From the IMG/VR virus record IMGVR_UViG_3300021256_000076, positions 1 to 64,000 of that record: a stretch of DNA of 64,000 nucleotides, one strand, 5' to 3'. The stretch is from a virus (Duplodnaviria; Caudoviricetes). Positions 1 to 64,000 of this stretch are shown here, piece after piece. The notes under the pieces are model-generated. The model did not search any database. It was not told the origin of the DNA and saw only the letters and a list, made by a program, of their open reading frames with translations. The position numbers were made by a program, and so were the translations under genes. Position 1 is the stretch's first letter, and the number at the start of each line of letters is the position of its first letter.

Positions 1-19
1 TAATCCCCCTCCTTCCGCA
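1..19 (+). tRNA. 3' fragment of a tRNA (Ser-like acceptor end), truncated by the window edge
   Basis: TAATCCCCCTCCTTCCGCA resembles a T-arm 3' side plus acceptor 3' strand; lies 23 nt before tRNA-Glu. Confidence 0.4.
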
Positions 20-42
20 GGGGTCTCTAAGAGTGCTATGAT

Positions 43-114
43 GGTCGATTCATCTAATGGTTAGGATACAAGATTCTCAATCTTGGCATAGGGGTTCGAT
101 TCCCCTATCGACTA
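43..114 (+). tRNA. tRNA-Glu(CTC)
   Basis: Acceptor GGTCGAT/ATCGACT; anticodon arm CAAGA-TTCTCAA-TCTTG; T arm AGGGG-TTCGATT-CCCCT. Confidence 0.93.
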
Positions 115-133
115 CATCAAAAGACCTGTAAAT

Positions 134-163
134 AAAGGGAATGAGTAACATCATTCTCTTTTT
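134..163 (+). terminator. Intrinsic terminator after tRNA-Glu
   Basis: AAAGGGAATGA...TCATTCTCTTT followed by T run. Confidence 0.6.
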
Positions 164-344
164 GTTTGTAATAACCTCTACTTTCTCTTTCAGGACTATC
201 TTTGGAAAATTCCACTGATTCTTCCACTTTTTATTCTTTATAAATTCTTTATAGTAAAGATTTTTTTATTTATAGACTGGAGCACTCTCATGCACAGTTT
301 TATGCGCAACATGCCTTTTAACAATATTATAACACCTCTTAACA

Positions 345-1502
345 ATGAATAACAAATATCCACAGATACACCTTATATATAATAGGTACAGGAATGCCTC
401 TCCCACCAAGAAGGCTGTAGTTGAGATAAGGGTCACCCACAACTACAAGCAGAAGTACATGTCCACAGGAATATGGCTATACCCCCATCAATGGAAGAAT
501 GGGAAGATAGTAAACTGTGAGGACATACTCCAGATAAGCGAGACCCTGGAAAGAATGCTCTCCAATATCAGGAGTGCCATACTTGAGATGGTCAATGAGG
601 GAAACATTGATATCCTCAACATAACAGACAGGCTCAGGAAGTATGAGGAGCAGCCACTGTGCTTTCTTGACTTCTGCACACAAAGAGCCTCTATCAGGAA
701 GTATGGCAAGAAGGAGGACACCCAAGAGAGGTATGACAGGTTCCTCAAGCTGTTCATAGCATGGGGAGGCATCAAGGACTACCATGACATCACTGAAGGC
801 AACATCATCCTGTATGATGAGTATCTTGCCAAGACAGGCATGAAGGCATACAGCAGGTGGAATAACTACCACAGGTTCCTCAATTCCTTCATAGCAGATG
901 CCATTGATGCAGGACACATCAGCAAGAACCCCTACAGATGGCTGAACATAGAGAAGGGAAAGCACACCAATGGCATAGGCAAATACCTCACTCCTGATGA
1001 GTTCAGGAAGATAAAGGGAATCAGGATGCCTACTGAAAGCCTTGAGAGAGTCAGGGATGTCTTTGTCTTTCAGACATATACCTGCATGAGCTATACTGAC
1101 CTGAGGGACTTTGATGCAAGGAATATCCAGGAAGTGAAGGGAATGAAGGTCTACACAGGCAACAGGAATAAGACAGGCAAGGCATTCACCATACCCATAC
1201 TGTCTCCTGCATGGGACATATTGATGAAATATGAGGGAAAGCTCCCTGTCATATCCAACGTGAAATACAATGAGTACCTGAAGGTGGTGGCACAGTCAGC
1301 AGGGATAGACAAGCCCATATCCACTCACTGGGCTAGGCATACAGGAGCAACCTTGCTTCTGAATGAAGGCATCAGCATGAATATTGTGTCAAAGATATGC
1401 GGGCATTCATCCATCAAGATAACAGAGCAGATCTATGCCAAGCTGCTTGATGAAACTGTTGTTGATGCTGTCAGCAAGACCGACCTAAATAGACCTAAAT
1501 AG
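345..1502 (+). CDS. Tyrosine integrase, Bacteroidetes IntDOT-like (arm-binding, SAM-like and catalytic domains)
   Basis: N-terminal VEIRVTHN..YMSTGI arm-binding pattern; TCMSYTDL, RNKT, HWARHT, CGHS..ITEQIY catalytic motifs. Confidence 0.93.
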   Translation: MNNKYPQIHLIYNRYRNASPTKKAVVEIRVTHNYKQKYMSTGIWLYPHQWKNGKIVNCEDILQISETLERMLSNIRSAILEMVNEGNIDILNITDRLRKYEEQPLCFLDFCTQRASIRKYGKKEDTQERYDRFLKLFIAWGGIKDYHDITEGNIILYDEYLAKTGMKAYSRWNNYHRFLNSFIADAIDAGHISKNPYRWLNIEKGKHTNGIGKYLTPDEFRKIKGIRMPTESLERVRDVFVFQTYTCMSYTDLRDFDARNIQEVKGMKVYTGNRNKTGKAFTIPILSPAWDILMKYEGKLPVISNVKYNEYLKVVAQSAGIDKPISTHWARHTGATLLLNEGISMNIVSKICGHSSIKITEQIYAKLLDETVVDAVSKTDLNRPK

Positions 1503-1510
1503 TCCTAAAT

Positions 1511-1546
1511 TAAAAAATCCCCCATCATTTCTGACAGGGGAGATTC
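1511..1546. terminator. Hairpin between convergent genes
   Basis: AAAAAATCCCCC...GGGGAGATT inverted repeat. Confidence 0.55.
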
Positions 1547-1547
1547 C

Positions 1548-1712
1548 TTACTTGCCTTTTCTCAGACAATGCAGTACAAACAATGGCAATACCAAAGGCC
1601 AGATGATAGTGAAATAGATCTTCTCACTGGTAGGATTACTCCACTTCTTGATAGAGAACCAGGCAATCACCATTCCTACAATCCAGATTGCCAAAACATA
1701 CCAATACCACAT
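1548..1712 (-). CDS. 54-aa two-TM membrane protein (holin-like), missed by the ORF track
   Basis: Manual translation MWYWYVLAIWIVGMVIAWFSIKKWSNPTSEKIYFTIIWPLVLPLFVLHCLRKGK. Confidence 0.65.
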   Translation of the reverse strand: MWYWYVLAIWIVGMVIAWFSIKKWSNPTSEKIYFTIIWPLVLPLFVLHCLRKGK

Positions 1713-1751
1713 AAGCAAATGAAATTAAAAGTTAAACAATATATTCTGATA

Positions 1752-2141
1752 TTACAGTCTTGTGAGATACTTGAGCCATGCAAATGGCTTCCTTTCCCTA
1801 AGATACTCAGGATCATTCTCGTTAGAGTATGCCTCCTGCTCAAAGGATATGCTCCTATATGGTGTATCACTGATGAAGCATCTGACGAACCATTCTGTGA
1901 TGTACCATGCATAGAAGAATATCAGTGGGCAGAGAGACCACCATCCAAGTCCTGCAAAGAAAAGGATGACAGACTGGATTGCTCCAATGATGGTCATTTC
2001 AACCTGCTGTCTGCCATGAATCTTCTCATGCCTCTCATCTGCCTTGTCAAAGATGCATCCCTTCCTGACAAAGATGAAGGGCCAGATACTCATGGCCTTA
2101 TAACCATCAAAAGGTATTATGCTGTTCCTGACTATGATCAT
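1752..2141 (-). CDS. Membrane protein with HExxH motif (Bacteroidetes phage family)
   Basis: HEKIH motif, central TM segment, SISFEQEAY C-terminal motif. Confidence 0.7.
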   Translation of the reverse strand: MIIVRNSIIPFDGYKAMSIWPFIFVRKGCIFDKADERHEKIHGRQQVEMTIIGAIQSVILFFAGLGWWSLCPLIFFYAWYITEWFVRCFISDTPYRSISFEQEAYSNENDPEYLRERKPFAWLKYLTRL

Positions 2142-2146
2142 GGCTT

Positions 2147-2758
2147 CTATTTTATTATCTCGATATATCTGTCTTCCTCATTACTGACATAAGGATTCTT
2201 CTCAATCACATCAATATGCAAGACCCAATGCTTTTTTTGCAGCCAACGGAAAAGAAAGAACTTCTTCGGAGGATTAACAGTCTCCTTTTTGCTGGAGACT
2301 ACAATATGTTTCTTACTCTTAAACTCTGGCTTTACTGCAATCATAGAAGGGTACTTAAGTCCTAGCCTGAGAGTGTACCATTCATCTCCTATGACAGTAT
2401 CCATCTGAAGGGATGGCTGTTTGAACAGTGTGTCAGTATGATAGATTGTATCTGCCTTTGAGAAGCTGGATGATACCATCTGAAGTGCCTTGAGGTTCTT
2501 GTCCTTTATCTTCAGCTCTTTCCTTGCAGTATTAAGCTCCTGAAGGACTGAATCCTTAAAGTAACCAAGCTGGTCAACAGTCAACTGTAAGGCAGCTGAT
2601 CTCTTGTTGCCTAGATCATACAGGTTGCTATACGATTTGACATTAGCTTCAGCTATCTTCCATTTGAGGTTAAGCTCATCATTGTTCTTGTATGCCAGTA
2701 TCAGCAGGACACCCAGGCACACCGCTATAGCCAATAGTATAAATACTGCTTTCTTCAT
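2147..2758 (-). CDS. N-terminally anchored coiled-coil protein (spanin/Rz-like candidate)
   Basis: MKKAVFILLAIAV TM segment followed by coiled coil; start placed downstream of the promoter. Confidence 0.6.
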   Translation of the reverse strand: MKKAVFILLAIAVCLGVLLILAYKNNDELNLKWKIAEANVKSYSNLYDLGNKRSAALQLTVDQLGYFKDSVLQELNTARKELKIKDKNLKALQMVSSSFSKADTIYHTDTLFKQPSLQMDTVIGDEWYTLRLGLKYPSMIAVKPEFKSKKHIVVSSKKETVNPPKKFFLFRWLQKKHWVLHIDVIEKNPYVSNEEDRYIEIIK

Positions 2759-2776
2759 ACTCTTCTTTTTTGATTG

Positions 2777-2784
2777 CAAAGATA
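2777..2784 (-). promoter_or_regulatory. Bacteroidetes -7 promoter element
   Basis: TATCTTTG on the minus strand 18 nt upstream of ATG 2758. Confidence 0.65.
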
Positions 2785-2852
2785 AGATGAAGAAAGAACT
2801 CCTCAAAAGAAATAAGGACTGCTCTTAGAACAGCCCTATAAATAATGTACCA

Positions 2853-3311
2853 TTATCCTTTGAGCAAGCTTACAAGCTGCCTCATATTTTCCACAGAGCC
2901 AAACTGGTATCCATACCACTCAAGGACTGTGTAGAGGGGATATGCCTTTTTGATGATTCTCTTTTTCTCTACATCATAAGGATAAGGCACATCAGGCTTT
3001 TTGGCACGGATATCTATTATAATGTCCCTTGAAGGAATATAGAAATCCACGATATAATACTGCTTGATGAAGCCACCACTAGACTTGATGTAGATAACCT
3101 TCTGAAACTCATACCTTATGTTCTGGCTATTCAGAAGGTCCATCATCTTTCTCTCAAGCCCTGAAGGGTTCTTCCTGTTGTACTTGGCTTTGCCTTCCGC
3201 ATTTTTAATCACATTGGAGTTGTGCGGTTGCTTTGGAACAGGAGTGAACTTTGTTATTGACTGACTGATTGTCTTTGACTCCTCAAAGGAGTAGATACTA
3301 TTTTTATTCAT
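2853..3311 (-). CDS. Degenerate DUF559/Vsr-like PD-(D/E)xK protein
   Basis: SGLERKM..YEFQKVIYI..YYIVDFYIPSRDIIIDI aligns with 4282-4668 but lacks EVDGxxH. Confidence 0.7.
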   Translation of the reverse strand: MNKNSIYSFEESKTISQSITKFTPVPKQPHNSNVIKNAEGKAKYNRKNPSGLERKMMDLLNSQNIRYEFQKVIYIKSSGGFIKQYYIVDFYIPSRDIIIDIRAKKPDVPYPYDVEKKRIIKKAYPLYTVLEWYGYQFGSVENMRQLVSLLKG

Positions 3312-3339
3312 ACTTGCTATATTTAAAAGATTATATACA

Positions 3340-3383
3340 AAAATAAAAGAGAGTGACCTCCGCTGAGACCACTCTTCTTTTTT
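3340..3383. terminator. Intrinsic terminator, ends the minus-strand ncRNA
   Basis: AGAGTG(A/G)..CACTCT stem flanked by A and T runs on both sides. Confidence 0.7.
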
Positions 3384-3722
3384 GCTCAATCTGTATATAT
3401 TTAATCTCTTAAATATCAAAAAACATACTATACCCTTTAACGCATACCAAGATTCTTGTGATCTCTGGCTATCAATGCAGGCTTTTGGTGGGCGCGGTTT
3501 TAAAAGTTTCCTTTATATTCTCCTAGGGCTTCTTGTTTTCTACCTTACTGTTTCCAGTAAAACTCTTGGTGAGCCAACCACTTTTGTTACCTTATGCTCT
3601 GCATCATTTTTGACCTACCGGGGACACCTCAGAATTTACTACTTATATTCCTACTACCCGATGTCTTTCCCTTTTATGCCTCTGCCTTCAGGGTGAACTA
3701 CAGATTGAGCCTGACTGTAGGG
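3345..3722 (-). ncRNA. Putative ~370-nt structured ncRNA
   Basis: Own -7 promoter at 3729-3736; perfect 12-bp closing repeat 3384-3395/3699-3710; internal GAAA hairpin; terminator; no credible ORF. Confidence 0.6.
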
Positions 3723-3728
3723 TCAGTG

Positions 3729-3736
3729 CAAAGATA
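3729..3736 (-). promoter_or_regulatory. Bacteroidetes -7 promoter element
   Basis: TATCTTTG on the minus strand. Confidence 0.65.
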
Positions 3737-3828
3737 GCCAATTCCTCTGAAGCATACAAGAAATAGGGTAATTATCCCTCAAAAGATTTTTGATTTTCAG
3801 AAAACTTTTGAAGGGCTATACCTTATTA

Positions 3829-4152
3829 TTATATATAAGGTGTAAAGTCAAAAGACTCCTCACTGACTGTAAGCACAGCAAGCCATATGCAGAAGGGACT
3901 GCCTTCTTTTGAGTAGTCACCTACCCATGAAAGCATCATCTTCACCTTTTTATTATAAGGCATCTTGTTGTTACCTAAGGTCATCAGGTACATCATATCC
4001 CCCAGAGTAGAGCCAGTGACATTATAGTACACATGTCTTTGGGCGTCCTTCTCAACCTTTGAAGGATTCCATCTTCCATTAGTCACCTCAGAAGCAAGCT
4101 CTTCAGTGAAATGCATCCCATGCTTGCCTACATATTCCTCTAGTCCTTTCAT
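3829..4152 (-). CDS. Conserved Bacteroidales phage hypothetical protein
   Basis: ORF MKGLEEYVGKHGMHF...; promoter upstream. Confidence 0.7.
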   Translation of the reverse strand: MKGLEEYVGKHGMHFTEELASEVTNGRWNPSKVEKDAQRHVYYNVTGSTLGDMMYLMTLGNNKMPYNKKVKMMLSWVGDYSKEGSPFCIWLAVLTVSEESFDFTPYI

Positions 4153-4189
4153 TATGAATACTTTAGTCCAACATATTCCTTTCAGCCTG

Positions 4190-4197
4190 CAAAGGTA
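4190..4197 (-). promoter_or_regulatory. Bacteroidetes -7 promoter element
   Basis: TACCTTTG on the minus strand. Confidence 0.6.
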
Positions 4198-4281
4198 CAA
4201 AGAAAATATTTACTGACAAAATAATCCCGAAGAAATATGTAACTGATTGTATGAAAGTACTTTAGAAAAACAAGATATTCC

Positions 4282-4668
4282 CTATGCTATCCTACATAAC
4301 AGGTCATCCATTATGTCAAGGTCAGACAAGTCCTTCCACTTGTACCTCAAGACCTCCACCTCAGGGTACTGCTGCTGGATATCCCTTGTCCTGTCTCTAT
4401 CCTTCTGCTTATGGTCATCGTGGAACTTGCCATCCACCTCAATGATGATGTTCCTCTGAGGAATGAAGAAATCAGCAATGTAATATCTCTTGATCCAACC
4501 ATCCTCATCATAGATGTAGAATATTTTCTGAGACTCATATTCCACATAGTTATCATCAAGGAATGCCTTCATCCTCTCTTCCAATGGTGATGGCCATGTA
4601 TCCATCTGACTTGCCCTATACTCAGCATTGGCAATAACCTCCCTGTTATGTTCCTGAATTGTTCCCAT
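4282..4668 (-). CDS. DUF559/Vsr-like endonuclease
   Basis: SPLEER..YIADF..IIIEVDGKFH..KDRDR..VLR, the canonical pattern. Confidence 0.85.
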   Translation of the reverse strand: MGTIQEHNREVIANAEYRASQMDTWPSPLEERMKAFLDDNYVEYESQKIFYIYDEDGWIKRYYIADFFIPQRNIIIEVDGKFHDDHKQKDRDRTRDIQQQYPEVEVLRYKWKDLSDLDIMDDLLCRIA

Positions 4669-4683
4669 ATGTTATTTTTGCTT

Positions 4684-4691
4684 CAAAGGTA
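4684..4691 (-). promoter_or_regulatory. Bacteroidetes -7 promoter element
   Basis: TACCTTTG on the minus strand 15 nt upstream of ATG 4668. Confidence 0.6.
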
Positions 4692-5102
4692 CTCCATATA
4701 CCTCAGAAGAGTATAGGCATAACACTCATCCTAAGGAGGGGTAAAGGGGAAGTGGATATTAATAGCCCCTCCCCTATCATCAATGTTGGTTTTATCCCCT
4801 CTGTATTGTTTCTTTTGAAGAGTCTTATGCGTATAAAGGGGAAGAGCTGTTTTTTGAAAGATGAACAGCATGTGTAAATGGGTGGGAAGATGTTTTTATA
4901 ATCCCTATCGTATGTATCAAAAGCTGGGATAATATATCACACCTCCCCCTGTCCTTGACAGGTTGGGGTCATCCCCCCTGGGTCTTTGCTGACTGACAGC
5001 TTTCTAGCTATTAGTTAAGAGGAATTACATCCTCTCAACAAGTGACACAGGCAAGATGTCCTGACTGTCAACAACAGTAATAACCCTTAAACAATTAAAA
5101 CA

Positions 5103-5327
5103 ATGACAAAGTTACAGAAAGAGAATCTCCAGTTCTGTGAAGACATGGGCTGGACAATCAAAGACCTTGCTGCTCAGTGGCTATGGTCAGGTAGATTTGG
5201 GGCTAAAGTATGTGCTGAAGCCTGTGAATTGGAAGATCTTATGTATCAAGAGTATCTTAACGAGTATTACTCTGATTTTGATGCTGAGATGCTAAGAGAG
5301 TCTATGTGGATTGCTAATCATTGCTGA
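5103..5327 (+). CDS. Hypothetical early protein
   Basis: ORF with A-rich initiation region; first gene of the rightward block. Confidence 0.65.
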   Translation: MTKLQKENLQFCEDMGWTIKDLAAQWLWSGRFGAKVCAEACELEDLMYQEYLNEYYSDFDAEMLRESMWIANHC

Positions 5328-5433
5328 TTATGAGTGAGAAGAAGATTATTACCCTTGGATGGCTAGCGGTCATCCTTGGGTTGGCTTTGCTGAGTTATGG
5401 AGTTATAAGTTTAATTAATATCTTTACGCAGTT

Positions 5434-5673
5434 ATGAGACTAAAAGTTAAGATGAGTGGTCTGGTGTCACATACCACTCCAAACGGAAAGAGTTACTCCT
5501 CAGGGAGAAACAAGTGTGAACAAGGTGTCAAGAAGCTTATAGGGCTGATTGATGAAGGGTACAAACTTACAGGTGCAAAGAAGAAGGAGCCAGAAGAAGG
5601 ATTTAAACTCTTTGGTGAGTTTACCATTGAGGTTCCTGATGAGATTCTAATCAGAGCTAAATTCAAGAAATAA
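5434..5673 (+). CDS. Hypothetical protein
   Basis: ORF in co-directional block. Confidence 0.6.
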   Translation: MRLKVKMSGLVSHTTPNGKSYSSGRNKCEQGVKKLIGLIDEGYKLTGAKKKEPEEGFKLFGEFTIEVPDEILIRAKFKK

Positions 5674-5783
5674 TGGAGCATCTTACTTTATTTGAGGTAG
5701 TGCTGGTAGTTGCCGGTGCTATCTCTTACTGCTATGGAATGTACAGATTGTACAAGTATATAACCCTTTAAAACAATTAGATT

Positions 5784-6086
5784 ATGAAACAAGAGAATGT
5801 ACAAAAATTACTATCTATGCTTACTAACTATGCAGAGCATATGGTAGAAGTAGATCCAAAAGATGCTTTAGACAGAGTTAGGCATCTGCTGCTATTGGCT
5901 AACAATCATGCGTTTAAACCTCTCTCAGATACAGAGAAGGCTAATATGGTAGATAATACTGTAATGTGCTTGAATGATGCTAGTGAAGAAGCCATGGAAG
6001 AAGCTTTTATGATAAAGGTTCAGACTGTGGTATCTGATGATGAAGAGTTAATCAAGAAAATTGAATATCTGTGGGATGTAATCTGA
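5784..6086 (+). CDS. Hypothetical protein
   Basis: ORF preceded by the TAACCCTTTAAAAC motif. Confidence 0.65.
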   Translation: MKQENVQKLLSMLTNYAEHMVEVDPKDALDRVRHLLLLANNHAFKPLSDTEKANMVDNTVMCLNDASEEAMEEAFMIKVQTVVSDDEELIKKIEYLWDVI

Positions 6087-6092
6087 TTTAAT

Positions 6093-6344
6093 ATGAAGAA
6101 AAATGATGTATTTGCCTTCACAGCTCCCAATGGAGAAGAGGTGACAGCTGTTGTAATTATGGAATGGCCTTGCGACACTCCTATCATCTATACACAAAAC
6201 AAGATTGCCTTCTTTAATTGTGCTGAAAATCATATTGGAGGTGTGCTAGTAGACTATGCTATTATTCCTAAATATGATGCTATTCTTGAAGACTATCAGC
6301 ATCAGATTGATATGGCTAATGACTATGCAGATAAAACCCTTTAA
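6093..6344 (+). CDS. Hypothetical protein
   Basis: Tightly packed ORF. Confidence 0.6.
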   Translation: MKKNDVFAFTAPNGEEVTAVVIMEWPCDTPIIYTQNKIAFFNCAENHIGGVLVDYAIIPKYDAILEDYQHQIDMANDYADKTL

Positions 6345-6347
6345 ATT

Positions 6348-6638
6348 ATGAAAAGATTAGAAAAGAATGATCTAAGGCAGGAGTATATTATTCCTGCCCT
6401 TGATGCCTTTGAGTCTATTATGGATGAAGGTGTCACATGTGGAAAGTTTGGAGATGAGGTATCACACTTTCCTGAGTATCCAACATCCAAGGTATTTACT
6501 TGGCTGAACCATCTTGAACAAAGTATGTGCAGCTCAGAACCTGCTTCTGAGTTTGAAATACTGATGTGTGAGAAGTTGCCAAAGTTAGCAGAATTACTTG
6601 CTGATTGGGACATGTGTGTTGAATTGTGTGATAAATAA
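6348..6638 (+). CDS. Hypothetical protein
   Basis: Tightly packed ORF. Confidence 0.6.
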   Translation: MKRLEKNDLRQEYIIPALDAFESIMDEGVTCGKFGDEVSHFPEYPTSKVFTWLNHLEQSMCSSEPASEFEILMCEKLPKLAELLADWDMCVELCDK

Positions 6639-6648
6639 TACTGAGATT

Positions 6649-7164
6649 ATGAAGATTTATGTTGTAAGTCATTATTACGATAATGGTGAATCCTATGAGG
6701 ACTACAGGGAGTATGAAGAGCATAAGCTCTACTCTACACTTCAGATAGCTTCAGAGTACTTCTGGGCTTCTGTAGTAGATGACTATGAAGGTAAATATGT
6801 TCTTACTGAGTGGGAACTGGATACTCAGGAAAAGAAAACTCTTGAAGAAAGTGCTTGGATTAAGTGTAAGCCTTACTACAATGATGAGTGGCAAGGAGAC
6901 TATGAGCCTGAGTATGATGATGAGTGGCATAATTATTCTCCAAATCCATCAGAGAGTTATAAGGAATATTGGAGATGGGAAGATTCCTCTCCTGACTGGA
7001 ATGATGACATTTCTGAAGAAGAGGATAAAGCTTGGTATGAGTATGTCACTACTCCAGGTACTAACTATCAGGAGTGGAAAGAATGTGAAGAGGAGATTAA
7101 AAAGAGAAAATCTGATATCCTCCTTGATGAGTTGAATAGTATGTTAGTTGAGCTTTTAAAGTAA
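6649..7164 (+). CDS. Highly acidic, aromatic-rich hypothetical protein
   Basis: Start MKIYVV; D/E/Y/W-rich sequence. Confidence 0.65.
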   Translation: MKIYVVSHYYDNGESYEDYREYEEHKLYSTLQIASEYFWASVVDDYEGKYVLTEWELDTQEKKTLEESAWIKCKPYYNDEWQGDYEPEYDDEWHNYSPNPSESYKEYWRWEDSSPDWNDDISEEEDKAWYEYVTTPGTNYQEWKECEEEIKKRKSDILLDELNSMLVELLK

Positions 7165-7170
7165 TAAGTT

Positions 7171-7479
7171 ATGAAGATTAAGTTTAATACAGGAGATTAC
7201 AGAAGTCTGTTTCATCCTGAAGAAGTAGAGTTTGAGATTGTAGGCATTCACTATGAGTGTGATGGAAATAGCCTACCTGTGGACATTGTTATCTATGGTT
7301 CTGAGGAGACTCTTCAGAAGATAAGTGAACTTGTTCAGTCAGGTTCAGTTATCCAAGAGATAGGTGACTATTACTCTAGAGACCTTAGAATGAAAGGTCT
7401 TGGTGCTACTCATGAGTGTCTGTATGCCAGATTACCTGAATTCACTGTGCTTGGGATGAATAGGGTAATCTATCAGTGA
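7171..7479 (+). CDS. Hypothetical protein
   Basis: ORF in block. Confidence 0.6.
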   Translation: MKIKFNTGDYRSLFHPEEVEFEIVGIHYECDGNSLPVDIVIYGSEETLQKISELVQSGSVIQEIGDYYSRDLRMKGLGATHECLYARLPEFTVLGMNRVIYQ

Positions 7480-7740
7480 TGTATAAGGTATTTGACTCTC
7501 TTGGCAACCTGATGAGGAAGTTCAGTACTTATCAGGCTGCTGTTGTGTATAAGATGACTTATGGAAATTATGGTTGGATAATTAAATAATTGTGATTATG
7601 AAAAGTGAAGTTTTTAAGAAATTTATGGGACTTAAAGACTATAGTCCCTGTGTGAGGTATGTAGATGGAACTCTTGTGGATCCTATCGCTTACAGAAGAT
7701 GGCTTAGAAAACAATGTTGAACAATTAGACAATTTGAATT

Positions 7741-8325
7741 ATGAAGAAAGTAAGTGATTTGGTTAGTTTGGATTTAATCCTGACTACTATTCAGAAGCTC
7801 TCTGACAAGTATGAAGAACTTGAAGGTATTGCTGATGTGCAGCTTAATGCTGAATACTCTAAGGATTGGTACAAGGATTTCCATGCTGCAAAGAACAAGC
7901 AGGAGGTGCTCAGTGAATTATCTATAGCACTCAAGAAGGCTGCTAGGAATGGTATGCCTATTCCTGAGAGACCAAAGCTGTCTAGGAAACAATACTATGT
8001 AGTGTACTATCATGATGATATTGTTGCTGTTGTAAATCCTGATACTGTAGAATATATTGAAGTTCCAGACTATCAGCCAGACTGTGTTAAGCTTACCAGT
8101 AAAGTGTATTACAAGGAATATGACTGGGTACAGGACTCACTTGTCAGGTTCATTGGAACCTATGTTAGGAAAAGAGACATAGATATTCAGACTATCAAGG
8201 ATACTATGCGTGATACTATTATCTGGGATAGCTGTCCAATTGTGGATGATTTTGACCAGGCTCTTGAGATAGAGCAAACTGTTACAGACTCTTGGAGAAA
8301 AATCAAGGCAAAATATAGTAAATAG
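7741..8325 (+). CDS. Hypothetical protein
   Basis: 194-aa ORF. Confidence 0.7.
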   Translation: MKKVSDLVSLDLILTTIQKLSDKYEELEGIADVQLNAEYSKDWYKDFHAAKNKQEVLSELSIALKKAARNGMPIPERPKLSRKQYYVVYYHDDIVAVVNPDTVEYIEVPDYQPDCVKLTSKVYYKEYDWVQDSLVRFIGTYVRKRDIDIQTIKDTMRDTIIWDSCPIVDDFDQALEIEQTVTDSWRKIKAKYSK

Positions 8326-8345
8326 CCCTTTAAACAAATAACATT

Positions 8346-8612
8346 ATGGCAGATTTTAGAGAGACATTGGAAGTATCGAAGAACAGTACATGCTTCCTGA
8401 GTTTTAGTTTCTGTAAGACTAAGGAGGATCTTGCAGTAGTTGATGATGATCAGTTACCCAATCCTCCAATGGAGATTGAGTTTGCTGATGATGCTACTCT
8501 TGGTGAGGTTGCAGACCTCATTGAGAGGTTCTCTGAGAATGAGGAGCAGTGCTTTGTAGCTCTTCAGATATTACAGAATAATGGTAAGGTAACTTTAACA
8601 GATGAGTATTGA
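8346..8612 (+). CDS. Hypothetical acidic protein
   Basis: ORF in block. Confidence 0.6.
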   Translation: MADFRETLEVSKNSTCFLSFSFCKTKEDLAVVDDDQLPNPPMEIEFADDATLGEVADLIERFSENEEQCFVALQILQNNGKVTLTDEY

Positions 8613-8772
8613 TTATGACAGAAGAACAGATTAGGTTAATCAATAACACTATCAGTGCTATTGTGTGTTACAAGAATGGAGAGTGGTCAAGGATAGACTT
8701 GATGAATCACTTGAAGAACTTTCTGGAATTACCAGAAGATGTGGTTGAACATGTTAATACTATTATTGACAG

Positions 8773-8973
8773 ATGAAGACAAAGCTATTATGGGCAGCCA
8801 TAGTGCTACTACTTGTAGCCAACATGGTGAGCTATTACAAACTTAATCAGTACAAAGATTATTATCAGGCTACTGAGAAGTTCTTGGATGAGCTAGATGT
8901 TGAGTATGATTGGGTAGATGCATTTGATCCTCAAGATTACTATGATGCAGCATCTAAACTAAACAATAATTAA
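8773..8973 (+). CDS. Small protein with N-terminal TM/signal segment
   Basis: LLWAAIVLLLVANMV. Confidence 0.6.
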   Translation: MKTKLLWAAIVLLLVANMVSYYKLNQYKDYYQATEKFLDELDVEYDWVDAFDPQDYYDAASKLNNN

Positions 8974-8985
8974 GGAGGATAAGAA

Positions 8986-9297
8986 ATGAAGATATTTAGT
9001 GGTTTAAGATTTTATGATGCCAAGTGGATTCCTACTGGTAAGGAAGGAACTGAGATGAGGGAAGGCATAGTTGTGGCTTCTCAGTATGGTAAATCCATTG
9101 AGTGTACACTTGAAGATAGTACTAAGCATTACATTCCACTCTGGAATGAATTGTCCTATCCCATAGGTACTCATTTCAAAGGATTCAAATGGATTGAAAT
9201 TGGAAGGATTGGCAGAGGAGCAGACAATAAGTTCCATGATGAAGATGTGAAGGATAGTACTGAAAGGTCTTACAGAGTTTCAGAACTTATCCTATAG
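8986..9297 (+). CDS. Divergent member of the MNIFS paralogue family (copy 1)
   Basis: MKIFSGLRFYDAKW..VVASQYGKS..YIPL..YRV. Confidence 0.75.
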   Translation: MKIFSGLRFYDAKWIPTGKEGTEMREGIVVASQYGKSIECTLEDSTKHYIPLWNELSYPIGTHFKGFKWIEIGRIGRGADNKFHDEDVKDSTERSYRVSELIL

Positions 9298-9417
9298 TAT
9301 TACCTGAGTCTATACTCTGGAAACACAATAACAACAACTTAATCCTTTAACAAAAGCCAGTGACTCCTAGAGGCTCTGGGCATTTTATGTGCCCAGTTGT
9401 AAGTGAGTTTTGATATT

Positions 9418-9699
9418 ATGAATATTTTCAGTGCATTGCGTGTTTATGCTGGTAAGTGGAGTGAGAAGGCTACAAGAGATTTTGCTCCTGAGGAAATAGC
9501 AGCTGTAGAACAGGCTAAGGTTGTGGAGAGTCAATATGGATTCTCTGTGTGCTTTACTATGGTTGGTGGAGGACAAACATATATTCCTCTTGATCAGAAC
9601 AGTAGTCTTGGCATTGATGATATTGTAGATCTTACTAAGGCTAAGTTGGTAACTCTTCAGAAGTCTGGAGAGGACGATATATATAGAGTAAGAGCTTAG
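9418..9699 (+). CDS. MNIFS paralogue family, 93 aa, beta-rich (OB-fold-like) (copy 2)
   Basis: MNIFSALRVYAGKW..SQYGFSVCF..GGQTYIPL..DIYRV. Confidence 0.85.
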   Translation: MNIFSALRVYAGKWSEKATRDFAPEEIAAVEQAKVVESQYGFSVCFTMVGGGQTYIPLDQNSSLGIDDIVDLTKAKLVTLQKSGEDDIYRVRA

Positions 9700-9721
9700 T
9701 GCTTTATCTTATTGTATTAAT

Positions 9722-9760
9722 ATGGCTATGGGCTATTCAGCCTGTAGCCATTTCTTTTTT
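9722..9760 (+). terminator. Intrinsic terminator
   Basis: ATGGCTATGGGCT..AGCCTGTAGCCAT followed by T run. Confidence 0.75.
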
Positions 9761-9821
9761 GAGCCATAAGGTAAGAGCAAGATAGCAATTTTTTTAACAG
9801 ATAGAGTAGGTGCAAGCTAAT

Positions 9822-9843
9822 AGACATGCTAATCACTCCTCCT
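9822..9843 (+). repeat. 22-bp motif AGACWKGCTAATCACYCCYCCT, copy 1
   Basis: Also at 10912-10933 and 22565-22586. Confidence 0.75.
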
Positions 9844-9896
9844 ATGCATCTGACCACAGTGGTCATTAGTTATTAACCCTTTAAACAGTAAAAGTT

Positions 9897-10178
9897 ATGA
9901 ATATCTTTTCAGCATTGAGAGTGTATGCAGGTAAGTGGAATGAATCAGCAAAGAGAGTTTTCACCAGTGAGGAGATCTCAGCTGTCCAGTCAGCAACAGT
10001 GGTAGACAGCCAGTATGGGCAGTCTGTCTGCTTTGTGATGGTTGGAGGAGGCCAGACCTACATTCCATTGGACCAGAATTCATCTAAGGCAACTGGGGAT
10101 GAGGTGGATCTAAGCAAGGCAGAGCTTGTAACCCTGTCTAAGCAGGGAGAGGCAGATATCTACAGAGTAAGATGCTAA
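9897..10178 (+). CDS. MNIFS paralogue family, 93 aa (copy 3)
   Basis: Highly similar to copies 2 and 4. Confidence 0.85.
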   Translation: MNIFSALRVYAGKWNESAKRVFTSEEISAVQSATVVDSQYGQSVCFVMVGGGQTYIPLDQNSSKATGDEVDLSKAELVTLSKQGEADIYRVRC

Positions 10179-10196
10179 TAGACATCTTTAATGACA

Positions 10197-10225
10197 AAGG
10201 GCAGTCCTTCGGGGCTGCCTTTTTT
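10197..10225 (+). terminator. Intrinsic terminator
   Basis: GGCAGTCC-TTCG-GGGCTGCC followed by T run. Confidence 0.8.
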
Positions 10226-10279
10226 ATTTTTTATCATAAGGCAAATGCAATAAACCAGGAAATAAAACGTTTATTTGGT

Positions 10280-10441
10280 ATGAAAGACAATGTAAATGGT
10301 AAGCAAGTGGCAGCAGGTTGTCTGTCTATTGTACTGATGGGTGTAGTCATGGTAGCTGACATCCATGTGTTCTTTAAGTTATTACTCTTTGCTCTGTTGT
10401 TCTTTGTAGGAGCAATAGTGACAGGAGCATTTGAGGACTAG
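10280..10441 (+). CDS. Small two-TM membrane protein
   Basis: MKDNVNGKQVAAGCLSIVLMGVV..LLFALLFFVGAIV. Confidence 0.65.
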   Translation: MKDNVNGKQVAAGCLSIVLMGVVMVADIHVFFKLLLFALLFFVGAIVTGAFED

Positions 10442-10477
10442 CCAGAGGGACAATTACTCCCTTTGGCTTTTCTTTTT
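10440..10477 (+). terminator. Intrinsic terminator
   Basis: GCCAGAGGGA..TCCCTTTGGC followed by T run. Confidence 0.7.
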
Positions 10478-10911
10478 CCTCATAAGACAGGAGCAATGAC
10501 TTTCTATCTCTCTCTTATATATAATAAGGTATAGGGAAAGAGGGAGAGACAGGAGGCAGGCATTACTTTTCAATTTAACATTTTAACATTGCAATTATTA
10601 AATATGGCTTGTATTTAACATTTGAATGGATTATAGTTAAAAGGCGTTAACTATACCATCCCACCCTAAATAGTACCCCAATCAGTACACCTACCAAAAC
10701 CGCAGATTTGATTTAAATATACCACTTTCTACCTACCAATATTTCCCACGCTATTATCTGACTTGGACATTTGCCAAAACAATTTAATAGCAAACCTTTA
10801 TACCTATTATGCAATTTTAACCCCAATTGTTTGGAGACATTACATTTTTTTCATACATTGAATATATCTTATTACACCCTATCTACTACCATTTATCTCT
10901 TACCTCCTATC

Positions 10912-10933
10912 AGACTGGCTAATCACTCCCCCT
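10912..10933 (+). repeat. 22-bp motif, copy 2
   Basis: AGACTGGCTAATCACTCCCCCT. Confidence 0.75.
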
Positions 10934-11035
10934 TTGTCTTTGCCTTGGCTTCGGTGTTAGCTGTAATTAGTTACCACTTTATAACCTTGGCTTTAGCAAA
11001 CAACATTTATCATTAACATTTAAAATTTTACAACT

Positions 11036-11317
11036 ATGAACATTTTCAGTTCTCTTCGTGTGTATGCCGGTAAGTGGGCAGTAACTAACAGTCGTGATTT
11101 CTCTCAGGATGAGATTGATGCAGTTGATTCTGCAACAGTAGTAGACTCTCAGTATGGTAGCAGCGTATGCTTCATAATGAAGGGTGGTGGTCAGACATTT
11201 ATTCCTCTGTCTACCAATAGCTCTCTTGCTCTGGGGGATGATGTAGACCTCTCTAAGGCAAAGTTACTTACTCTTCATCGTGATGGTGATGCAGATATCT
11301 ATCGTGTGGAAATCTAA
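11036..11317 (+). CDS. MNIFS paralogue family, 93 aa (copy 4)
   Basis: MNIFSSLRVYAGKW..SQYGSSVCF..GGQTFIPL..DIYRV. Confidence 0.85.
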   Translation: MNIFSSLRVYAGKWAVTNSRDFSQDEIDAVDSATVVDSQYGSSVCFIMKGGGQTFIPLSTNSSLALGDDVDLSKAKLLTLHRDGDADIYRVEI

Positions 11318-11357
11318 CATTACTTTCACATTTTAAAGGATTAGTATTTAAAGGATT

Positions 11358-11404
11358 TAGCCTTTGGAGTGACCTTCGGGTCCTCCATTGGCTATTTCTT
11401 TTTT
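11358..11404 (+). terminator. Intrinsic terminator
   Basis: TAGCC..GGAG.GACC-TTCG-GGTC.CTCC..GGCTA followed by T run. Confidence 0.75.
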
Positions 11405-11695
11405 GGTAATAAAGGTATGAGCAATGGTTATTAACCTCCACTCCCACCTCCCCACAACCTAATCAAGTAATACAATTATGATGTACCTCTTCATCCTATT
11501 CTGCCTATTCATAATGATAGCAGATGAACTAACAAGACAATAATCATTCAACAACTAAACCCTTTGAGATATGTGCAATATACATGGCTCCTATACAGGA
11601 TATGAGAGACCTCCAAGGCTCAAGAGATGGTGGAGGATGTTTTCTGGATGGTTCTACATTAATTTTAACTGGATATTTAAAAAACAATAGATAAT

Positions 11696-11989
11696 ATGGA
11701 AGATAATAAGTTTGAAGGCATTAGCCATGAGTGTGTAAGAAGTGGACAGAAAGGTGCCTATGGTGATCATGAAGCAGTCTATAAGATAACTGTGGAGGAA
11801 GGAAAGGATTATTCAGAAGAGGATATCCTTGACTACTGCTTCACTGTAATATCCAAGTATAAGGTACAGTCCAGGCAGGAATGGGCTCAGGCTTTTGGAG
11901 ATATGGGAAAGTATTTCTCAGGATATTATACTCTCAATGCTACTCCAGGAGGATATATGTATACTAAGGTTTCACCTTATACAGATTAA
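11696..11989 (+). CDS. Hypothetical protein
   Basis: 97-aa ORF. Confidence 0.65.
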   Translation: MEDNKFEGISHECVRSGQKGAYGDHEAVYKITVEEGKDYSEEDILDYCFTVISKYKVQSRQEWAQAFGDMGKYFSGYYTLNATPGGYMYTKVSPYTD

Positions 11990-12155
11990 AAGATGAAAGA
12001 TTTTCTACTACGTCATTATATAGATATACTCTTTTTATTTTGGAGTGCATCTATTGTAATATGGTATAAGTATAACCTAATAACATTTGAGATAGCGGCA
12101 TTATCCCTTTTAATGAATTTAACATACTATCAATTTAACACAAATATACACAATA

Positions 12156-13019
12156 ATGGAAAAAGATAAGATATTCTTTGGGGAGGGAGGGATTACCTCT
12201 ACCTCTGCCAACCACTGTGCAAACGTTGCCAAGGAGATGTACCAGTATCTCCAGAATGAACTGTTCCTGATGAAACTATATACCACTGAGGTATCTCTTA
12301 TTGACTCATCAGAGAAGAAACTTCTGAGGGAAGGCAACAAGGACATTACTTCCATTGAAGAGAAGCTGAATACCATTGCTTCCATGAAGTCTCTGATTGC
12401 GTGGTGCAGGGAGGGAATCTCTGCCAAAGAGAGACTCATCAAAGAAGCATCATCAAAGACCTATAAGGACTTTGGCTTGGAAGTACCAGAGGAGCCTGTA
12501 AGGGAAGAGTATCTCACAGAGGATGCCATCATATCCTCATGGAGCATCAAGCAGAGGAACAGATACTACTATCTGGAAGCTCTGTGTGCTACCATTGGTG
12601 GATATATACATCCTGGCAATCCCTTTGCCAATGAGAGACAGGAGTTCTTGAAGATACTCTCACAGCCTAATGAGCTCAAGGGCAATGGCAGGGATACTCT
12701 GCTATATACCTATACTCCTTCTGTGGCTCCTTCTGATGTAGAGGATACATTCCTTCACTTGCAGCAGGTATACAGAGGCTATCAGGCCGAGCTGAACTCC
12801 ATGAAGTATCAAATTGAGACTGCCCTTCAGGAGGACAAGTCTGTCAAGAATGCCACATATTCCCAGAAAATGAAGGACTATACTAATGAGATGTCTGTCA
12901 TCAATGCAAAACTCAGGGAGTATGTGCATACTGCTACCATGGAGGCCCAGAACCTCAAGATAATCATCCCAGACTCTTTGAAGCCTGTCTTTGACAAGGT
13001 TCAGAAAGCTGGCAAGTAA
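12156..13019 (+). CDS. Coiled-coil-rich conserved phage protein
   Basis: 287-aa ORF with heptad-like helices; followed by a structured RNA. Confidence 0.75.
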   Translation: MEKDKIFFGEGGITSTSANHCANVAKEMYQYLQNELFLMKLYTTEVSLIDSSEKKLLREGNKDITSIEEKLNTIASMKSLIAWCREGISAKERLIKEASSKTYKDFGLEVPEEPVREEYLTEDAIISSWSIKQRNRYYYLEALCATIGGYIHPGNPFANERQEFLKILSQPNELKGNGRDTLLYTYTPSVAPSDVEDTFLHLQQVYRGYQAELNSMKYQIETALQEDKSVKNATYSQKMKDYTNEMSVINAKLREYVHTATMEAQNLKIIIPDSLKPVFDKVQKAGK

Positions 13020-13027
13020 TAATCATA

Positions 13028-13292
13028 CCATGTAAGGGAAGACTGAGGCAGTTGTGCTAAAACTCCCCTGAACAGCAGATGGTGGATGGCTTTTGTTTTA
13101 TTGAAGAATTAGCATTTGATTAATGTATACCTTCCATGTATGACCATGGTTGGTGTCTGTATAGGGGTCTTTAGATAGACTCTTTGAAGCTGGATAAGTG
13201 GAGAGTGCTTTTGCCTTTGTCTCCCTGTGCAGGTCTTTGCTTTTGCTATTGCTTTAGTCTTAGTGCCATTTATTATCTGCTGACATGGTTTT
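13028..13292 (+). ncRNA. Putative structured 3' RNA element with hexamer repeats
   Basis: 18-bp helix 13073-13090/13265-13282 with four G-U pairs; outer helix 13028-13033/13283-13288; T run follows. Confidence 0.65.
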
Positions 13293-13312
13293 TATTTATT
13301 TGCTTATAGTTT

Positions 13313-13633
13313 ATGAAGAAAGAACTATTTGATGCCTACAATAACTGCAAGTCAATCTTTGTAGCAAGGCTCACTGATGCATTGTTAGAGGCAAGCAATA
13401 AGGATTTAAAGGTCTCTTTTAATCCTCACATTGTAGTCAATATGCCAGATGATCCAGAAGATGAGCTATGTGAGACTGTTGAGGATATTACTGATGTAAT
13501 GTATGATGCCAAGGAGGATACCTGATATGTGCATAACTTCATTACCGATAACATCCTTCAGTCAGAGGAATACTATACTCCTCTTAGGGATTTAAGTATG
13601 ACAGAACTCTATAAAATAGCAGAAAAACTATGA
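13313..13633 (+). pseudogene. Hypothetical gene interrupted by in-frame TGA at 13523-13525
   Basis: Frame stays open 35 further codons to a TGA overlapping the next ATG. Confidence 0.55.
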
Positions 13634-13785
13634 TTCTAAAAAGATACCAATATTATAGCAAAGAAGGAATCAAGTGGACAGAGTGGAGTGATTATATGGA
13701 TGATGACTCAAAGCTGGAGTATCTTCAGACAGAAGAGGCTTGGCAACTCAAGCCAAAACTTAAAAATCAGTACAAGATAGTATGA
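13630..13785 (+). CDS. 51-aa hypothetical protein
   Basis: Manual translation MILKRYQYYSKEGIKWTEW...; ATGA overlaps at both ends. Confidence 0.6.
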   Translation: MILKRYQYYSKEGIKWTEWSDYMDDDSKLEYLQTEEAWQLKPKLKNQYKIV

Positions 13786-13987
13786 TTAAGTTCAAAGATA
13801 ACACGGGCTGCTGTGGATGTATGCTGTTGCTTATGTCTGCAGCTGTTACAATAACAATCATTATAGCCTGCTATGTGGCTGTCAGATATTTGTTGAATTT
13901 GGCATAATATTTTTATACAGGACAGGAAGTCAGAAGGTATCTGTTAATTACCATGCAAAGAAGTATGGAACTATCCTGTCCTTTTTT

Positions 13988-14059
13988 GCTCCCATAGTTA
14001 AATGGATATAACAATGCCCTCCTAAGGCATAGTTTCCAGTTCGATTCTGGATGGGAGTA
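13988..14059 (+). tRNA. tRNA-Arg(CCT)
   Basis: Acceptor GCTCCCA/TGGGAGT; anticodon arm ATGCC-CTCCTAA-GGCAT; T arm TCCAG-TTCGATT-CTGGA. Confidence 0.93.
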
Positions 14060-14094
14060 CTACTTATCATATTGTTAAGGGGTTAGTTGTTATG

Positions 14095-14155
14095 AGGCAG
14101 GAAGTCTTGGGAATGGTGGATACATCATTCTATGTTCTTCCTGCCTTTCTTTTTC
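14095..14155 (+). terminator. Terminator-like hairpin downstream of tRNA-Arg
   Basis: AGGCAGGAAG...CTTCCTGCCT followed by T run. Confidence 0.65.
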
Positions 14156-14477
14156 TACCTCTTATACATTCATACATTATTTATAAACCCTTTTAAAACA
14201 TTTCATTATGGCAGAACAAGCTAAAAGACAGGCTATTGAGGACATCAAGGCTGAGTTAGAGAAAAGTGGCAAGTGCTTTCTTGCTTTCAGAAGTAAGCTC
14301 AATCCAGTTATGGAGGAGTTGGTGAATGAACAGATTAATGAACAGATTAAACTAAAGAAGTAGTATGTATTACATTCCAAGCAAGGCAAATTCAGAGTTA
14401 GTGGCTACATGCCTCTTTTGCAAATCTACAAATACTGTGGACTACCGTAGTTATGATAAGTACTACACTAAAAGAAA

Positions 14478-14723
14478 ATGATCAGGTATGGTGAACTTGT
14501 AAAGTACATCAAAGATAATCATGTATCATGGAATACAGACTTGTTTGATGTGCTTAAATGTTTCTTTGAAGAGTATTACTCACCTCCTCCACCCTCGCCC
14601 TCCCCTCACGGTGCATCATATTATCCTTCAGAGGATACTATGATACCACAGAGAAGGGAGTTCAGGGAGCCAGAGAATGGAGAGTATAATACAAATGACC
14701 TATTAAATTTATTTTCAACATGA
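14478..14723 (+). CDS. Hypothetical protein with a Pro-rich linker
   Basis: SPPPPSPSP. Confidence 0.6.
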   Translation: MIRYGELVKYIKDNHVSWNTDLFDVLKCFFEEYYSPPPPSPSPHGASYYPSEDTMIPQRREFREPENGEYNTNDLLNLFST

Positions 14724-14864
14724 AAAATATTATTCTTACTGCAGTCATCTTAGGTATGCTGCTTGCTTTTGTACAATACGCCAATGGTAATGCTCAGTCA
14801 GGGTGCTTCTGGCTACTGATTGGTATTCTATTGTGTGAAATACAGATTTTAATGTTTGACAAGT

Positions 14865-15413
14865 ATGATAGAATTAAATGAAAAGACCCAGCAGGACTTC
14901 CTCAATAGGGAGTGGGTTCAGAGGTTATTGGATGCTGGTGTGGATATGTCTGATGCTAAATATTGTATATGTAAACACATTGATTCCACAGAATTAAAAG
15001 GTGATTATGTGTACTTGAGAGAAGATGAACATAATAATTGTTATACGATTAATGTAATTCCAACTTATACAATATCAGAACTACTCTATAAACTCAATGA
15101 GTGGCCTTCTATAAAGCTTCCTGATGGAACACTTATAGGGGCAAGACTTGATATTTTCAAGGATGCACCATTCTATTTTGCCTGTTATTACTTCAGTAGG
15201 ACAGAAGAGAATGAGGAGTACAGGAAATATGACATGGAGAGTTGTTCTGAATATCCCATAGAAGCTTTGGCGCAATTGCTTATTGCATCTGCCAAGAGTA
15301 ATTTCTACAATTTCAAGTATAGTAAGGACATAAGCAGTGTACGCAGTAGAGTCAACAAAGCTAGAGTTACAGTCAGCTCTCTTGGCTACAAAGAAATCGT
15401 TGGAAGAGGCTAA
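14865..15413 (+). CDS. Hypothetical protein (3' end possibly a deletion junction)
   Basis: ORF overlapping the next ORF by 77 nt. Confidence 0.6.
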   Translation: MIELNEKTQQDFLNREWVQRLLDAGVDMSDAKYCICKHIDSTELKGDYVYLREDEHNNCYTINVIPTYTISELLYKLNEWPSIKLPDGTLIGARLDIFKDAPFYFACYYFSRTEENEEYRKYDMESCSEYPIEALAQLLIASAKSNFYNFKYSKDISSVRSRVNKARVTVSSLGYKEIVGRG

Positions 15414-15558
15414 GAGCCAGCTGAAAGACCTTAAGAGTGACTATCCTATTGACATTGAGGCAATAGTAGAGAAGCAGCTTGAGGTAAGAGACTACACCAA
15501 TGGTATTGAAATTATTGAGTCTCTTCAGAAGGAGTTTGGATTCACTAAGGATAAGTAA
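15337..15558 (+). CDS. Coiled-coil protein, possibly 5'-truncated
   Basis: GTG start inside the upstream ORF; KLELQSALLATKKSL helix. Confidence 0.5.
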   Translation: MYAVESTKLELQSALLATKKSLEEAKSQLKDLKSDYPIDIEAIVEKQLEVRDYTNGIEIIESLQKEFGFTKDK

Positions 15559-15738
15559 CATCCTTATCTCTTTGGAAGTTGCAGGTTACCTGTGTAACTT
15601 TACAACTAAGTAGAAGTTAATGTATCCTTAGAATTCAAAAGAAAAGAAATAAGCCCGTGATGGGTTCCTTACTTAAATTTTTTTTTATTTTTTTGTCATA
15701 AATAATTAATTATCAGTAGCCCACAGCAGTGGGCATTT

Positions 15739-15857
15739 GGGTGGATAGCTCAGTTGGTAGAGCATCTGGTGGAATAAGGCACGGGTAGTGTACATAGCCC
15801 AATAACATACCTTGAGTGTAATTCCAGAAGACAGTGGTTCGAGACCACTTCCATCCC
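15739..15857 (+). ncRNA. tRNA-like RNA with a ~54-nt anticodon-loop region
   Basis: Acceptor GGGTGGA/TCCATCC; D arm TAGCTCAGTTGGTAGAGCA; stem TCTGG/CCAGA; T arm AGTGG-TTCGAGA-CCACT. Confidence 0.8.
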
Positions 15858-15885
15858 CTAAAGTAACAATTAAAAGCAGAGCAAT

Positions 15886-16176
15886 ATGGAATTGAAAGAA
15901 GGAGAGTATTATATTCCCGATGGCTACACAGTCAAAAGGGTTGGTAAGACATTACATGTCTATAAACCAAAGTCAAAAGGATTGATTGAAGGCGACTACA
16001 GATGTAAGGACTGCGTGCATTATGTAGAGGGATATACATCAAACATCAGATGGTATAAATCTATTGTGTGTGATTGTCAGCCAAAACGGGAAGCCAAAGA
16101 TGGCAAGATGCTTTATAAGGCAGCACAGAAATACGGAAAGCCGTGTGATAAATTTGAATTAAAGCAAAGCGTATGA
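15886..16176 (+). CDS. Cys-containing hypothetical protein
   Basis: CKDC..CDC..PCDKF, possible Zn binding. Confidence 0.65.
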   Translation: MELKEGEYYIPDGYTVKRVGKTLHVYKPKSKGLIEGDYRCKDCVHYVEGYTSNIRWYKSIVCDCQPKREAKDGKMLYKAAQKYGKPCDKFELKQSV

Positions 16177-16388
16177 AAAGTATCAAAGAGAAAGCAGAAG
16201 AATACGGACTATTAAATCCAGATATTCATTATGACGCAGATGGAAATACTTATGACGATGTAGACAAGCCGTCTATGGATTTTGAGGCAGGCGCAAACTA
16301 TGTGCTTGATGCTGTTGAAGAATTTATGAAACATAATCTTATACATAGTAGTAATTTAAAACGACTAATTGAACAACTAAAGAAATAA
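16173..16388 (+). CDS. Hypothetical protein
   Basis: KAEEY..DFEAGA motif common in small phage ORFs. Confidence 0.6.
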   Translation: MKSIKEKAEEYGLLNPDIHYDADGNTYDDVDKPSMDFEAGANYVLDAVEEFMKHNLIHSSNLKRLIEQLKK

Positions 16389-16392
16389 GCGT

Positions 16393-16629
16393 ATGAAAAA
16401 GTTTATCCTATTAGCACTTATAGCATTGGTGATGATTGGGTGCGAATATCAAAATTCAGATGATTCCAATGACACATCAAAAACCCCATGGATAGAAACC
16501 ATTACAATAGACAGTTGTGAATACATAAGTGGATTTTATAAGCTTACTCACAAAGGTAACTGCCGTTTCTGCAAGGAACGCAAGCAAAAGGAATTGGAAG
16601 AGTTGGTAATTAAATTAAAGGAGAAATAA
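16393..16629 (+). CDS. Putative lipoprotein
   Basis: MKKFILLALIALVMIG-C lipobox; IDSCEY..THKGNCRFC. Confidence 0.7.
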   Translation: MKKFILLALIALVMIGCEYQNSDDSNDTSKTPWIETITIDSCEYISGFYKLTHKGNCRFCKERKQKELEELVIKLKEK

Positions 16630-16631
16630 CT

Positions 16632-16856
16632 ATGACAAGAGGTGAATTATTACAATATCTGACAAAGGAAGCAGTGAAGTTTAGGGAACATCCAAACTTT
16701 ATTAGCATTAACAAGCATCTTACTGGTATAGACGAAAACAATATGCCAAGTAAGGAGCAAATTGATGGGGTTCTTGTAGCATTTATTAACTATGTTGGAA
16801 TATCACAGTGCATTGACTATGCGTTAAGTTATAAAGACTTTGAAAAGAAGAAATAA
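16632..16856 (+). CDS. Hypothetical protein
   Basis: Packed ORF. Confidence 0.6.
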   Translation: MTRGELLQYLTKEAVKFREHPNFISINKHLTGIDENNMPSKEQIDGVLVAFINYVGISQCIDYALSYKDFEKKK

Positions 16857-16858
16857 CT

Positions 16859-17128
16859 ATGGATAATAAAGATTTTGATACGATTTCCGAAGATACAGCA
16901 CAAGGTCTCTTGGATGCATTTCAAAAATGGAATGAATCTTTAGATGAGTTTGAAAATGTTTGGCAACGTAACTATGGAGTGTTGGTCGATGAGATAAAGT
17001 TGAAATGCGCTGAAAAGCTTATGTTCTATACCGACAAATACGCACAGGCAACATTCCTTACACGGTGGTATTGGAAACGTAAGATGGAAAAATTTATTAA
17101 AGGTATTAATGTATTAAAAGAGTTATGA
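16859..17128 (+). CDS. Hypothetical protein
   Basis: Packed ORF. Confidence 0.6.
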   Translation: MDNKDFDTISEDTAQGLLDAFQKWNESLDEFENVWQRNYGVLVDEIKLKCAEKLMFYTDKYAQATFLTRWYWKRKMEKFIKGINVLKEL

Positions 17129-17286
17129 CTATGAATGAAGAAGCATTAAAACAACTTCTACAATCTGGCTTTGAGAAAGTCAGACCGAAGATTGGTGAGA
17201 TGACTAATCTAATGATGGATTGCTATCAACAGGGGTTTAAAGACTGCTGGAGAGTATTAACAGGCAAAGACTTTTAAATTATATAC

Positions 17287-17446
17287 GAACTTAAAATGTT
17301 GTGATATGAACACAATTATATTAACAATTATAGTAGCATGTTTAATATTTATAGCATGCTCTCTTATTTCAATAGCAAATACATTATGGGGTATTTTACA
17401 AGAACTTAAAAACAAATAATTATGAAAGAACTTAAAATGTTGTGAT
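17287..17446 (+). repeat. 19-bp direct repeat GAACTTAAAATGTTGTGAT flanking a tiny TM ORF
   Basis: Exact copies at 17287-17305 and 17428-17446. Confidence 0.8.
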
Positions 17447-17447
17447 T

Positions 17448-17630
17448 ATGGAAAAAGAAAAGAATTTTAAATGGATGGTGTACGCTTTGCTGTTTTTGAT
17501 ACTTTATTATGTATCAAAAGAAAATGTGTATATTTGGTTTAGCGGTATTAGTGCCTTTATGTATGGTGTTGGCCTTTGCGCTACTATTATAAAAGATACT
17601 AGTAAATATATAAAAAGAAAAAGGAAATGA
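17448..17630 (+). CDS. Small two-TM membrane protein
   Basis: Hydrophobic segments and basic tail. Confidence 0.6.
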   Translation: MEKEKNFKWMVYALLFLILYYVSKENVYIWFSGISAFMYGVGLCATIIKDTSKYIKRKRK

Positions 17631-18790
17631 ATACAGAAGAAAAAGCCAAACGATATGACGAGGCTCTTGAAAAAGCAAGAATGTGGAAAGAAAAAAGCGG
17701 AATGCCTGCTGACAGACAAGGTATTCTTGATGATATCTTCCCAGAACTTAGAGAGTCAGAGGATGAGAGGATAAGAAATTGGATTATTAGCACTTTAAAG
17801 TCATTAAATAGCACTGCTGTACAGATAGATGGTGCTTATGAAATGATGCTTCCTGCTATTGCTTGGCTTGAAAAGCAAGGTTATGATAAGGTTGAGCAAA
17901 AGTTTAAGATTGGGGATTGGGTAGTGTTTAATAACAAACATCAATCTATTTATCAAGTAGAAAAAATAGAAGATGGGTATTATATTCTTAGACATACGCA
18001 TGGTGGAACATTTAGAGTATGTGTACTACATGACGAAAGTCTAAGACCTTGGACAATCCAAGATGCAAAGGATGGTGATGTGCTTGCAACTGGAGATGAA
18101 ATATTTATACATAATGGAAAGCTTGATTTAATAGGCAGAGTTTGTGCATATTGTGGAATCTACAAAACTTATAATGAATTACGCTTTAACTATGCTGCCA
18201 ATAATTATTTTACATACATAAAGCCTCATCCAGCAACCAAAGAACAGCGTGATACTCTAATGAAAGCAATGGCTGATGCAGGATATACCTTTGACTTTGA
18301 CAAGAAAGAGTTAAAGAAGATAGTTGCTCTTATTTTCAAAATTGGAGATACTATTATCAAAAAGCATAATTCTGATATACACGATTTCGGCTCATTTACA
18401 ATTACTGATATTACAGGTGGAAAGTATTGGTACAACGATAGAATTATCTGCGATATTACAAAGCAGGATGAGTGGGAAATTTATGAACCTGTTAAACAAA
18501 AATCTGCTGAGTGGAGTGAAGAGGATAAAAATCATGTTAAATCAATTCTATCTACAATAGAGTGTTGTAAAGCTCAGTTTCCAAACTCTCAAGCAGTGGT
18601 TGAAGCATATAATGCTGATATCGAATGGCTCAAATCCCTCAGACCTCAGGCCACATGGAAGCCGAGTGATGAGCAGATGGGTGCTCTTCTGGATGCCATT
18701 GTTTATGTTGAAGGTTGCAATTCAAATTTCAAAGGCAGCGGAAGTATATTAGAAAACCTTTACAGCGACTTAAAAAAACTAAAAGGTTAA
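17627..18790 (+). CDS. Modular Bacteroidales phage protein
   Basis: Repeated FKIGD modules; WTIQDAKDGDVL, HPATKEQRD, WSEED and WKPSDEQM segments. Confidence 0.75.
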   Translation: MNTEEKAKRYDEALEKARMWKEKSGMPADRQGILDDIFPELRESEDERIRNWIISTLKSLNSTAVQIDGAYEMMLPAIAWLEKQGYDKVEQKFKIGDWVVFNNKHQSIYQVEKIEDGYYILRHTHGGTFRVCVLHDESLRPWTIQDAKDGDVLATGDEIFIHNGKLDLIGRVCAYCGIYKTYNELRFNYAANNYFTYIKPHPATKEQRDTLMKAMADAGYTFDFDKKELKKIVALIFKIGDTIIKKHNSDIHDFGSFTITDITGGKYWYNDRIICDITKQDEWEIYEPVKQKSAEWSEEDKNHVKSILSTIECCKAQFPNSQAVVEAYNADIEWLKSLRPQATWKPSDEQMGALLDAIVYVEGCNSNFKGSGSILENLYSDLKKLKG

Positions 18791-18997
18791 AGTTATGAAA
18801 GCAAAAAGAGACGAAGGCTATTGTAAAGGATGTGCTAAACTTTATAGGAAATGCGCTGGGTTTTACGCTTAATAATAAAAAAAGAGATATGGAAGACAAA
18901 GAAAGAATTAGATTTTTCTTAGAGTCTTTAAGGGACGTTTTTGCTAAAGCAGCAAAGGAATCGAAGATAATTAGCGAACAACTAAAAGATAAAAGAT

Positions 18998-19531
18998 ATG
19001 AATAAAGCAGAATTGATTAGACATGAGATTGAAAAGAGAAGAGACCACAATTTAGCAATCGGAAATCCTTTGTTTGCGGTAATGGCAGAAGAAGACATAG
19101 AACTTCTGTCCTTCATCGACTGCATGTTTACTAAAGATAACTATACTGATAAAGACAGAATGGTTCTATGTGAAGACTGTAAAGAGAAGTGTGAGTATAG
19201 CAAGAAAGAAGAGCATGTAAGCGAGGATTTAGAAAAGGCAGCAAATGAGTGGAATACAAAAGCATCATTTACTCCGTTTTATATGGCTTTAGATGATAAA
19301 GGTAATCCAAATGGAGTAAGACGAGATTATACTACTCATGCAGAGTCTTTCAAAGCTGGTGCTGAGTGGTTAAAAGCAAAGCTAATGAAAGACGCCATTG
19401 ATGTAACAGTCCATATAGATTCTGGTGGCTACCCATATATTCCACAGTTAGAACTCTATGACTATGACAAGGATATTCCTTTGGCAAAGGAAGGTGATAA
19501 ATATAAGGTGATTCTAATAAAGGATGAATAA
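18998..19531 (+). CDS. Hypothetical protein
   Basis: FKAGAEW motif. Confidence 0.65.
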   Translation: MNKAELIRHEIEKRRDHNLAIGNPLFAVMAEEDIELLSFIDCMFTKDNYTDKDRMVLCEDCKEKCEYSKKEEHVSEDLEKAANEWNTKASFTPFYMALDDKGNPNGVRRDYTTHAESFKAGAEWLKAKLMKDAIDVTVHIDSGGYPYIPQLELYDYDKDIPLAKEGDKYKVILIKDE

Positions 19532-19668
19532 TATGGGAACATCTGAAAAGCAACTATATAAGGAGTACCAAAAGATGCTTAAAGAAATTGGCATAAAACA
19601 GTTCACTGACGAAGAGTATCAAAAAGCAATAAAACAGTTTAAAGAAAAAGACCAAAAGAAATAGAACT

Positions 19669-19959
19669 ATGAGTAAGGCAGAGAAATTTATCAGTGATTG
19701 CACAAGGAATTGTAGTAATGAGTATCTTACCGATAGTAAACCTGATGGATTGGGTGGGTATATAAGCCGTAGGAAATTTACTCCTTGGCTCACTCCAGAA
19801 CAAGCAAGAAGGGCTGTGGAGATAGCAAGAGAAGATGTCTTTGAATATGTAAAATACAAATTAGAACTCAGATTACCTGAAACATTAGATTACAATGGAA
19901 TAAAGGTAAATAGAAAAGATTTTATCAACGATTTTGCAAAAGCAATGGAAGATGAGTGA
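19669..19959 (+). CDS. Hypothetical protein
   Basis: Starts MSKAE, as does 20083. Confidence 0.6.
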   Translation: MSKAEKFISDCTRNCSNEYLTDSKPDGLGGYISRRKFTPWLTPEQARRAVEIAREDVFEYVKYKLELRLPETLDYNGIKVNRKDFINDFAKAMEDE

Positions 19960-20082
19960 GGAGAATTTTTATTCATTTTTGGAGGGCATTAAGGAGTTGG
20001 TAAAGACCAAAAATCCTGATGAAAGAATTGTTGTTGATTTTTATGATCCATATGGTAACAAACTTAATAGTGATGATGAAAT

Positions 20083-20388
20083 ATGAGTAAGGCAGAAGAA
20101 AGAGCTTTAGAAAAATATCCTCTTTTGTCAAACGATGACAAAGAAGGATTAGAGGCTTTGAAATATATTGGAATGGAATGTGAATGTGCCTCTGTGTTTA
20201 ATGAAGTGCAAGAAGCAAAACAAACATATTTTATTGAAGGCTATCATCAAGCAGAGAAAGACTTGGAACTGACTTGGGAGGACATCAAGACAATTGATAC
20301 TCTACTTGCTATGGTGAATGTAGAAGATGATTATATAGGTAAAGATGCCTATCAAGAAGTATTGAAACGCTTTAAAGAAAGGAAATAG
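20083..20388 (+). CDS. Hypothetical protein
   Basis: EGYHQAEKDLELTWEDI motif. Confidence 0.6.
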   Translation: MSKAEERALEKYPLLSNDDKEGLEALKYIGMECECASVFNEVQEAKQTYFIEGYHQAEKDLELTWEDIKTIDTLLAMVNVEDDYIGKDAYQEVLKRFKERK

Positions 20389-20390
20389 AA

Positions 20391-20789
20391 ATGAGAATAA
20401 AAGACATTATGGTTGGGGATTGGGTAATACCACACATTTTTGATTCTACATTAGAACCAAGCAAGATTGTTGGAATACATTATAATTCCTATAAAGGTAA
20501 GGATTATGTGGACTGGGTAGATTGTGAGGTGTGGGATGAACTTAGTATGAATGATATTGAGCCTGTCCCTCTTACCGCAGAGATACTTGAAAAGAATGGG
20601 TTTGAAAAATGGGATGATGGATGGTGTATTTATGACCAAGAAAACACTGGTATTGAGGTTGCTTGGGCTGGAACAATATTAAAAATAGGAGGAGAATGTG
20701 GTAATCTTGAACTATCTGCCGTAATGTATGTCCACGACCTACAGCACGCATTAAGACTTTGTGGGATTGAAGAAGAAATAACTCTTTAA
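20391..20789 (+). CDS. YopX-like phage protein
   Basis: MVGDWV..IEPVPLTAEILEKNGF..YVHDLQHALRL. Confidence 0.65.
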   Translation: MRIKDIMVGDWVIPHIFDSTLEPSKIVGIHYNSYKGKDYVDWVDCEVWDELSMNDIEPVPLTAEILEKNGFEKWDDGWCIYDQENTGIEVAWAGTILKIGGECGNLELSAVMYVHDLQHALRLCGIEEEITL

Positions 20790-20800
20790 CAGATATAATT

Positions 20801-22471
20801 ATGGGAATAACTATTTTAATTATCTTTGCTGTCGCAATAGCAGGAGCAGTAGTGTGGTTCTTCATCAAGAACAAGAAAACCTTTCAAGAGGAAGTGACTA
20901 ACAAGCCATCAGAGCCTGTCTCAGAGCCTTCTGCACCACCTGTGGATGAAGTTCCAAAGGAGGAAGAGAAAGAGCCTGAGAAGCCAAAGGAAGAGGCGAA
21001 GGAAGAAGAGCCTGTGGTTTCAAAACCAAAGCCTGATGACAAACCCAAACCCATTCCATTTGATGATGACAAGCCAAAATATGACGAGGAGTTTGAGTCT
21101 TATATAGGTAAGTATAGTCAATTTACCAAGATAGAGAGGGAATCTTATACATATAAATGGTTCTATGAATTATTCCGTGAGGCAAAATCACAGTTACGGA
21201 TAGACACCTGTCATGGGTTGCCTATCTTGTTAAAGAAAGAGAACTTCCCTACCCTCTATGAATGGGGAGATAGGGGTGATGCTCAAAAAGCACAGGACAC
21301 CATGATTGGTTGGCTGTTCTCATTGCAACTTGCTGAACTGAAGCCCTATTACAGGGCAGACATATTCAAGGTAGGATATGAGATGGGTGAATATGACAGG
21401 TACACAAACATATATGGTTGGAAATTTGGGTATGACCCCAACATCATGCGTATATTGGCAGGTGCTATCTATCCCGCTATGAAAGGCTATTGTAAACCTG
21501 TGACAGAGACCTTGAGAAGAGAGGTGGAAGGCACTCGCTACAATAGTACCTTACAGCAGCTATATGACAACAATAGCCGTGACAATGTTGCACCAAATGC
21601 TTTCTTCACAGATTTCCGTGGGTTCATGCCCACTGCCCCTGCTCCCTATGCTCCATCATATTCAAAGAGAGAAGATAGGACTTATCCAAATGAGGAAAGG
21701 GATGAGTTTGACAATCTCAAGATTGACAGACAGATTCACGAAATGATAGTTGAGGCATACAACCTCAACCAGCCAGAACATTACCAAGAGGTAGTGCAGG
21801 CTATTGCTGATAAGGAGGTAGAAGCAAAGCATTTGTTCGGAAAGAACAGAGAGACCAAGAACTACAAGTTCCACCCAGTCTTTGGAGAGGACACCATTGG
21901 TATGGAATTACCAGATGAAGGGACACTTGCTTCATTTGCCTACCTTGCATTCAGGACAGGAAGCTCTTCAAGAGGCATTATGCAGAGTGCAACAGTCAAT
22001 CCAGTGCAGTATGGAAGGCTGAGAGCTGGGTGTAGTTGGAATCAGGAGGCCAAGAAGAACTCTTCAAGTGATGATAGACGTAATATCCTCACAAACTTTG
22101 AGATTGAGGATGGGGACGGCTCACCTACTGGCTACTATGACAAGAACGGTAACTGGGCTTATATGGATAATATCCACAACCCAGAAGAGTATGAAGAATA
22201 TCAGAAGAATGCCCTCTATGCCAACTCATACCCAAGTGGACATTCAAGTGGTATATTCTGTTCAGCAATGCTTCTCATGGAGCTGTTACCAAACAAGACA
22301 GATAAGATATTGAAAGCTGCTAACCAATATGCAGTCAATCGCACTATTGCAAGATATCACTGGACAAGTGATACCCTCAACGGCAGGGTGTTGGGTAGTG
22401 CAACCAATGCCATCTGCCATGCGGCAGGTGACTATTATGATATGTTGAACAAGATAAAGAAGGAGTTATAG
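20801..22471 (+). CDS. Membrane-anchored PAP2-superfamily (acid) phosphatase
   Basis: N-terminal TM; P/E/K-rich linker; SYPSGH and RTIARYHWTSD PAP2 motifs. Confidence 0.8.
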   Translation: MGITILIIFAVAIAGAVVWFFIKNKKTFQEEVTNKPSEPVSEPSAPPVDEVPKEEEKEPEKPKEEAKEEEPVVSKPKPDDKPKPIPFDDDKPKYDEEFESYIGKYSQFTKIERESYTYKWFYELFREAKSQLRIDTCHGLPILLKKENFPTLYEWGDRGDAQKAQDTMIGWLFSLQLAELKPYYRADIFKVGYEMGEYDRYTNIYGWKFGYDPNIMRILAGAIYPAMKGYCKPVTETLRREVEGTRYNSTLQQLYDNNSRDNVAPNAFFTDFRGFMPTAPAPYAPSYSKREDRTYPNEERDEFDNLKIDRQIHEMIVEAYNLNQPEHYQEVVQAIADKEVEAKHLFGKNRETKNYKFHPVFGEDTIGMELPDEGTLASFAYLAFRTGSSSRGIMQSATVNPVQYGRLRAGCSWNQEAKKNSSSDDRRNILTNFEIEDGDGSPTGYYDKNGNWAYMDNIHNPEEYEEYQKNALYANSYPSGHSSGIFCSAMLLMELLPNKTDKILKAANQYAVNRTIARYHWTSDTLNGRVLGSATNAICHAAGDYYDMLNKIKKEL

Positions 22472-22564
22472 CAATGGAACTATTGAAGATATTTGGTGTG
22501 GTGTTTGTGTTAGTGGTACTTTATTTCATATTTGACCATAATGATCCAGCACCTTCCCATTAGG

Positions 22565-22586
22565 AGACTTGCTAATCACCCCTCCT
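22565..22586 (+). repeat. 22-bp motif, copy 3
   Basis: AGACTTGCTAATCACCCCTCCT. Confidence 0.75.
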
Positions 22587-22763
22587 TAGCACTTGCATCC
22601 CCTTATGAGATATAAGGTGGGAGAAGGGAGAAGGTGGTGGTAATTAATAATTAGACAGACTCATAGAGGAAAACCTATCAATTACTCCTCCTTTGTTCCT
22701 GAATCTATATGAGTAGTATCTAAGGACTGTTCTTATGGATTAGGAATATAAATTCAGAATGGT

Positions 22764-22771
22764 TATCTTTG
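22764..22771 (+). promoter_or_regulatory. Bacteroidetes -7 promoter element heading a non-coding array
   Basis: TATCTTTG. Confidence 0.6.
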
Positions 22772-22868
22772 TAGCGGATATTAATGATGTGTATAAATAA
22801 TGATGTAAATCTTTTTAAATTTCGGATTTTTCATTTCATAATTTATTTGGTATTTGATGATAACCGAC

Positions 22869-23279
22869 ATCTTACCGGTATGTGAATATAGGTAAGATTT
22901 TTAAAGACCTTTATAGATAAGGTATATTGGTGGTTCGAATCCACCTGAAGGTACAATAATGTAATGAGTCGTTTTAAGGGTTTTTAGCCACTCTTTTGGT
23001 TTCTTTGAATTAGTCTATCTTTATTAGAGTATTAATCATTAAGTTGTTATTTATTATTGACGGAGTGGCGGCAGTAGTCTAATCTGAGAAGACTGGACTA
23101 CTTTCTTTTGAAGATGTTTTAATTTAACCATATATTTTAGATACAGCGGTATCTGCTCTCTAGTTATAACAATTGTTTTAAAGGTATTTGTTTGCATAGG
23201 TACATTTTTAACTTTTTAAGTTTTAAGTTCTTAACGTTTTTACCTTCCCTTGTCTGTGAAGATAGGGGAAGGCTTTTTT
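22869..23279 (+). repeat. Three related GNRA-tetraloop hairpins, each followed by a T tract
   Basis: 22869-22898 (GTGA), 23073-23102 (GAGA), 23243-23272 (GTGA). Confidence 0.7.
22907..22953 (+). ncRNA. tRNA minihelix (acceptor stem plus T arm only)
   Basis: ACCTTTA/TGAAGGT stem; GGTGG-TTCGAAT-CCACC T arm; only about 15 nt in place of the D and anticodon arms. Confidence 0.65.
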
Positions 23280-23332
23280 GTGACAGTTCACGCCCTTATG
23301 GGTAATTATTAATAATTAATTCTTTAAACATT

Positions 23333-23653
23333 ATGAGACAATCAAATCAACAGGAGATGAGACAGTGTAAGCGTTGGAACCAGTCAGAAGACCAGATGCT
23401 TTTGCGCTATGTAAAGGCAAGACCTCAGAACTTGCACAAGTGTTTCTTGATGGTGGCAGATCAGACTGGCAGGACTGAGGCAGCTGTAGCAGCCAGATGG
23501 TACACCAAGGTATCCAAGGATCCAGGCAATGTATGCTTCTTCACTGCTTCTCCAAAGCATGTCAGCAAGAACCGTAAGAATGGCATGGGTACAGAGACCA
23601 ATGGCAGTATCTGGAGAAGGCTGATGGCAGTCATCAGGAGTATTGTAGACTAA
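23333..23653 (+). CDS. Myb/SANT-like HTH protein
   Basis: RWNQSEDQMLL..GRTEAAVAARWY. Confidence 0.65.
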   Translation: MRQSNQQEMRQCKRWNQSEDQMLLRYVKARPQNLHKCFLMVADQTGRTEAAVAARWYTKVSKDPGNVCFFTASPKHVSKNRKNGMGTETNGSIWRRLMAVIRSIVD

Positions 23654-23663
23654 TAGTACAATT

Positions 23664-23894
23664 ATGGTTACAGTAGCAGACTTACAGCAGCTGGCAGACA
23701 GCTGGATAGAGAGGTTGGGTAATCCTACCCAACCCTCTTCTTATAAGGATGCCTTGAGGGAGTGTATCTATGAGGTGACCAATCTTATAGATAAATCCGT
23801 CAAGGAAGAGCTTTCCTATCAGGAATTCCTCTCTTCAGAAGCTGACAAGTATTTCTCTAACTTAGAACCTGAGGACTATGCAACAGCTATATGA
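23664..23894 (+). CDS. Hypothetical protein
   Basis: ORF in block. Confidence 0.55.
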   Translation: MVTVADLQQLADSWIERLGNPTQPSSYKDALRECIYEVTNLIDKSVKEELSYQEFLSSEADKYFSNLEPEDYATAI

Positions 23895-24111
23895 TTATGA
23901 TTATATTCCAGAGATATGGTATTCTTAAAATGTAGGATATGAAACCTTGGAAAGCAAGAAAATATGTTGAAGGGAAACCTGTGGCAACCAAGATGTTCCA
24001 TACAGAACAGGAAGCCATAGACTTTGCTGATGAGCAGAATACCAGAACTCTCGGAGGTATTCATGGTGCTTTTATATGGAGAGTACAGAAGACATTTGAT
24101 AAACATAGATT

Positions 24112-25317
24112 ATGACAAGAGACGAAATATTTAAGCAATGTGTTGAGAAGATAGCCAAGACCAACTGCCTTTTGTTGGAGGCCGCAACAGGGTTCGGGAA
24201 AACCTCAATTAGCCTACGACTCACCAATCATCTCCTTGCTTCAAGCAAGTTCAAGGATGCCAAGCAGATTAATATCCTGATTCTTGTGGCTAAGAGGGTT
24301 CATAAGCAGACTTGGAAGGATGAGATTGAAAAGTGGGGAGGTATTCACCATCCTACTGCCAAGACTAATATCTGCATGGAATGCTATGAGTCCTTGAAGA
24401 ACCACACCAAAGAGCATTGGAATATAGTCATATCTGATGAGACACATCACATAGGCTCAGAAGTCAGGCTTGGCTACTTGAAGACAATGAGCTTTGAATA
24501 TTTCATTGGATTGAGTGCCACTATTCCTCAGAAGCTGAAGATGCTGTTTAAGTACAGGTATCACTCTGAAGTAGTGTCATGTGACATCATAGAGGCTATT
24601 GACTCTGATGTATTGCCAGAGCCTACTATCCTGCTGTTCCCTCTCCAGCTTGAGAATACAAGGCAGTCTGAGACCATAGAAATCAATCCTAAGGCTAAGG
24701 GACCTGTCTATCAGGGAGAATACAAGGATTTGTGGAAATTCAAGAAGACAAGGGCTCATGCTATCTTGAAGTGTACCCAGAAGCAGAAGATCATAGAAGT
24801 GGACAAGCTGATTGACTGGTATAAGAAGAAGACTATGTCGGGTAATACAGCTATGAAGCAGACATGGCTCTATTTCTGTGGTAAGAGACTTGAATATTTT
24901 GCAGACTACAAGCTTCAGTGGGTCAAGATGATACTGCATCACCTTGACAAGGAAAGAACTATCACTTTCTGTAAGACCATTCCTCAGACTGAAGAGCTTG
25001 GCAAGAACTGCATCCACTCTAAGAACAAGGATGCTGAAAAGGTCTATAATGACTTCAATGAAGGAAAGATCGACCATATCACAGCAGTCAATATCCTCAA
25101 TGAGAATGCTAATCTTGTAAACTGCAAGTATGCTATCTTTGCTAATCTTTCTTCTTCAGAGGTGGTGCAGGTCCAACGGACTGGCAGGGCTCTTCGTCAC
25201 AAGAAGCCAGTTATCATCATACCTTATTACAAAGGTACAAGGGAAGATGAGATTGTTGAGAAGCAACTTGAAGGATTCAAAGAGGTAAGAACAATTCATT
25301 CAATTAGTGAGATATGA
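24112..25317 (+). CDS. SF2 helicase (DExH)
   Basis: ATGFGKT, DETHH, LSAT, QRTGRALR. Confidence 0.9.
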   Translation: MTRDEIFKQCVEKIAKTNCLLLEAATGFGKTSISLRLTNHLLASSKFKDAKQINILILVAKRVHKQTWKDEIEKWGGIHHPTAKTNICMECYESLKNHTKEHWNIVISDETHHIGSEVRLGYLKTMSFEYFIGLSATIPQKLKMLFKYRYHSEVVSCDIIEAIDSDVLPEPTILLFPLQLENTRQSETIEINPKAKGPVYQGEYKDLWKFKKTRAHAILKCTQKQKIIEVDKLIDWYKKKTMSGNTAMKQTWLYFCGKRLEYFADYKLQWVKMILHHLDKERTITFCKTIPQTEELGKNCIHSKNKDAEKVYNDFNEGKIDHITAVNILNENANLVNCKYAIFANLSSSEVVQVQRTGRALRHKKPVIIIPYYKGTREDEIVEKQLEGFKEVRTIHSISEI

Positions 25318-25622
25318 GTAAAATGTTATTAAGAGATTTGATTGACAAGTACTATACTGAGCTTAATGATATAGTGAATGACTTGGCTCAGAAGTGTACT
25401 GGTGGTGAGGAAGTAAGTGTAATGTTCCCTAATGGGAGAGTAACAATTAAATTAAAGTAATATGACACAACAGGCAATTAACTCGCTTGAGCTTTACAAA
25501 GGTAATGACCCAAGTGTTATTGAAAGAGCACTTCTGATTCAGAAGAGTTCTGTAGTGAATGAGCTGAAAGAGCACTTCGGTGCTAAAAGTAATCATGAAC
25601 TGGCTATTAGACTTGCAATGGG

Positions 25623-26267
25623 ATGAAAGTGACTATTGATGAAAAGGTATGTACCAAGCAGAAGATGACTCCTCAGGAGGTAATGATTTCCCTTGCTGTC
25701 AGGTCTCTCAAGAAGAATGAGACACTTGACAAGATATTGGAGAACATGCTGAAAAGGGAGATTCTGGTCAAGGAAGGAGACAGGTATCTCATTACACAGC
25801 ATTGGAATGATGTAGTGGATGAGGTACTTGCTGATTCCTCTGGCAGTTGCAAGAAGACTCCTGACGAGTTGATGAATCTTGCTGTCAGGATTCAGGAATG
25901 CTTTCCAAAGATGGCTCAGCCTGATAGGTTCGGCAGGCCTACAAAGTATTTCTTCCGATGCAACAAGAGGGAGATTATGCTTTCTTTGAAGAGATTTTAT
26001 GAGGCTTATGGTGAGGTCATTGAGGATGTCACAGATGATGACATCATTGATGCAACCAGACGCTATGTAGCTGAAGGAGCCAAAGAAGGCTATAGAGGTA
26101 TGAGGCTCTCCAAGTACTTCATCTTCAAGAATGAACAGAAGAAGGATGAAGATGGTACAGGCCATATAGAGCAGGTATCTGACCTTATGACCTATCTTGA
26201 GAACAAAGAGAGTGAGGAAGAGGTAGAGACTAATTCTGATGATTGGCTAATGAATTCAAGAAATTAA
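25623..26267 (+). CDS. Replication-associated protein upstream of the helicase (initiator/loader candidate)
   Basis: Position; wHTH-like N-terminus; acidic tail. Confidence 0.55.
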   Translation: MKVTIDEKVCTKQKMTPQEVMISLAVRSLKKNETLDKILENMLKREILVKEGDRYLITQHWNDVVDEVLADSSGSCKKTPDELMNLAVRIQECFPKMAQPDRFGRPTKYFFRCNKREIMLSLKRFYEAYGEVIEDVTDDDIIDATRRYVAEGAKEGYRGMRLSKYFIFKNEQKKDEDGTGHIEQVSDLMTYLENKESEEEVETNSDDWLMNSRN

Positions 26268-26268
26268 T

Positions 26269-26769
26269 ATGATTAAAGTTAGTTTTAAAGGCGACTTCAT
26301 GAAGGTAAAGACCTTCAATGACAAATGTGTCATAGTAACAATGGTAGGCAGGGTGACTATGTCAATAGATCTTTGGCAAATGTTTCCCAATAAAGTGGCA
26401 AACTGGATATGGAGTCATCCTAGTATAGATGCCTCATGGGGAGACTGTACCAAGCAGTATGAGGAGTTCAGGCTGGAGTTCTCTGGTAAGGCTGTATGTC
26501 ATGATGAAGATTCCTTTGACGAGGAGACTGGAAAGAGAATAGCAGAGTCAAGGGCTAAGATTAAGCTTTATAAGTTTATACATACTCTATTATACAAACT
26601 CTATATTTCTTATTTTGGTGTTACCTTTGGCGACAGATATGCAATATGCAATATTGAAAAGACAGCAGATTATAATAAGCCAGGGGGAATATTTGAAGAG
26701 ATGGGTAAGTATAAGAGCCTTCTTGACAAAGAGACCCTTCATCTTGAAAAGCTATTGAAGGAGACATAA
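26269..26769 (+). CDS. Hypothetical phage protein
   Basis: GKAVCHDEDSFDEETGKRIAESRA motif. Confidence 0.65.
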   Translation: MIKVSFKGDFMKVKTFNDKCVIVTMVGRVTMSIDLWQMFPNKVANWIWSHPSIDASWGDCTKQYEEFRLEFSGKAVCHDEDSFDEETGKRIAESRAKIKLYKFIHTLLYKLYISYFGVTFGDRYAICNIEKTADYNKPGGIFEEMGKYKSLLDKETLHLEKLLKET

Positions 26770-27866
26770 TGGATTTAGTAGAGCGTTCAGTAAGATTTAT
26801 TGAAGAGAGGAAGCAGAGGCTGGATAGTGGTAAGATAAACTGTATTCCTACTCCGCTTAAGCAATTTAAATATGATTTTCCTGGAACTGAACAGGCTACC
26901 TATTATCTTATCAGTGGTGGTGCAAAGGCTTCAAAGAGCAAATTCACCAATTTTATATTTCTGTTTAATACCATCCTCTACATCTATGACCATCCTGACC
27001 TCATCAGACTGAAGGTATTCTACGCCTTGCTGGAGGAGACTCAGATGAATATCATGCTGAAGTTCATGTGCTATGTCTTGTTTGTCAAATATAAGATTCG
27101 CACAGACATCAAGGAACTTAAATCCATTGAGCAGGGAAGAAGCATCAAGCCTGAGGTACTTGATATTATCAAGTCCATAGAGATGCAGAGTATTCTCCAT
27201 TTCTTTGAAGAGCATATAGAATGGATACCAGACAGAAATCCGACAGGTATTTATAATACTTTGGAAAAGTATGCTAATTCTCATGGTACTACCCATAAGA
27301 AGTGGAGTGAGCCTCTTCAGAAGGAAGTGTTTGACTGGTATGAGCCTAATGATCCTGATGAGTATGTACTTTGTATCATAGACCATATAGGACTTATCTC
27401 AACAGAAAGAGGCTTTGACCTTAGGGAAAGTATAAAGAAACTCTCAGAATATCTTAAGATAGTCCGTAATAAATATGGTTATAGTCCTGTAGTGGTTCAG
27501 CAACAGAACAGTGAGACCTTGTCACTTGATGCCTTTAAACAGAATAAAGTGTATCCAACTCAGAAAGGCCTTCTTGACTGTCAGGATACATCAAGGGACT
27601 GTGATATATTTCTTGGGATAGTCAATCCCTATAGCTTTGAGTTTAAGACATTTGGAGAAAACAATGGCTATGATATCACTAAACTTAGGAGTTATGGAAG
27701 ATGGCTTAAGGTAGTTCAAGGCAGAGATGGTGAAAGTGATGCAACCTTAGGAATGTACTTTGATGGTGCTACTGGGTGGTATGCAGCTTTGCCAAAGTAT
27801 ACAAATACTGTTGAGCTAAACAAAGTATATCAGTTAGTACAGAGGAACAGGACTATTATAACTTAG
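26769..27866 (+). CDS. DnaB/SF4-like replicative helicase
   Basis: Walker A-like GGAKASKS; YALLEE; IIDHIGL; VVVQQQN; GRDG. Confidence 0.8.
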   Translation: MDLVERSVRFIEERKQRLDSGKINCIPTPLKQFKYDFPGTEQATYYLISGGAKASKSKFTNFIFLFNTILYIYDHPDLIRLKVFYALLEETQMNIMLKFMCYVLFVKYKIRTDIKELKSIEQGRSIKPEVLDIIKSIEMQSILHFFEEHIEWIPDRNPTGIYNTLEKYANSHGTTHKKWSEPLQKEVFDWYEPNDPDEYVLCIIDHIGLISTERGFDLRESIKKLSEYLKIVRNKYGYSPVVVQQQNSETLSLDAFKQNKVYPTQKGLLDCQDTSRDCDIFLGIVNPYSFEFKTFGENNGYDITKLRSYGRWLKVVQGRDGESDATLGMYFDGATGWYAALPKYTNTVELNKVYQLVQRNRTIIT

Positions 27867-27927
27867 TAAGTCTCTTCATATTATAAAGCGAAATTTTAAG
27901 TAGGATATCCATCTCAGAAGGGATGGA

Positions 27928-27935
27928 TATCTTTG
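27928..27935 (+). promoter_or_regulatory. -7 promoter overlapped by a 10-bp inverted repeat (27904-27931)
   Basis: GATATCCATC-N8-GATGGATATC overlapping TATCTTTG. Confidence 0.65.
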
Positions 27936-27970
27936 CAGTTACAAACAAATTTAAAGAGTAGAAGAAAACA

Positions 27971-28807
27971 ATGAGTAACATCATTTTGCCTACAGAACGT
28001 AGGAAAGCAACAGACTACAACCCAAGGTTGATGGTCTTATTTGGCAAGCCCAAGTGTGGAAAAAGCACCTTAATGGCATCTCTTGATGACAATCTTATCA
28101 TTGACTTGGAAGATGGTTATAGAGCACTTGATGTAATGTGTGTACAGGCAAGAAGTGCACAGGATATTTTCCAGATTAAGGCAGCTGTAGAAGAGAAGAA
28201 CAAGGAGGTTGGAAAGAACTTCTACCGCTTTATCACAATTGATAATGCTACAAGGCTGGAAGAAATGTCCCTGTTCTATGCAAATGCTCTCTATAGAATG
28301 ACTCCGATGGGTGCTACATGGGGCTATAAGAAGGATGCCATTGGAAACATCATTCTTGACAGTAATGGTAAGAAGGTATTGGATCCAAAGGCTGATGTAA
28401 GGCTTCTCCCGAATGGTGGTGGCTACCTCTATATGAGGAAAGCCCTCAAAGAAATGGTCAATATGTTCAAGCCATTATGTGATACCCTCATTCTTGTGTG
28501 TCATGTGAAGGACAAGCAAATCAAGAAAAATGACGAAGAGACTACAGAGATGCTTGTGGATCTTGCAGGCAAGACTGGAGATTTAATCTGTGGTGAGGCA
28601 GATGCCATTGGCTATGTTTCAAGGCAGGACAACAAGACTATCTTAAGTTTTAAAGGTGGTGAGAATAACATCAGAGGTTCTCGTCCACTTCATCTCAGAG
28701 AGAAGGCATTTGTAGTTGCTGAATCTGATGATGATGGCAACCTTACTGTAGATATGTCTCAGATATTCCCAGATATCAAGAAAAGCAAAGCTGCAAGTGC
28801 AGCATAA
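27971..28807 (+). CDS. AAA_24-type ATPase (Sak4-like)
   Basis: GKPKCGKS, IDLEDG, ITIDN, LVCH. Confidence 0.8.
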   Translation: MSNIILPTERRKATDYNPRLMVLFGKPKCGKSTLMASLDDNLIIDLEDGYRALDVMCVQARSAQDIFQIKAAVEEKNKEVGKNFYRFITIDNATRLEEMSLFYANALYRMTPMGATWGYKKDAIGNIILDSNGKKVLDPKADVRLLPNGGGYLYMRKALKEMVNMFKPLCDTLILVCHVKDKQIKKNDEETTEMLVDLAGKTGDLICGEADAIGYVSRQDNKTILSFKGGENNIRGSRPLHLREKAFVVAESDDDGNLTVDMSQIFPDIKKSKAASAA

Positions 28808-28845
28808 GGAAATAACAATTTAATCATTTAAACAAAACAAAAATC

Positions 28846-29424
28846 ATGGAGAAAAGAATTCCATTTTTTCATTTTCAGAGTGTAAAATCCGTAGCTAAGG
28901 CCATTGACCCTTACCTGAAGACTATGGATAAACTTAAGGGTGATGTGCTTGCTATCAAGGAGACCTATGAGGCAAAGCAAGCCAAGTTGAAGGCAGAGTT
29001 TGAGGAGAAGGCTGCCAAGGTAAAGCAGGAGTATGACAACTGTCAGCTTCAGATTGATTCTCTTGAGACTGGTATCCTTCAGGTAACAGGATTCCATGTG
29101 GCTGAGCTTGTCAAGAAGGTCATTGAGCCTACTGGAAAGACTGACCCTAAGACTGGTAAACCCATCAAGGTTACCAAGTATCTTCCAACAGACATTGTGT
29201 CTTATGATGAGACTGCCAAGGAGTATGTCATCTCAGTACCTGATGCAGAAGAGGAAGCTGTAGTTCCTCCTACAACTGAGGATACAGCAGGCAGTGACTA
29301 TGACAAGGATGCAGAGTCCTTTCAAGAGGAATCTGGCACCACAGATCAGCAGGAGGATAATCAGGAAGTATCAGCAGTGGATGCACAACCTACCAGTGAG
29401 GCGGGGCAAATGCCATGGGACTAA
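28846..29424 (+). CDS. Coiled-coil protein with acidic SSB-like tail
   Basis: Ends SEAGQMPWD. Confidence 0.75.
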   Translation: MEKRIPFFHFQSVKSVAKAIDPYLKTMDKLKGDVLAIKETYEAKQAKLKAEFEEKAAKVKQEYDNCQLQIDSLETGILQVTGFHVAELVKKVIEPTGKTDPKTGKPIKVTKYLPTDIVSYDETAKEYVISVPDAEEEAVVPPTTEDTAGSDYDKDAESFQEESGTTDQQEDNQEVSAVDAQPTSEAGQMPWD

Positions 29425-29462
29425 TAAAGGTTTATTAACACAATTAATAGAGTAGAACAGTT

Positions 29463-30416
29463 ATGAAAAAGTATTTTGACGAAGTAAGTTCTTCAAAGAA
29501 GAATGGAGTTAGTTTCCTGATGGTGGGTAAGACCCAAGAGTCAAAGGAAGCTGGTGAGGGAGGTTTCAAGCGTTATGTAGGTGTAGGCTCTACCTTTGTG
29601 AAGGGTGTACAGCCTTCCAAGAAGGAGATTGATGAGTTCTTTGGCTTTGAGTCTCAGAGTGAGCCAGAGTATCTGGTTGATACTGACAATGGCAAGGAGC
29701 TCAGGATTACATTCCTCATCCAAACAGACCCAGAGACCTGTAATGGTATTGAGCTGAAGAGCAGGGCTATGTTTACCTTGCGTCAGGCAGCTGCCTATAA
29801 CAGAGACCAGACCAAGTGTGAGGTAATTGACCAGTATGGCAACCACACATGGATTTCCACAGAGGATGCCAAGGCTGGCAAAGCCATCCTCAAGGCAGAT
29901 GGCAATCCTCAGAAGATTGACACCAAATATCGCATTGCCTGTGTAGGTGAGTGTGACCTTGTTGATTTCCTGAAGAAGTATCTGTGTGTTCCTGATGCCT
30001 TCAACTATGTCAATGGTGTATGGATGAAGAAGGAAGATGCTGACAGTCTCAAGTTTGGCTTTACCACAGATGACATCAAGGCAATGTTCTCAGGTAACTT
30101 CAAGGACCTCAAGGATGCCATTGCCATGCAACCTAACAACAAGGTGAAGCTGCTCTATGGTGTAAGGACCAATGATGAGGGCAAGCAGTATCAGGCAGTC
30201 TGCACAAGAGGTGAGCTTATCCTTGCCAATGCTGCCAATGTCAATGCCTTGACAAAGCTTGAGAAGGACCTTGCCAATGCCAAGCAGAATGGTGCATACC
30301 AGAACATTGACTATAGGGTGTGTGAGCTTCAGGAGTGGACTGTAGAGCCTACTAACCTTGAGGCACACGCAGGCTCTGAGGACAACAGTTCTGCAGGTGA
30401 TATGCCTTGGGACTAA
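29463..30416 (+). CDS. Putative single-stranded DNA-binding protein (crAss-type)
   Basis: Position between AAA ATPase and primase; acidic tail SSAGDMPWD. Confidence 0.7.
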   Translation: MKKYFDEVSSSKKNGVSFLMVGKTQESKEAGEGGFKRYVGVGSTFVKGVQPSKKEIDEFFGFESQSEPEYLVDTDNGKELRITFLIQTDPETCNGIELKSRAMFTLRQAAAYNRDQTKCEVIDQYGNHTWISTEDAKAGKAILKADGNPQKIDTKYRIACVGECDLVDFLKKYLCVPDAFNYVNGVWMKKEDADSLKFGFTTDDIKAMFSGNFKDLKDAIAMQPNNKVKLLYGVRTNDEGKQYQAVCTRGELILANAANVNALTKLEKDLANAKQNGAYQNIDYRVCELQEWTVEPTNLEAHAGSEDNSSAGDMPWD

Positions 30417-30435
30417 TATAAGTTCCTTTTTGCAA

Positions 30436-30491
30436 GGGGGAGAGTCAGAGAGAATTAAAGTGGTTTAGTAACTCTCCCCCACTCTTTTCTT
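30436..30491 (+). terminator. Terminator hairpin
   Basis: GGGGGAGAGT...ACTCTCCCCC followed by pyrimidine run. Confidence 0.65.
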
Positions 30492-30514
30492 CTAACCTTC
30501 CTTAATGAATTCCT

Positions 30515-31516
30515 ATGATAGTAGGCCAGACATCATCAAGCATCTCAAAGACAGAGGTGTTCTCCAAGTTCACAGAGACTCAGGTCCTTAAAGCTGTGTT
30601 TCCTGAAATATCAGAGGTTCCGTGCCTTATATGCTCACCCCTCAGAGTAGATAACAAGCCATCCTTCAGCATCTATATGACTGACGGAGGCCACATAGCA
30701 TGGAAAGACCATGCAGAGACTGGTGAGAGAGGAGGACTCATGGACCTATTGTGCAAATACTGGAAATGTACCTTCAATCAGGCTCTTGACAAGATATGCA
30801 AACTTCCTCAACTGAAGGATGAGATCGTCCTTAAGTCAAAGCAGATCAAGACACTCACAAGGAAAGAGGCAAGTACCTTGAAGAAGATAGAGGTAAAGGT
30901 AAGACCTTGGAGGGATTATGACTATGAATACTGGAAAAGCTATGGCATAGAGAAGCAATGGCTGCATTATGCAGGGGTATATCCGATAGCCTTCAAGATA
31001 ATAACCAAGAAGGACAAGGAGACAGGAAAGACTGTAAAATATTGCTTTCCTGCAGAGAAATATGCATATTGCTTCACGGAATTCAAAGAAGGCAAGTTAT
31101 CCCTGAAGATATACCAGCCCTACTCCAATAGGTTCAAGTGGTGCTCTTCAATGAGTGATGGGGTTATATCATTGTGGGCAAAGGTTCCTGAGTATGGAGA
31201 CAGGATTGTCTTATGCAGTAGCCTGAAAGATAGTCTTGTGCTGTCCTGTCAGCTTCATATTCCAGCAATAGCTCCTCAAGGAGAAGGCTATGATATATCT
31301 GAGACAGCTGTCAATGAACTAAAGAGAAGGTATAAGAAGGTATTCATCTGTTATGATACAGATGCTCCAGGGCTTAAGGACTCAGAGGTTCTTGCACAGA
31401 AAACAGGTTTTATCAACATTGTGCCTGATTTAAAGGGAGAGAAGGATCTATCCGATTACTATAAATCCCTTAAAAACAAAGATGAATTCAAACAACTAGA
31501 AAAATTATTTCATTAA
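30515..31516 (+). CDS. DNA primase (Toprim)
   Basis: SPLRVDNKPSF Zn-ribbon-like region; SSLKD; CYDTDAPG; KDLSD. Confidence 0.85.
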   Translation: MIVGQTSSSISKTEVFSKFTETQVLKAVFPEISEVPCLICSPLRVDNKPSFSIYMTDGGHIAWKDHAETGERGGLMDLLCKYWKCTFNQALDKICKLPQLKDEIVLKSKQIKTLTRKEASTLKKIEVKVRPWRDYDYEYWKSYGIEKQWLHYAGVYPIAFKIITKKDKETGKTVKYCFPAEKYAYCFTEFKEGKLSLKIYQPYSNRFKWCSSMSDGVISLWAKVPEYGDRIVLCSSLKDSLVLSCQLHIPAIAPQGEGYDISETAVNELKRRYKKVFICYDTDAPGLKDSEVLAQKTGFINIVPDLKGEKDLSDYYKSLKNKDEFKQLEKLFH

Positions 31517-31536
31517 TTATTTAAAACGTTTTAAAC

Positions 31537-32217
31537 ATGGAAAGAACAATCAAAATTGCCAACACTAAGACTCAGCAGCGTTATACTATCCAGACTTCAG
31601 CTACCACACTTGGTGAGCTTCAGGATCAGATGTCAGCACAGGGCATTGACTTTGCAGGCATGTCATTCACAGAAGGTCTTTCTAAGACCCAGCTTATCGG
31701 TAGGGACTCTCTGCTTCCCACCAATGTAATGTACAAGGGTCAGCCCACTAATGACTTGGTTATGCTGCTGACCAATACCACCAAGAACATTGCCTCTGGT
31801 GCCATCAGCCGTAAGGAGGCTTACCGTCTTATCAAGGAGATGAACCTTCAGGATGTTATTTCAGAGGGTGAGGGTAAGAACTATACCCTTGTGAAGACTG
31901 ATATCCTTGAGGATTACATCAATGATGAGCTTGGTGAGGAGTTTGACAAGAAGCTGGATGCCACCACTGAGGTTCTTGAGGAGGCCAAGAAGGCACCCAA
32001 GGTGGAGAATCCTCTGCCTGACATCAAGTCTGCTCCTCATCCTGAGGCTGTGGAGTGGTATTATATGGGCTTGAAAGCCATGCTGAAGAGCCATCTGCTC
32101 TATACCGATGACATTGCTGTCATTGCTGACCTTACTACTGAACTATACAAGCGCATGAAGGAGTCTGAGCCTAAGATTACTGACTCAGACATTGATGATA
32201 TGATTGCTAGTATCTAG
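31537..32217 (+). CDS. Putative ubiquitin-like (beta-grasp) modifier with C-terminal extension
   Basis: beta-beta-alpha (ATTLGELQ)-beta pattern ending KNIASG at residue 88; directly upstream of E2/JAB/E1. Confidence 0.6.
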   Translation: MERTIKIANTKTQQRYTIQTSATTLGELQDQMSAQGIDFAGMSFTEGLSKTQLIGRDSLLPTNVMYKGQPTNDLVMLLTNTTKNIASGAISRKEAYRLIKEMNLQDVISEGEGKNYTLVKTDILEDYINDELGEEFDKKLDATTEVLEEAKKAPKVENPLPDIKSAPHPEAVEWYYMGLKAMLKSHLLYTDDIAVIADLTTELYKRMKESEPKITDSDIDDMIASI

Positions 32218-32242
32218 CCATAACTGTTGAACTTGGTTGTGT

Positions 32243-32279
32243 CAGGGGGCAGATGAAACAGTCTGTCCCCTTTTATTTT
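32243..32279 (+). terminator. Terminator between the Ubl and E2 genes
   Basis: GGGGCAGA..TCTGTCCCC followed by T run. Confidence 0.7.
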
Positions 32280-32300
32280 CTAACATTATTAATAATATAT

Positions 32301-33527
32301 ATGATATACACAATCAATCAATTGAGACAAGAGATACTTGGCAATATCTACAATGTCTATGAGATATTCCAGAATTTCTTCGGAGAGCAATACACAGACC
32401 TTCAAGGAATCCCTACTGATGAGGATATAGCTAATTTCATGTCAAACTATCCTTCTGTAATCACTGTCACTATAGCTGAAAGAGAGAATTGCTATGATAT
32501 TCAGGCATCTACACTTCGTAACATCAAAAGGGCTTATTCAAGCCTGACACTGCCCATATTGGTGTGGTGGCCAAGAGTTACCATAACCAATGAGAATGAC
32601 AGGAGTGTTGTCATACATGATCTATATGCAAAGATTGAGGTTACTACTGAAGGGAGAATTCCATACCACAACAGGGGATTTCAGCTCAATAGGACTACAT
32701 TCACTGAAGAGCAGTTTTCCTGTGGGTATCTGCACAGTCATATTCCTTATTTTACTGGTATTCCCCATTTTGACAATCCCTGTTTGGGAAGTGGTCCTAT
32801 CAACAATACTATACTTGACTTGAAGAATGGCTATGAGGATACCTTATGGTTATTGTTCTGTCAGGAACTGTCATTGTATGTCACTGTGGAATCCCTCAGA
32901 GGTGGTCCTTATTTCAGAATGGAGACAATAGGCTCAAGGACTGTACTTTCAGAGTATAGCGGATACAGGTTTGAGTTTGACCATCTGACCAATACTGGGC
33001 TATATGGAGACTCCTATAAGGAGTTAGTTACAGAATTCCTCCCTTATTATTTAAAGAATGGACATCTGGCACTTAGCTACAAGGAAGGTACGTTTGTCCC
33101 TGGAATGCCATACTTTGACTATATCATTGATATATCAAATGCCTTCATAGACTTCTTCAATTCCAAGGATGCTTCTTTCCGAGAGAATAACAAACGCAGC
33201 CTATTTGATAGGAATTTGCTGAAAGAGGCTCTTATTGCAGAAGGCAAGTTCTACAGGACTGATGTTATGGCAAGAAGAACAGACACATCTTCCTGTGAAG
33301 GCAGTAGAATGTTTACTTTCAAAGGGGAGATGCAGCATCTCCATATCATTGCAGAGGATATGCACACAGAACCTGAGAAAACAATAATACTCTCAAACAG
33401 TGTTGCCATGTGTATCCTTCAGAACATACTTAAGGTTATTAATTACAGATTTACAAATGAACATAATAGAAAACAAGACAGTGGAGAAACAGCTTCCTCC
33501 ACTTATCAAACAGTCTGCTACATATAA
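32301..33527 (+). CDS. Putative prokaryotic E2 (UBC-like) protein
   Basis: GYLHSHIP...PCLGSGPI resembles the HxH/HPN..CLG E2 active-site signature. Confidence 0.6.
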   Translation: MIYTINQLRQEILGNIYNVYEIFQNFFGEQYTDLQGIPTDEDIANFMSNYPSVITVTIAERENCYDIQASTLRNIKRAYSSLTLPILVWWPRVTITNENDRSVVIHDLYAKIEVTTEGRIPYHNRGFQLNRTTFTEEQFSCGYLHSHIPYFTGIPHFDNPCLGSGPINNTILDLKNGYEDTLWLLFCQELSLYVTVESLRGGPYFRMETIGSRTVLSEYSGYRFEFDHLTNTGLYGDSYKELVTEFLPYYLKNGHLALSYKEGTFVPGMPYFDYIIDISNAFIDFFNSKDASFRENNKRSLFDRNLLKEALIAEGKFYRTDVMARRTDTSSCEGSRMFTFKGEMQHLHIIAEDMHTEPEKTIILSNSVAMCILQNILKVINYRFTNEHNRKQDSGETASSTYQTVCYI

Positions 33528-34665
33528 GCTGATAGTACCAAGAAAGGTTGAAGAGAAAATAAGATATCTGTGTAGGAAATTTCCTACCCTTGAGTGGTCT
33601 GGAGTATTGTTTACTACCCACGAAGGTAACTTTGAGGACGGCAATCTGGTGATTACATGTCAGGATATCTATCCAATGGATTTAGGTTCTCCAGGATTTA
33701 CTCAATTCAAGATGGATGAGACTGTGTCTGCCTATATAGCAGAGAATATTGAGCTATTTGACTGTGATGTACAGTTAGTGCATTCACATAACCAGATGCA
33801 GGCATTCTTCTCTGGTCAAGACCAAGCAACCCTTAGAGAAGAAGGCAATGACAGGAATTGCTTTGTGAGTTTAATTGTCAATAATGCAGGAACCTATTGT
33901 GCTGCCATTACCAGAAAGCTTCAGCTTACAAAGAAAGTCACAGTTGAGACATCTGGTGTGTCCTATGAGTTCTTTGGTGAGGGAAAGAAAGCCCTAACTA
34001 TTGGTACATCTCCTGTAGAGAATGTTTCAGAGGAGACAGCCATCCAGTATTTCATGCTTGATGTGGAAGTAGAGAAGGTAGAGAATCCTCTTGAATATCT
34101 TGACACAAGGTTTGATGAGATTGAGGCTAAGAAGAAAGCTACTACTCCTCCAAAGGTTAACCAGAAGATTGAGAAGTTTCCCTACATTGAAAGGCCTGTT
34201 GATGAAGATGAAGCTTTCTTTGATTGGATACACAAGGACAAGCCTGCTGTGGAGAGTCCTAAGCAAGCATCTTTGTGGGATAAGGATGAGATGGATGAGA
34301 TGATTGATGTGTCTGGATGGAATCCTGACCCAACTATTATCCATCATCTTTGCTGCCAGATGGTAACAAGCTCACTGATAGTCAATTCTGACATTGACCT
34401 CAAGCAATGGATAGTGCGTCACATGGAGAAGAAGTACAAGGAGATATTTGAGGACATGGAAGAGTTTGAAAGATGGGCTGACAGCATGATAGAGTTCATC
34501 CTCAACCATTACAATGATCCAGATGTTCCTGTGCAGCTCTATGATGATTGGGATTACTATATGGCAAAGATAGCAGGAGCTATCATTGATGAGCTGTCAG
34601 AGTATCCTTCAAATGACTACATTGATGAGTATATTGCACAATTAACAAAGAGAGGCTATGAATGA
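33457..34665 (+). CDS. JAB/MPN+ metallo-isopeptidase
   Basis: EWSG plus HSHNQMQAFFSGQD (E..HxH-x7-S-x2-D). Confidence 0.85.
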   Translation: MNIIENKTVEKQLPPLIKQSATYKLIVPRKVEEKIRYLCRKFPTLEWSGVLFTTHEGNFEDGNLVITCQDIYPMDLGSPGFTQFKMDETVSAYIAENIELFDCDVQLVHSHNQMQAFFSGQDQATLREEGNDRNCFVSLIVNNAGTYCAAITRKLQLTKKVTVETSGVSYEFFGEGKKALTIGTSPVENVSEETAIQYFMLDVEVEKVENPLEYLDTRFDEIEAKKKATTPPKVNQKIEKFPYIERPVDEDEAFFDWIHKDKPAVESPKQASLWDKDEMDEMIDVSGWNPDPTIIHHLCCQMVTSSLIVNSDIDLKQWIVRHMEKKYKEIFEDMEEFERWADSMIEFILNHYNDPDVPVQLYDDWDYYMAKIAGAIIDELSEYPSNDYIDEYIAQLTKRGYE

Positions 34666-35956
34666 GAATATAGATGATTGGATTAATTCTTTAAGCTGCT
34701 CCAATGAAGAGGAAGAGCAAAGCCCGTTTGAGGCAGGGATAATACCTCAGGAAGTTCCCCAGCCAGAACCTGAGCAGCCTCAGGCACAAGGTCTTTCTGA
34801 AGAGGATTTTGACAATATCCTTGAAGACTATGGTTTTACTCCGCCTGAGGATGTAGAGGCAGAAGAGATAACTGAGGAAGAGAGTGAGGAGGAGGAAGAG
34901 GTGGTTAATACTGACAGCTCAGAAGAGTACCATGAGAATATTGGTGAAGGAAGAGACCCTGATGCAGAAGAGGATGCTGACTGGGAGGAAGCTATTGACT
35001 CTGGTGCTATTTCTCCTGTATTGCACCAAACGTTTGAAGAAGGGCTAATCAATGGAGAAACTGCAGTCAGAGTAGATTCTGATGGCAGTATTCACAATTC
35101 AAGTATGGCAGAAGTTGGAGAGGTTATTTCCAATCCCCATAATAGCATTCATGATATACTTGAGATGGCTAGAGAGTTCATAGAACCAGCTGCCCCTGCT
35201 CCACAGGATGAATCTATGCTTCCACTCAATTCTCCTACCATACTGCTTGATGAATCCACTACAAGATTCTCTGGTGCTGAATGGTATAATGAGATTCAAA
35301 AGAAGAGCATCATTATTGCAGGCTGTGGAGGCATTGGATCAAACGCTGCCTTCCAGTTGGCAAGAATGCATCCAGCATCCATCGTGCTTTATGATGATGA
35401 TATTGTTGAGACAGTCAATATGGCAGGTCAGCTCTTCTCAAGGAATGATGTAGGCAAGGCAAAGGTAGATGCAATGCTTGATATGATAAGCCTATATACC
35501 AACATGCAGAACATCTATGCCCTGAGGCAGAGGTTTGAACCCAACACAGAAGCAGGAGATATAATGATATGTGGTTTTGACAACATGTCTGCAAGAAAGA
35601 CATTCTTTGAGGCATGGAAAAACCATGTATACAGAAAGCCTGAAGAGTATAGGAAGAACTGTCTGTATCTCGATGGAAGACTGAGCATGACAGACTTGCA
35701 GGTATTCTGCATAACAGGAGAAGACGACAACTATATGGAACAGTATAGAACCAAATATCTCTTCTCTGATGAGGATGCTGATGCTACTGTATGTTCCATG
35801 AAGCAGACTACCTATCTTGCATGTATGATTGGCTCTGTCATGGTCAATCTGTTCACCAATTGGGCAGCAGGACTGTTGGACCCCATCATGCCCTATGACC
35901 TTCCTTTCTTTACTGAGTATGATGCTCAGAACATGATTTTCAAAACTGTTAAGTGA
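34658..35956 (+). CDS. ThiF/E1-like adenylyltransferase with long acidic N-terminus
   Basis: GCGGIGS, DDDIVETVNMAGQ, GKAKV, CGFDNMSAR, LDGR; candidate Cys in TVCSMK. Confidence 0.88.
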   Translation: MNENIDDWINSLSCSNEEEEQSPFEAGIIPQEVPQPEPEQPQAQGLSEEDFDNILEDYGFTPPEDVEAEEITEEESEEEEEVVNTDSSEEYHENIGEGRDPDAEEDADWEEAIDSGAISPVLHQTFEEGLINGETAVRVDSDGSIHNSSMAEVGEVISNPHNSIHDILEMAREFIEPAAPAPQDESMLPLNSPTILLDESTTRFSGAEWYNEIQKKSIIIAGCGGIGSNAAFQLARMHPASIVLYDDDIVETVNMAGQLFSRNDVGKAKVDAMLDMISLYTNMQNIYALRQRFEPNTEAGDIMICGFDNMSARKTFFEAWKNHVYRKPEEYRKNCLYLDGRLSMTDLQVFCITGEDDNYMEQYRTKYLFSDEDADATVCSMKQTTYLACMIGSVMVNLFTNWAAGLLDPIMPYDLPFFTEYDAQNMIFKTVK

Positions 35957-36708
35957 TGAGTAGAAGCAGGAATTTAGAAAGTGTTATACAGAATATCTAT
36001 GGCCAGTATATCTATAGACATTGCTATTATCATTATCCTGTTGATGAAAGGAATACAACAGTAAAGTATCTGGAAATCCCAATCAACAAGGAAGTCTTTG
36101 AGGTTCCCATGTTTGCTCTGCATGTTCTTCAGGGAATCATCAGTGATGGAACAACTGGTAGAACAGATGCCATTGTGGTTTCCCTTGCAGACCATGGAAG
36201 TAAGCCTAACTACAAGACTCTGGAAAGGAATATGGTAGATGTACTGGAATGTGAATTTGAGTCATCAAAGCTCATAAGGGTAGATGCTTCCAATGGTTCA
36301 GAGAATATAAAATACTATGGAACCCATGGTGCCATATTTGATGATGGCTACAATCCTGTGGCAATGTATACCTGTCAGATAAAAAGAACAGAGACAGACA
36401 GTGAAAGCCATACATATTCCTATGAGATACTGAAGCCAATCCTAAGGATAAGACCTGATTCCTATAAGACAAGAGGGGATTCCATGGAGAAGTTCATCAC
36501 CAACAAGCTCATACTTGCAAGCATCTCTGACAGTATAGCTCCTCGCTATTATGACAATACCATCAATGTCCTCCGTGAATATAATATCGAAGTGGTCATT
36601 GGTGATATTCCCTTCAAACCCATCATAGCAGACAGCCCCAGCATCTCAACTACTAATAAGGAATTGCTTGAACTTGTAGTAGACCATATTGAGGAGGTGA
36701 TACAATGA
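35953..36708 (+). CDS. Hypothetical protein translationally coupled to E1 and UDG
   Basis: Overlapping start and stop codons on both sides. Confidence 0.7.
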   Translation: MMSRSRNLESVIQNIYGQYIYRHCYYHYPVDERNTTVKYLEIPINKEVFEVPMFALHVLQGIISDGTTGRTDAIVVSLADHGSKPNYKTLERNMVDVLECEFESSKLIRVDASNGSENIKYYGTHGAIFDDGYNPVAMYTCQIKRTETDSESHTYSYEILKPILRIRPDSYKTRGDSMEKFITNKLILASISDSIAPRYYDNTINVLREYNIEVVIGDIPFKPIIADSPSISTTNKELLELVVDHIEEVIQ

Positions 36709-37379
36709 CTGTAGGGGAATATTTTGGAGACTGGTCTAAGGTGATAGACCTGAAAGAGGCTGACAGAATCCTGAAAAAGCTGTCTTCCTCTGATGTTCCA
36801 GTGTGTCCCCCATTGAAGGATGTCTTCAAGGCATTCAGACTCTGTCCTCTTGATAGCCTCAGGGTGTGTGTCATAGGAATGGATCCATACCCTCAGAAAG
36901 GAGTGGCTACAGGCATTGCCTTTGGAAATTCCAAGGACACTCCGATAGAATCCTACTCACCTTCCTTAGGAATAATTAGGGAGTCTGTAATAGACTTCAC
37001 CAGACAACATGGAATAACTATCTTTGATCCAAGTTTGGAGAAGTGGGAAGAGCAGGGGGTGTTGTTGTTAAACTCAGCACTCACCTGCCAGTTAGGAAGA
37101 GTTGGCTCCCATACATTGCTGTGGTGGCCTTTCATGAAATCCTTACTCACTAATCTGTCTTGCTACCATACAGGGATAGTCTATGTCCTCATGGGCAATC
37201 AAGCTCAGAACCTTGAGCCATTCATAAATGCCAGATTCAATCATATAATAAGGATAAGACATCCCTCTTGGTATGCAAGAAACAAAACCAGAATGCCTTC
37301 TGACATCTGGAATGAGGTGAATGAAATCCTCATAGGTCAGAATGGCTATGGTATAGAATGGTACAAAGAAGTTATTTAA
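36705..37379 (+). CDS. ung: Uracil-DNA glycosylase (family 1)
   Basis: GMDPY, SPSL, QGVLLLN, HPS. Confidence 0.92.
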   Translation: MTVGEYFGDWSKVIDLKEADRILKKLSSSDVPVCPPLKDVFKAFRLCPLDSLRVCVIGMDPYPQKGVATGIAFGNSKDTPIESYSPSLGIIRESVIDFTRQHGITIFDPSLEKWEEQGVLLLNSALTCQLGRVGSHTLLWWPFMKSLLTNLSCYHTGIVYVLMGNQAQNLEPFINARFNHIIRIRHPSWYARNKTRMPSDIWNEVNEILIGQNGYGIEWYKEVI

Positions 37380-37398
37380 TTATTAAACAAGGATAGAA

Positions 37399-37782
37399 AT
37401 GAAGAAGTATTTTATTGCAGGGAGTGATGAGGAACTGGAGTTTGGCGATGTAATTGCACTGGACCTGACTAAGGAGACAAAGCATGGGACACATTGTGTG
37501 GAGAGTGAGGTTACATTCTCTCCTGACATACTGCCCCTATTACTTGAGATTGGAGCTGTTGAGGAGAAGGATGAGAAGAACCTCATTGACTTCAGTGAGG
37601 ATGAGCCTTCTGATGAGCTTGATGAGCTCTATGAGAGGATTGAGGACATTGAGGCCAGCATGGAAGCTCAAGGTGAGATGATTGATGAGATGATGGAAGG
37701 TCTCAAATCTCTTGTGGACATTCTCAGCAAGGCTGTTGAGGAGGAGACAGAGAAGAAGCCTAAGTACAACAAGAAGAAATGA
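37399..37782 (+). CDS. Acidic coiled-coil hypothetical protein
   Basis: ORF in operon. Confidence 0.65.
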   Translation: MKKYFIAGSDEELEFGDVIALDLTKETKHGTHCVESEVTFSPDILPLLLEIGAVEEKDEKNLIDFSEDEPSDELDELYERIEDIEASMEAQGEMIDEMMEGLKSLVDILSKAVEEETEKKPKYNKKK

Positions 37783-38351
37783 GCGAGAGGATTCAGGGAG
37801 TAAGGGAGACTGACTACAATGGAAGACATTACAGGAGTACCTTGGAGGCTGAGACTGCAAAGGTCTTGGATTCCCTGGGAATTCCCTTTGAGTATGAGTC
37901 AAGGAAGATAGTCCTACAGGAAGGATTCAGATGCCCATATCAGAAGGACAAGGTAAGGGACCTTACATACACGGCTGATTTCATCATAGGTCCTATCATG
38001 CTTGAATGCAAGGGATTTGAGACTCCTGAATGGAAAATCAAGAAGAAACTGCTGTTCAAGTGGCTGATGGAGAATGAGCCATCAATCATATTCCATCAGA
38101 CCCATGACAGCAAAAAGGATTTATTGAAGGCACTTGACCCCCATCTAACATACCTTGGGTACTATGTGGAGGTTTCTTCCAGACCAACAAGAAAGAAGCC
38201 TTCAGAGGTATTCAAGTTTGATTCCATTGAAGAGGCTCTATCTGAACTCAACCTCAAAGGCAAGAATATTGGCCCAATCCTCAGGTCTCTCATAGGGAAA
38301 ACCCAATGGGTTTATGGTTATAATTGGAAATTAATAAAAATTGAATTGTAG
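37779..38351 (+). CDS. T7 endonuclease I-like PD-(D/E)xK nuclease/resolvase with NUMOD1-like tail
   Basis: YRSTLE..FEYE..YTADF..ECKG; FDSIEEA..YGYNW. Confidence 0.78.
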   Translation: MSERIQGVRETDYNGRHYRSTLEAETAKVLDSLGIPFEYESRKIVLQEGFRCPYQKDKVRDLTYTADFIIGPIMLECKGFETPEWKIKKKLLFKWLMENEPSIIFHQTHDSKKDLLKALDPHLTYLGYYVEVSSRPTRKKPSEVFKFDSIEEALSELNLKGKNIGPILRSLIGKTQWVYGYNWKLIKIEL

Positions 38352-38354
38352 ATT

Positions 38355-38657
38355 ATGGAAATGTTTCAACATGTTACTGTTAATGAAAAACAGGAGGAAA
38401 AGAGTTATGTAAAGACAGAAAACTATACAAGAAAATGTGAACAGACATTTGAGTTACTGCACGACCTGTTTGATTTCTTCAAAAAGGAATACAATGATTT
38501 GGCTCCTCGCAAGGATAATTATCCTAAGTTTGCCACAAAGATGAATTCTATAGCAACTATAGGCAACGCTCTTAATAATGATGCGTGCAGACAGGCTATT
38601 GAAGATGGGTATAGGCTGTATGTCAAGGAGAATAAAAGATTCAACAAAGATAACTAA
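38355..38657 (+). CDS. Hypothetical protein
   Basis: ORF in operon. Confidence 0.6.
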   Translation: MEMFQHVTVNEKQEEKSYVKTENYTRKCEQTFELLHDLFDFFKKEYNDLAPRKDNYPKFATKMNSIATIGNALNNDACRQAIEDGYRLYVKENKRFNKDN

Positions 38658-39700
38658 TGGAGATACAAAAGGAATTAAGCAGTATTGCCCTTGATATCAC
38701 AGAGCCTGAGTACAGGCAGAGACCTGAACTATCCTACTCTACCCTATCAACCTATGAGAAAACAGGATTTGATGGGCTTGACCACTTGTTTGACAAAAAG
38801 GAAAGCCCTTCATTATTGTTAGGCTCGGTGGTAGATGCAATACTTACAGGTGGAGAGGATGAATTCAACAGTCTCTATACTGTACTGGACATGAATATCA
38901 CAGACAGTGGTATGGACATCTGCAAGCAGCTTGTCAATATGTGTCTTCCGTTTGACACCTTTGAGGAGATACCTGAATCAATTGTCTCTGATGCAGCAAA
39001 GTCTGTAGGTTTCTGGCAGAATGACAAGTATGACAACAGCCGCTATAAGCAGGTAATAAAGACTGGTAATATTGCCGAGTGCTACAATGCCATGAGGAGC
39101 AGTGACAAGACCATCATTTCTTCAGAGACATTCCAGACAGCAGTTGCAATGGTAAGGGCTTTAAGGGAATCTCCTGCCACATCTGGCTATTTTGCAGAGA
39201 ATAATGAATTATCTCCTATAAGAAGATACTATCAGCTCAAGTTTGCAGCCAAATTTGAAGGTGTGGGCTACAGATGTATGGCAGATTTGCTAGTTTCCGA
39301 TTATGAGAACAAGGTAATCTATCCAGTGGACCTTAAGACTAGCTCACACACAGAGTGGAATTTTGAAGAAAGCTTCTGTCAGTGGAACTACATGATCCAG
39401 GCAAGGCTCTATTGGAGAATTATTAGGGCCAATCTTCTGAAGGATGACTATTTCAAGGACTTCAGGTTTGAAGACTACAGGTTTATTGTAGTCAACAAGA
39501 ACACCCTTACCCCTCTTGTATGGGAGTTCCCTCTCACAAAGACTGTCGGAACACTCATAGATGAGAAGGGCAATGAGTACAGGGATCCATTTGAAATAGG
39601 AAAGGAGCTTCAAGGCTACCTTAATCTCAGGCCTCAGGTACCTAATGGTATCAATATAGCAGGTGATAATATAATCAAATGTCTTAAAGTAAAAGAATGA
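38657..39700 (+). CDS. PD-(D/E)xK exonuclease (RecE/DUF3799-like)
   Basis: LSYS, GSVVD, RCMADL, VDLKT, YMIQARLY. Confidence 0.82.
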   Translation: MEIQKELSSIALDITEPEYRQRPELSYSTLSTYEKTGFDGLDHLFDKKESPSLLLGSVVDAILTGGEDEFNSLYTVLDMNITDSGMDICKQLVNMCLPFDTFEEIPESIVSDAAKSVGFWQNDKYDNSRYKQVIKTGNIAECYNAMRSSDKTIISSETFQTAVAMVRALRESPATSGYFAENNELSPIRRYYQLKFAAKFEGVGYRCMADLLVSDYENKVIYPVDLKTSSHTEWNFEESFCQWNYMIQARLYWRIIRANLLKDDYFKDFRFEDYRFIVVNKNTLTPLVWEFPLTKTVGTLIDEKGNEYRDPFEIGKELQGYLNLRPQVPNGINIAGDNIIKCLKVKE

Positions 39701-40143
39701 GTCTACAATACATCAAGGACGGTAAGCAGGTTTCCCTGATGAAGTATATACCCAAGGAACTCAATAAGGGTGAATGGATGCTCCAGATAAGGAAGTCCTT
39801 CAAGGAGCGTTCAGAAGCCCTTTTTGGGAAGGGTGTGCTGGTACAGGTGAAGCACTATATGGATTGTAAGAATGACAGGTTCACCATCATGTTCCCTCTC
39901 AAACAGCCTCCTTGCGCAAAGGAAGTAGTCAATTCTCTGATAGATGTAGTCATAAAGGAAGCAATAGTGAAGTATGAGACAAAAGTGCTCTCTGACCTAA
40001 ACAATTGTCTCAATGACAACTATAGCATCTACATGGATGAATTGGCTGAAAAGGAAGAAATAGCCAAGGAGTTTTTCAAGAAAATAAAGGAAAGAATAAA
40101 TGAAAAGAACAGTAAAGGTAGTAAAACACGACAAGCATGCTGA
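39697..40143 (+). CDS. Hypothetical protein
   Basis: ORF in operon. Confidence 0.6.
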   Translation: MSLQYIKDGKQVSLMKYIPKELNKGEWMLQIRKSFKERSEALFGKGVLVQVKHYMDCKNDRFTIMFPLKQPPCAKEVVNSLIDVVIKEAIVKYETKVLSDLNNCLNDNYSIYMDELAEKEEIAKEFFKKIKERINEKNSKGSKTRQAC

Positions 40144-40582
40144 TATAGTCATCAATGATAATGGAGACATGTTTGACCTTATAGCCTGTGAAGACTGTAA
40201 GGTAACACCAGGAAGACCCTTCCTCATATCATTAGGGCTATCCATGGAACTTCCGAAAGGTCTGTATGCAAGATTATATGACAGGAGCAGTACTCCTAAG
40301 AAGTTCAAGGTCAGCCTTGGGCATTCAGTGGGTATCATAGACAACTCATACAATTCAGACAAGGACATCTGGAGATATTCTGCAGTGACCTTGAAGACAG
40401 GGCATGGTTCCTTCAGTACTATAAAAGCAGGTGACAGGATCTGCCAGTTTGAGATTTGCCTGAGCCAGAGGGCTACAGTATGGCAGAAGCTCAAGTGGCT
40501 CTTCACAAGTGGCTACAAGTTCAAGTATGTAGACCATCTTGACAATGAGGAGCGCGGTGGATTTGGGTCTTCAAACAAATAA
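40100..40582 (+). CDS. dut: Trimeric dUTPase
   Basis: FDL, RSS, GIIDNSY, GDRICQ, RGGFGSS. Confidence 0.92.
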   Translation: MKRTVKVVKHDKHADIVINDNGDMFDLIACEDCKVTPGRPFLISLGLSMELPKGLYARLYDRSSTPKKFKVSLGHSVGIIDNSYNSDKDIWRYSAVTLKTGHGSFSTIKAGDRICQFEICLSQRATVWQKLKWLFTSGYKFKYVDHLDNEERGGFGSSNK

Positions 40583-40596
40583 TAATTAAAAACATT

Positions 40597-41025
40597 ATGA
40601 ATAAAATTAATAATATTTCTCTTTTTGCAGTATCATTCAGTCAAGGTTTTACAAGTCCAAACATCCCCATTGCTACATTCCAGCAAGGAGAAAAGGAGAT
40701 AGTATTCCTGCTTGATACTGGCTCTGACAATAATGTAATCAATCAGAAGGCACTTCAATATATAGACCATCAGAAGACTGAAGGAGATGTCACTACTCTT
40801 TCTGGTGTAAATGGAACTACTCAAGTAGAGCATTGTATCATCAAGTTCAGCTGTAATGATGAAAACTATGAAGCTAATTTTCTTGTAGCAGACCTTGAAG
40901 AGGCATTGGGAGCAATCAGGAGAAGCCATTGTATTACTATTCACGGCATCTTAGGTTCAAAGTTCCTGAGGAAGTATAATGTAGTGCTGGATTTCAAGAA
41001 TCTTTCAGCTTATAGTAAGGAATGA
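40597..41025 (+). CDS. Retropepsin-like aspartic protease
   Basis: FLLDTGS and GILGxxFL. Confidence 0.85.
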   Translation: MNKINNISLFAVSFSQGFTSPNIPIATFQQGEKEIVFLLDTGSDNNVINQKALQYIDHQKTEGDVTTLSGVNGTTQVEHCIIKFSCNDENYEANFLVADLEEALGAIRRSHCITIHGILGSKFLRKYNVVLDFKNLSAYSKE

Positions 41026-43076
41026 TAAAGTTTGTAACCAACCAGCAGGAGCTTTTTGAGAATCCTCTATATGAAACTATATCTATAGAAGACAGTCTCA
41101 AGCTTATTGACAGTTTTGGGAAATGTATTCAATTTGATACTGAAACTGATGGAAAGGATGCTCATATAAACAACATTCTTCTTGCTCAGTTTGGTTCAAT
41201 GGATGGCAAGACACAAGTTGTAATAGATTGTACTTCTGTGAATGTTCTTAAGTATGCAGATATCTTGGAAAGCAAACTGCTGGTTGGCCAGAACCTTAAG
41301 TTTGACCTTCAGTTCCTCTATACACAAGGCATACACCCTACTAGTGTCTATGACTTGATGATAGTCGAGCAGTTCATCCATCTTGGATTTCCTCCAGGTT
41401 CTATAAGCTATTCTTTGGCTGCTATGTCTGAAAGATATCTTGGCATACATATGGACAAGACCATCAGAGGACAGATAAGATTCAGAGGCATAGATACTGA
41501 GGTTATCCAGTATGCTGCCAATGATGTTGTCTATATGGCTGATATCATGTGGAAGCAGATTGCTACTCTGAAGAAAAGAGGAGCTATGACAGGAGCCAAG
41601 ATTGAATGTGACTTCACTCCTGTTATAGCCTATCTTGAATGGTGTGGTATCAAATTGGATGTCACCAAGTGGCAAGCCAAAATGAAGCAAGATGAAGAAA
41701 ACCTCAAAGAGGCTACAAATAGACTCAATGATTACTGCATCAAGAATCCAAAGCTTTCCAAGTGGACATTCATTGATACACAGGGAGACTTGTTCTCAGG
41801 GTATAACCTTGAACCTCAATTCAACATTGACTGGCAAAAGAAAGAAGCAATCAAGGTCTTTCAGGCTCTTGGCTTCAATACCAAGGCTATTAGCAAAGCT
41901 ACAGGGAATGAAGCTGATTCTGTGACAGAAAAGCTTCTTGCTCCTCAGAAGGGAATAGACGATGAATTCCTTAATCTCTATTTTGACTATCAAGGATATT
42001 ATAAGGTCACTACATCTTTTGGTCAGGGACATCTTAATGCCATCAATCCCATCACAGGAAGAATCCATACTGTATATAGGGCTATTGGAACTATATCAGG
42101 TAGAATGTCTTCTGGTTCTGACCAACCCAATGAAGATCTGGCAAAGCTGAAGAAGATTCCTGCAAAGGACTGTAAGTATCCTAATATGCAGCAGCTGCCC
42201 CATGATGAGGTTACAAGAGCTTGTTTTGTAGCAGAGAAGGGCAACCTGTTCTGTTCATGCGACTATGCTGCAATGGAAGCAAGGATTGGGGCTGATGTGT
42301 ATGACGAGCATAAGCTTCTTGATGAATTTCTGCATGGCTCAGGAGATACTCATGCAGCCTATGCCAAGGCTGTGTTTGTAGATGAACTGAAAGATGTGGA
42401 AACCAAGGATGTCAAGAAGCTAAGACCTGACCTCAGAAGCAAGGTCAAAAGCATTGAGTTTGCCGTACAGTTTGGTTCTGATGGCACAGCAGTAGCTCCA
42501 CAGCTGAAGATTTCTGTAGAAGAGGCAAGACAACTTGTAGTAAATTTGCTCAATGGAATGACAGGATTGAAGGCTTTCAAGGAGAAATGGTCTAAATTTG
42601 TACTTGAGCATGGCTATATGGAGATTCTTCCTCAGACAGGTCATAGAGGTTATTGGCATGACTGGGAACATTGGAAGGAAGTACAGGCTTCCTATACCAA
42701 AGAGTTCTGGGATAACTATAAGATGTATCACAAAGGAACTGGAGATGATGTATGTAAAGAAGTTAAACAGCATTTCCAAGCTAAATCCAAGTGGTGTGAT
42801 AGGATGTCGCTCAATCTGCCCACTCAAGGCGGTGGAGCCGTTGTGCTGAAAAAAGCTGCTACAGCCCTTTATAAATGGGTATTGGACAATGGTTATTGGG
42901 GAAAAATACTATTTGTGAATTTCACTCATGATGAGATTAATTCAGAGTTTCCAGAAGAATTGAAAGACATCTATCCTAATGTAGTTGCCAATATCATGCA
43001 GGAAGCAGCAGCTGAATATTATCATAAACTGCCTATTCCCGCAGAACCTGCTGTAGGATCATTTTGGATTCATTAA
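41022..43076 (+). CDS. polA: Family A DNA polymerase with 3'-5' exonuclease
   Basis: DTET, NLKFD, YAAND; SGRMSS; PNMQQ; DYAAMEAR; RSKVKSIEF; THDE. Confidence 0.93.
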   Translation: MIKFVTNQQELFENPLYETISIEDSLKLIDSFGKCIQFDTETDGKDAHINNILLAQFGSMDGKTQVVIDCTSVNVLKYADILESKLLVGQNLKFDLQFLYTQGIHPTSVYDLMIVEQFIHLGFPPGSISYSLAAMSERYLGIHMDKTIRGQIRFRGIDTEVIQYAANDVVYMADIMWKQIATLKKRGAMTGAKIECDFTPVIAYLEWCGIKLDVTKWQAKMKQDEENLKEATNRLNDYCIKNPKLSKWTFIDTQGDLFSGYNLEPQFNIDWQKKEAIKVFQALGFNTKAISKATGNEADSVTEKLLAPQKGIDDEFLNLYFDYQGYYKVTTSFGQGHLNAINPITGRIHTVYRAIGTISGRMSSGSDQPNEDLAKLKKIPAKDCKYPNMQQLPHDEVTRACFVAEKGNLFCSCDYAAMEARIGADVYDEHKLLDEFLHGSGDTHAAYAKAVFVDELKDVETKDVKKLRPDLRSKVKSIEFAVQFGSDGTAVAPQLKISVEEARQLVVNLLNGMTGLKAFKEKWSKFVLEHGYMEILPQTGHRGYWHDWEHWKEVQASYTKEFWDNYKMYHKGTGDDVCKEVKQHFQAKSKWCDRMSLNLPTQGGGAVVLKKAATALYKWVLDNGYWGKILFVNFTHDEINSEFPEELKDIYPNVVANIMQEAAAEYYHKLPIPAEPAVGSFWIH

Positions 43077-43086
43077 TTTCAAAGGT

Positions 43087-43281
43087 ATGAAGACAACAAG
43101 AAGAGTAACCCTTACCAAAGAAGAGGTGAATTCCCTTAAAGAGTTCTGTGATGACAACCTTGAAAGAGGTTAGGTCATCATAGACCAACTTGAACTGTCT
43201 GGCATAGGTCTTACTACCAAGGTAATGGTAAAAGACCTACCAGAAACTTTAACTGATATAACAGATGTAAGTTCATGGTAA
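43087..43281 (+). pseudogene. 64-codon gene interrupted by in-frame TAG at 43171-43173
   Basis: MKTTRRVTLT..ERG*VIIDQLELSGIG..DITDVSSW fills the gap between polA and the next gene exactly. Confidence 0.6.
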
Positions 43282-43282
43282 T

Positions 43283-43540
43283 ATGGAATTGATTAGAACA
43301 ATAAAAGAGAAGAGTCAGACTAAGCGTCAGGAAGAAATTGAAAGGATGGCAGAGGAGACTATTACATTGAAGGACTTTGACAACAGCCTCTTCATTGCCT
43401 ATAATGGCACTCCCCTCGCCCCTATTGAACCCTCATGGACTACCAAGGAAATAGTCCAGCAGCTCTCTATATTCAGAAGTAACTTTGTCAACTCAAGATT
43501 GAAGGAGGCAGGTCTTCCAAGGATTGCAGCAGTATTATAA
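43283..43540 (+). CDS. Hypothetical protein
   Basis: ORF in operon. Confidence 0.6.
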   Translation: MELIRTIKEKSQTKRQEEIERMAEETITLKDFDNSLFIAYNGTPLAPIEPSWTTKEIVQQLSIFRSNFVNSRLKEAGLPRIAAVL

Positions 43541-43565
43541 ATAAGGAATATAATAAAGTAGGATT

Positions 43566-44006
43566 ATGCTAATAGAAGTAAAAGTAAAGGTTGCCAGAGT
43601 TATTGACTCTAAGACAAGAAGAAGGACAGAGACATATCTAAAGCCTGACTGTGAGTTATTTGTAGAAGCAGAACAGGCTGTTATGGAAAGGCTTACTCAG
43701 GAACAGGAAGAAGGTTTGGTGGAAAGCTTTGAGCTTCAGTCATTGAAGATATCTCATATCAAGGAAGTATGCACTCAATTCAATGGAGAGTTTGCTTATC
43801 TTGCAACCCTGACAGATATCTACCATGCAGATGATGGCACAGAGAAGACTATGAAGTATAAGGTAATGCTCTGGGCTAATGGCCACTCAGATGCTGTGCG
43901 TAATATTCAGACTCTGATAAGGCAAGGATATGATATGCATATTGAAGGCATCAAGGAAGTGGATTATGAATATCTAACTGAGGAGGAATCTAATGGACAG
44001 GGATAA
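43566..44006 (+). CDS. DUF4494-like Bacteroidetes protein
   Basis: IEVKVK..TETYL..FVEAE; DDGTEK pattern. Confidence 0.65.
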   Translation: MLIEVKVKVARVIDSKTRRRTETYLKPDCELFVEAEQAVMERLTQEQEEGLVESFELQSLKISHIKEVCTQFNGEFAYLATLTDIYHADDGTEKTMKYKVMLWANGHSDAVRNIQTLIRQGYDMHIEGIKEVDYEYLTEEESNGQG

Positions 44007-44322
44007 ATCAGCAGTTGAGACCTATCAGGAGATGCTTCAGAAGGAAAAGCCTTTAAAGGAAGAAGGCATCTTGGATGAAGATGGTATGTTCAAGGATGAT
44101 GACAAGGTTAATCCTACTCATTATGAATCCTATGACCCAGAGATTAAGATTTCCTGTATAGATGCTATGAGAGCTGCCTTTGGAAGAGAGGATGTCAAGA
44201 CCTTTTGTTTGATAAACAGCTTCAAGTACATCTACAGGTCATCATCAAAAGGAAAGAACACTGATATATCCAAAGCTATATGGTATTTGAATAAGTTCTT
44301 AGAATTGGGAGGTTATGATTGA
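43993..44322 (+). CDS. DUF3310 (SaV-like) protein
   Basis: VNPTHY..CIDAM..FCLINSFKYIYR..KG..DISKAIWYL. Confidence 0.82.
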   Translation: MDRDKSAVETYQEMLQKEKPLKEEGILDEDGMFKDDDKVNPTHYESYDPEIKISCIDAMRAAFGREDVKTFCLINSFKYIYRSSSKGKNTDISKAIWYLNKFLELGGYD

Positions 44323-45091
44323 TTCTGATGATACTAGAGTGCTCACTTTGGAAGACTTTGCCAGATTTGAACAGAGAAGGCCTGTCAAAAGCAAGGAAGA
44401 AATGAAGCATCCTGTGGTTGAGTATGACATGGATGGAGTCCCTCTGAGAGAATACCCTGGCTGCAGGGAAGCTGGGGAGAGCAATGGGCTCAGTACTAGT
44501 GATGTTAGTAATATCTGCAGAGGCCGCTGGAAATACAGCACCAAATTAATGAAGATATTTCTCTATAGAGGTGATGACATTGAGAAAAGAATGGCTCTTA
44601 TAGAGAACATCTTTAAAACAAAGAAAACTCTACCTAAATCTGTAGTGGAATACACCCTTGGCGGAAGACTCCTATATGTCTACGACAATATGACGCAAGC
44701 TGCAAGTGTAAACAATATCACCCCATTACTTGTATCCTCTTGCTGCAAAGGGAAAAGACTATATATAGGCAAGAAGATTTTTCTTTTTAAAGGTGATGAT
44801 ATTAAGCAAAGAGTTAGAGAGGTCAAAAGTGAACTTTATAGATTGAGTCAGAAGAGACCAAAATATCTCCCTGTAGATGTCTTTACTTTAGAAGGGAAAT
44901 TCATTAAAGGATTTCCTTCTGCCTCAGCTGCTTCAAGAGAACTTGGTGTGCCAGTGTCTAATATAACCAGATGTTGTTACGGGATTGACGGAAAAGGGTA
45001 TCCCAAACTGACAGCTAACAGTAAGATATTCCTTTGGTTTGGAGAGAGTATTTCAGAAAGATTAAAACTAATTAAAGAGAAGAAAAAATGA
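44315..45091 (+). CDS. Triple NUMOD1-repeat DNA-binding protein lacking a nuclease domain
   Basis: Three VVEYxxxG..Y/F.S...A..ISxCCxG repeats; no HNH or GIY-YIG motif. Confidence 0.75.
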   Translation: MIDSDDTRVLTLEDFARFEQRRPVKSKEEMKHPVVEYDMDGVPLREYPGCREAGESNGLSTSDVSNICRGRWKYSTKLMKIFLYRGDDIEKRMALIENIFKTKKTLPKSVVEYTLGGRLLYVYDNMTQAASVNNITPLLVSSCCKGKRLYIGKKIFLFKGDDIKQRVREVKSELYRLSQKRPKYLPVDVFTLEGKFIKGFPSASAASRELGVPVSNITRCCYGIDGKGYPKLTANSKIFLWFGESISERLKLIKEKKK

Positions 45092-45519
45092 GTTTATCAA
45101 ATTATGGATATGGGCTGTCTGACAATAGTCCAGACACTCCTTGGAATGAGCCAGAAGTTCCAGAAAGGGACTTTGAGGTAACATGTAGCCAATCTCTCAG
45201 TAGGACAGCTACAGTAACTACAAACAACTATATTCCATGTGCTGAGGATGTGTGGGATGATGGTGTAGGTTACCATGATGAGTGGGCAGATACTTCTGAG
45301 ACTAATTGGGCTGATGAGTATAGTGAGTGTGGATATATGACACCTCTTGAACTGATAGGGCTTCTGAAAGAGTATCTTGAGAAAGAACTCAGGGACATTC
45401 AGAGAGACATGCTTCCGAATGACAGGAGCTATAAGGCTACTAAATCAAGGATGCTCAAGGGACTTATAGAAGAATGTGAGTGCTGGACTGAAGATGAAAC
45501 AGAAATATGTGAAGGCTGA
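45088..45519 (+). CDS. Acidic hypothetical protein
   Basis: DTPWNE motif. Confidence 0.65.
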   Translation: MSLSNYGYGLSDNSPDTPWNEPEVPERDFEVTCSQSLSRTATVTTNNYIPCAEDVWDDGVGYHDEWADTSETNWADEYSECGYMTPLELIGLLKEYLEKELRDIQRDMLPNDRSYKATKSRMLKGLIEECECWTEDETEICEG

Positions 45520-45520
45520 T

Positions 45521-45997
45521 ATGATACTAAATGAAAAAGGAAATATAAAACAATTTAATCTGGTAATATATCCAGTTGACTTTGTGGTGGTGATTGGGGA
45601 TATGGAAGAGGAGGTAAATACTATTTATCAACCTTATGAGAAAGGTTATGAGGATGCCCATATTGCCCCTCCATCTTCTACAGGATGTACCTACAGAGTA
45701 AAGGAAAGAGAGACTGGTATTCCTTGTGTACTAATATGGATAGGCAAGAAAGATGAGTTCACCTCTTCTATTGTAGCCCATGAGTGTGGCCATGCAGCTC
45801 TTGAGATATGGTGCTTTATCAAATCTGAGGTGTCACTGACTAATCAGGAACCTTTCTGTTATCTTCTTGGCAACTTGATGAGACTGGCAGTAGGATGCTT
45901 TTATGAGATTCCTGGTATTAAGCCTCCAGTAGTCAGCAAGGATGCCTTTGAAAACCCTACAAGAGTAAAGAAAAACAAAACAACTAAAAAGAAATAG
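45521..45997 (+). CDS. Zincin-like (HExxH) protein
   Basis: IVAHECGH..QEPFCYL. Confidence 0.7.
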   Translation: MILNEKGNIKQFNLVIYPVDFVVVIGDMEEEVNTIYQPYEKGYEDAHIAPPSSTGCTYRVKERETGIPCVLIWIGKKDEFTSSIVAHECGHAALEIWCFIKSEVSLTNQEPFCYLLGNLMRLAVGCFYEIPGIKPPVVSKDAFENPTRVKKNKTTKKK

Positions 45998-45999
45998 CT

Positions 46000-46206
46000 A
46001 TGTGCCTACTTGATATTATGAAGGATGGCAGGTTCTACAAACAGCTCAAGTATACAAAGAGAGGTATTCCCGAAGAAATTGATGGGAAGATACTGGAGAC
46101 CTTTGATGACTTTGAGCTTAAAAGCTTTGTTGAAGAGAGCCTGCCGTCCTTGAAAGGTAAGAACTATAGAATAAGATTTAGCGATGGAAAAATTAGTAGT
46201 ACTTGA
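46000..46206 (+). CDS. Hypothetical protein
   Basis: ORF in operon. Confidence 0.55.
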   Translation: MCLLDIMKDGRFYKQLKYTKRGIPEEIDGKILETFDDFELKSFVEESLPSLKGKNYRIRFSDGKISST

Positions 46207-46505
46207 TTATAGCACTTGCACACTGCATGTGTATAATATTAAGACAGAAGAGACTATATCAGATGAGTATATTGCCAATCTTGGATATAATCCTGATGCT
46301 TGTTACTGGATGATAGGAGATGTGGAAATACTTTATCATAAAGGAATTCTCAAATGAAAGGCAAAAGCAGGGCTGACTATTGGAGAAACTGGTATAACAA
46401 CAGAGGAGGCAAAGCCAAAGTTAAAGCCAGTATCAAGAGAAGACAACTTGAAAGTTTAGGATATTGGGAAGATATTATTAGTAAAACATCTAAATTTGAC
46501 TAATT

Positions 46506-46730
46506 ATGATACCACTAAAAGTATTCAATGCTCTGCCTTCTAATAAGAGATTGCAGATAGCAAGGATTGTGTTTGGTCATATGGGGAATAACTTCATCAC
46601 CCAGATAGCTACACCATTCCATCACAACTTTGATTATGGTGATGGTCATTGGTACAAACTTATGCTTGACCATTGCACCTACAATAAAGAGAAAAAACAA
46701 ATAAAAGTAACCATTACAATTCCTGTATAA
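46506..46730 (+). CDS. Hypothetical protein
   Basis: ORF in operon. Confidence 0.55.
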   Translation: MIPLKVFNALPSNKRLQIARIVFGHMGNNFITQIATPFHHNFDYGDGHWYKLMLDHCTYNKEKKQIKVTITIPV

Positions 46731-47084
46731 ATGAAAACAATAGTAACTCCAGTCAACTACACTGATGACCTTGAAAGAATGATGCAAGAGGAGAAATGTG
46801 ATGTAGTAGGTATAGAGAGTATGTCTATTACATATACTCATCCTGCTGATACATGCAGTTCTCCTGATGAGATTCAGTGTATCACCATCACTACACAATG
46901 TGGAGACTCCTGTACCATAGAAGAAGCAAAAAACCAAGAAGGATGCTACTTTAACATCTCAATTCCTGAAGGCCAGCATTGGTCTGTTGATGGTGGAGAC
47001 TCTCTCAAAGCTCTAATTGATGATTTCAAGAAGAGATTATATTTAGTAACAGATAACAAAACTGCTAAAAATAAATCAGAATAA
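46731..47084 (+). CDS. Hypothetical protein
   Basis: ORF in operon. Confidence 0.6.
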   Translation: MKTIVTPVNYTDDLERMMQEEKCDVVGIESMSITYTHPADTCSSPDEIQCITITTQCGDSCTIEEAKNQEGCYFNISIPEGQHWSVDGGDSLKALIDDFKKRLYLVTDNKTAKNKSE

Positions 47085-47085
47085 T

Positions 47086-47277
47086 ATGAAAATAAATTTA
47101 GACAATCCTTCTCAAGAACTGATTGATTTTCTTAAAGGAGGTGCAATTGGCATAGAAAAGGGTCACAATGAAATTGTACTACATAAGATGTCCAATTTTA
47201 CTATTGAATGCAGTTCTGATTCTATTGATGATACTTATAATAAAGTAATGAAATTAGTTCAATCAAATAGAAGCTAA
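47086..47277 (+). CDS. Hypothetical protein
   Basis: ORF in operon. Confidence 0.5.
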   Translation: MKINLDNPSQELIDFLKGGAIGIEKGHNEIVLHKMSNFTIECSSDSIDDTYNKVMKLVQSNRS

Positions 47278-47304
47278 ATTCTGACAACACATCGAAGAAT
47301 AATT

Positions 47305-47658
47305 ATGGAAGATTATGAGATTATTGGATGGCCTGATATCCAGGCTTTCATGGAGTTGGATGGCTTTGAAGAGAATGTTACTCTTATTGAGCCTAATGAG
47401 TCTATGGGGATTGGCAGCAGCACATACCTTGTTAAGAAGGAATGGCTAGATTCCTTGGAAGTGGGGGTGAGAATAACCTTCAGAAGTGAAGTGTATCTCT
47501 CTGGAAAGACTTTACAGGAAATCAAGAATAAATGGGAGGAGCTTCCTCTCTACTCTGCTGATGCATTAGAATGTGCCAATGCGGATTTTGTTGAGGTGGT
47601 TTCTGTGGAAGGGGCATACAGCCATAAAGATATGATGTCTGAGTGGAAGAAATCTTAG
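47305..47658 (+). CDS. Hypothetical protein
   Basis: WPDIQ..GSSTYLV motif. Confidence 0.6.
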   Translation: MEDYEIIGWPDIQAFMELDGFEENVTLIEPNESMGIGSSTYLVKKEWLDSLEVGVRITFRSEVYLSGKTLQEIKNKWEELPLYSADALECANADFVEVVSVEGAYSHKDMMSEWKKS

Positions 47659-47711
47659 AGAACTTCTTATAATATCTTATAACACTTTTTATTAAAGAAA
47701 TAGACTCAAAC

Positions 47712-47727
47712 TATATTTGTACTTTTG
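47712..47727 (+). promoter_or_regulatory. Two tandem -7 promoter elements
   Basis: TATATTTG immediately followed by TACTTTTG. Confidence 0.6.
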
Positions 47728-47734
47728 TGGCGTA

Positions 47735-48185
47735 AAACAAGAGTGCAGGCTTGAGTTACAGAAGTTTCGGTGAAATAGGTGGCACTATTTTAGGGCCAAT
47801 GCTATAAAAAGGAAATTTCCCATTGAGTACTGCACTACTTGATGGGATTTCTGATTATATAGCATTGGCTATTTTTAGTTCTGTGAATTGTTCCATCAGT
47901 TGCTACAAAAAAGCAGGTAAAATCCCAAAGACAAAAAGCACCTATCCTACATAGTTTGGTAACAAGACACTAGCCCTGCTCTGTGCGTGCCACCTCACAA
48001 CAGGCCAAACCGAAGCTAGCAATAGCAATGATAAAGTGAAAGGATGAAGCTGGAAGGCGAGACTAGGAATTTATCATGGACTGATATTGATTCCCTTGGA
48101 GGCATCCCTACTTGTTGCCTAGTCTGGTTGGATTATTCTGGTCAGTCAGCCCTTCGGGTATAACTTCGGAGGTAAAGGGGCAAAA
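47735..48185 (+). ncRNA. Putative ~450-nt structured ncRNA or leader
   Basis: Nested long-range helices 47763-71/48009-17 and 47777-85/47987-95; 12-bp hairpin 47795-806/47858-69; 48060-67/48118-25; TTCG loops. Confidence 0.62.
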
Positions 48186-48224
48186 TATGCACTTATATAA
48201 ACAAATAAAAAAACAACAATCAAA

Positions 48225-48695
48225 ATGAAAGAAGTAAAAGAAGAAATCAAGAGAGAAGTAGTAGATGTAAATACTTACTATGAGGCTATAGATGGCACAA
48301 GGTTCATTAACAAAGAAGAGTGTGTCAAGTATGAAAATACAGTATGCTGTGTGCTGATTGCAAGAGCTAAGGCTTTTGCTATTGCTACAGAGGAAGAGCA
48401 AGCAATCAATCCTTTTGATGAAGGAGATGAAAATCAGTATATCATGCTGCTACCTCAGAAGCAAGAGGATATTGACACTCTCAATCAACTCTATGTATTA
48501 CCACGCTCAGGAGTATCAAAGGAGCCTTATTTCACAAAAGAGCATATTGGAAAGCTTATCCTTATGGGATATAGGACTTATAATAATGGTCTTGAGTGGT
48601 CATGGTTCAATGAAATGGATAAAGTTATATACACTATGACTGGAGGTAAGTATGAATTGAAACTAAAAAGCAATGAAGTGCCTAATGAGAAATAG
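48225..48695 (+). CDS. Hypothetical protein
   Basis: YEAIDGTRF..ECVKYE motif. Confidence 0.7.
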   Translation: MKEVKEEIKREVVDVNTYYEAIDGTRFINKEECVKYENTVCCVLIARAKAFAIATEEEQAINPFDEGDENQYIMLLPQKQEDIDTLNQLYVLPRSGVSKEPYFTKEHIGKLILMGYRTYNNGLEWSWFNEMDKVIYTMTGGKYELKLKSNEVPNEK

Positions 48696-48824
48696 GGAGT
48701 GTCCTCATGCAGGCAGGATGATAATAGAAGGATTCCCAGAATGGAGAGAGAAAGAAGGTTTTCATGAATACACTGTATGCTATAATGATGAAATTAACAG
48801 AGACCCAACTAAATGTAAATAACT

Positions 48825-49424
48825 ATGGCAAATATGGCAAGTGTAGCTTACGCCATTGAAGGCTCTAAGGAACTTTTGGAAAAAATTGAAAAGGCTATCC
48901 TGAAGCATCCTGTGACAGAAGGAGCAGATGAGCATTGGGAAGGAGACATTCTTAATGCACTTGGCTGTAAATGGATCAGCAGGGATGAAGACAGGGAGAA
49001 TGGCAAATATATGAGAGGCTTCATATTTGATACTCCCTGGTGGGGAAATGACAGCCATACTGTTCTTAGGTTCTCTGCCGAGGAGGCTTGGGGTATTACT
49101 AATTTCTATGAAGTGCTGGAAGAGAATTTCCCAGACATCAAAATCTATTGGATTGTGGAGGAGAGCGGAGAGGAAATCTATGCCACCAATGACAAGGAAG
49201 GAAAGTATTTCCCAGATAGATTCTATGTGGATGCCTGTATAGATGGGGAGTATCAGATGGATTACTTTACAAATGAGGAGTCCATGTACAAATGGATTGC
49301 AGACATCACTAAGAACAGAGTGAAGACTCCTGAAGAAGTAGAGGTATTCAATGCTGACTATGAGGACTCTGCTGCTGAAGATGAGAACTTCATCATTATA
49401 CATAGATTTGAAGTTATGGATTAA
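48825..49424 (+). CDS. YubB/DUF1281 ferredoxin-like protein
   Basis: MANMA..IEG..EEAWG..EESG..TND pattern. Confidence 0.55.
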   Translation: MANMASVAYAIEGSKELLEKIEKAILKHPVTEGADEHWEGDILNALGCKWISRDEDRENGKYMRGFIFDTPWWGNDSHTVLRFSAEEAWGITNFYEVLEENFPDIKIYWIVEESGEEIYATNDKEGKYFPDRFYVDACIDGEYQMDYFTNEESMYKWIADITKNRVKTPEEVEVFNADYEDSAAEDENFIIIHRFEVMD

Positions 49425-49666
49425 TTTAAAAGATTATGAATGTTAGAGAATTAAGGACATATCCTGGCTTTAAAGAACACATGGAGAAAATAATGTCTGG
49501 TGAATGTGATGACTATGATGTTTTAATTCAAGTTAATGGATATGCGGCACCAGCAACTTTTGTTAATGTGGATGATAAACTTAAAACTGTCTGGTTTGCA
49601 GGCAGAGATGATTAATTAATAGCTATGGAAATAGGTAAAGAAACTCTATAATAAAGAGTAACTATC

Positions 49667-49701
49667 AAGGAGAAGGATGATTGCCTTCTCCTTTCTTTTT
49701 T
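49667..49701 (+). terminator. Terminator ending the middle-gene block
   Basis: AAGGAGAAGG..CCTTCTCCTT followed by T run. Confidence 0.75.
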
Positions 49702-49767
49702 CAATACTAACCCTTAATAGGCTTAAAGGTTTTACTTATTTTATCATGGTTTATCAAGTAAAAGTAT

Positions 49768-49775
49768 TACCTTTG
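49768..49775 (+). promoter_or_regulatory. -7 promoter of the RNA polymerase gene
   Basis: TACCTTTG 29 nt upstream of ATG. Confidence 0.65.
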
Positions 49776-49804
49776 CCCTAAAATATTAATAATAAGAAAG
49801 TAAA

Positions 49805-52800
49805 ATGGCATCACCGAAGTGTTATATAGTCAATAGTAGAATTGATGGCAAGATTGCTGAATGGTTTGGCTGGTCTCCTCAAATGGGTAAGAGAGGCATG
49901 AATCCTGCTAAGATAGCTTCTTTGCGAGGTCTATATGACCAGCAGGCAGAAGAAAAGGGAATAGAACCTTTATTGCCTATGGATAATCCTACAGATGAGG
50001 ACCTTGAGAAGGCTGCTAAGGCTTTGATGAAGTTCAGGACTGGCATTAGGGAATCCCATAGAGCAAGAATGGCTAGAGGTACCAAGCATATAGATAGGGC
50101 CTACGATACATTAAGGCACTCTTACTCTCTTCATCAAAGGCAAAGCAGAATCAGCCTTATCTCTAATCTCTTTTCAGAAGAGGTTGACAGACTGATGGAA
50201 GGAGGAAAGGCAGATCGTCAGAAATATGTTAATGGTTTTTCCACTATCAGCGGTGAGTTTGTTGGAGGAGAATTCTCTATTCTTGAAGGAGTTTATAATA
50301 ATTTATTAGAAATTCGTGCAAACTACTATAGGTCTGCTGATGACCCGAATACCCACTTTAATAACCTGAAGCAGGCTACTATTGAAGCTGAAGGCAGAGG
50401 AGAACTTGGTCCTCTTAGTTTTGCCGGTGCCCCTCAGACTGTGGAAGAATACAGAAAAATGTCTCAGCATTGTTATGAGGAATATACTAAAGTGCTGGAA
50501 AACTGGGATGAGCTGGTTCCTTTTGTACTCAAAGATCTGGTAAAGAAAGAAGGTGTTAAGATTGGTGTCAAGAAAGAATACGCTGTAGCAGCCTCTTCAG
50601 ATAGTTTCGGTGATAATGATATTGCAGCCAAGTGGGATATGTCTGAATCCAAGCGTGATGGTTGGATGGAAAACTCAGACCTTCAAAGCTCTTTTGGTTC
50701 TGTTGGTCAGCAAGTCAGAAGAATACTTGCCACTGTTCCCATGATGGAACAAGAGCCTCATTTTGTCCCTGCAACAAATCTTGACGGAACTCCTTATAGG
50801 AAGTATGTAGGCATGAAATCCATTCCTGTTGTAGATGATTTAGGCAATCAGGTCTTCATGGATCCCATGAAAACTCATCAGGAACTTCAGGAATTCCTTA
50901 AGGGCATACAGAACTCTGAGGACATGCTTTATAAGATGTGCAAGAAAGGTAAGCCTGGAGAAGCCAAGATCCCTTGGATGCAGCCTATTGTAGATGTACT
51001 GATAAGCAATCCTCAGGCAAGCACTCAGTTCTTCTGTGATTTCAAGAGAAACTTTCAGCCTTATTCTATTATGTTTGATGATAAGGAAGAGGGCAATAGC
51101 TTTATCCGTAAAATCAAGACAAGGGTACTCAATAAGGCTAAAAACTATCTGAAGGGTAAGTATGACATGACAATATCTTCTAAGGGTAAGCTTCCTGCTA
51201 ACTCAAAGGTGTGGATTGAAAAGAGCCAGGTAGTTTTTGATGAAGACACTAAGGAAGTAAACTGGAAGAGACTTGCAGAGCTTCGTCAGGAAGTACTGAA
51301 ATGGACTAAGGAAGATACTGCGCCTGTAGAAAATGAGCAGCAGGGTCTTGACCTTCGCACTGCTAAGAAGTTTGGAGTTTCAACAGCCCCACTGATTAAT
51401 AATGCCAGAGATGCCTCTATTGTTGTTGACGGCAAGACTCAAAGGGTTACCTATGAGATGAAGCGTAAATTCCTGATGGATGTCTTCTCGTCTCTTGGGT
51501 ATGATGTAACTGTAGATACTATTGATAGTATTCTCCAGTCAAGGGATATCTATACTGTCAGAGAACAGTTGGAACAGCTATTTGACTCAACAGGTAAGAC
51601 AGGTCTGGTTTATATGCTTGGCGAGAAAGGAGGCTTTAATGAGCGTAAAACCTTCAAAGAGATTACTTCTGGAAAGAAGGATATCAGAGAAGCTGCTGTA
51701 AAAGCATTGTCTGATAGACATATTAAATTCAGAAGTCTATATCAAAGACCTTCAGATAATGGAAGACCTATCCAGGAACACTCAGAAAAGTTGTTGGATA
51801 CTATCAGTAAACATCAGGAAGGGTATAGAGTAGAATCGAGAGTTAGATACAATGGTAATACCATGTACTCTTTTGTTTCTCCTTCTTATCTGGGTGATAG
51901 ACTTGAGGTTATTCAAAGCTACGTTGAAGCTGATAATAAGATTGGCTTGTTACAGTTCTTGAGAAATGAGTACCTTAATAGTCCTTTCTTTGTAGATGAC
52001 GAGTATCTTGCTTATAATGGTGCATCTGGAAGAATTCTTAACATGTGGCTTTCTGACATGGTAGCTGCTTGTAAAGATAGAAAAACTCCTTTGATGGAAT
52101 CTGTAGCTGCTATCTTCAACTATGAGAGGGATCTTGGAAGGGAAGATAAGAAATTTGAAGACTTTACAGCTAAAGAACATGGTCTGGATATGTTTGTGCA
52201 TTTCTTTGCAGATGAGCAGCAGAGAAAAGGATATGGAGGAAGAGGAACCAATAATCTCCAAAAGAAGCTTTCAGCCATGTATCCTGTGTTTATTCTTGGT
52301 GATGCTGGTGTAAGCAAGTATATCAGAGCACCTAGAATATCTTCCGCTGTTCCTATTGACAAGAATGGGAATGTGCTTGATATGGCAGATGCTGGAAAGA
52401 GGGTTAAAGTTGAGTATAGGTTTGACAGTGAAGCTCAGGAAAAGATACTGGATGCCTTCTGGGATGTTTATATGCAGGAGAAAAGGCGTATGGCCATGGA
52501 TGAAGCTATGACCTATAAGATGTATGCCAACGGCAAGGAAGTAAAACATCCTAAGGGAGAGTTTTCTATTCTTACATTCTTCAATGATGAGAACTATTCT
52601 ATCCCGCAAGGTAAAGAGTATGACAGCCCTACAATTAAGGCTATCATTCGCCAATATCTGGAAGATGCATCTATTGGCAGTGATACTCTGAAGAGCAAAG
52701 GAAGAAAGTCTTTTAAACAAAGAATGGAAGATCTTGGTATTCTTGAGACTGTAGATGCAAGAAAAGGCAAGGCAATTGTAAAGACCTATCGTAATATCAG

Positions 52801-55800
52801 CAGCATTGCTACTCCAGAAAATATTGATGATAAAATCCGTGAGTTCTATTGGAACACTAAGTTAGCTACAGCACAGCAGCTTCAGATAATGACTATTGAT
52901 CCTAGTTTCTATCATGGTACAAAAGACCTTCAGAAGCGTTATAAGGAAATTCATGCTCCAGGCACTGTATTGGATGTGAAAGCAGTGGATTTTGATGGGC
53001 AATTATATTGTCCTGAAAGATATACTACAAGGAACGGTGTCTCTCATACTATTCCTGCTGGTACAGAATGTGTAGCTTACTTTGATGATGTCAGGGTAGA
53101 TGCAGATGAGACTAACAAGGAGTTTATGGATGTTATGAGGAAAGTCTTCAAAGATAATCCTGAGATTGTGGAGGAGTATAAGAAAAATACTCTTACTGAT
53201 GGACAGGGATATAGGACTCTGACTTCTTACAGAAGGGTAATGGGCATGGCTGGCAGATGGACTAAAGATCAGGACGAGGCCTATAAAGCCATTATGCAAA
53301 TCAGAAGCCGTCATATTGCTGATGACTCTGACACTACTCCTGAAGAACTGGAACAAATTGCTAAGCTTGCTGTTGTACTTCAACCTATCAAACCTTACAT
53401 GTTTACACATGAGAAGTATCCTATTAAGATAAACAAAAAGGATAGTAACAGTAATGATGTTATAGGCACTGATGGCAATCCTGTAAAGATAGATGCCTAC
53501 CAACTAATCCCTGTACAGCATAAGTATGCAGAAGCCTTGATTATTCCAGAACTGATGCCAAAGGGAAGTAAGTTGAGAGACCTTGCCAACTGGATGGAAG
53601 CCCATGAGGTTGACATGGTGGGCTCTACAAAGATTGGCAAAGTAGGTGTATTCGGCCAGGCCAAGCTGGAAGGAATTACTGATAAGGCTGGTCTTGAAAC
53701 AGCCATGTCAGCAGCTTACATTCATGAGCTGCCATATTCTGACTATAGGATTCAAACTAATGTTCCTGAACACATCAATAGCTCTCAGCTATTTGGTACA
53801 CAGGTAAGAAAGCTTATTATGTCTGGGCTAGATATGCGAGATGACTATACCTCATATCTTGAAAATGCCACAGGATTTAATGGCACAATCAATCTCAGCA
53901 CTTCTACTGATGAAAATGATTCTAACAAAAAAGCTTCTTTAAGAGGTAGAAATCTATTAGCTCTCTACAATTCTCTTATCTGTGCCAATATCATGGATTC
54001 CTATGATAAATTTGCCCAGAATGCAGGAGACATTGAGGCTTTGGCTGACATGCTCCAACAAAGTACTGTAGGCTCTACAAGAGAAGCTATGGATAATCTG
54101 TTCAGCTATGTTGTAACAGGCAATGAGAAAGCATTTAAGAAGTTCTTGATTCCTCTCTTCGAAGGAGGTTTGGAACATGACTCTGCAGCATTGATACTTT
54201 CAACATTCAAGAAGATTGTCAACAAACAGCAGATTTCTGGCGGTTCAGCTGTTCAGGTCAGTGCCTTTGGTATAGATGGCTATGAGAAGGATGGTGGCTT
54301 GAGGTATGTGGCAGATCCTGATAATGATGCCAATATTCTCTATGCAGAAATCGAGATGCCTTTTGATAAGAGCTTCATGCTGGATGTAAAGGATGCAAAT
54401 GGCAATGTTACAAAGCAGCCTGTAAGTCTATCCTATGACAAATATTGCTATTCTAATGGCTACCTTATTCCTACAGGTGAGGCTATTGAAGAAAAGCTTC
54501 CAAATGGTAAAATCAATCCTATATGGAAGAAGTATCAGAGCTATACCTATAAGGAAGTTGATGGCAAGCTTGTGCCTTGTAAGTTTGATGACCAGAATGC
54601 TGAGGTCTACAAGCCCTTGATTGAAGAAGAATATCCAGATATCTTAAGTATTCTTGCCTATCGTATTCCTACTGAAAGGGACTACTCAATGATTAACTGC
54701 CAGATAAAGAGGTTTACTCAAAAGACAGCAGGCGGTACATTGAAGGTTCCTCCTCAGGGAACAACTATTGCAGGATTTGACTTTGATATTGATAAGCTGT
54801 ATTTTATGCAGCGTGAGTATCACAAGCACTACAATGACAAGGCTTATGTAGAAAGTAATTTTTCTGATCGTGATAAGCTTGACATCTGGAGTATTTTCTT
54901 TGATGCTAACCCTGAAATCAAGCAGGCTTTGGAAGCTGCAAGAGCTGAAGCTGAATCAAAAGACTCAAACCTTGTAGATTATGTTCCTATTATCCGCAAA
55001 GGTGTTGATACTGGAAGGAAGAGACTGCATCATAAGACAACCTTAAACTCCTATTGGGATGCTGCCAACATCGAAAAGGGGTTTGGTAAAAATAAAGGTG
55101 TTGCCTTTATGGAGACTGCCCAGTCTGAAGGGATCAAGCCTACTCAGAATGTATCCACCAATACTACTGAATGGATGGAATCCTATGACTTTGATAAGTC
55201 TCCTGAAGAAAATACAAGAGCTGCAAGGAACAATCTGTTGATTACTTTGATTCAGGCAAGGCTTATGGATCCTGCTACTGCAAAGCAGAGGTATACTCCT
55301 GGTGGATTTGCCAATGCTTCCAAGGCAGCAAGACTTATGAGGGAACTGTTCCATGGTGACCTGACAGGTGTCTACAGCAATGGTAGAGTTGATATGGCAG
55401 CTCTTGAGAGAAGACAGGATAGTGATACTGACCCTGAGCCTAATTATGACCCGACAGATCCCTATACAATGCTGGTATATAATCAGCAGAATCAGGTAGC
55501 TGCTAAGCTTATTGGCATCTTTGCTAATCAGAATACCAATCATGCCTTTGCATCTTCAATGGATGTCTTTGAGCTGTTGGAGTCTATTAGTTTTTGTGGT
55601 AAATCTGCAAAGGATCTGTTATATAAACCAGCTCCTAATGCAAGTCAGCAAGAAAAGGACAGGTTAGCAGATAAGAGGGCAGAAATTGACCTTAACATGG
55701 CTGAATTCCTAGCAGCTTCTGTGGATGCTGTTAAGGACCCTGTGCTGAACTTCCTTAATCTGAACACCATTACTGCAGATTCTGGTGCTTTGCTGGCAAG

Positions 55801-58297
55801 ACTCGGTTATAACACCAAAGAGATAGGTCTCTTATTTAACCAGCCTATTATCCGTAAGGTATGTGAGGATGCATTTAATAAGGGGTACAGCAATGCCAAG
55901 ACCGCCATTGATGATGCTGTCAAGCTGCTGATGGATCACATGACTAGCTTTAATCCAAATGAGGCCATCCCTTTGACTGAGCAGGACCTTGCCTCTGGTA
56001 TTATCGGAGAAAGGCTAATGCTGGAAGAGGGAAAGTCACAGGAAGACTTCTTTGCAAATAATGCTAGGATGCAGATGCAGGCTTTGATGCTCTTCAATCA
56101 GATTTATAGTGCTGCTCAGGACATTTCACAGTTTGTCATGAACACTAAGTTTACTGCCTCTAATGCTGTCAGTTCAACCTTCGGAGGCATGTATGCCCAG
56201 CAGGAGAAAGTTGATAAGTATGTTGATAAATTCCCAGGCAAGAAGACTGAAAAAGGCACACTTACATATAAAGTGGTAGTTGTTCAGGGTGCTCAGGAAG
56301 CAGGGTTGTTTGCAATGCCTATTGACAACAATGAGAAGTATGTCACTATGTCAAAGAAGGAGTACCTTCACACTGTCAGGTTCAATCCTTTTGCATATGA
56401 GCAGGCTATGTATGATACCAATAGAAAGGCCATAAAGCTGCTGGCAAAGTATTTCCCTTATGAAAAGCCTTTGTATAAAGGAGTAAGGGAAAAGATGCAG
56501 AGTCTTGCAAGATATGGCTCTCTGTCTGAAGATGACATTAATGCTGTACATAGCAATGTTCCTGTAGCCTTACTGGCCAAGCAGACCAGTTCACTATTCA
56601 ACGGAGAGAAGCTTCATGAAGGTACAGATGTTACCAATAGAAAGTACTATCGTGAAAAATTCGCTTCTATCCTTGCTGATAAGATAGCTGCTGATCCAGA
56701 CGGCTTAGGCTCTTTGGCAATCTTCAAGTATCTCTATCCTTCTTCTGAGACTGTTGTAACAAGTATAGATCCTGTCACAGGTTTGGAACATACTGATGAA
56801 GTCTGGAAGATATCAATGCAGGACATAGGAGGCATGGATGCTGATACTAAGGAGGAGATAAGGGAGTCTTGGGCTTATCTGATGGAAGTTAAGGATGACG
56901 GACATTTTGATAGTGTTGAAATGGCTGAACTTGGAAGAGATCTTTTCATGTATTGTTACTATCAGTTAGGGTTTGACTTTAGCCCTATGTCATTCATGCA
57001 TCTGGCTCCTACAGCTGTCAAGGACAGTATTCCTGTACCAAGAAGTGAAAGTCTTGCTCCTAAGCACTGGAATCAGGAAGAAGGAATCAAACCTAATTCT
57101 GATGATGTATATGTATGGTCTCCTTCTATGGTTGGAGGAGCTGAAAGAGCTTCAGATGACTTTGATGCAAATCTTGGATATACAGACGAACTGTCAGGTA
57201 ACTCTTTCCAATTATCAGATATGAAGCCCAACAACTTCAGAAAGTTAATTGAGGAGGCTACCAGCCATCCTGAACTCAGGTTTAAGCTGGCTATGGATTT
57301 AACTCAGGATGAGTTTGATGCTTTTGCTGGAGCTGGCGGAGATATTCCTTCCAACATCTACTTCTCTCCAGCTACAAGGGCTGAGACCTCTAATGGTAAA
57401 CCTTTGTCTTATGGAAAAAACAGAAGTTACAGGCAGTTCCTCTATGAAATCCTTGATGGCACCGAGCAGGGTCTTAACCAAGATGAGTTTGCCCAGATGT
57501 GGATTCTTAATCACTTGAATAATCCAAGGTTTGTGCTGGATACTAGTAAAGGAGGAGAAAGACTAAGGGAAATCATTAAGGAAATGGTTCCTGTAAGTGC
57601 TCAAAGAGAAGGCACTGGGTATAAAGCAACTATATCAATAGATGTTAGTAAATATCAGAATGAGCAGGATAAAAGTGCCGTGGAGGACCTAGTATCTATA
57701 ACCAGGGATCCTCAAAGCAAAAGGATTGTAGAAAGTAAATGGTGTCCATGTATCGTCATTAATGGCTCCTATTATCTGGCAGAAAGTGGTACTGACTTAG
57801 GGTTCAATATTAACACTGATGTCAAGATTGACTATCGTAAGTATGAGCCTTGGGGAGGTGCAAAGACTATTGAATATGATAATGGTAAGAAGCTTCTTCC
57901 ACAGATGCAATACAGGTCATCTTTATCTGCTACACCAGAAAAGGCAGATGATAAGCCTGTTGATTCAATGGCTCCAACTCAAGCCTCTAACGACTCTAAC
58001 CTTACTTCTGAGGGGGCTACCACTCCTTCTACTGAGCCTTCTAATAGTGAAGGAGCTAATATCAATATGACACGTCAGCAAATGGAAGACTATGTGTTTG
58101 ATGAGTATTTCAGAGCGTATCTAAAATATGATTTTGCTTCTCCTGAAGACAAGGCGTTGATAGCCAATATGCGCAGGGAGTTGAATTCTAAATCAGAAGA
58201 AGACTTAAGTGCTGAGATTGATAGGATCAGAAAAGCCTGTCGGGATAAAGGTGTTATGATGTTGGATAATCAGGGCAATCCAATGCAAGGATGCTAA
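49805..58297 (+). CDS. Virion-packaged two-barrel RNA polymerase (crAss-like gp66 type), 2830 aa
   Basis: TDGQGY, YRIPTE and catalytic AGFDFDIDK; size and context. Confidence 0.9.
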   Translation: MASPKCYIVNSRIDGKIAEWFGWSPQMGKRGMNPAKIASLRGLYDQQAEEKGIEPLLPMDNPTDEDLEKAAKALMKFRTGIRESHRARMARGTKHIDRAYDTLRHSYSLHQRQSRISLISNLFSEEVDRLMEGGKADRQKYVNGFSTISGEFVGGEFSILEGVYNNLLEIRANYYRSADDPNTHFNNLKQATIEAEGRGELGPLSFAGAPQTVEEYRKMSQHCYEEYTKVLENWDELVPFVLKDLVKKEGVKIGVKKEYAVAASSDSFGDNDIAAKWDMSESKRDGWMENSDLQSSFGSVGQQVRRILATVPMMEQEPHFVPATNLDGTPYRKYVGMKSIPVVDDLGNQVFMDPMKTHQELQEFLKGIQNSEDMLYKMCKKGKPGEAKIPWMQPIVDVLISNPQASTQFFCDFKRNFQPYSIMFDDKEEGNSFIRKIKTRVLNKAKNYLKGKYDMTISSKGKLPANSKVWIEKSQVVFDEDTKEVNWKRLAELRQEVLKWTKEDTAPVENEQQGLDLRTAKKFGVSTAPLINNARDASIVVDGKTQRVTYEMKRKFLMDVFSSLGYDVTVDTIDSILQSRDIYTVREQLEQLFDSTGKTGLVYMLGEKGGFNERKTFKEITSGKKDIREAAVKALSDRHIKFRSLYQRPSDNGRPIQEHSEKLLDTISKHQEGYRVESRVRYNGNTMYSFVSPSYLGDRLEVIQSYVEADNKIGLLQFLRNEYLNSPFFVDDEYLAYNGASGRILNMWLSDMVAACKDRKTPLMESVAAIFNYERDLGREDKKFEDFTAKEHGLDMFVHFFADEQQRKGYGGRGTNNLQKKLSAMYPVFILGDAGVSKYIRAPRISSAVPIDKNGNVLDMADAGKRVKVEYRFDSEAQEKILDAFWDVYMQEKRRMAMDEAMTYKMYANGKEVKHPKGEFSILTFFNDENYSIPQGKEYDSPTIKAIIRQYLEDASIGSDTLKSKGRKSFKQRMEDLGILETVDARKGKAIVKTYRNISSIATPENIDDKIREFYWNTKLATAQQLQIMTIDPSFYHGTKDLQKRYKEIHAPGTVLDVKAVDFDGQLYCPERYTTRNGVSHTIPAGTECVAYFDDVRVDADETNKEFMDVMRKVFKDNPEIVEEYKKNTLTDGQGYRTLTSYRRVMGMAGRWTKDQDEAYKAIMQIRSRHIADDSDTTPEELEQIAKLAVVLQPIKPYMFTHEKYPIKINKKDSNSNDVIGTDGNPVKIDAYQLIPVQHKYAEALIIPELMPKGSKLRDLANWMEAHEVDMVGSTKIGKVGVFGQAKLEGITDKAGLETAMSAAYIHELPYSDYRIQTNVPEHINSSQLFGTQVRKLIMSGLDMRDDYTSYLENATGFNGTINLSTSTDENDSNKKASLRGRNLLALYNSLICANIMDSYDKFAQNAGDIEALADMLQQSTVGSTREAMDNLFSYVVTGNEKAFKKFLIPLFEGGLEHDSAALILSTFKKIVNKQQISGGSAVQVSAFGIDGYEKDGGLRYVADPDNDANILYAEIEMPFDKSFMLDVKDANGNVTKQPVSLSYDKYCYSNGYLIPTGEAIEEKLPNGKINPIWKKYQSYTYKEVDGKLVPCKFDDQNAEVYKPLIEEEYPDILSILAYRIPTERDYSMINCQIKRFTQKTAGGTLKVPPQGTTIAGFDFDIDKLYFMQREYHKHYNDKAYVESNFSDRDKLDIWSIFFDANPEIKQALEAARAEAESKDSNLVDYVPIIRKGVDTGRKRLHHKTTLNSYWDAANIEKGFGKNKGVAFMETAQSEGIKPTQNVSTNTTEWMESYDFDKSPEENTRAARNNLLITLIQARLMDPATAKQRYTPGGFANASKAARLMRELFHGDLTGVYSNGRVDMAALERRQDSDTDPEPNYDPTDPYTMLVYNQQNQVAAKLIGIFANQNTNHAFASSMDVFELLESISFCGKSAKDLLYKPAPNASQQEKDRLADKRAEIDLNMAEFLAASVDAVKDPVLNFLNLNTITADSGALLARLGYNTKEIGLLFNQPIIRKVCEDAFNKGYSNAKTAIDDAVKLLMDHMTSFNPNEAIPLTEQDLASGIIGERLMLEEGKSQEDFFANNARMQMQALMLFNQIYSAAQDISQFVMNTKFTASNAVSSTFGGMYAQQEKVDKYVDKFPGKKTEKGTLTYKVVVVQGAQEAGLFAMPIDNNEKYVTMSKKEYLHTVRFNPFAYEQAMYDTNRKAIKLLAKYFPYEKPLYKGVREKMQSLARYGSLSEDDINAVHSNVPVALLAKQTSSLFNGEKLHEGTDVTNRKYYREKFASILADKIAADPDGLGSLAIFKYLYPSSETVVTSIDPVTGLEHTDEVWKISMQDIGGMDADTKEEIRESWAYLMEVKDDGHFDSVEMAELGRDLFMYCYYQLGFDFSPMSFMHLAPTAVKDSIPVPRSESLAPKHWNQEEGIKPNSDDVYVWSPSMVGGAERASDDFDANLGYTDELSGNSFQLSDMKPNNFRKLIEEATSHPELRFKLAMDLTQDEFDAFAGAGGDIPSNIYFSPATRAETSNGKPLSYGKNRSYRQFLYEILDGTEQGLNQDEFAQMWILNHLNNPRFVLDTSKGGERLREIIKEMVPVSAQREGTGYKATISIDVSKYQNEQDKSAVEDLVSITRDPQSKRIVESKWCPCIVINGSYYLAESGTDLGFNINTDVKIDYRKYEPWGGAKTIEYDNGKKLLPQMQYRSSLSATPEKADDKPVDSMAPTQASNDSNLTSEGATTPSTEPSNSEGANINMTRQQMEDYVFDEYFRAYLKYDFASPEDKALIANMRRELNSKSEEDLSAEIDRIRKACRDKGVMMLDNQGNPMQGC

Positions 58298-58324
58298 GTG
58301 TATAATAGGATAACAAGATAGAGT

Positions 58325-61300
58325 ATGAGTAAATCATGTACAATTTTAGCTCATGTAAGAAGGCCTAATGGAGAAATAGTGGAAAGCAGGTTATTTAATG
58401 ACCTGCTCCACTATACCTCTAATAACAGGGAACTGGCCAAGGAGTATTATGCAGTAGGAACTAATGAAGACTTTCTTTCTAGAGTAAGAGATTCTGAAGA
58501 GTTTCAGACTGATGAGAATGGAGAAATTACCTTTAAGTCTTTGAGGTCTTTATCTAAGATGGACATTGAGACTGATAAGGTGGTTCAAGTACTGAATCAG
58601 GATATTGGGCAAGGTGAGTACTCCTATGAAGAAGCTCTCAGGAGAATTCAGGAATTCAATGAGAACAATAGCTGGTCAGATAAGATGCTAGCTACCATGG
58701 TTCCTTTAGGCAATGGCAAGTATTTTGTATCTGTAGTTCCTCAGACCAAGACAGTTACAAGTGTCGAAGGGAAGGAGGAGGTGGAGGGGAATGCAATTAA
58801 TGAGAAGAAACAACTCCACGATGTAGTTAGAAATGAGGAACTTGAAAGAAGAATCAAAGGATTATTAAGAAGCCATGGTGTATCAGTAAAATTCCTTGAA
58901 GGGGACAGGCAAGGTGGCAGGTATTCTACTGAGAATGTGTCTGCCATGGAAAATGGCCTCTATGGGCTTATAGAGGTTAATGAGAAGGGCTATGTAACTG
59001 ATGTCTTAGCAGAAGAAGCAGGCCACTTTGCTGTAGCCGCCTTAGGAAATAATCCTCTTGTACAGAGATTGGAGAAGCTTCTTGGCAACAAGGAAACTCA
59101 AAGGGAGGCTCTTGGTGAAGACGAATATGACAATGCTGCTCTTGGTAATAATCCAGCAAGAGAGGTTGCAGGCAGATTAGTAGGTAAAGCCCTTCAGAGA
59201 AAACTTGACAACAATGCTCCTTTCAAAGTACTTGCTAACAGGATAGCCAATCTTGCTAAGAGAGTTTTCTATAACTTTACAGGCAATGAAATGAGGTGGG
59301 CTGCTGCAAAAGCAGAACAGGTGGCTAATAGGATTGCCTATCAGTTTGTAGAAGGCAATAATAAATTTTCTGTGCAGAATGCCTTAGACATTAAAGAAAC
59401 TATGAGGGATGCCAGCTTAACTATAAATCAAAAAGTCTATAGGGATACTATGGATGAGCTTGGCAGAATGGTCAAAAGGCTGGATGCAATATCACAAGAC
59501 CAATTTGCAGGGCAAATGCAGGCCTCTCAGGCAATGGCAATACTGGCAGGTACCGATAGTACTACCGGGCAGAATGCACTTCAAATGGATACCTTTGCTG
59601 ACGCTTATGCCTTTGATGGGATTGTGCAAGCTCTTGTTCAGGTAACTGATTACTTAGGGCCTGGCAAAGAGATTGACCAGATGATGAAAGCTGTTAATCT
59701 AGAGAATCCATCGGAGTTTTATGCCAACATGGCAAGGAATGGCAGATATCTTAGACAGGCAAGAACATTCCTTAGAAGTGCAGAGATTATCATTGACATG
59801 TTAGATAGAGTCACTAATGGTGTAGGAAGTAATCAAATAAAGCTAGCCAATGGGTCAACTATAAATGATGTCAGATACCAAGATGAGAATGGCACTTGGA
59901 AAAGTATTGATATGAAGAATGCTATTGTCACCTATAGGAACATTATCGCATCTGCTAAAAGTGAATTGACAAATCTTGAAAGTGCCTATTTTGCTAAATT
60001 CTGCGAAGATATATATGGAAGCAAATACATTACTTCTACTGCAGGAGTACTTTGGTCTGATATCTGGCAAGGAACAGAGCCTTTAGGTGAGCAGTCCAAA
60101 AGTATTGCAGATATGGTTAATGGGGAGGGCATGGAAGATATTGATGTCTTTCATAGGTATCTTGGTTCTATGTCCAACAATCCTGATGTCATTGGACAGA
60201 TTGCAGATAAGTTGGTAAAGACTGCCAATAAGACCGCCGATGATATGACTATTAAGTATCAGGAGCGTCTTATGGTTCTAAAGGAAAGGGCAGAACAGTT
60301 GGGGTTAGATGTTGCTGATTTAGTGGAAAGAGATGAAAACGGCATTCCAACAGGAAATATAATTACTCCTCCCGCTGCTCCTACACAGGAAGGCAATAGA
60401 GAAGAAGACTTTATTTATGATGCTTATATGGCAGAATTTGATTCTGTCCCTGCTGTCCATTATGGTAAATGGGAAAAAGCAAGAGAGGAGCATAAGAAAA
60501 AATACTGGGAAAAGTTCAAGGAAGATAACCCTGATTGGGAATCTATGTCAGGCTTTACAAGAGGCTATAAGTGGGATCAGTATTACAGAGAAGAGTTTAA
60601 GAAATGGAATGCTACCAATAGCATAAAGGTTGAAGTAAAAGATGCCTCAGGAGAAGTACTTTATATAAAGTGGGTGCCTAATTTAATTTATCAGTCAGAT
60701 CAGTGGGATAGCCTGAAAGCAAAGTATCCTAACAGAAACGGAGATTCTTTGGAACAGTGGCTTTCTGACTACCGTAAAATCAAGGAAGAGCTTGACTCTA
60801 TGCTTCCCACTGGTTCTACTGTATCTCATAGGCTACCTCAGTTTAGAGGTACTTTCATGAACTCTGTCAGGAATTCCATGCCATTAGAGAAAGGGCCGTT
60901 CAAGGCAGCTAATGCTTGGAGAAAGACTTTTGGCCGTAGGGTTATTTTAGAAAGTTTTGTAGAAACTTCTGAAGATACTGATTATGGAAGTTTACACACT
61001 ATGAACTCTGTCGATGACGAGCTTCTTGGAACCAAGTTGAACTATGAAGAGGAAAGAGCCCAGAGAATACCTATCTTTGGTGTCAATAAGATGCAGAATA
61101 TGCAAGATCTTTCTACTGACCTCTTCCACTCTATGCTTTCTTATGCTGCGATGGCAACTAGTTATCAGTGCTTGGATAATGTAGTGGATGGTCTTGAAGT
61201 AGGAAGGGAAGCTCTTTATAATCGTAAGATTCAAGGAAAAGAGAACTGGCTAGAAAAAGGTATCAGATTTGGTAAGGCTAAGGTTGGCAACAGGTTCAAG

Positions 61301-63232
61301 CCAGCAGGAGGTCAGTATGAAGTTTATGATACTGGTGGTAAAAATAGAGCTTATGGTAGGTACATAAAGTTCTTGGATAAGCAGGTCTATGGTATTAGTG
61401 CTACACATTGGGGTATCACACTTTGGAATGGAAAGAGAATATTACTCAATAAGCTTATTCAGAACATATCAAGTCTTGGAGGCTCTTTATTCCTGAAAGG
61501 TAATATTCCTGGAGGTATTGTCAATACTCTCACCGGCTTTAATAACATCTTCAAAGAAGCTGTAGTCGGAGAGTACTTTGATAAAGAAAGCTGGAGTTTT
61601 GCCCATGCATATTATTTTAAGAACTGTCCTCAGATGTGGATGGAAGCTGGGCAGCCTAAAAAAAGTAATAGATTAAGTCTGTTTCTTGAACACATGAATG
61701 CCCAAAGTTCTAACAGAGAGAAGTTCAGAAACTGGCACACTACAAGGTCCAGGCTTAATAATTTATATCGTTCAGTTTGGTATCTTCCATACTCTTCTGG
61801 TGATCACTACATGCAGGCAATGGCCTATTTAGCAGTAGCACATGGCACTAAGCTGTATGACACAGATGGTAAAATGAAGAGTAATCTGTGGGAATCCTAC
61901 AAGAGAGTCCAAAATACAGATGAAAACGATAAGTATAATAGTGGATACTCCCTTGAATTTGAAAGGTTCTGCCCTCTTAGTGCTAGAGATATTACTTCTG
62001 AGGAGTTAAATACTAAAGGAGCTTTTTTAAAAACTGTCACCAAGTCTACTCAGGATTTTGAAGATTGGCTAGTATGGCAAGATGCCCGTTTTGCCGATGA
62101 AACTTTTAGAAAGAATAATCCTAGAGAATATAACGTATACAGAAATGTATATGACGGGCTTACTACAGAAACTTTAATGCAGCATAAGGCAGAAAAATAT
62201 AATGTATTAACAAGCATTCTTCAGAAAACTGAAGATTATATCAATTCCGCTAGCCCGTTAGTGTCAGTTCCTTCTTTTACTGCAAAAGAGCAGGAGTATT
62301 TAGCTACTAAGAGTATTGGCACTGGAAACTATGCAGATATTCTTCAGACTGTTAGGGATGATATCTATAGCATTATTTGGTCTAAAGCAGCAGAATCTGG
62401 GTATATGGATTTATGCAGGGAAGAGAATATCAGAAACCACGGTATCTACAATGAGCAAGATAAGACAACTTGGCACCAGCAATGGTATACAAATGCTTTT
62501 CTTGCCATGAAAGGATGGGCACTAGGTTATTTAGAAATGATGTACTCTAACAACCACTACAGCACTATTCTTGGTAGAAATGTAGAAGGTTTTTTAAATA
62601 CAGGAGTCAAAGTACCTGCTTATATTATTGCCACAGCCTTTGTGAGACATAGTATGCATGATTGGAAAGATATACTTATTACATTTGTCAATCCTTGGTC
62701 AAAAAGAGCAAACACTGCTTTAACTAAGGCTGGCTTTTCTGAGCATCAGGTATTCAATGCAAGAAGAATGGTTGCAGCAGAACTTCTAATTGGTTTCTTA
62801 TATGCTCTTAAAATAGCTACAGCAAGAGGGGATGGAGATGATGACGATGATGATAAGGAGTATGATGCAGATACAGGAAAAGTCTATTATCTTGCTATGA
62901 GAACTCTTCTTGAGCAAGAAGCTTTCATATGGATTCCTGAGATATACAAGCAAACAGGTCAATTAATGGACTTTGTGCCAGTTGGCTTTGCGGCACTTAT
63001 GGATCTGTGGAATTTAGGAGATGAAGGTATTGAAGCTTTAAATGGATATGAAAAAGGAAGCAAGTACTTCTACCATCGAGATGATAAAAATGGGAGATAT
63101 GATAAGTATGATTCCAAGTTTGAGCACCACCTTGAAAGATTGATTCCTTATTGGAAGTCAGTATGGGCTATTGAGCATCCTTATGAAGCGGCAGAAAATT
63201 ATGAATTTGGTCGCAAATTAAGGACTAGATAG
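58325..63232 (+). CDS. Large virion/ejection (cargo) protein adjacent to the RNA polymerase
   Basis: 1635 aa, mostly helical; EEAGH zincin-like remnant; hydrophobic segments near the C-terminus. Confidence 0.7.
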   Translation: MSKSCTILAHVRRPNGEIVESRLFNDLLHYTSNNRELAKEYYAVGTNEDFLSRVRDSEEFQTDENGEITFKSLRSLSKMDIETDKVVQVLNQDIGQGEYSYEEALRRIQEFNENNSWSDKMLATMVPLGNGKYFVSVVPQTKTVTSVEGKEEVEGNAINEKKQLHDVVRNEELERRIKGLLRSHGVSVKFLEGDRQGGRYSTENVSAMENGLYGLIEVNEKGYVTDVLAEEAGHFAVAALGNNPLVQRLEKLLGNKETQREALGEDEYDNAALGNNPAREVAGRLVGKALQRKLDNNAPFKVLANRIANLAKRVFYNFTGNEMRWAAAKAEQVANRIAYQFVEGNNKFSVQNALDIKETMRDASLTINQKVYRDTMDELGRMVKRLDAISQDQFAGQMQASQAMAILAGTDSTTGQNALQMDTFADAYAFDGIVQALVQVTDYLGPGKEIDQMMKAVNLENPSEFYANMARNGRYLRQARTFLRSAEIIIDMLDRVTNGVGSNQIKLANGSTINDVRYQDENGTWKSIDMKNAIVTYRNIIASAKSELTNLESAYFAKFCEDIYGSKYITSTAGVLWSDIWQGTEPLGEQSKSIADMVNGEGMEDIDVFHRYLGSMSNNPDVIGQIADKLVKTANKTADDMTIKYQERLMVLKERAEQLGLDVADLVERDENGIPTGNIITPPAAPTQEGNREEDFIYDAYMAEFDSVPAVHYGKWEKAREEHKKKYWEKFKEDNPDWESMSGFTRGYKWDQYYREEFKKWNATNSIKVEVKDASGEVLYIKWVPNLIYQSDQWDSLKAKYPNRNGDSLEQWLSDYRKIKEELDSMLPTGSTVSHRLPQFRGTFMNSVRNSMPLEKGPFKAANAWRKTFGRRVILESFVETSEDTDYGSLHTMNSVDDELLGTKLNYEEERAQRIPIFGVNKMQNMQDLSTDLFHSMLSYAAMATSYQCLDNVVDGLEVGREALYNRKIQGKENWLEKGIRFGKAKVGNRFKPAGGQYEVYDTGGKNRAYGRYIKFLDKQVYGISATHWGITLWNGKRILLNKLIQNISSLGGSLFLKGNIPGGIVNTLTGFNNIFKEAVVGEYFDKESWSFAHAYYFKNCPQMWMEAGQPKKSNRLSLFLEHMNAQSSNREKFRNWHTTRSRLNNLYRSVWYLPYSSGDHYMQAMAYLAVAHGTKLYDTDGKMKSNLWESYKRVQNTDENDKYNSGYSLEFERFCPLSARDITSEELNTKGAFLKTVTKSTQDFEDWLVWQDARFADETFRKNNPREYNVYRNVYDGLTTETLMQHKAEKYNVLTSILQKTEDYINSASPLVSVPSFTAKEQEYLATKSIGTGNYADILQTVRDDIYSIIWSKAAESGYMDLCREENIRNHGIYNEQDKTTWHQQWYTNAFLAMKGWALGYLEMMYSNNHYSTILGRNVEGFLNTGVKVPAYIIATAFVRHSMHDWKDILITFVNPWSKRANTALTKAGFSEHQVFNARRMVAAELLIGFLYALKIATARGDGDDDDDDKEYDADTGKVYYLAMRTLLEQEAFIWIPEIYKQTGQLMDFVPVGFAALMDLWNLGDEGIEALNGYEKGSKYFYHRDDKNGRYDKYDSKFEHHLERLIPYWKSVWAIEHPYEAAENYEFGRKLRTR

Positions 63233-63251
63233 TGTTTATGGTATTTGTTGT

Positions 63252-63740
63252 TTAGGGGAGAGAGCTATTAAGGATTTCTCCCCTTTTCTTTTTACACTTC
63301 TGATGAAAATACAAAACTAAAAACAGGAATATTCCTGCTACAATTATATGAAGTAAGAACAGTCCTTTATTTGATATAGGAATAGTAAATTTGTAATCAA
63401 TCCAACAAAGTATATTATTGACTAATATGTACCATAGAAACATTTTATGGTACTTGCAAAAGTGGAATACATCAGCTGCAAAGTAAATGAATAGCCAAGG
63501 AATCAGCCCAACGCTGCTTAAATAAGATATAGTAGGCCAGTCAATATAGAAATAAGATAAAATGGTATTAAGCAAAAACATAATTGCTAATACCATTGGA
63601 ATTACTTTTAAAAAGCCTAAAAACAGTTTATGCTTTGCGTTACTTAGTTTTAAGCTTTCCTCCACAAGAGTACCTTCTTTTTCCATTTCTGGTAACTCCT
63701 GCTTTACTAACATTGGCTCTAACTCTTCCACCTCTTGCAT
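63252..63740 (-). CDS. Multi-TM membrane protein (start may be 63686)
   Basis: Three to four hydrophobic segments; FCKYHKM motif. Confidence 0.7.
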   Translation of the reverse strand: MQEVEELEPMLVKQELPEMEKEGTLVEESLKLSNAKHKLFLGFLKVIPMVLAIMFLLNTILSYFYIDWPTISYLSSVGLIPWLFIYFAADVFHFCKYHKMFLWYILVNNILCWIDYKFTIPISNKGLFLLHIIVAGIFLFLVLYFHQKCKKKRGEILNSSLP

Positions 63741-63768
63741 AGCAATTAGCCTTCTTTGTTGTCTTCAT
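63640..63768 (-). CDS. 42-aa basic peptide overlapping the membrane-protein gene
   Basis: MKTTKKANCYARGGRVRANVSKAGVTRNGKRRYSCGGKLKTK; TAAATTTG promoter at 63778-63785. Confidence 0.6.
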   Translation of the reverse strand: MKTTKKANCYARGGRVRANVSKAGVTRNGKRRYSCGGKLKTK

Positions 63769-63819
63769 AATTTCCTGCAAATTTAAAAATTAATACTCAA
63801 AATACCAAATATATTAAGT

Positions 63820-64000
63820 TTATTTACCTTTTATTCTTTCCTTGCACAAAAGAAGTTCATCCTCATGCCAACGTAATTCTTTAAAACCAACTATCTTCTT
63901 GCCCTTAGGTATCTTTCCCATCCTGACATAATCATCAAACCTACTGATACTCAGGTTAAGATACTGGCATGCCTGTTCTTTGCTCATTGACTTATGAGCT
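63820..64000 (-). CDS. Excisionase/AlpA-like HTH protein (5' end outside window)
   Basis: MSKEQACQYLNLSISRFDDYVRMGKIPKG..LRW. Confidence 0.7.
   Translation of the reverse strand, partial: AHKSMSKEQACQYLNLSISRFDDYVRMGKIPKGKKIVGFKELRWHEDELLLCKERIKGK

Follow-up and report, generated by a model that had tools for sequence, protein, structure and literature searches.

Does a crAss-like phage tag proteins by a pathway of its own? This question is raised by five genes located between those for a DNA primase and a uracil-DNA glycosylase (UDG) in the window, i.e., the analysed stretch of 64,000 nucleotides, which is part of a 99-kb Steigviridae-like crAss phage (crAss-like gut phage). The first-pass annotation had proposed four genes for a ubiquitin-like (Ubl) modifier, an E2-like protein, a JAB protease and an E1, followed by an orphan frame and flanked by primase and UDG; all of these features were found where it had placed them. 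Since the conserved set comprises a Ubl precursor (p1), a probable E2-like protein (p2), a JAB protease (p3), an E1 (p4) and a partner protein (p5), the phage is predicted probably to tag proteins itself, and the cassette is moderately likely to represent a phage-run module for ubiquitin-like activation and transfer. The order is primase, p1, hairpin, p2, p3, p4, p5, UDG:

30515-31516, + strand: DNA primase, upstream neighbour (PHROG 12622 DNA primase, E 1.2e-38; weak Toprim matches)
31537-32217, + strand: p1, whole gene (226 aa)
31537-31800, + strand: p1 residues 1-88, ubiquitin-like beta-grasp and flexible tail K83-x-I85-x-S87-G88 (AF2 model, Foldseek, orthologue alignment)
31801-32217, + strand: p1 residues 89-226, conserved helical segment, variable linker and helical C-terminal domain (model, alignment)
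32244-32281, + strand: terminator-like hairpin and T-run at the p1/p2 junction (stem 32244-32271, 11 pairs, 6 of them G-C)
32301-33527, + strand: p2 (408 aa), probable E2-like protein (UBC-superfamily fold) with a C-terminal domain of unassigned fold (AF2 model, fold search, alignment)
32733-32741, + strand: p2 invariant cluster H145-S146-H147 (alignment)
32781-32783, + strand: p2 C161 (alignment)
33457-34665, + strand: p3, JAB/MPN+ (JAMM) metalloprotease domain and C-terminal helical domain (Pfam Prok-JAB, motif)
34658-35956, + strand: p4, variable acidic N-terminal region and single ThiF/E1 adenylation domain (Pfam ThiF)
35225-35956, + strand: p4 adenylation domain (Pfam ThiF E 8.5e-20, residues 206-431)
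35792-35794, + strand: p4 Cys379, invariant (alignment)
35953/35956-36708, + strand: p5, fast-evolving unknown protein, overlapping both neighbours
36705-37379, + strand: UDG, downstream neighbour (Pfam UDG, E 1.5e-9)

Genomic context of the cassette

Since the order of all five genes is kept in 106 of 117 related loci, their arrangement is not due to chance. The same synteny, proposed earlier as a check, is also present in crAss001 (gp79-gp75; host genus Bacteroides) and in Flavobacterium phage FpV4. In case of the latter, the UDG gene lies upstream, the cassette being shifted as a unit relative to UDG. The cassette is core-like and fixed within the replication module, unlike typical anti-defence islands, which are variable. 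The primase gene ends 20 nt upstream of the p1 start and p1 is therefore probably co-transcribed with it. In database records, gp76 of crAss001 is named 'thiamine biosynthesis protein' and three of gp75-gp79 'hypothetical'.

The last gene, p5, is present at the same position in 107 of the 117 loci and is, as the orphan frame of the first-pass annotation was described, translationally coupled to p4, and likewise to UDG; its translation most likely begins with the ATG at 35956. Only P52, Y121 and G126 are invariant, and no match was obtained in Pfam (E up to 1), PHROGs, NCBIfam, PADLOC, PDB sequences or Atlas.

The predicted ubiquitin-like precursor and its hairpin

In the p1 AF2 model, the succession of strands and helix over residues 3-80 is that of a beta-grasp, and the best 50 Foldseek PDB matches are all ubiquitin, UBX, ISG15, SUMO or NEDD8 (probability 0.97-1.0, TM by target 0.45-0.72). 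The predicted ubiquitin-type beta-grasp of residues 1-80 is thus well supported by the model, in agreement with the fold previously claimed for residues 1-88. The subsequent tail (KNIASGA at residues 83-89) is disordered, residues 83-88 having pLDDT values below 50, and extends over 8 residues from the last strand to G88, longer than that of ubiquitin. K83, S87 and G88 are invariant among 89 distinct orthologues (25-64 % identity), which answers the earlier call for a test of G88 conservation, and FpV4 gp53 carries VKSGG at the tail position. Fold and invariant S87-G88 together correspond to what characterizes the beta-grasp modifier of a Ubl conjugation system, although the Gly is internal and would have to be exposed by cleavage.

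The region downstream of G88 has no Pfam match (residues 89-226). Helices are modelled at residues 92-101, 105-112, 121-131, 169-184, 190-209 and 216-225, of which the segment at about 89-131 appears helix-extended-helix-like by eye, and the C-terminal domain ends with an acidic DIDDM-type tail. R92, K100, G113, N115, T117 and L124 are invariant in the orthologue alignment. A free-standing short form of p1 was not found, only fragments. In two phages, a homing-endonuclease insertion splits p1 exactly after the Gly codon, both halves being retained as open frames (loci L087 and L090). A precedent for processing at such a site is the Bub system, where the JAB of BubCD was experimentally demonstrated to cleave the BubAB fusion directly after a conserved Gly, yielding the active Ubl (Ye et al. 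2024, PMC11601596). On account of the invariant S-G, the disordered tail, the gene interruption at the Gly codon and this BubAB precedent, cleavage of p1 after G88 is the favoured prediction. However, p1 could also be an uncleaved Ubl-domain protein, since G88 is followed by a conserved 138-residue region rather than a short propeptide and a free-standing Ubl form was not encountered.

The hairpin following p1, already reported as a terminator separating the Ubl gene from the enzyme genes, has no strong + strand counterpart with T-run elsewhere in the window from 23.3 kb to 47.8 kb. When a T-run and a folding energy of at most -14 kcal/mol were required, such structures occurred in 67 of 69 distinct p1/p2 junctions as compared to 0 of 332 random control windows. 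The junctions contain 46 different stem sequences, and both crAss001 and FpV4 possess the hairpin as well. Conservation of a terminator-like hairpin after p1 is a new observation of this study, as is the insertion at the Gly codon. The hairpin would be expected to yield more modifier than enzyme transcript; the previous proposal that the modifier is made in excess gains support from this conservation, the expression itself being predicted. A Ubl-fusion precursor combined with a conserved terminator suggests a simple way of setting the ratio of tag to enzymes.

Predicted enzymes of the cassette

The first 71 nt of the p3 gene coincide with the end of p2. The p3 product harbours the JAB domain at about residues 25-165, and the JAMM motif is complete and invariant (E46, H109, S110, H111, S119 and D122), corresponding to the E...HxH...S..D signature of JAMM proteases in Ubl conjugation systems. 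Pfam Prok-JAB matches the p3 protein of the window with an E-value of 2.9e-4, below the gathering score, and 15 of 18 p3 orthologues (best E 2.4e-6). Profile matches include archaeal JAMM1 (5ld9, 5lda; E 0.007) and the Rpn11-like 6fjv. The assignment as an intact JAB/MPN+ protease therefore stands.

In case of p4, the variable acidic region (residues 1 to about 190) precedes a single adenylation domain spanning some 240 residues, with GCGGIGS at 222-228 (GxGGxG 222-227) and TVCSMKQTT at 377-385. The GxGGxG motif, D246/D248, D308 and C379 are invariant in the orthologue alignment, C379 being the sole p4 Cys retained in FpV4 gp50. C379 is presumably positionally equivalent to ThiF Cys184. Thus, p4 combines the nucleotide-binding motifs and the crossover-loop nucleophile of an E1, confirming the earlier assignment as ThiF/E1 with its Cys in TVCSMK. 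PDB profile matches comprise MccB, PaaA, UBA5, TcdA, ThiF, NAE1/UBA3, BubCD and Cap2, with MccB, PaaA, TcdA and UBA5 as the best sequence matches. E1-superfamily enzymes also perform chemistry unrelated to Ubl conjugation.

The start of p2 at 32301 is consistent with the aligned orthologues; another ATG, at 32253, is located inside the hairpin. The cassette family is very large, with 2,671 clusters at 50 % identity for p2 alone. No match to p2 was obtained in Pfam, NCBIfam or PADLOC at E up to 1, nor by Foldseek against PDB with the AF2 model (pLDDT 85). In a wide search with VIA, E2, UEV or RWD chains account for about 30 of the best 50 rows, Cap2 and BubB, two bacterial E2s, among them; the UBC-superfamily rows have Z 4.2-6.2 over model residues about 5-210 and possibly reflect, according to the tool, a mere common arrangement. 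Across 89 sequences, no or almost no variation was seen at H145, S146, H147, C161, G163, E197 and S198 (HSHI at 145-148, CLG at 161-163), and FpV4 gp52 retains HSH and C-I-G. In the model, H-S-H and C161 are situated in a loop after the beta-meander. C161 or S146 could serve as nucleophile. Based on the modest, consistent UBC-superfamily fold match and the invariant residues, p2 is a probable E2-like transfer enzyme; these two lines are what supports the earlier E2 assignment, and no sequence family was matched. C161 is a candidate equivalent of the catalytic Cys that follows an HPN-like motif in E2 enzymes.

Relation to known systems

With respect to component types, the cassette resembles the Ubl/E1/E2/JAB sets to which it had been compared at first (PRTRC, CBASS, Bil), but it belongs neither to these nor to Bub. 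Sequence models of prokaryotic E2, Ubl, Bil, Bub and PRTRC components all failed to match p1, p2 and p5.

Type I Bub (6E.1) consists of BubAB (Ubl-E2), BubCD (JAB-E1) and BubE (PMC11601596). As in the cassette, the Ubl forms the N-terminal part of a larger protein (from which, in Bub, the cognate JAB frees it), accompanied by a single small E1 adenylation domain, a minimal E2 and one further, fifth protein. Among the fold and sequence matches of the cassette are BubB and BubCD. In contrast to Bub, the fusion partner of the cassette Ubl is a helical domain other than E2, and JAB and E1 are encoded by separate, overlapping genes. The E1 retains its invariant Cys379 where BubCD, which lacks a catalytic Cys, uses Tyr370, p2 retains Cys and H-S-H where BubB uses S333/H335 (PMC11601596), p5 has no match to DUF6527, the serine protease of Bub (nor any in Pfam at E up to 1), and the cassette resides in a lytic phage, not in a defence island of a bacterium. 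Type I Bub was accordingly rejected.

Bil (BilA-BilB-BilC-BilD; PMC10557695, PMC11601596) represents class 6d among the operons described by Iyer et al. 2006, with Ubl, JAB, E1, E2 and a fifth protein (PMC1779556). It shares with the cassette separate Ubl, E2, JAB and E1 genes, a fifth, fast-diverging protein and the lack of an E3, the E2 being proposed to pick targets. Unlike the cassette, Bil is bacterial and anti-phage. PADLOC models yielded no BilA, BilB or BilC match, and only a weak BilD match confined to the p4 adenylation core (E 2.2e-5, residues 217-316, Rossmann core). Type II CBASS (Cap2/Cap3) resembles the cassette in the adenylation core of its E1, in the UBC-like fold of its E2 (probable in case of p2) and in the presence of a JAB partner, and Cap2 appears in both the fold and sequence matches of the cassette. 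However, Cap2 is an E2-E1 fusion that is encoded beside a CD-NTase and an effector and conjugates the CD-NTase C-terminus, whereas the cassette has a dedicated Ubl and neither CD-NTase nor fusion; the PADLOC E1-E2 (Cap2-type) models align to the p4 E1 core alone (residues about 200-300), and the neighbours are primase and UDG. PRTRC (plasmids, conjugative elements; NCBIfam TIGR03734-03742) is likewise borne by mobile elements and includes a member of the ThiF family together with the JAB-like protein A. Scores are far too low for membership (PRTRC_ThiF 44.5 vs cut-off 144.75 bits, PRTRC_A 13.2 vs 101.8), no match to PRTRC proteins B to F was found in the cassette, and ParB is absent there. Finally, TAPI (Ubl plus C-terminal domain) and TAPK (JAB plus NlpC/P60) of phages lambda and T1 resemble p1/p3 in representing a phage Ubl with conserved C-terminal Gly and fused domain, paired with a JAB peptidase predicted to process the fusion protein at the Gly (Iyer et al. 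2006, PMC1779556). They belong to the tail module and lack E1 and E2, whereas the cassette belongs to the replication module and has both.

Proposed pathway and alternative explanations

We infer the following course of cleavage, adenylation, thioester/oxyester intermediates, conjugation and targets. Synthesized as a precursor, p1 would be cleaved after G88 by p3 into two products, the beta-grasp modifier of 88 residues, now with its C-terminal Gly free, and a helical protein of its own (89-226). Next, p4, an E1 of one domain and probably homodimeric as are ThiF, MoeB and BubCD, would adenylate G88 and then load the modifier onto Cys379 of the crossover loop, from where it would be handed to the UBC-like domain of p2, with C161 as the most likely acceptor or else S146 of HSH. 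Transfer from p2 would be to lysines of phage or host proteins, target choice possibly lying with the p2 C-terminal domain or p5. Reversal of the modification could also be accomplished by p3.

Three other functions were weighed against this pathway. Processing without conjugation is unlikely: p1 would be a Ubl-fusion precursor or uncleaved adaptor only matured or bound by JAB, p4 would adenylate a peptide C-terminus (as MccB, PaaA) or nucleic acid (as TcdA), and p2 would be a non-catalytic UEV/RWD-like scaffold. The nearest PDB sequence relatives of p4 agree with this, as do the UEV and RWD proteins (many of them non-catalytic) that rank as high as true E2s in the p2 fold search, and the conserved C-terminal part of p1, which is always fused or adjacent. 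Yet the last residue of the Ubl tail is an invariant Gly, required for adenylation, and the invariant Cys in the E1 crossover region and the invariant H-S-H and C in p2 are unexpected in a mere scaffold. Also unlikely is a sulfur-carrier or small-molecule pathway, in which p1(1-88) would be a carrier of the ThiS/MoaD/QbsE/CysO type, exposed by JAB and adenylated by p4 to form a thiocarboxylate (e.g., for a thio-modified nucleotide or cofactor), with p2 as an unrelated enzyme. Ubl, JAB and E1 triads without E2 are known sulfur-transfer systems (Iyer 2006, PMC1779556), the cassette sits amid genes of nucleotide and DNA metabolism, and p4 carries the thiamine biosynthesis name in database records, its best NCBIfam matches being ThiF and MoeB models. 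These equivalog scores are, however, far below cut-offs (best match PRK08644 with 66.1 vs 159 bits, other models lower), and rhodanese, cysteine desulfurase or a thiazole/molybdopterin synthase partner are absent from the cassette and its neighbourhood, so that an assignment to ThiF/MoeB sulfur-carrier activation was rejected. Moreover, p1 matches ubiquitin, UBX and ISG15 rather than ThiS or MoaD, and a UBC-like protein with invariant Cys is always present.

Counter-defence, finally, is likewise unlikely as the main role. The enzymes would then act mainly on host Bil, Bub or type II CBASS, JAB stripping host Ubl/CD-NTase conjugates and phage Ubl/E1/E2 serving as decoys. Bacterial Ubl systems studied to date are anti-phage, class 6d operons are found in Bacteroides (PMC1779556), the host genus of crAss001, and counter-defence genes commonly diverge fast, like p5. 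On the other hand, phages that have diverged very far, Flavobacterium phages among them, all keep every catalytic signature of a full forward pathway unchanged, and the cassette keeps its fixed, core-like place.

Implications

A literature search found no published account of this cassette. That replication in the crAss001 lineage and in FpV4-like phages is accompanied by a complete Ubl conjugation pathway of the phage is an evenly balanced proposition; p1 would yield a tag and a second, probably nucleic-acid-binding protein, and the divergent two-domain p2 would act as combined E2/E3 tagging host or phage replication or defence proteins. If true, this would be the first ubiquitination system of a virus of bacteria, and it would be open to direct tests of cleavage, thioester formation and targets in the cultured phages crAss001, DAC15 and FpV4. 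A function would be assigned to five crAss001 genes (gp75-gp79), and the name of gp76 would be a misnomer. A complete set in lytic phages would reverse the picture of prokaryotic Ubl conjugation as a bacterial anti-phage defence (CBASS Cap2/Cap3, Bil, Bub).

Genome context and gene organization

The complete virus record comprises 99,339 bases (~92 % complete according to CheckV), of which the window represents the first 64 kb. No close relative at the DNA level was found in the phage collection; the nearest named relatives at the protein level are Steigviridae crAss-like phages (cr85_1, cr126_1, cr128_1, crAss001, DAC15 and the PhiCrAssBcn series), followed more distantly by FpV4-type phages of Flavobacterium psychrophilum. 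The genes between primase and uracil-DNA glycosylase (UDG) had been assigned in the first-pass annotation to a ubiquitin-like (Ubl) conjugation cassette (p1–p5). ORF listing and translation confirmed a co-directional block from primase to UDG, and translation recovered every motif cited for it in its place.

Features of the primase–UDG block
30515–31516, + strand, primase (333 aa)
31537–32217, + strand, p1, putative Ubl precursor (226 aa)
32244–32271, + strand, stem-loop of a hairpin with T-run (11 pairs), inside the p1–p2 spacer
32301–33527, + strand, p2, probable E2-like protein (408 aa)
33457–34665, + strand, p3, JAB protease (402 aa)
34658–35956, + strand, p4, ThiF/E1 protein (432 aa)
35953/35956–36708, + strand, p5, orphan partner (251 or 250 aa)
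36705–37379, + strand, UDG (224 aa)

Primase and p1 are separated by 20 nt and p1 and p2 by a spacer of 83 nt, while the genes from p2 to UDG overlap successively by 71 nt, 8 nt, TGATG and ATGA. A longer p2 frame starting at 32253 was rejected, since this start sits in the hairpin loop and orthologues begin at the position equivalent to 32301. For p5, the sequence GTGATG (35953–35958) offers GTG 35953 or ATG 35956 as start; with the latter, p5 overlaps the p4 stop as TGATG, and this form is also the one in the ESM Atlas.

Conservation of the gene set

Profile searches retrieved the order p1-p2-p3-p4-p5 in 106 of 117 loci, the remaining 11 being cut at contig ends or devoid of a recognisable p5. 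The same synteny is preserved in crAss001 (gp79–gp75), and cr85_1, bajarodcaudo virus 1 and Dulem virus 41 also carry the cassette. Flavobacterium phage FpV4 possesses gp53–gp50 plus an unrelated fifth gene, with UDG located on the opposite side; therefore, the cassette moves as a unit. This fifth gene (gp49, 362 aa; 7876–8964 of locus L036) has no detectable similarity to p5, suggesting that the fifth position is maintained while the sequence occupying it changes fast or is replaced. GenBank assigns names only to the ThiF gene and to a "metalloprotease domain" protein, and no published description of the cassette was found in the literature consulted on crAss-like phages with ubiquitin or ThiF.

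Putative ubiquitin-like precursor p1

The AlphaFold2 (AF2) model of p1, built from an alignment of 46 sequences (mean pLDDT 74.7), displays a strand-strand-helix-strand-strands arrangement for residues 3–80, low confidence (pLDDT < 50) for residues 83–88 and helices thereafter. Almost all of the best 50 Foldseek matches in the PDB are ubiquitin, UBX, ISG15, SUMO, NEDD8 and similar domains, in agreement with the β-grasp fold proposed for the N-terminus; probabilities are ~1.0 and TM-scores by target reach up to 0.72, but E-values are just 3e-3 to 2e-2. Across 89 distinct orthologues (25–64 % identity), K83, S87 and G88 are invariant and I85 is altered once, such that G88, the predicted JAB cleavage point, withstood the conservation check. 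FpV4 gp53 (29 % identical to p1) has V-K-S-G-G at the tail position.

Residues 89–131 are likewise conserved and, on visual inspection, may represent a helix-extended-helix (SAP-like) module. Downstream lie a variable linker, a helical C-terminal domain and an acidic tail of the D-I-D-D-M type. A search for short homologues yielded truncated fragments only and no free-standing short Ubl. The p4 N-terminus (N-I-D-D-W-I-N-S-L, 34658–34700) resembles the p1 C-terminus (D-I-D-D-M-I-A-S-I, 32185–32217) and bears a weaker likeness to the p5 C-terminus (D-H-I-E-E-V-I-Q, 36670–36708). Comparable acidic-hydrophobic tails recur among orthologues, the p4 copy being restricted to the clade of the window phage. 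Judged from these sequences, the terminal motif of p1, p4 and p5 may serve for shared docking.

JAB protease p3 and E1-like protein p4

The complete JAMM signature of p3 (E46, H109-x-H111, S119, D122) is invariant in 18 diverse orthologues, 15 of which match Pfam Prok-JAB, and the p3 profile retrieved archaeal JAMM1 and an Rpn11-like protein from the PDB. The predicted intact JAB/MPN+ protease is thus borne out. In p4, an acidic N-terminal region of variable sequence precedes a single adenylation domain of the ThiF type (Pfam 8.5e-20), whose nucleotide-binding and Asp motifs are invariant in the orthologue alignment. Cys379, proposed as catalytic residue, is the sole p4 cysteine also present in FpV4; the ThiF/E1 assignment with this candidate stands. 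Relatives of p4 in the PDB cover the entire E1 superfamily (MccB, PaaA, UBA5, TcdA, ThiF, UBA3, BubCD and Cap2). Since p4 scores well below all ThiF, MoeB and PRTRC equivalog cut-offs, the name "thiamine biosynthesis protein" given to it in databases is unjustified.

Candidate E2 protein p2

The assignment of p2 represents the weak link of the cassette. No match was obtained in Pfam, NCBIfam or PADLOC, nor at E-values up to 10 in a profile search against PDB sequences; the ESM Atlas yielded no usable match for p2 or p5, and the PHROG match is a family without assigned function. Searching 1.84 billion proteins with the p2 profile revealed a family of 2,671 clusters at 50 % identity, with exclusively full-length orthologues among the 150 matches listed. 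AF2 modelled p2 with confidence (pLDDT 85), and Foldseek found no match to the model in the PDB. An exhaustive VIA search against 48,161 chains gave Z-scores of just 4.2–6.2, values (Z < 8) that may mean just a common arrangement. Nevertheless, ~30 of the best 50 rows are UBC-superfamily chains aligned to residues ~5–210, an enrichment regarded as specific because such chains form a small part of those compared. They comprise true E2s, UEV domains (BRISC, Tsg101, VPS37A, FTS), RWD domains and FANCL, as well as the bacterial E2s Cap2 (residues 7–153) and BubB.

UBC enzymes carry HPN...Cys in the loop after the β-meander. In the p2 model, the loop between β-meander and the next helices holds a cluster (H145-S146-H147, C161-x-G163, E197-S198) that is invariant in 89 sequences and retained in FpV4. 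The E2 claim draws modest support from the invariant HSH/C161 motif and the enrichment of UBC-type chains; the low Z-scores and the lack of a sequence family stand against it. Since the E2s of Bub systems use Ser333/His335 in oxyester chemistry (PMC11601596), S146 might by analogy act as nucleophile instead of C161.

Residues ~237–394 form a second domain in the AF2 model, its fold being without assignment. A small additional N-terminal module (residues 1–55; 32301–32465 of the window) may be present. In VIA rows, residues 1–81 align with small DNA-binding domains of the winged-helix or Xis-like type. The At1g33420-like ubiquitin-like domain PF25565 was weakly matched by 26 of 51 p2 members, all sub-threshold; its assignment to residues 3–54 was dismissed as probably spurious, given scores below cut-off, coverage of half the profile and non-independent members. 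BFVD contains only orthologues and unnamed marine-virus proteins for the p2 model. The latter (A0A516LAI7, A0A516ML27, A0A516M3P8 and similar; 420–590 aa, 9–13 % identity, probability 0.9–1.0) may, on the basis of the model, be remoter family members beyond crAss-like phages.

Hairpin between p1 and the enzyme genes

The + strand of the window harbours just nine strong hairpin-plus-T-run sites (9722, 10190, 10436, 11358, 23243, 32244, 47818, 49667 and 63254), which may represent ends of transcription units; the p1–p2 site is the sole one lying between 23.3 kb and 47.8 kb. A hairpin of -14 kcal/mol or stronger plus T-run occurs in 67 of 69 distinct p1–p2 junctions, and identical criteria identified none in 332 random windows of equal size from the same loci. 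The hairpin proposed as a terminator between the Ubl gene and the enzyme genes is present and widely kept. As the stems comprise 46 different sequences, structure rather than sequence is conserved. No Bacteroidetes-type promoter was seen between hairpin and p2. The simplest reading would be an attenuator providing more message for p1 than for the enzymes.

Proposed pathway and alternatives

In the pathway considered probable, p3 would cut p1 after G88, p4 would adenylate the exposed glycine and form a thioester on Cys379, and the modifier would pass to p2 for conjugation to targets, with the JAB protease able to reverse the modification. That a Ubl should be set free from a large fusion protein by the cognate JAB seems the least orthodox step; this has direct experimental precedent in BubAB/BubCD (PMC11601596), and cleavage of a Ubl fusion by JAB was also predicted for lambda TAPI/TAPK (PMC1779556). 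In its mode of action the cassette would resemble Bil and Bub systems. In every case examined, however, it does not show the features that define Bil, Bub, PRTRC, CBASS or ThiF/MoeB systems.

Processing without conjugation, in which p4 performs other adenylation chemistry and p2 is a UEV-like scaffold, is an unlikely alternative; the UEV domains among the p2 rows and relatives of p4 such as MccB, PaaA and TcdA speak for it, the invariant C161 against it. A sulfur-carrier pathway, against which the sub-cut-off equivalog scores of p4 speak, ranks just behind in probability, and a counter-defence device directed against host Ubl systems is the most improbable of these readings.

Natural interruption of p1

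An insertion interrupts the p1 orthologue in two phage contigs of almost full length, L087 (4969–5898) and L090 (4685–5898). The first half ends with K-I-K-S-G-K-F, the rest follows in a separate frame ~0.4–0.7 kb downstream, and both halves remain open. When aligned to an uninterrupted relative, the insertion point falls directly behind the Gly codon of the conserved S-G. In L090 the insertion encodes a homing endonuclease (HNH_3, NUMOD1 and NUMOD4), of which L087 contains a degraded remnant. Since Rfam detected no group I or II intron in these insertions at E-values up to 1, a split gene is favoured over an unrecognised intron. The interruption supports, at the sequence level, G88 as a functional boundary, though it falls short of proving cleavage. 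A split gene would mean that the phage tolerates, or even needs, p1 in two pieces divided precisely where cleavage is predicted; an unrecognised intron would have targeted the most conserved nucleotides of p1.
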